Positions 1-20,000 of a stretch of 20,000 bases of DNA are shown here, piece by piece; within the stretch, counting starts at the first letter, position 1; each line of letters opens with the position of its first letter. The notes beneath the pieces are model-generated. The model ran no database searches and had not been told where the DNA came from. It worked only from the letters and a program-made list of their open reading frames with translations. The DNA lies in the NCBI GenBank assembly GCA_016218805.1, contig JACRCW010000026.1:49128-69127 (forward strand). The letters run 5' to 3'. The DNA is from Deltaproteobacteria bacterium. GTDB taxonomy: Bacteria; Myxococcota; JACRCW01. The position numbers and the translations under genes are program-made.

Positions 1-653
1 AGCAGGCGCTGGGTGAGCGCATCCACCACCACGGGAAGGTCCTCCACGATCTCCACCACCAGCCGGTAGCGCATGCGGTCATGCACCTGCGCGGAGTGCG
101 TGTCCTTCTTGGCCAGCAGCTTGGTGATGAGGCTGGTGCGGCTCTTCACGCCGCCGGAGAAGTCCACAATGCGGTAACCCAGCGCGCGCATCTGGGTCAC
201 GCACGCGGTGACCTTGGCGTCCAGCAGCTGGCCCACCTCGGCGGCGGACAGCGGCAGGTGCTGGCCCAGTTCGCGCGCTTCCAGGTGGTGGATGACGTGC
301 ATGGCCTTGAGCAGCATGCAGGCAAATGACCGCGTGTTGCGCCGCCCCTTGGTGCCGGACGCGTACAGGAACAGGTCGCGCGGGTCCCCGGTGACCAGCT
401 CCGGCGGCAGGCGGTAGCGGTGCTCAATGCGCAGGTAGTCGGCCGCGCGGTCACGCAGGGTGCGGATGCGCGCCATGTCACGCGGGTCAGAGACGTCAAA
501 CTCCTGCACGCGCAGGAACGGGTCCACCTCGCCCAGGGTGGACATGTCCAGGCGCGGCCAGTCCACAATGGAGCCGCCGGTGAGCACATGGCGCACGCGC
601 TCCACGTTGACCGCGGGCCGCGGCGGTGAACTGGGACGACCGGCCTCTTCCAC
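1..653 (-). CDS. TIGR04552-like myxobacterial protein with RelA/SpoT-type nucleotidyltransferase motifs (runs off the window edge)
   Basis: Absent from the ORF track because it is truncated. Manual translation from GTG at 653: MEEAGRPSSPPRPAVNVERVRHVLTGGSIVDWPRL...FACMLLKAMHVIHHLEAREL...GGVKSRTSLITKLLAKKDTHSAQVHDRMRYRLVVE. The GGSIVDW, LKxMHVIHH, KxxxSLxTKLLAK and DxxRYRL motifs match my recollection of the TIGR04552/TIGR04562 family. It starts 15 nt after the stop of the upstream gene. Confidence 0.75.
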   Translation of the reverse strand, partial: MEEAGRPSSPPRPAVNVERVRHVLTGGSIVDWPRLDMSTLGEVDPFLRVQEFDVSDPRDMARIRTLRDRAADYLRIEHRYRLPPELVTGDPRDLFLYASGTKGRRNTRSFACMLLKAMHVIHHLEARELGQHLPLSAAEVGQLLDAKVTACVTQMRALGYRIVDFSGGVKSRTSLITKLLAKKDTHSAQVHDRMRYRLVVEIVEDLPVVVDALTQRL

Positions 654-668
654 CGCGTCACCCCGCCG

Positions 669-3113
669 TCAGAACGTCTCAAGCTTGAAGGGGAACTTGA
701 TGGGCTTGAGCTCGTCACCCGTGTACGCGTCAAACTTCCAGCCCTGGATGGCGCGCGTCAGGCACTTGCCCACAAACACCTCCGCAAACTCCTCGCTCTC
801 CACGCTCACGCTGCCCGTGCGCCCGTCCCGCTTGATGATCCAGCTCATCTTCAGCACGCCTTCCGCCTTGGACGCGTCGCGCTTGCGCTGGTCCGCCACG
901 CACTTGGTGATGTCGCCCTTGTTGTTCTTCACCACCGTGAGGATGTCTGACTTGGACAGCGTCTCCTTGCCGCCACCGCCGCCGCCGCCGCCCGACGCCT
1001 TCTTGGACTTCTCGTCGCAGCCCTCGGGGTAGAGAATCGGGTCGCAGTCGTCGCGCTTGGGTTTGGGCTTCTCAGCCTTCCGGGGCTCCTCGCGCGGCGG
1101 CGGCTCCTCGTCAATCTTGGCAAACCCGCCCTTCTTCTCGGGCTTCTCTTCGCGCGCGGGCTTCTCCTCGCGGGCGGGCCGGGTCTCGCGCTCCTTGCGC
1201 AGCGGCGGGGACGCGCGCTTCTCCTCGCGCGGCGGTTTTTCCTCGCGCGGGGGTTCGGCGCGGTGAGCGGGCGGGGCGGGGGCGGGTTGCGCGGCGGGTT
1301 GCGCGGGCTGCGCTGCAGGGGCCGGCTGCGCGGGCGCAGGTTGCGCGGCGGTGGGCTGCGCGGCGGGCGCGGGCTGTGCGGGTGAGGGCTGGGCGGCTGG
1401 CGCGGGCTGGGCCGGCGCGTTGGCGGCCACCTGCGTGCCACCGCGCTGCTGGTTGAAGATGGGGCCAAACACCGGCACCCAGCGCGCCCCCGCGGCGGCC
1501 ACCACCACCCCCGCCAGCAGCACAAAGGACAGCCCACCCACGCCCATGGCCACCTTGACCACGGGGCTCATGCCCGCGCGCTGGGCGCTGAACGGCAGGG
1601 ACGTGGTGGAAGAGCCCAGCGACGCGCTCAGCGGCAGCGGCGCCACCGTGCGTTCGCGGCGGGGACGCTCGGGTTCCGGCGGCGCCTCCACGGGCGGCGG
1701 CAGCGACAGCGACGGCAGCCCCACGCCGCTCTTGCCCAGCAGGTTGGGCAGGGGCGCTTCAATGGAGTCGTCCTCGGCGGGTGGCGGCCGGTAGGCACCC
1801 TCCTCGTCCTTGCCCTTGCCGGCGGCCTTGGGCGGGGTGGACTTCTTCCCCTTGAGGCTGGCCAGCTCGTCGTCCACCAGGGAAGCCAGCGCGCTGGCGG
1901 CACCCGGCGTCCACGACGGCGCCTCCTCCTCCTTGGGCGGGGGCGGCGCGGGCTCGGGCTGGGCGGCCTTGGCCACGGACGCCTCGGCGGCGCTGGCCGC
2001 GCGGTAGACGCTGGTCATGCCGCGGGGCCGCCAGGCCTCGTCCGTGGAGTCATCCGCGGCGGGCATCAGCCCCACGCCGGACAGCCCCATGGAGGGCAGC
2101 TGTGAAGTGGACGCGCGTACCGCGGCGGCCGGCTCCTCCGCGGCCATGGGCGGCGTGGACTTCTTCTGCGGGGCCAGCTCCAGCAGGTACTTGAGTTCCT
2201 TGACTTCCTTGAGCGGGATCCAATCCGCCATCCCCGTGCGCCAGACCAGGCTTTCGCGGTCCAGGTCTCCCTTGAGCCAGTGCGCTTCCACCTCCGCCAG
2301 CGGCTTGGGCCCCTGCTGCTCATCCCGAATGGCGACGTACCACTCCACCGCGGGCTTGGATTCCGCCACGGGTGCGCTGCGCGCGGCGGACGCGCCGTTG
2401 ACGCGCTCTTGCGGTCCGCTGGTGGGCTCCTCCTCGCGCGCCTTGTCCTTGCGCAGCTGCGCCATGGCGGCCTGCTGCCGGGCCAGCTCCACCTGCTCGG
2501 TGGAGTAGACCTTGGTGGGCGCGCGGTCCGTGCCCTCGCCGTTGGCGCCAAACAACCCGTCAAACGCGCCGGCTATCTCGCTCTCCAGTTCGCCACCGCC
2601 CTGGCCCGCGCCGTTGCTTCCGGTCACCGCCGGGGCCGCCGCCGCCGCCGCCGCGCGGTGCTTCTCCACCGCGGCCTTGATTTGCTCCTGGTTGGCCACC
2701 AGCGTCGGGGCGTCTGCCTCGGGTGCGGCGTTCATGTTGGCCGTGGGCTTTTCCTCGGCAAAAGCGGGGCTGGGCACTGCGTTCTCCAGGCGGGCCCCGG
2801 ATGGAGCGCTCGGCTGGCGCGTGGGCAAGTTGATCTGAGTCTCCTGGTCCTCACCCGTGCCGTCCTCGGTGGCTTCCACCGCCGGGAGACTGCTCACGGA
2901 CAAGGACCGCCTGGCGCCCTCCCCCTCTCCCGCCGCCATCTTGGCCTGGCTGGTGGACCGGGACCTGCCGTCCTCCTCGCCATTGGCGGCCCTGTCCGGC
3001 CGGACAATGATGACGTGACCGCATTTCTTGCACTTCACCTTGACGCCGCGCGTGCCAACCTTCTCATCCGCGATGAGGTAGTGGGCCTGACAGTTGTCGC
3101 ACACGAACTTCAT
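669..3113 (-). CDS. gltJ: Adventurous gliding motility protein GltJ/AgmX-like (zinc ribbon, GYF_2 domain, single TM, Pro/charged linker, TonB_C-like AgmX/PglI C-terminus), about 814 aa
   Basis: N-terminus MKFVCDNCQAHYLIADEKVGTRGVKVKCKKCGH (zinc ribbon). GYF_2 signature EWYVAIRDEQQGP...LVWRTGMADWIPL. Hydrophobic TM GVGGLSFVLLAGVVVAAAG. C-terminal LSKSDILTVVKNN...CL..AIQGWKF...FPF. ATG at 3113 preferred over the track's 3233 because the recognisable domain begins there. Confidence 0.8.
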   Translation of the reverse strand: MKFVCDNCQAHYLIADEKVGTRGVKVKCKKCGHVIIVRPDRAANGEEDGRSRSTSQAKMAAGEGEGARRSLSVSSLPAVEATEDGTGEDQETQINLPTRQPSAPSGARLENAVPSPAFAEEKPTANMNAAPEADAPTLVANQEQIKAAVEKHRAAAAAAAPAVTGSNGAGQGGGELESEIAGAFDGLFGANGEGTDRAPTKVYSTEQVELARQQAAMAQLRKDKAREEEPTSGPQERVNGASAARSAPVAESKPAVEWYVAIRDEQQGPKPLAEVEAHWLKGDLDRESLVWRTGMADWIPLKEVKELKYLLELAPQKKSTPPMAAEEPAAAVRASTSQLPSMGLSGVGLMPAADDSTDEAWRPRGMTSVYRAASAAEASVAKAAQPEPAPPPPKEEEAPSWTPGAASALASLVDDELASLKGKKSTPPKAAGKGKDEEGAYRPPPAEDDSIEAPLPNLLGKSGVGLPSLSLPPPVEAPPEPERPRRERTVAPLPLSASLGSSTTSLPFSAQRAGMSPVVKVAMGVGGLSFVLLAGVVVAAAGARWVPVFGPIFNQQRGGTQVAANAPAQPAPAAQPSPAQPAPAAQPTAAQPAPAQPAPAAQPAQPAAQPAPAPPAHRAEPPREEKPPREEKRASPPLRKERETRPAREEKPAREEKPEKKGGFAKIDEEPPPREEPRKAEKPKPKRDDCDPILYPEGCDEKSKKASGGGGGGGGKETLSKSDILTVVKNNKGDITKCVADQRKRDASKAEGVLKMSWIIKRDGRTGSVSVESEEFAEVFVGKCLTRAIQGWKFDAYTGDELKPIKFPFKLETF

Positions 3114-3203
3114 GGTCGGCCCACGTCCAGGTGACAGCCCATCGCTTCCTCCGTCCAACGGTCCGTTGGAGGGGAAGATCTGCGTTTCCCATGTGGGATT
3201 GTC

Positions 3204-3233
3204 ACGGTAGCCGCCCGTGATGCGCGGGGTCAA
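3204..3233 (-). promoter_or_regulatory. Possible sigma70-type promoter for gltJ
   Basis: Minus strand TTGACC-N18-TACCGT in the intergenic region. Partial match to consensus only. Confidence 0.3.
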
Positions 3234-3279
3234 CTTCGGCAGGTGACGATCCGCACACCGCAGCTTGGGCGGCGGGCTG

Positions 3280-4569
3280 TCAGCCGGAGGAGGACGTGCC
3301 GGCCGCGGAGGACGCGGAACTGGCAGGCGCTGCGGAGGAGGCCGGAGCGGCGCTGCTGGCGGTGCCGGTGCTGGAGGCCGCGGCGGAGGAGGACGCGGGC
3401 GCTGCGCTGCTGGCGGTCCCGGCGCTGCTGGAGACGGCCGCGGCAGACGAACTGCCCGCGGCGGCGCTGCTGGAGACGTGCGGCGCCGACGAGCTGCCGG
3501 TGGTGGGGTTGTCCTCCGTGGGCGCCAGGCCCTGCGGGCTGAAGATGGTGACGCTGTCCGGGAACGCCCAGATCTTCATCTTGCCCGCGGAGACCACGGT
3601 GCCGTCGGCCAGCTTCACCTTGCCTTCCAACTCGTGCTCAAAGCCCACCTGCGTGACGTTGCCCACCGTGTCGGCCTCGTAGGCCTTGGCGTTCACCACC
3701 GCAAACAGGCCGTCCAGGTTGCTGAATGAGCGCGTGGCGTCAGGCTTGGGGTCTTCCGTGTTGCCGTTGAAGTAGGTGAGCTTGGCGCGGCGGTCCACGC
3801 AGCTGCCGCCCACCGTGGCGCCCGCCACAGAGCGCTGGTTGCAGTCCCGCACCTCCCCGGCAATGGCCGCGCGGCCCTTGCCGTTGGCGATGTTGCTGCT
3901 GTCCTCAATGGTGACGCCCACGAACGACGGGATGGCCGTGTACGTGCCCACGTAGATCATGTTGGCTTCAAACTCATACCTGCCGTCCGGCAGCTTGTGC
4001 CGGTCATCCCGGATGACGACGTTGTACTGGTAGGTGTCCACCGCCAGCTTGTTGGCGCCGGTCTGCGTGTCATAGCTCTTGAAGATGAGCGGCTTGTTGG
4101 TGGGGAGGCCGGTGATGGAGTAACTGCCGCCGTCTTCGCACTGGGTGGTGGGGACGTTGGACTGGATGTCCACGGTGCCGTGGCGGGGCGTGTCACCCAC
4201 GGGCGCGGGGCCGGGGTTCTGGTCCCCGCCGTAGACGGCCAGCTTGAGGTTGGGACCCACGCTGTTGCCCACGCCAAAAATCTTGACGCAGCCATGCACG
4301 TTGACCGTCTTGCTGGGCCCCAGGGCCGCGGCGCTGGTGTAGCACCCGAAGTCCGCGGTGTGGTTCTCGACGGAGCCGGCCTGTGTGGGGGCGGCCACGT
4401 TGGGGCCTTCACTGGCGCAGGTGCCGCCGGTGCTGCTGCTGCTGCTGGCGCCGCCGGTGGAGGAACTGGAGCTGGAGGTGCCGTCCCCGTCGGTGCAGGA
4501 GGAGAGCGCCGCCGCCGCGGGCAGGGCAAGGCACAGGACCGCAAGCACGTTTCTCTGCGTCAGGTTCAT
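3280..4569 (-). CDS. Putative lipoprotein, beta-rich body, Ser/Ala-rich C-terminal tail (about 429 aa)
   Basis: ATG at 4569 preceded by GGAG. Signal peptide MNLTQRNVLAVLCLALPAAAALSS-C with a lipobox-like LSSC, then a poly-Ser/Gly tether. Contains IAGEVRDCN..VAGATV, resembling a carboxypeptidase-regulatory-like domain. Confidence 0.75.
   Translation of the reverse strand: MNLTQRNVLAVLCLALPAAAALSSCTDGDGTSSSSSSTGGASSSSSTGGTCASEGPNVAAPTQAGSVENHTADFGCYTSAAALGPSKTVNVHGCVKIFGVGNSVGPNLKLAVYGGDQNPGPAPVGDTPRHGTVDIQSNVPTTQCEDGGSYSITGLPTNKPLIFKSYDTQTGANKLAVDTYQYNVVIRDDRHKLPDGRYEFEANMIYVGTYTAIPSFVGVTIEDSSNIANGKGRAAIAGEVRDCNQRSVAGATVGGSCVDRRAKLTYFNGNTEDPKPDATRSFSNLDGLFAVVNAKAYEADTVGNVTQVGFEHELEGKVKLADGTVVSAGKMKIWAFPDSVTIFSPQGLAPTEDNPTTGSSSAPHVSSSAAAGSSSAAAVSSSAGTASSAAPASSSAAASSTGTASSAAPASSAAPASSASSAAGTSSSG
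3283..3500 (-). repeat. Degenerate coding repeats (SSSAA / GTASSAAPASS) in the lipoprotein tail
   Basis: Recurring gcgctgctgg units on the + strand. Translation SSSAAAGSSSAAAVSSSAGTASSAAPASSSAAASSTGTASSAAPASSAAPASS. Confidence 0.7.
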
Positions 4570-4728
4570 TGTCAGCTCCAGGAACGCGCGGGAACGCCCC
4601 CGCGGGCGGCGCAACCTACACGGCGCCTCCCCGCGGGCCAAGCGGGCGGGCAGGCCGAAACGCCGTGGTGGCAGCAGGCCCGGAAGGAGGGGACACGGTT
4701 TCTGTGGTCGGGGGCGGCGCCCTGAACG

Positions 4729-5727
4729 TCACTTCGGCGGGACGGCACCACGGGCGCACGCCCGGGCACGCTCCGGCGGCAGTGCACCGCGCAGGCGCTC
4801 CAGCTCCGCGCGTGCGGCACGGCTGTCCACGGCCGCCAGCGCACGGCACGCCGTCCCGGCCGCCTCCGTCTCCGGGCCCCACGCCAGCACGCCCAGCGCC
4901 GGCACCGCATCCTCCAGCCTTGCGGCGCCTGCCAGCCGCGCGGCGTGCATCCGCCCCAGGCCGGGCGGTCCCATCAGCAGCGCGGGCAGCGCCGCGCGCG
5001 CCATAGCGTCATCCGGGCCCAGCGCGCGCAGCGCGGCCGCCACCACCTCCGGGGGTTCCCACGGACGCAGCAGGTCCGCCGCAGCGTCCCGCAGCGCCCC
5101 CGGGCCGGCGCGTCCCACCGCCTGCAGCCCAGCCACCCGAAGCCCCGCGGGGACGCTGCGCGTCCGCAACCAGTCCGCCAGCCGCGCCTCCACGGGCCCT
5201 TCCAGCTGCAGCGGTTCGGCGGCCAGCGCCAGGTCCAGTGCGGCAGCCCGAGCCAGCCCGGCGGGACCCTCCACCAGCATCTCCACCCGAACCGCCTGCC
5301 GGGCGGCGGGCGGCGCGCGGCAGAAGCGCGCCAGCCGGTCCACCGCGGGGGCCAGCTCGGCCTCCGTCAGCCAGGTGACCTCGGACGGGGCCTGGTCCAC
5401 CGTCCACGCGTCCGGCGGCAGGTCCGCGGGCCGGTGCGGGCTGCGGCGCGCGGGCAGCAGCGGGAACAGCGCGCGCTGGCCGGGCTGGTAGGCCGTCCCG
5501 TGTTCGGCCAGCTGGTGGATGCGGAGCGGGCCGGGCGCGGCGCCATGGCCGCAGGGCACGTGGGTGACCTCCAGGTCCACCACCACCGCGCCCTCCGCCC
5601 CGGGGCTGACCGTGCGAACCACCGCGGCAACGGTGACGGACGCCTGCAGCGCCTGCGCGGAAACCGTGCGCAACCCGCTGAACATGTGCCCGGCCACCAG
5701 CCCGGCCAGCACTGCCGCGGTGATCAC
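4729..5727 (-). CDS. Hypothetical exported protein with HEAT-like helical repeats
   Basis: 332 aa. The GTG start overlaps the upstream TGA (GTGA). Hydrophobic N-terminus. Ala/Leu/Arg-rich helical repeats (LRVAGLQAVGR, VVAAALRALG, AARLAGAARLEDAVPAL, ACRALAAV). Confidence 0.6.
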   Translation of the reverse strand: MITAAVLAGLVAGHMFSGLRTVSAQALQASVTVAAVVRTVSPGAEGAVVVDLEVTHVPCGHGAAPGPLRIHQLAEHGTAYQPGQRALFPLLPARRSPHRPADLPPDAWTVDQAPSEVTWLTEAELAPAVDRLARFCRAPPAARQAVRVEMLVEGPAGLARAAALDLALAAEPLQLEGPVEARLADWLRTRSVPAGLRVAGLQAVGRAGPGALRDAAADLLRPWEPPEVVAAALRALGPDDAMARAALPALLMGPPGLGRMHAARLAGAARLEDAVPALGVLAWGPETEAAGTACRALAAVDSRAARAELERLRGALPPERARACARGAVPPK

Positions 5728-6209
5728 GGGTCGCCACCCAGCCGCCCGCGGTAGCGGGACCGGGCAAACGCCGCGGCCGCGCGCCCCAGCGCTTCGCGGA
5801 GCACCGGGTCCGCAATGCCCGCGGCCACCTCACGGCCAAAGCCCTCCGCGCGCGGATCCGCCGGCGCCTCCGGGGCGGGTGGGGCGGGCAGGTCCGCCGG
5901 CCGCGGGCGCAACACGGTGGACAGCGCGCGCAACGGCGCCCCCCGCAGCACCCGGCCCAGCGCGGCCAGCACCTCCGCGGACCGCCAGTGCAGCTCCTGC
6001 CGCCAGGCGGGGTGGTCCGTCGCCACCACCAGTTCGCCGTCCCGGATGACCTCCACCCAGGTGTGCGCGGCCATGACCTTGCCCACCACCCGGGGCCAGG
6101 CCGCCACCACATCCGCCTGCTGGACCATGTGCTCCAACCCCGCACGCCGCAGGGCGCTGTTCACGGCGGTCTGCGCGCGCTTGGGCGCGCTGCGGGGGCG
6201 GCGGGGCAT
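5724..6209 (-). CDS. dciA: DUF721 / DciA family protein (replicative helicase-loading factor family)
   Basis: Family-typical pattern W..VVG..MAAHT.V..IRDGELVV.TDHPAWRQELHW....VL..L, followed by a Pro-rich disordered linker and a C-terminal helix. Confidence 0.8.
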   Translation of the reverse strand: MPRRPRSAPKRAQTAVNSALRRAGLEHMVQQADVVAAWPRVVGKVMAAHTWVEVIRDGELVVATDHPAWRQELHWRSAEVLAALGRVLRGAPLRALSTVLRPRPADLPAPPAPEAPADPRAEGFGREVAAGIADPVLREALGRAAAAFARSRYRGRLGGDP

Positions 6210-6380
6210 GACCCCTCAGACGTTGCCCGAATGACGCATGGCGGCGCAACCCGGCGGCCAGGCCGGGCGCGCGTGCAGGGGGCTCCCCGTCGAGGACGGC
6301 GCCGTGCACCGCGGCGCGCGGGGCCTGGGCGGGCCGGGACAGGGGGTTGGGGGGGATCCGGGTTGGCGGCTGCCGGGCGG

Positions 6381-6410
6381 TTGCACCCCACGCCGGGCGT
6401 CAGCTACACG
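6381..6410 (+). promoter_or_regulatory. Possible sigma70-type promoter for the large lipoprotein gene
   Basis: TTGCAC-N18-TACACG in the divergent intergenic region. Weak match. Confidence 0.2.
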
Positions 6411-6536
6411 GCGCTTCCTTTTCAAGGGTTTCCATCACGCGCGGCCATGGCGGCCGACGGGGCGGGACCCGGTTGGTGGGCCTCTCCCGGACATTCCGGG
6501 CGGCACGCCAGCGTCAGTGGCCTTTGGAGGTGTGGG

Positions 6537-9020
6537 ATGCGCACGGGCAGGATGCAGGGTTTGGTGGGGTTGGTGCTGGGCGGGATTCCCCTGGCGGCGG
6601 CGCTGACGGCTGTGGCCGGGGCGGGTGCCTGCAGCGGGAGCTCCTCAAGCAGTTCTTCTTCTTCCGGCGGCGGCAGCGTCTGCGGAGACCAGCTGGAATG
6701 CCGCATTGCCCGTGACTGCCAGGGCGCCGGGTTTGCGTGCGTGGTGCCGGACGGCGGGACGGGGTGCTGCGTGAAGGTGGCGTGCACCGCCGACACCGAC
6801 TGCGCGTCTCCCAAGACCTGCGACCTGCGGCGCGGCCTGTGCGTGGTGGACACGTGCGACCCGAGCTTTGCCAACAGCTGCCCGGCCGGCGAGAAGTGCA
6901 TCAACGGCACGGATCCCGTCACGGGCGAGGTGTCCACGGACTGCGTGCCGGTGGCCAACATCCCGCAGGCCACCAAGTGCGAGCTGGACGTGTCCCGCTT
7001 CTCGCTGCGCGCCACCCAGACGCGGCAGCTGAGCCCCACTTTCTACAACAACGCGGGCGCACTGGTGCCGTTTGCCGCCGGGTCCTACGCGTCGTCCGCG
7101 GACGGCACGGCCACCGTCAGCACCACCGGCCTGGTCACCGGCGCGGGCGAAGGCACCGCCACCATCACCGTGACCCCGCTGGGCACCGGCGCCACGCCGT
7201 GCACCGCCACCGTGGAGGTGTACGGGGCACTGGCCGCCAGCGAGGCGCGCGTGGTGGTGTTTGACAACCGCACGGGAGCGCCGCTGTCCGGGGTGACGGT
7301 GCAACTGGACAAGACCGGTGACACCAGCTCCACGCAGACCACGGACGCCAAGGGCTCGGCCAAGTTCACGGGCGTGGCCACGGCGGCGGACATTGTTGCG
7401 GTGACGGCGTTCCCGGCGGACCACACCTGGGTGACCTACGCGTCTCCCGGCAAGGTGGACCTGGCCATGTACCTGGACCCGCTGCTGCCCGCGGGCAAGA
7501 TCGCCGGCGTGTCAGGCACCTTTGACACCAGCCGGGCGCAGCCGCCCACCGGGGACATCAAGCTTGGCCTGGCGGCGTTCTCCATTGCCGGCGCGCTCAG
7601 TGACCTCAACCTGGGCGGACTCATTGGCAAGACGGTGGACACCACCATCACCATTGAGGGCTTTGTGGACAACCAGGTGGTGCCGCTGCCCTCCGGCGTG
7701 TACCTGAAGCTGCAGAACGACGACGTGAAGGGCCGCGTGGACATGTACGTGGACGGGCCGTGTGGCACGGGCGCGGACGCCTGCAAGCGCGTGCTGTGGG
7801 GCCTGGGTGGCCAGGTGTCCATCAACAAGATCGGGCCCATCATCAATGAGGTGGCCGCGGCCGAAAACGTGGACGCGGGCGCCATCCTCTCCGCAGTGCT
7901 GCCGTTCTTCCGGAAGTTCTACCACTACGTGGAGGGCGGCTTCTCCCTGACGGACATCAACGCCCCGGCCAACGAGGCCGATCCGCCGGGCTTTGCGCAG
8001 AACGACGTGGTGGTGAAGCCCAACTACCTGCTGCAGGAGACGGCCATCTGGCAGTTGCCCTCCCTGCCCACGCTCCCCAGTGACAGCACCCAGCACGTCT
8101 CCGGCGCGCTGCTGCTGGCCGGCACGCTGGTGCCCGGTCAGGGCTTTGTGCCGCAGGGCGTGTCCGCCGGGCTGGACGTGTGCACGGACGGCACCAGCAG
8201 CACCTGCATGGTGAGCGAGGCCGCGGACGGCCTGGTGTCCTGCACGGACGATGACACCACCAGCCCGGACGAGTGCGAGGGCATGGTGGCCGGTGACCTT
8301 TCGCTGGACTACGCGCCCCAGCATGACGGCCTGGAGGGCTTCCGCTACGGCGCGGTGGCGGTGGCCCTGGACGTCAACAGCCTGGGCGCAGGGGGCATGT
8401 TCACCTCGGTGCTGGTGGGGTTCTTTGATTCGCTGTCCGGGACCGGCAAGAAGAGCTTCCCCATCAACAGCTTCCTTGGGTTCAACAAGGGCACGTACAC
8501 CGCCGCCACCCGCACCTTTGCGGCCACCACCGCGGTGGACGGGTCGGAGTTCTATCGCCTCAACCTGGACACGGACTCCAAGCCCTGGCTGGTGTACTTT
8601 GCGGCCACGGGCGGCACCTTCAGCGTCAAGGTGCCCGCGGTGCCCACCACCATCACCGGGGACCGCACGGAGAACCTGGACATCCAGGCGTTCAAGCTGC
8701 TGCCCGGCTCAGTGACCGGCGGGCTGCCCGCGTTGGCGGAGTTCAACAGCACCAACTTTGACAAGTTGGTCGACTACACGGGCGCGTTCTCCACGCAGGA
8801 GTGCACGCCGGCCTACCCGGCCAAGGACTGCCTTGTTGACGGAGACTGCAACTTTGGCGGGTTTGAGGATTTCACGTGTGACGGGACCAACAAGGTCTGC
8901 GTCAGCTCGGCGCAGGGCGTGACGTTCAAGTCGGGCAGTTGCCCGGCGGGCGCGGTGGAGAAGACCAGCACGGCGGGCAAGGCCGTGTGCGTCATTCCGC
9001 CGGCCTGCGAGTTGAAGTGA
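6537..9020 (+). CDS. Large Cys-rich lipoprotein with an Ig-like (Big_2) domain and a carboxypeptidase-regulatory-like domain (about 827 aa)
   Basis: GGAGG 6 nt before the ATG at 6537. Hydrophobic signal ending AGAC followed by poly-Ser. Cys-rich modules (C..D.DC.....CD...GLCV). Big_2 signature YASSADGTATVSTTGLVTGAGEGTATITVT. VFDNRTGAPLSGVTV...TTDAKGSAKF. Cys-rich C-terminus. Confidence 0.8.
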   Translation: MRTGRMQGLVGLVLGGIPLAAALTAVAGAGACSGSSSSSSSSSGGGSVCGDQLECRIARDCQGAGFACVVPDGGTGCCVKVACTADTDCASPKTCDLRRGLCVVDTCDPSFANSCPAGEKCINGTDPVTGEVSTDCVPVANIPQATKCELDVSRFSLRATQTRQLSPTFYNNAGALVPFAAGSYASSADGTATVSTTGLVTGAGEGTATITVTPLGTGATPCTATVEVYGALAASEARVVVFDNRTGAPLSGVTVQLDKTGDTSSTQTTDAKGSAKFTGVATAADIVAVTAFPADHTWVTYASPGKVDLAMYLDPLLPAGKIAGVSGTFDTSRAQPPTGDIKLGLAAFSIAGALSDLNLGGLIGKTVDTTITIEGFVDNQVVPLPSGVYLKLQNDDVKGRVDMYVDGPCGTGADACKRVLWGLGGQVSINKIGPIINEVAAAENVDAGAILSAVLPFFRKFYHYVEGGFSLTDINAPANEADPPGFAQNDVVVKPNYLLQETAIWQLPSLPTLPSDSTQHVSGALLLAGTLVPGQGFVPQGVSAGLDVCTDGTSSTCMVSEAADGLVSCTDDDTTSPDECEGMVAGDLSLDYAPQHDGLEGFRYGAVAVALDVNSLGAGGMFTSVLVGFFDSLSGTGKKSFPINSFLGFNKGTYTAATRTFAATTAVDGSEFYRLNLDTDSKPWLVYFAATGGTFSVKVPAVPTTITGDRTENLDIQAFKLLPGSVTGGLPALAEFNSTNFDKLVDYTGAFSTQECTPAYPAKDCLVDGDCNFGGFEDFTCDGTNKVCVSSAQGVTFKSGSCPAGAVEKTSTAGKAVCVIPPACELK

Positions 9021-9035
9021 GTAGAGTGTGACCGG

Positions 9036-9077
9036 CGGGCGGCGGGTCCTCGTGCGAGGGGCCCCGCCGCCCGGTTT
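9036..9077 (+). terminator. GC-rich hairpin, probable intrinsic terminator or mRNA-stabilising stem
   Basis: CGGGCGGCGGG (9036-9046) pairs with CCCGCCGCCCG (9063-9073), with an inner TCCTC/GAGGG stem. Only a short GTTT tail follows. It lies 15 nt after the stop codon. Confidence 0.55.
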
Positions 9078-9169
9078 CCCGGTTGCGACGTTTTCCATCT
9101 GGCTGCAGACGCCGGGCGAGCGCGCGGGCTTTCCTTCCCGCACCTCGGCCGGCAGAGGAATTCAGAATC

Positions 9170-10543
9170 ATGGCAGACAACCGCTTGGTGTTGGACATCC
9201 AGCGTTCCGTGGCACCCCGGGTTCCCGGTGGCGTTCCAGAAGACCGCCTGGTGGGTATGGCGCAGGCCGCCACCCGCGCATTTCAGCAGGTGGCGCAGTG
9301 GCGTGATGACGGCAAACTGAGCTTTGCCAAACTGCCCAATGACCGCGTGCTGCTGGAGCAGACCCAGCAGATGGTGAAGGCGGTGCGCGGGCAGTTCCGC
9401 GAGTTGGTGGTGGTGGGGATTGGCGGAGCCAGCCTGGGTGCGCGCATGCTGTGCACCGCGCTGGCGCCCAAGCCCGCCGCCATGAAGGTGCACTTTGTGG
9501 ACAACGTGGACCCGCGGACGGTGGGCGAGCTGTTTGGCCGCATTGACCCGATGGCCACGGTTTTCAACGTGGTGTCCAAGAGCGGCAGCACGCTGGAGAC
9601 CACGGCGCACTTCCTGGTGCTGCGGGACCTGTTGCGCGGGCGGTTTGGGAAGAAGGGGTACGCCGAGCGGGTCATTGTCACCACGGACCCGGACAGCGGC
9701 CCCCTGCACGCCATTGCCGAGCGCGAGGGGCTGCGCACCCTCACCTTCCCCAAGGACGTGGGCGGGCGTTTCTCCGTGCTGTCCCCGGCGGGCCTGTTCC
9801 CTGCTGCGGCGGCCGGCGTGGACATCAACGCGCTGCTGGACGGCGCGCGCGCCATGATGGACCGCTGCAGCACGGACACCGTGCTCAGCAACCCGGCCGC
9901 CCTGCTGGCCACCGTGCACTACCTGGCGGACCGCGAAGTGAACCGGCGGGTGAACGTGCTGTGGTCGTATTCGGATGCGCTGCGGCCGTTCACCGAGTGG
10001 TACATCCAACTGTGGGCGCAGAGCCTGGGCAAGCGCCTGAGCCTCAACGGCACGGAGATCCACAACGGGCTGACGCCGCTGGCGTGCACCGGCGCCCAGG
10101 AACAGCACGGGCTGCTGCAGTTGCTGGTGGAAGGACCGGAGGACAAGCTGGTCACCTTCCTGTCCGTGCTGGACCACCAGGCGCACCTGGAGGCGCCACC
10201 CGCGCAGGATGTCCCGGAATTCGGGTTTCTGGGCGGGATGGACTTTGGGGCGGTGCTGGAGGCGGGCCGGCGCAGCTCTGAGCTGGCACTGCAGGAGGTT
10301 GGCCGCCCGTCACTGCGCATCACGCTGCCGGTGCTCAACGCGCGCGCCATGGGAGAGCTCATCCACCTGTATGAACACGCGGCGGCCTTTGCCGGCGCGC
10401 TGTACGGCGTGGACCCGTTTGACCAGCCCGGCGTGGAAGAGGGCAAGAAGATCGGGTTTGGGCTCATGGGCCGCAAGGGGTTTGAGCCGTTTGCGGAGAA
10501 GGTGCGCCAGAGCGACCAGAACAGCCGCTGGCGCCTCACCTGA
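9170..10543 (+). CDS. pgi: Glucose-6-phosphate isomerase homologue (short type, about 457 aa) with altered active-site residues
   Basis: Motifs VVVGIGG, SKSGSTLET, VGGRFSVLS, QLWAxSLGK, QH, PFDQPGVEEGK. ATG at 9170 follows AGAGGA. Confidence 0.85.
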   Translation: MADNRLVLDIQRSVAPRVPGGVPEDRLVGMAQAATRAFQQVAQWRDDGKLSFAKLPNDRVLLEQTQQMVKAVRGQFRELVVVGIGGASLGARMLCTALAPKPAAMKVHFVDNVDPRTVGELFGRIDPMATVFNVVSKSGSTLETTAHFLVLRDLLRGRFGKKGYAERVIVTTDPDSGPLHAIAEREGLRTLTFPKDVGGRFSVLSPAGLFPAAAAGVDINALLDGARAMMDRCSTDTVLSNPAALLATVHYLADREVNRRVNVLWSYSDALRPFTEWYIQLWAQSLGKRLSLNGTEIHNGLTPLACTGAQEQHGLLQLLVEGPEDKLVTFLSVLDHQAHLEAPPAQDVPEFGFLGGMDFGAVLEAGRRSSELALQEVGRPSLRITLPVLNARAMGELIHLYEHAAAFAGALYGVDPFDQPGVEEGKKIGFGLMGRKGFEPFAEKVRQSDQNSRWRLT

Positions 10544-10633
10544 GTACGCGTCCCCAGAGAAAGCTGATCCTGTGAGGCGCGCTTGCGTGCGGGGTCCGCC
10601 ATCGACGGCAGAGGGCGGGCTGTGAACCACGGC

Positions 10634-10824
10634 GTGGGGCGGGGCTCGTCCGGGCTCGTCCCCCGCCCGGTTCGCTCAACCGCGGGCGCTCCCGCTTCCC
10701 TGACCCCATCACCGCACGGAGAGCAGAGTTGAGCCGAATCCTCTCTCTGCGCCACGGCGGAGGAAGTCATCGCGTCTGAACGGCCCTGCATCTCAATCGG
10801 GCGGGGGACGAGCCCCCGCCCTAC
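10634..10824. repeat. Inverted pair of GTAG-type REP-like palindromes (REP doublet / REPIN-like)
   Basis: Minus strand 10824-10798 reads GTAG-GGCGGGGG-CTCGT-CCCCCGCC-CG. Plus strand 10634-10669 reads GTGG-GGCGGGG-CTCGTC-CGGGCTCGTC-CCCCGCCCG, the same unit with an internal duplication. Spacer 128 bp. Confidence 0.65.
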
Positions 10825-10830
10825 AAGGAA

Positions 10831-10930
10831 CGCGCGGAAGCCCGCGGAAACGTGCGGAAATCCGCGAAAACGAGGAACATCCGCGGAAGCCGCGGAAACG
10901 CGCGGAAAGACCTGCGGGAACCAGAAGGAA
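10831..10930. repeat. Degenerate tandem array of about 10-bp units with a CGCGGAA core
   Basis: cgcgcggaag cccgcggaaa cgtgcggaaa tccgcgaaaa cgaggaacat ccgcggaagc cgcggaaacg cgcggaaaga cctgcgggaa ccagaaggaa. Confidence 0.8.
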
Positions 10931-11170
10931 ACACGCGGGCAGCGCCCTCCGCCACACCCAGCGGTGGGAACAACCTGGCCGCCCATGCGGCACCGGCGCC
11001 TTGGCAGCAGCGGCGCAGACGGAGACCGGTGAGGTGGTGGGCACCAGCCAGGTGCTGGAAGCCCGCTCAAAAGGTCACTTTTCTCCGAGGAGCGGCACTG
11101 AGTCCCCGTTTCGCGCGCCGCGCCAGGGACGCAGTCTGGTCCGCGGCCACCAGCGTTTGTGTCTGGGCGG

Positions 11171-11854
11171 TCAGCCACCCAACAGCTTGACGAAGTACTC
11201 TTCCGCCGCCTGGTTGTTCCAATCCCGCGGCCCGATGAACTTGGCGATGACCCGTCCGTCCGGGGAGACCACGTAGGACTCCGGGAGCTTCTCCGTGCCG
11301 TACCCGCGCGACGTGCGGCGGCTGGGGTCCCACAGCACCTTGAAGCTGGGCTTCTCCGCGCCAAAGAAGCGCGTGACCTCGTTCCAGTCTTCATCCACGG
11401 AGACCGCCAGCACCGTCATCCGGTCCCCGAATTTGCGCGTAAGGAACTCCATGGACGGCATCTCTTCGCGGCAGGGCGGACACCAGGTGGCCCAGAAGTT
11501 CACCAGCACCCACTTGCCCCGGTAGTCCGCCAGCGACACGTTGCGCGTGCCCGCCGGCCCCTCCGGCAAGGAGAACGGCAGCGCGGTTCCCTCGCCGGGG
11601 ACCGGGTCCATGACGGTGTCCACGAGGATCTCCTCGTAGCGCTGCCGCTCGTTGACCTTGTGCGCCACCAGCCCCACCACCATGGCCACCGTGCACCAGG
11701 CGAACAGCATCTTCATCCAGCCCGGCACCACCCACGCCCGGCTGGAACCCATCAACTGCGTGGTGGCCGGCGCCCAGGGCACCGGCTTCTGCCCCGGGTC
11801 GGCGGTGTCGTTGCCCGGTGGGTTTGCCGCTGCCGTGACTTCGTTGCTGCCCAT
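11171..11854 (-). CDS. Membrane-anchored TlpA/ResA-family thiol-disulfide oxidoreductase
   Basis: TM helix, then SLADYRGKWVLVNFWATWCPPCREEMP...VLAVSVD...YGTEKLPESYVV...GPRDW. Confidence 0.92.
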   Translation of the reverse strand: MGSNEVTAAANPPGNDTADPGQKPVPWAPATTQLMGSSRAWVVPGWMKMLFAWCTVAMVVGLVAHKVNERQRYEEILVDTVMDPVPGEGTALPFSLPEGPAGTRNVSLADYRGKWVLVNFWATWCPPCREEMPSMEFLTRKFGDRMTVLAVSVDEDWNEVTRFFGAEKPSFKVLWDPSRRTSRGYGTEKLPESYVVSPDGRVIAKFIGPRDWNNQAAEEYFVKLLGG

Positions 11855-11940
11855 GACACCTGCCCGCAGAGTCGGAGACGTGGCGTCTTACTGTGGCCTG
11901 CCCCACCCAACAAGCCCGCGCTTGGTCCGCCACGCTGTCC

Positions 11941-11949
11941 TGCTAGAAT
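11941..11949 (+). promoter_or_regulatory. Extended -10 element (TGnTAGAAT)
   Basis: TGCTAGAAT ends 9 nt before the ATG at 11959, in an otherwise GC-rich divergent intergenic region. Confidence 0.45.
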
Positions 11950-11958
11950 GCGCGCCGA

Positions 11959-13248
11959 ATGGTGATCCGCGCTCCTGGACAGAACCCCGTGGTCCGCCCC
12001 GGCGCAAACCCGGCCGGCACCGCCCAGGCGCCCGCTCAGCCCACCGCCGCGGACGCACTGGTGCGCCTGGGCCTGTTCCAGGGCGGCATGGACCCGGGCG
12101 CGGCCATGGCCAAGCTGCTCAGCTTCTTTGTCATGCAGGGGTTTGCGCCCAAGCTGGACGGGGCCAAGGCCGGCGGACAACCGCTGGATGACGCCGCCAA
12201 GCTGGCGGACCTGCTCAAGCAGCTGCAGGGCAAGGAGGGACTGCCGCAGACCGGCAAGCTGGATGAAAAGACGCTCAAGGCGCTGGAGAAGTACAAGCCC
12301 GCCACCTCCCCTGGCGAGCGCGCCACCGAACGCCAGGCCGCCACCCCGGAGCGCCAGCAGTCCGCGCGCATGGCGACGTCATTCCGGGATCAGAGCCTGG
12401 CCGCGTGGATCAAGAACAAGGCCAGTGAACTGCAGAAGCCCGCCCAGCAGGCCCCGCAGGCGCCCAGTTCCTCCAGCACCACGCAGCAGTCCTCCCAGGC
12501 CGCGCAACCGCCGCGGCCTGACGTGGCCTCCCACGCGCAGCCGGTGAATCAGGCGCCGCAGGCGGCCCAGGCGCAGGAGACCAAGAACACGCCGGCGCCC
12601 ATCATGGAGCAGTCCGCACCGGGTGACCCCAAGGCCAGCCGCGAGAGCGGCGCCACCAAGGCGGAGCAGGGACACGGCCAGGGACAGCAGGGCAGCGGCG
12701 AAGAGGCCGGCCGCGCAGGCAAAGCCGGCAAGGGCACCGGCAAGGCGGAGGACACGCCCGGGGGACGCGCCGGTGACGACGACGGCCTGGCGCGCGGGGA
12801 GGCCGACCAGCTCACCGCGTTTGAGGACGGCCGCGGCAACCAGGCCACCGGCGACGAGGACGAGGAGGACGAGCGCCGCGGCGCCGCCCTCACCGACGAC
12901 GGCAGCGGCGCGGATGAGGGCGCCTATGAGATTCCTAGCGTGGCCGAACAACTGCGGCAGGCGCTGGCCGCCCTGCAGATGGAGGAACAGACGGCGGGCA
13001 ATGCCAACCGCGCCACGACGTACCGGGGTGATTTTGTGTTCTACAAGCCCGGCGTGTACCAGAGCCGCACCCAGGCCCCGATGATCCTCAACCTCAAGGT
13101 GGTGAAGGCCACCGCGTATGACCAGGTGTGGACGCAGGTGCTGCAGCAAATCAATGCGCGCCTGCGCGTGTTTGAACCGGACGCGCCCGCGCTGCTGGCT
13201 GAACACATCGGCACGGCGCTGCAGCTGGCGCGCGCCCGCGCAACGTGA
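11959..13248 (+). CDS. Hypothetical protein: probable PG_binding_1-like motif, long Gln/Pro/Ala and acidic disordered region, globular C-terminus
   Basis: 429 aa with GC-rich third codon positions. LKQLQGKEGLPQTGKLDEKTLKAL resembles the second half of the PG_binding_1 domain (FQ...GL..TG..D..T...L). No signal peptide seen. Confidence 0.7.
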   Translation: MVIRAPGQNPVVRPGANPAGTAQAPAQPTAADALVRLGLFQGGMDPGAAMAKLLSFFVMQGFAPKLDGAKAGGQPLDDAAKLADLLKQLQGKEGLPQTGKLDEKTLKALEKYKPATSPGERATERQAATPERQQSARMATSFRDQSLAAWIKNKASELQKPAQQAPQAPSSSSTTQQSSQAAQPPRPDVASHAQPVNQAPQAAQAQETKNTPAPIMEQSAPGDPKASRESGATKAEQGHGQGQQGSGEEAGRAGKAGKGTGKAEDTPGGRAGDDDGLARGEADQLTAFEDGRGNQATGDEDEEDERRGAALTDDGSGADEGAYEIPSVAEQLRQALAALQMEEQTAGNANRATTYRGDFVFYKPGVYQSRTQAPMILNLKVVKATAYDQVWTQVLQQINARLRVFEPDAPALLAEHIGTALQLARARAT

Positions 13249-13275
13249 GCGGCACCATGCCGTCGTCCGCCGGCG

Positions 13276-14649
13276 CTACTCTCGGTCGAATTGGATCCCC
13301 AGCTTGCCGAGCTTTTCGTACAGCGTGGTGCGGTGGATGCCGGCCAGTTGCGCCGCCTTCTGCACGCTGCCGCCGGTCTGCCCCAGCAGCCGCGTGAAGT
13401 AGCTGCGCTCAAACTCGTCGCGCACGTGGCGGTAATTCCCAGACGCCACCTCCAGCGCGGGACCCGCCACCGCGTGCTCGCCCAGCTCGGACGGCAGGTC
13501 CTCCGGCCGGATCATGGGCGTGGCGCACACCAGGCTGGCGCGTTCCACCACGTGCTCCAGCTCGCGCACGTTGCCGGGCCAGCGGTACTCCATCAGGCAC
13601 CGCATGGCTTCCGGTCCCACCTGCGGCGGCTCCCGCCCCAGGCGTTTCTGCAACTGCGCCAGGAAGTGCTGCACCAGCAGCGGCACGTCCTGCGGCCGGT
13701 CCCGCAGCGGCGGCAGCACCACGCGCACCGCGTTGATCCGGTAGTAAAGGTCCTGCCGGAACTTCCCCTCGCGCACCAGCTTCTCCAGGTCCTGATTGGT
13801 GGCGCACACCAGCCGCACGTCGGTATGCGCCAGCCGGCGGCTGCCCACCGCGTAGTACTCACCGTTCTGCAGCACGCGCAGCAGCTTGGGTTGCAGCGCC
13901 AGGGACAGGTCACCAATCTCGTCAAGAAAGAACGTGCCGCCGTTGGCCTCCGCGCAGAAACCGTCACGCGAGCTGACCGCGCCGGAGAATGCGCCCTTTT
14001 CGTGACCAAACAGCTCGCTTTCCATCAGGTGCTCCGGGATGGCGGAGCAGTTGAGTGACACAAACGTCTTCTGCGCGCGGTTGCTGAGGTGGTGGATGTA
14101 CTTGGCGAACAGGTCCTTGCCCGTGCCGGACTCCCCCTGGATGAGGATGGAGATGTCCGTGGTCGCCACGCGCGCGATGAGGTCCATCACCTGGGTCATG
14201 GCGCGTGAGCGGCAGATGATGTTGTCACGCGAGAACTTGTCGGCGACCTCCTGGCGCAGGCGGCGGTTCTCGGCGACGAGCTCGCGGTGCGCCACGGCGC
14301 GCTCGATGACCAGTTCCAGCTCGGACATCTCAAACGGCTTGCGCACGTAATCAAACGCACCGTTTTTCATGGCCTGCACGGCGGTCTCAATGGTGGCAAA
14401 CGCGGTGACAATGATGACGGGCGCGTCCGGGTCAATGCGGCGGAACCGCTCCATGCCCTGCAGGCCGTCCACCTTGGGCATGGCCAGGTCCGTGACCACC
14501 ACGTCCGGGCGGAAGGCGCGCATGGTTTCCTCGGCCTCCTCCACGGCGGCCGCGGTCCGCACCTCATAGCGCGCCGGGTCCAGCCAGCGCGCCAGCATCT
14601 CGCGGGCGCTCTTCTCGTCATCCACGACGAGGATCCTGGCCGTCTTCAT
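13276..14649 (-). CDS. Sigma54-dependent response regulator (NtrC/AtoC family: REC, AAA+, Fis-HTH)
   Basis: ILVVDDE, TDLAMP, Walker [24 protein letters not shown], Walker [43 protein letters not shown]. Confidence 0.96.
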
Positions 14650-16556
14650 GTTGCCTCCGGTTCCCTGCCGTTGACCGGCAGCATGATGCTGAAGGTGGCG
14701 CCGTGCCCGGGTGCGGACTGCACGCGGATGCGCCCGCGGTGCCGCTCCACCACCTGGTGCGCAATGGACAGGCCCAGGCCCGTGCCCGTGGCCACCTTGG
14801 TGGTGAAAAACGGGTCAAAGATCTTCTCCAGGTGCGCGGCGTCAATCCCGCTGCCGTTGTCCTGGAACTCCAGTTCCACGTTGTCCCCGCTGCAGCGTGA
14901 GCGCACCGTGATCACCTTCTCCGCCTGCCCCTCCAGCGCGTCCACGGCGTTGAAGATGAGGTTGACAAACACCTGCTTGAGCATCTGTCCATCACAACGG
15001 AGCACAAACCCGGCGAGGCCCAGCTCCTCCACCACGCGCACCTGCGCCTTGCGCAGGCGGTAGCGGGCCATCACCACCGCTTCGCGCACCAGTGCGTCGG
15101 GGTCCTCAGGGCTGAAGCGGATGTCACGCGGGCGGGCAAACTCCCGGAAGCGTTCCAGCAACGCAATGGCGCGCGCGTTCTGGTCATGGATCTCCTTGAC
15201 GTCCGCGCGGCACGCATCATCCGGCGGCATGGCCCGCAGCAACAGGCTGCAGTAGCCCTGGATGCTGTTCATGTAGTTGCCCATCTCGTGCGCCAGGCCG
15301 GCGGCCATGGTGCCCATGGAGATGAGGCGGTCATGGCGGCGCAACGCGGCCTCCGCCTTCCGCTCCCGCGTGACGTCCACCAGCGTGACCACCACGCCGC
15401 CGCCGCTGTCCCCGGTCCGCAGCGGGTAGAGGTGGAACACCAGGTCGCGCGCCTCGGCAAGGTCCATGGCGCCGGGCGGGCGGCAGGTGAGCTCCACGCG
15501 CTGCGCTGCGCCGGCGGCCGCCGCGCGGGCGGCGTGCACCAGACGCTCACCGTCGTCAGGGAGCAGCGCCCCCAGCTGCACGCCGGCATCCGGTTGGCCC
15601 AGCCGCGCCAGGTGGAGCCGCGCGCCGCGGTTGGCGCTGACCACCTTGCCCTCGCCGTCCGCGGTGATGATGCCCTCCTCCATGCACTCCAGCACGCTCT
15701 CCAGGTACGCCTTGGCCTGGCGCAGGTCCGCGGTGACGCTGAGCACACGCGCCGCCAGGTTCTCGTTGAGGTCGCGCAGCTCGGTGACCAGGCGCGCGTT
15801 GCGCGCGCGCTCGTCGCGCACGTCGCGCACCAGCTCGCGAAACGCGGACTGCAGCACGCCCACCTCGTCACGCTCCGGCGTCTCCGGGATGTCCACCGTA
15901 TCCAGCGCGTTGCGCGTCACGGCGCCGGCCGCCGCCGTCAGCTCGCCCAGCGGGCGTGTGATGCGCCGCACGTAGAGGGTGGCAATGAACGCACCCAGCA
16001 CCAGCCAGAACGCGCCCGCTGCCGCCGCTGCCACCAGGCTGGCCACCGCCTGGTCGCGCATCTCGTCGGTCCGGAAGCGCAGCGTGACGTGCCCCAGCAC
16101 CGTGGTCCCGCGCATGATGGGTGACCCCACGTCATGCTCCGTGTAGCCGCGGAACAGCCCCAGCAGGCTGGGGGGGCGGCGCCGCAGGGTCATGCCGTGC
16201 AGCTTTTCCGGCGGGATGCGGGAGCCCACGCGGGAGCGGTTGGTGTGCGCCAGCACCTCGCCGTCACGCGACACGATGGCCAGTTCCATCAGGTCCAGCG
16301 ACTCGCGCACGCGCGCGATCACCTCGTCAAACCGGTGCGGGTGCGCCCCGTCCATGAGTTCCACGCAGGAACTGGCCACGCCCTGGGCCATCACCGTGCC
16401 CTCGCTCTGCACGTGGTGGTCGTAGGCTTCCAGTTTCTCGGACAGGGAGGTGGCCACCTGCCCGCCCACAATGAGCGTGATGATCGCGGACAGCGGCACC
16501 ACCAGGCGCGTGCGCAGTGACGTCCCGCGCAGCAGGGCCAGCAGGTCGCGGATCAT
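14646..16556 (-). CDS. Membrane sensor histidine kinase (2 TM, periplasmic sensor, HAMP, PAS-like, HisKA, HATPase), about 636 aa
   Basis: ATG at 16556 overlaps the upstream TGA. HAMP ITRPLGEL...DEVGVLQSAF. H-box AAGLAHEMGN. N-box QVFVNLIFNAVDA. DNGSGI, IFDPFFTTK, GTGLGLSI. Confidence 0.95.
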   Translation of the reverse strand: MIRDLLALLRGTSLRTRLVVPLSAIITLIVGGQVATSLSEKLEAYDHHVQSEGTVMAQGVASSCVELMDGAHPHRFDEVIARVRESLDLMELAIVSRDGEVLAHTNRSRVGSRIPPEKLHGMTLRRRPPSLLGLFRGYTEHDVGSPIMRGTTVLGHVTLRFRTDEMRDQAVASLVAAAAAGAFWLVLGAFIATLYVRRITRPLGELTAAAGAVTRNALDTVDIPETPERDEVGVLQSAFRELVRDVRDERARNARLVTELRDLNENLAARVLSVTADLRQAKAYLESVLECMEEGIITADGEGKVVSANRGARLHLARLGQPDAGVQLGALLPDDGERLVHAARAAAAGAAQRVELTCRPPGAMDLAEARDLVFHLYPLRTGDSGGGVVVTLVDVTRERKAEAALRRHDRLISMGTMAAGLAHEMGNYMNSIQGYCSLLLRAMPPDDACRADVKEIHDQNARAIALLERFREFARPRDIRFSPEDPDALVREAVVMARYRLRKAQVRVVEELGLAGFVLRCDGQMLKQVFVNLIFNAVDALEGQAEKVITVRSRCSGDNVELEFQDNGSGIDAAHLEKIFDPFFTTKVATGTGLGLSIAHQVVERHRGRIRVQSAPGHGATFSIMLPVNGREPEAT

Positions 16557-17506
16557 GGCGCCTCCGCGCCGGCGTCCGGGCCGCGCCGCTCCGGCATGAA
16601 GTTGTGGCATTCCCGGCACTGCCGCTCCGGTTCCTTGTCCGCCTCCTCCTTGTGGCAGGCCACGCAGTCCGCGCGCGTGGACATCCACGTGTGCGGGCGG
16701 TGGCACGCGTCACACCGCTGGTGGTCTGGCAGTCCGTGCAGCCCGTGCCGGTCCTGCTGCTTGTGGCAACCCGCGCAGCTGCTCCAGCCGGTGTCCTCGT
16801 CCGTGTGCGGGTGGTGGCAGGCTGAGCAGTCCCGCTTGGCCATGGGCGCATTGCTGGGGAAATGCTCCTCCAGTTGCTCGCGCGCGCCGTGGCATTGCAG
16901 GCAATTCTCCTGCGGCGCCTTGATGTCCTTTTCCGCGGTGAGGAAGTTGTGGCAGGACAGGCAGTGCAGGCGCTCCATGCCGGTGGCCTGTATCACCTGT
17001 TTCTCATGGCATTCGCGGCAGCTGTCCAGGGCAATGCCCACGCCGTGCATGGAGTTGGCGTGGCACTTCACGCAGGAGGTCTTCTCCTGCACCACGTGCA
17101 CGCGGTGACCTTCGGAGGCGTTGATCTGCGGCCAGTTGCGGTCATGCCGGAGGTGGCAGGCGCCGCACGCATCCACGGCCACCTTGGGCTGGTGCGCCTT
17201 GGTCCCGTCATCCGCGGACCTCCCCCCCAGCACCATCAGCACCGCGCCCAGTGCTTCCCGCTGGGACTGGTGGTGGCACTCCTGGCACACCACCATGCGG
17301 TGACTGCCGCGGGTCCACAGTGCGTACTCGCTGCGCATCTCATGGCACTGCCCGCAGAAACGCGGGTCCCGGTCCACAAACTCCTTGAACCGCATGAACC
17401 CCATGGTAGACGACACGATGAGCACCGGGACAATCCCGTACAACAGCACCCACAGCAGCGCGCGCCGCCAGGTCACCGGCTGGCGGGGAGCGCGCGGGCG
17501 GGTCAC
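16553..17506 (-). CDS. Membrane-anchored 12-heme cytochrome c with a NapC/NirT/NrfH-like N-terminal region
   Basis: One N-terminal TM. 12 CxxCH motifs in 317 aa (CGQCH, CQECH, CGACH, CVKCH, CRECH, CLSCH, CLQCH, CSACH, CAGCH, CDACH, CVACH, CRECH). FCGQCHEM...Y..W..GSH....CQECH is the NapC/NrfH signature. Confidence 0.9.
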   Translation of the reverse strand: MTRPRAPRQPVTWRRALLWVLLYGIVPVLIVSSTMGFMRFKEFVDRDPRFCGQCHEMRSEYALWTRGSHRMVVCQECHHQSQREALGAVLMVLGGRSADDGTKAHQPKVAVDACGACHLRHDRNWPQINASEGHRVHVVQEKTSCVKCHANSMHGVGIALDSCRECHEKQVIQATGMERLHCLSCHNFLTAEKDIKAPQENCLQCHGAREQLEEHFPSNAPMAKRDCSACHHPHTDEDTGWSSCAGCHKQQDRHGLHGLPDHQRCDACHRPHTWMSTRADCVACHKEEADKEPERQCRECHNFMPERRGPDAGAEAP

Positions 17507-17880
17507 AGCTCAAAGCCCTCCAGCGCTTCGGGTTCATGGCAGTCCAGGCAGGACTTCTTGCGGATGCTCCAGCTGAAATGCGGCGTGAACGCGTGGCAGG
17601 TGTGGCAGTGACCCGCATCCTCGTGGTCCTTGTGTGAGAACTTCTCGCCTTTGTCGTAACGCGCGCGGTTGTGGCACTCAAAGCAGGACAGGTTGTCCAG
17701 GATGGGCGTGCGCGCCGCGCGGGCCGGCGCGGCGTGCGCCGGGGCAACCAGCGTGCCCCCCCCGGCCGCCAGCTTCTCGCCCACCTCTTGCATGGCCACG
17801 GCGAGCAGGCCCATCAGCGCCACCAGCGCCAGCCCTGCCACCCAGCGGGTGAGCGTGGACGACGACACCGGCGCGTTCAT
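17503..17880 (-). CDS. Small triheme cytochrome c with an N-terminal signal/anchor
   Basis: 125 aa. Hydrophobic N-terminal helix. CFECH, CHTCH, CLDCH, plus FSHKDH (c3/c7-like distal His pattern). Confidence 0.88.
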   Translation of the reverse strand: MNAPVSSSTLTRWVAGLALVALMGLLAVAMQEVGEKLAAGGGTLVAPAHAAPARAARTPILDNLSCFECHNRARYDKGEKFSHKDHEDAGHCHTCHAFTPHFSWSIRKKSCLDCHEPEALEGFEL

Positions 17881-19505
17881 GGCGTCTTCCCTCCGGGCGC
17901 GGCGGGGTCGGCCGGCGGCGTAGGCGGCGGCGGCGCGTTGGCAGCCTCATGCGCTTTGAGCATCGCGTCAAACTCCGCGCCGTGCTCCTCTTCAAACACC
18001 TCGCGGGTCATGCGGCCGGTGATGAACACCCAGGACATGGGGAACACCGCGGGGCGCAGGTGCACGTTGTAGAAGTGCCACAGGAAGATGGCCAGCGCGG
18101 CCAGGATGGCCTCATCCGCGTGCGCCACGCGCATGATGGTGAACACCCAGCCGGGCACAAACTTGGCCGTCCACACGGGGAACCACAGCACAAACCCTGA
18201 CGACACCATGATCACCACGCCCCAGAACACCGCCCAGTAGTCGAACTTCTCAAAATAGGAGAACCGGGCAAACCGCGGCTTTTCGTCACGCAGGCGGAGG
18301 AAATACAGGAGATTGTCAATGACGTCCTTCACGTCCTTGGGCGTGGGTGCCATCACCGGCCCCAGCCGGCCCTTCACGACGAGATAGACCAGGTAGCCAA
18401 GGTGGTACACCGAGGCGATGATGAGGCCCACCGCGGACACGCGGTGCACCAGGCCGGTGAGGTCAATGCCGCCAAACATCCGGGCGACGCCCAGGCTGGC
18501 GTCTACCGTGTGCGCGCGCAGTGGCAGCCCGGTCAGCACCAGCATGGTGAAGGACAGCGCCATCAGGCCGTGCTGCAGGCGCTGGTGCACGTCAAAGCGC
18601 TGCACCTCAGCGGGGACCGCCTTCTCCGCCTGCGGCGGCAGCGGCTTGTGGTTGCGCTTGCGCCAGATTTGCGACGCCAGGTCCAACAGGACGTGGGCCA
18701 TGAGCGCAAAGATGGTCAGGAACGTCAGCCACACAAAGAACTTCTTGCCCCAGTACGCGATGGGTTCCACTTCGCGCTCTTCCGGGCTGTGCGCAAACGC
18801 ATCCGAGAACTCCACGGTGGAGCCGGAATGGCATTCGCCGCATTTCTTGGCGCGGTCCTGCTTCATGTCAGTCAGCGCGTGGCTGCCGTGGCAGTCCGCG
18901 CACCCGGGCGCCTTGGGGGACCCCAGGTGCAGCTTGCGGCCGTGGAAGCTGTGCTCGTAGGTCTCCACCACAACGGGCTTGGGACCCTTGTCGCCCATCT
19001 TCTTGGCGTCTGCGTGGCAGGCAGCGCAGCGCTCGTTCATGAGCAGGCGCCGCGCGTTGGGCGGCATCGCGCTGAGTGATTTCATCTCGTGCAGGTCGCC
19101 GTGGCAGTCCAGGCAGAACGGCGCGCCTTCGCGCTTGTCTTCAAAGAACGCCTTGCCGTGCTTGCTCTCGCGGAACTCGTTGGCCTGGTCTTCGTGGCAG
19201 CCCAGGCACGCGGTGATGGCCGCAGGGTTGCCGCCCCGCCCGTCCTTCACGCTCTCGTCAATCTCGGGTTCTTCTACGTCCTCGTGCGGGTTGAATTGGT
19301 AACCCGTGTGGCATTCGCGGCAATTGTTGTCCCCGTGGACGCTCTTGCCGAACACCTTTTCGGAGAACCGCGCGTCCTGGTGACAGGGGGTGCACCACTT
19401 GGGGCTCTCGGGCGGAGGCTCGGCCCTGGCCGTGGCGGCGGGCCAGAACACCACCCACGCAAGGGCCCATCCCCCCAGCCAACCAACGCGCGCGCACGAT
19501 CGCAT
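17877..19505 (-). CDS. Multiheme cytochrome c / cytochrome b fusion (CbcL-like; 7 CxxCH plus FdnI-type cytochrome b domain), about 542 aa
   Basis: AAGGAGG before the ATG at 19505. Sec signal ending ATARA. CTPCH, CRECH, CLGCH, CLDCH, CAACH, CADCH, CGECH. Then about 5 TM helices with RF..HQRLQH, LVHR...YH, RFSYFEKFDYWAVFWG, AH.DEA.LA....WHFY. Confidence 0.9.
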   Translation of the reverse strand: MRSCARVGWLGGWALAWVVFWPAATARAEPPPESPKWCTPCHQDARFSEKVFGKSVHGDNNCRECHTGYQFNPHEDVEEPEIDESVKDGRGGNPAAITACLGCHEDQANEFRESKHGKAFFEDKREGAPFCLDCHGDLHEMKSLSAMPPNARRLLMNERCAACHADAKKMGDKGPKPVVVETYEHSFHGRKLHLGSPKAPGCADCHGSHALTDMKQDRAKKCGECHSGSTVEFSDAFAHSPEEREVEPIAYWGKKFFVWLTFLTIFALMAHVLLDLASQIWRKRNHKPLPPQAEKAVPAEVQRFDVHQRLQHGLMALSFTMLVLTGLPLRAHTVDASLGVARMFGGIDLTGLVHRVSAVGLIIASVYHLGYLVYLVVKGRLGPVMAPTPKDVKDVIDNLLYFLRLRDEKPRFARFSYFEKFDYWAVFWGVVIMVSSGFVLWFPVWTAKFVPGWVFTIMRVAHADEAILAALAIFLWHFYNVHLRPAVFPMSWVFITGRMTREVFEEEHGAEFDAMLKAHEAANAPPPPTPPADPAAPGGKTP

Positions 19506-19542
19506 TCGAGTTCCTCCTTGGGGTGTACGGGGGAACTGCAAG

Positions 19543-19557
19543 GCAATCGCGGTGCCA
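19543..19557 (-). promoter_or_regulatory. Sigma54 (-24/-12) promoter of the cytochrome/two-component operon
   Basis: Minus strand TGGCAC-CGCGA-TTGC matches TGGCAC-N5-TTGC. Predicted +1 near 19531, leaving a leader of about 26 nt containing AAGGAGG. Confidence 0.88.
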
Positions 19558-19587
19558 AATATCTTGCGTGCAATGCGCGGTATTTTC

Positions 19588-19799
19588 CGTCGAGAATACC
19601 CGTCAATATCGGGCGGGTCCGTCGGACAGTGCCTTCGCTTCGGGTGCCGGTGGGCCGCGCATTTGTCGGAAGATCTCGACGCAAAAGCCCGACAGCGCGT
19701 AGCCGATTCGCGACATGGGCGGGAAGGACTGCCGTCCCGGGCAACTGCGGAGGGTAGCGCGTTCCCGACGGTGCGACTGCCGTTCGACGAACACCGACA
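19588..19799. promoter_or_regulatory. Array of imperfect TGTCG-N8-CGACA palindromes, candidate enhancer (UAS) sites
   Basis: 19588 CGTCG-N8-CGTCA; 19607 TATCG-N8-CGTCG; 19664 TGTCG-N8-CGACG; 19677 CGACG-N8-CGACA; 19698 CGTAG-N8-CGACA; 19753 GGTAG-N8-CGACG; 19782 GTTCG-N8-CGACA. Confidence 0.6.
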
Positions 19800-20000
19800 A
19801 ATGTGACGTAACAGCAGCGCCCGCCGAGGGGGCGGGCGCGCGACTGCGAGGTCTTGTGGACGTACTTGATTAGCGGGGCCAGGGCCCGGAGGCGTGATGT
19901 AGGGGGAGATCCCATCGGCGACTCGGCTGATCAACGCGGCGGTGGTTGCTGCCGATCCTGCTTGCATGAAGGACACGGACCCCCGGGACAGGCGCATCGC

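Follow-up and report, generated by a model that had tools for sequence, protein, structure and literature searches.

Glucose-6-phosphate isomerases (Pgi) of the short type carry a general-base glutamate in the motif QLxxESxGK, and an engineered E290Q variant of the Bacillus stearothermophilus enzyme was reportedly described by Meng in 2001. Without this Glu, C1-C2 proton transfer falls about 2,000-fold in published mutants, and the E-to-Q replacement in the B. stearothermophilus enzyme lowers kcat/KM 2,100-fold (PMC4420525, in the portion available to us, Table 2). The Ser of the GGS motif is a phosphate ligand, and a His contributed by the partner subunit opens the sugar ring (available text of PMC9436075 and PMC8354745). 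The Pgi fold is also known in other roles, as the human autocrine motility factor/neuroleukin and as an adhesin of Lactobacillus crispatus (PMC8354745, same portion). These moonlighting proteins, a precedent for non-catalytic functions on this fold, stay active enzymes. RpiR-type regulators and the glucokinase regulatory protein are non-catalytic SIS-domain sensors that use a sugar-isomerase-type pocket for binding.

Here we analyse a Pgi homologue, P0001, that lacks the catalytic Glu and is encoded in a 20,000-nucleotide stretch of a Myxococcota genome (the window; genome G000). P0001 shares family and predicted fold with the short-type Pgis (TM1385, 2q8n; 1b0z/2pgi/1c7r; 1zzg; 7nss, PMC8354745), likewise has Gly at the small-group position, and contains the Arg, His, Lys and Glu143; unlike them, it has Gln for Glu, Ala for Ser and a remodelled His loop, and an intact long-type Pgi is present in the same genome. 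It carries the same substitution in the same column as engineered E290Q (available part of PMC4420525), but in P0001 the change is natural, is joined by further changes in the site and persists in a genome. Unlike the SIS-domain sensors, which are stable families, P0001 is an entire Pgi that has gained no DNA-binding or signalling domain and whose loss is private to one tip, and unlike the moonlighting Pgis it is probably no longer an active enzyme. No description of a natural Pgi without the catalytic Glu was found in the open full-text literature, which mostly does not extend to subscription papers, and the available part of PMC9426556 contains nothing on the Pgi Glu mutation.

The window gene and its active site

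The features on which the analysis rests are the following, all on the forward strand of the window:

6537 to 9020, +: gene for a large Ig-like (Big_2) secreted protein or lipoprotein, whose conserved presence next to pgi identifies the native locus
9154 to 9159, +: Shine-Dalgarno-like AGAGGA, 10 nt 5' of the ATG, a putative ribosome-binding site by sequence
9170 to 10543, +: P0001, full-length Pgi homologue of the short type (Thermotoga/Geobacillus-like), 457 aa, without the catalytic Glu
9428 to 9430, +: Ala87, codon GCC, where GIGGS has its phosphate-binding Ser (sequence, contigs, family alignment)
9575 to 9598, +: phosphate loop SKSGST and Glu143, retained (sequence, alignment)
9767 to 9769, +: Arg200 of GGRFS, retained (sequence, alignment)
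10019 to 10021, +: Gln284, codon CAG, in place of the general-base Glu of QLxxESxGK (sequence, alignment, contigs)
10097 to 10111, +: QEQHG loop, residues 310-314, with T310Q, D311E and S314G and the ring-opening His313 kept (alignment)
10265 to 10279, +: E366G, G369S and V370S (comparison with relatives)
10445 to 10447, +: Lys426 of QPGVEEGK, retained (sequence, alignment)

The reading frame (9170-10543, +) encodes 457 residues with no internal stop. Its product scores 138.1 bits against PF00342 in a profile search (cut-off 22) and is predicted by AlphaFold2 with a pLDDT of 91.6 and a pTM of 0.91; Foldseek superposes this model on T. maritima 2q8n with a TM score of 0.89 and an rmsd of 1.7 Å, indicating a predicted Pgi fold. 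P0001 falls under the cut-off of all eight NCBIfam equivalog models that it matched (best 292.6 against 487), a comparison in which intact orthologues are unscored. The original prediction had listed Q284, A87 and QEQHG beside a retained SKSGxT, GGRFS, ring-opening His and C-terminal Lys in a full-length frame, and all of these were confirmed in the sequence. Around the gene, no sigma-70-type promoter was found where none was expected by chance, two terminator-like sites are no more than chance would give, and the region 5' of pgi is weakly conserved relative to G001, a genome of the same family.

Gln284 aligns to the general-base Glu of 2q8n, 1zzg (T. thermophilus), 3ifs (B. anthracis) and 1b0z (G. 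stearothermophilus), and the same alignment to these four solved Pgis offers no substitute Glu on column 284, which disposes of the proviso that another Glu might occupy the catalytic position. Among 150 distant family representatives (clustered at 50% identity), this column is Glu in 147, Gln in two and Val in one, and column 87 is Ser in 144. P0001 keeps 11 of 13 first-shell residues, and the ring-opening His313, its helper Glu143, the GGR Arg200 and the C-terminal Lys426 are all in place. In the phosphate-binding set Ser87 has become Ala and Ser136, Lys137, Ser138 and Thr141 are unchanged, so the Ser/Thr complement is incomplete. Of 8 relatives with a damaged site 6 have lost E366, compared with 2 of the 61 others, and because it is lost mostly where the site is damaged we infer that it is a second-shell residue.

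The Gln codon is unlikely to be an artefact of assembly. A contig of sample X1 (9458-10601, depth 22.6) crosses 10019 and reads CAG with no other letter; a contig of sample X2 (9832-10085, depth 3.7) likewise has no other letter there, and another X2 contig (8874-9677) crosses the A87 codon. This support, which agrees with the argument of the original prediction against a sequencing error, consists of assembled contigs rather than raw reads, with X1-X3 belonging to one study and X1 possibly being the source sample; the pieces listed for X3 and X4 have 10019 outside their coverage, and X4, which had a small share, was left aside. An assembly slip as the source of Q284 was rejected, as the contigs of two samples carry CAG. 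Two low-depth X1 records (2 and 4), at window positions 9351-9854 and ending short of codon 284, are about 83-85% identical to P0001 and represent the pgi of a related organism in the same sample.

Loss of a catalytic residue within an intact frame and predicted fold, the mark of a pseudoenzyme, is what P0001 displays: it groups with the short Pgis by sequence and fold and fails two defining features of their active site. Since the same substitution costs 2,100-fold in the published mutant (PMC4420525, as far as its available part goes), the isomerase activity of P0001 is likely nearly gone, in agreement with the inactive protein that the original prediction gave as one option, and with S87A and the remodelled His loop on top of E-to-Q it is probably near zero. 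P0001 is better not annotated as a functional isomerase.

Homologues, second isomerases and the native locus

Glu284 is present in all eight close homologues of P0001 (70-81% identical) and in 110 of 111 further homologues among the matches listed; Ala87 occurs in one of the six close homologues that cover position 87. The idea that E-to-Q and S-to-A define a clade does not hold, with Gln in none of the eight and Ala87 in one of the six. In the group around P0112, the one other Gln match (n=60), Glu is gone in five proteins (three Gln, two Gly) and His in a sixth, and in the tree the nearest neighbour of every Glu-less protein still has Glu. A Gln-defined Pgi subfamily, considered both near the window and around P0112, was ruled out, the Gln and Gly tips being scattered. 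The close homologue P0007 (70%) carries independent S87A, K137R, H313D and Q419H and has a more heavily eroded site, and the damaged sister-group proteins P0112, P0249, P0294, P0332, P0333 and P0348 have lost Glu, His, Lys or Arg in full-length frames. The sub-branch of P0112, P0293 and P0294 looks relaxed throughout. The 150 representatives yielded three more damaged proteins, one of which (P0249) is already in the P0112 group.

To judge from these sequences, active-site loss is recurrent and independent, at single tips. Altered specificity, the other half of the original proposal, is unlikely as a shared trait because the damaged relatives lose different residues. Among the representatives, the short Pgis P0255 and P0277 are heavily damaged at the site and each about 40% identical to the nearest fetched relative; in P0255 nearly all first-shell residues are gone. 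A search for shorter homologues gave fragments only, and a metagenome scan with motifs private to P0001 returned three distant loci.

The genome holds a second Pgi. This long-type protein (contig C72, 549 aa, 29% identical to P0001) has every motif intact (GIGGS, QQGDMESNGK, GTNGQH, FDQWGVELGK), which bears out the proposal to look for a canonical pgi. Its contig ranks third of 86 in typicality of tetranucleotide composition for the genome, and contamination of the bin was dismissed on this ground. In the tree of long Pgis the deep nodes are unsupported and the G000 sequence stands apart from the pair from G002 and G003, two genomes of the same class; dnaE is close to the long Pgi gene in G000 and also in G070 (flanks of just 1.5 kb were available for most of the 35 loci compared), and transfer is thus only one possible origin of the long Pgi. 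G001 has a different second Pgi, a third type 33% identical to P0001.

First-shell positions, 13 in all and drawn from PMC9436075 and PMC4420525 (with Ser or Thr allowed at 136), were compared in 30 genomes, namely G000, G001 and the best 28 of 51 matches to P0112, a non-random sample. Of the 12 genomes with two Pgis 7 show departures, against none of the 18 with one, counts that include non-independent kin and are given without a P value; four of the seven belong to one genus with a common Q419E, which leaves about four events. Coverage is limited to 6-11 of the 13 positions for six genes, four from single-Pgi genomes and two from two-Pgi genomes. The Glu itself is missing only in G000 among these 30 genomes, and the short copy has no internal stop codon in any of the 12 two-Pgi genomes.

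The window gene is evidently no fresh duplicate: it occupies a conserved locus and is the short-type Pgi native to the lineage. G001 has identical gene order around an intact pgi, and there, as at 8 of 13 other short-pgi loci, the short pgi is immediately preceded by a homologue of the Ig-like gene. The locus shared with G001 contradicts the earlier suggestion of a paralogue in the sense of a new duplicate. With P0001 as query, no short-type Pgi was found in G002 or G003 (94% and 82% complete), so the gene can be dropped. The window pgi is the last gene of its run, and its neighbourhood pointed to no functional partner, the genes 3' of it varying by lineage.

Several features of the surroundings are recorded here as observations. 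The Ig-like gene (6537-9020, +) is of an unknown family with at least three paralogues in G000 and adjoins pgi across several families; its product found no named relative at a usable score. At the sister-group loci L139-L142 and L144-L146, pgi is followed by a gene for an FHA-GGDEF diguanylate cyclase and often by mutL. In the window, positions 10544-11020, 3' of pgi, contain GC-rich palindromic repeats whose inverted arms are 21 nt and 16 nt long, together with direct repeats of the GGAAA type; with 42 BLAST matches on 28 contigs of the genome (self counted), the region looks like a dispersed REP- or MITE-like element. Elsewhere, 669-3233 (-) encodes a protein with a zinc ribbon, a GYF domain and an AgmX tail, similar to the gliding protein GltJ (NCBIfam 297 against a cut-off of 450) and in keeping with a Myxococcota host, and 13276-19997 (-) contains multiheme cytochrome c and cytochrome b genes, then a HAMP-PAS histidine kinase and a sigma-54 response regulator.

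A second glycolytic enzyme of G000 offers a parallel. On contig C28 the order is a GAPDH-PGK fusion, another PGK and tpi, this second PGK being the following feature:

G000, contig C28, 75663 to 76724 (locus L047, 1468 to 2529), +: degenerate native PGK, 354 aa, open frame (comparison with G001)

This protein is 39% identical to the PGK of G001, lacks about 35 residues by deletion, and is altered in motifs that we take to be functional. G002 and G003 also combine the fusion with a native PGK that is partly degenerate, in a milder form, and G001 has neither, so that a degenerate, full-frame native PGK is present in all three genomes in which the fusion was seen; a full second PGK was found only in G000, G002 and G003 among the 29 genomes searched. 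The PGK frame could have been kept to protect translation of tpi. Polarity of this kind gives no protection to the pgi frame, because pgi ends its run.

Rates and patterns of change

P0001 breaks 4 of 50 family-invariant columns (S87A, E284Q, D311E and S314G), all at the site, so that the multiple active-site changes of the original prediction stand; it breaks none of the 21 invariant columns outside the site, and five intact full-length orthologues break none of the 50. Within three residues of first-shell positions, P0001 departs at 7 of 56 residues and the intact orthologues at 3 of 283; away from the site the figures are 21 of 242 and 82 of 1292. For P0001 alone the difference between site and remainder is not significant (Fisher p 0.22-0.48), and its changes are even over conservation classes (5/66, 5/53, 6/44 and 12/135). 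The focus on the site is seen in P0007 (15/56 near the site against 15/242 elsewhere) and in six damaged sister-group proteins (56/267, or 21%, against 71/794, or 9%). In these comparisons, residues found in just one living sequence stand in for the changes on its branch.

Away from the site, too, the damaged proteins change at roughly double the rate (8.9% against 4.3%). The terminal branch of P0001 is 0.16, compared with 0.04-0.11 for seven intact or partial homologues, and some damaged relatives with full frames have branches of 0.36-0.45. P0001 is 75% identical to its G001 orthologue, with TPI at 77% and enolase at 78%, and intact orthologues are 77-85% identical to the G001 Pgi. Its codon use is normal (GC4 at the 39th and CAI at the 49th percentile of 2560 long ORFs). 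Pairwise dN/dS, from one orthologue's DNA, is 0.26, a value that cannot be trusted given the GC content and the near-saturation of synonymous sites.

Six of the 28 private codons of P0001, four of them at or near the site, lie more than one base from any codon for the orthologue residue, and the loss is therefore not recent. In simulations of short neutral decay, the absence of stops, the conservative changes and the site focus were jointly reached in at most 0.3% of runs (P <= 0.003; 1500 runs per setting, no indels, statistics picked after the data had been seen). Protein searches detect unbroken frames only, so broken copies are hidden from these counts. Overall, the loss looks old and appears to lean toward the active site.

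Explanations for a short Pgi without its glutamate

The explanation we place first, with about an even chance of being right, is that P0001 is a folded, nearly inactive pseudoenzyme retained for a non-catalytic role, with the long Pgi doing the chemistry. The long-type protein on C72 likely carries the isomerase work; redundancy would have freed the active site from selection, and the fold would have stayed under it. The most likely role would be to make protein contacts for which the long type is no substitute; P0001 would do so as a dimer, presumed from its likeness to solved Pgi dimers, and a sugar phosphate may still bind weakly in the pocket. Such binding is possible because the two groups of damaged proteins together have 7 departures at the phosphate end against 29 at the sugar end, but P0001 itself has S87A. 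Of the sensor, scaffold and heterodimer-partner roles named in the original prediction, the analysis favours none over the others. A distinctly less probable, though possible, account is that the gene is a redundant native pgi without a job, drifting under weak selection against misfolding and bound for loss. Selection of that kind on an expressed but useless protein would equally spare the fold and free the site, and dead tips with no dead clade fit dead ends better than a fixed new function; the even spread of P0001 changes over conservation classes is what general relaxation would give, the damaged proteins run about twice as fast outside the site, the short Pgi was not found in G002 or G003, and the native PGK of G000 has decayed much further. 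Short neutral decay, however, fits poorly, with several codons changed by more than one step; codon use is undisturbed, some relatives combine long branches with full frames, no short copy in the 12 two-Pgi genomes has a stop, and polarity cannot guard the frame of a gene that comes last in its run.

Changed or residual chemistry, as a glucose-6-phosphate anomerase, on another sugar phosphate, or with Glu311 as a relocated base, seems improbable to us. The 11 first-shell residues kept would suit it, as would the retention of His313, Glu143, Arg200 and Lys426, the ring-opening role of the His, the anomerase activity reported for mammalian Pgi (available part of PMC9436075) and the longer acid that D311E places beside His313; yet a phosphate ligand is gone with S87A, the His loop is remodelled by three changes, in other damaged relatives it is the His, Lys or Arg that is missing so that no single chemistry is spared, and in the accessible portion of PMC8354745, on the B. 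bacteriovorus enzyme, the residue at the 311 position has no listed ligand contact. That P0001 is simply an ordinary active Pgi, or an assembly error, is very improbable: the frame is full length and the predicted fold and most motifs are intact, but CAG stands in the contigs of two samples, four invariant columns are broken and the same mutation costs 2,100-fold (PMC4420525, in part).

Retention as a folded pseudoenzyme may be one instance of something wider, which we put forward more tentatively than either the retention itself or a drifting, jobless gene: the native short Pgi of this Myxococcota branch would have a second, non-catalytic job, incoming isoenzymes would take over the chemistry, and the dead natives would serve as glycolytic scaffolds. 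If so, whole families would keep a short Pgi beside a long one, with the short copy repeatedly shedding site residues and keeping its fold, and a further example, from the same genome and class, would be the degenerate PGK next to the GAPDH-PGK fusion.

On sequence evidence the Glu-less Pgi is real and recurrent in kind, and private to one genome at this locus. P0007 and P0112 are annotated in their source as plain glucose-6-phosphate isomerase, and such entries can mislead metabolic reconstructions. If P0001 is a relic, it would belong to a snapshot series of a displaced housekeeping gene eroding from the active site outward; if it is retained for a purpose, nature would have separated catalysis from moonlighting in a core enzyme of glycolysis, with intact close orthologues as controls.
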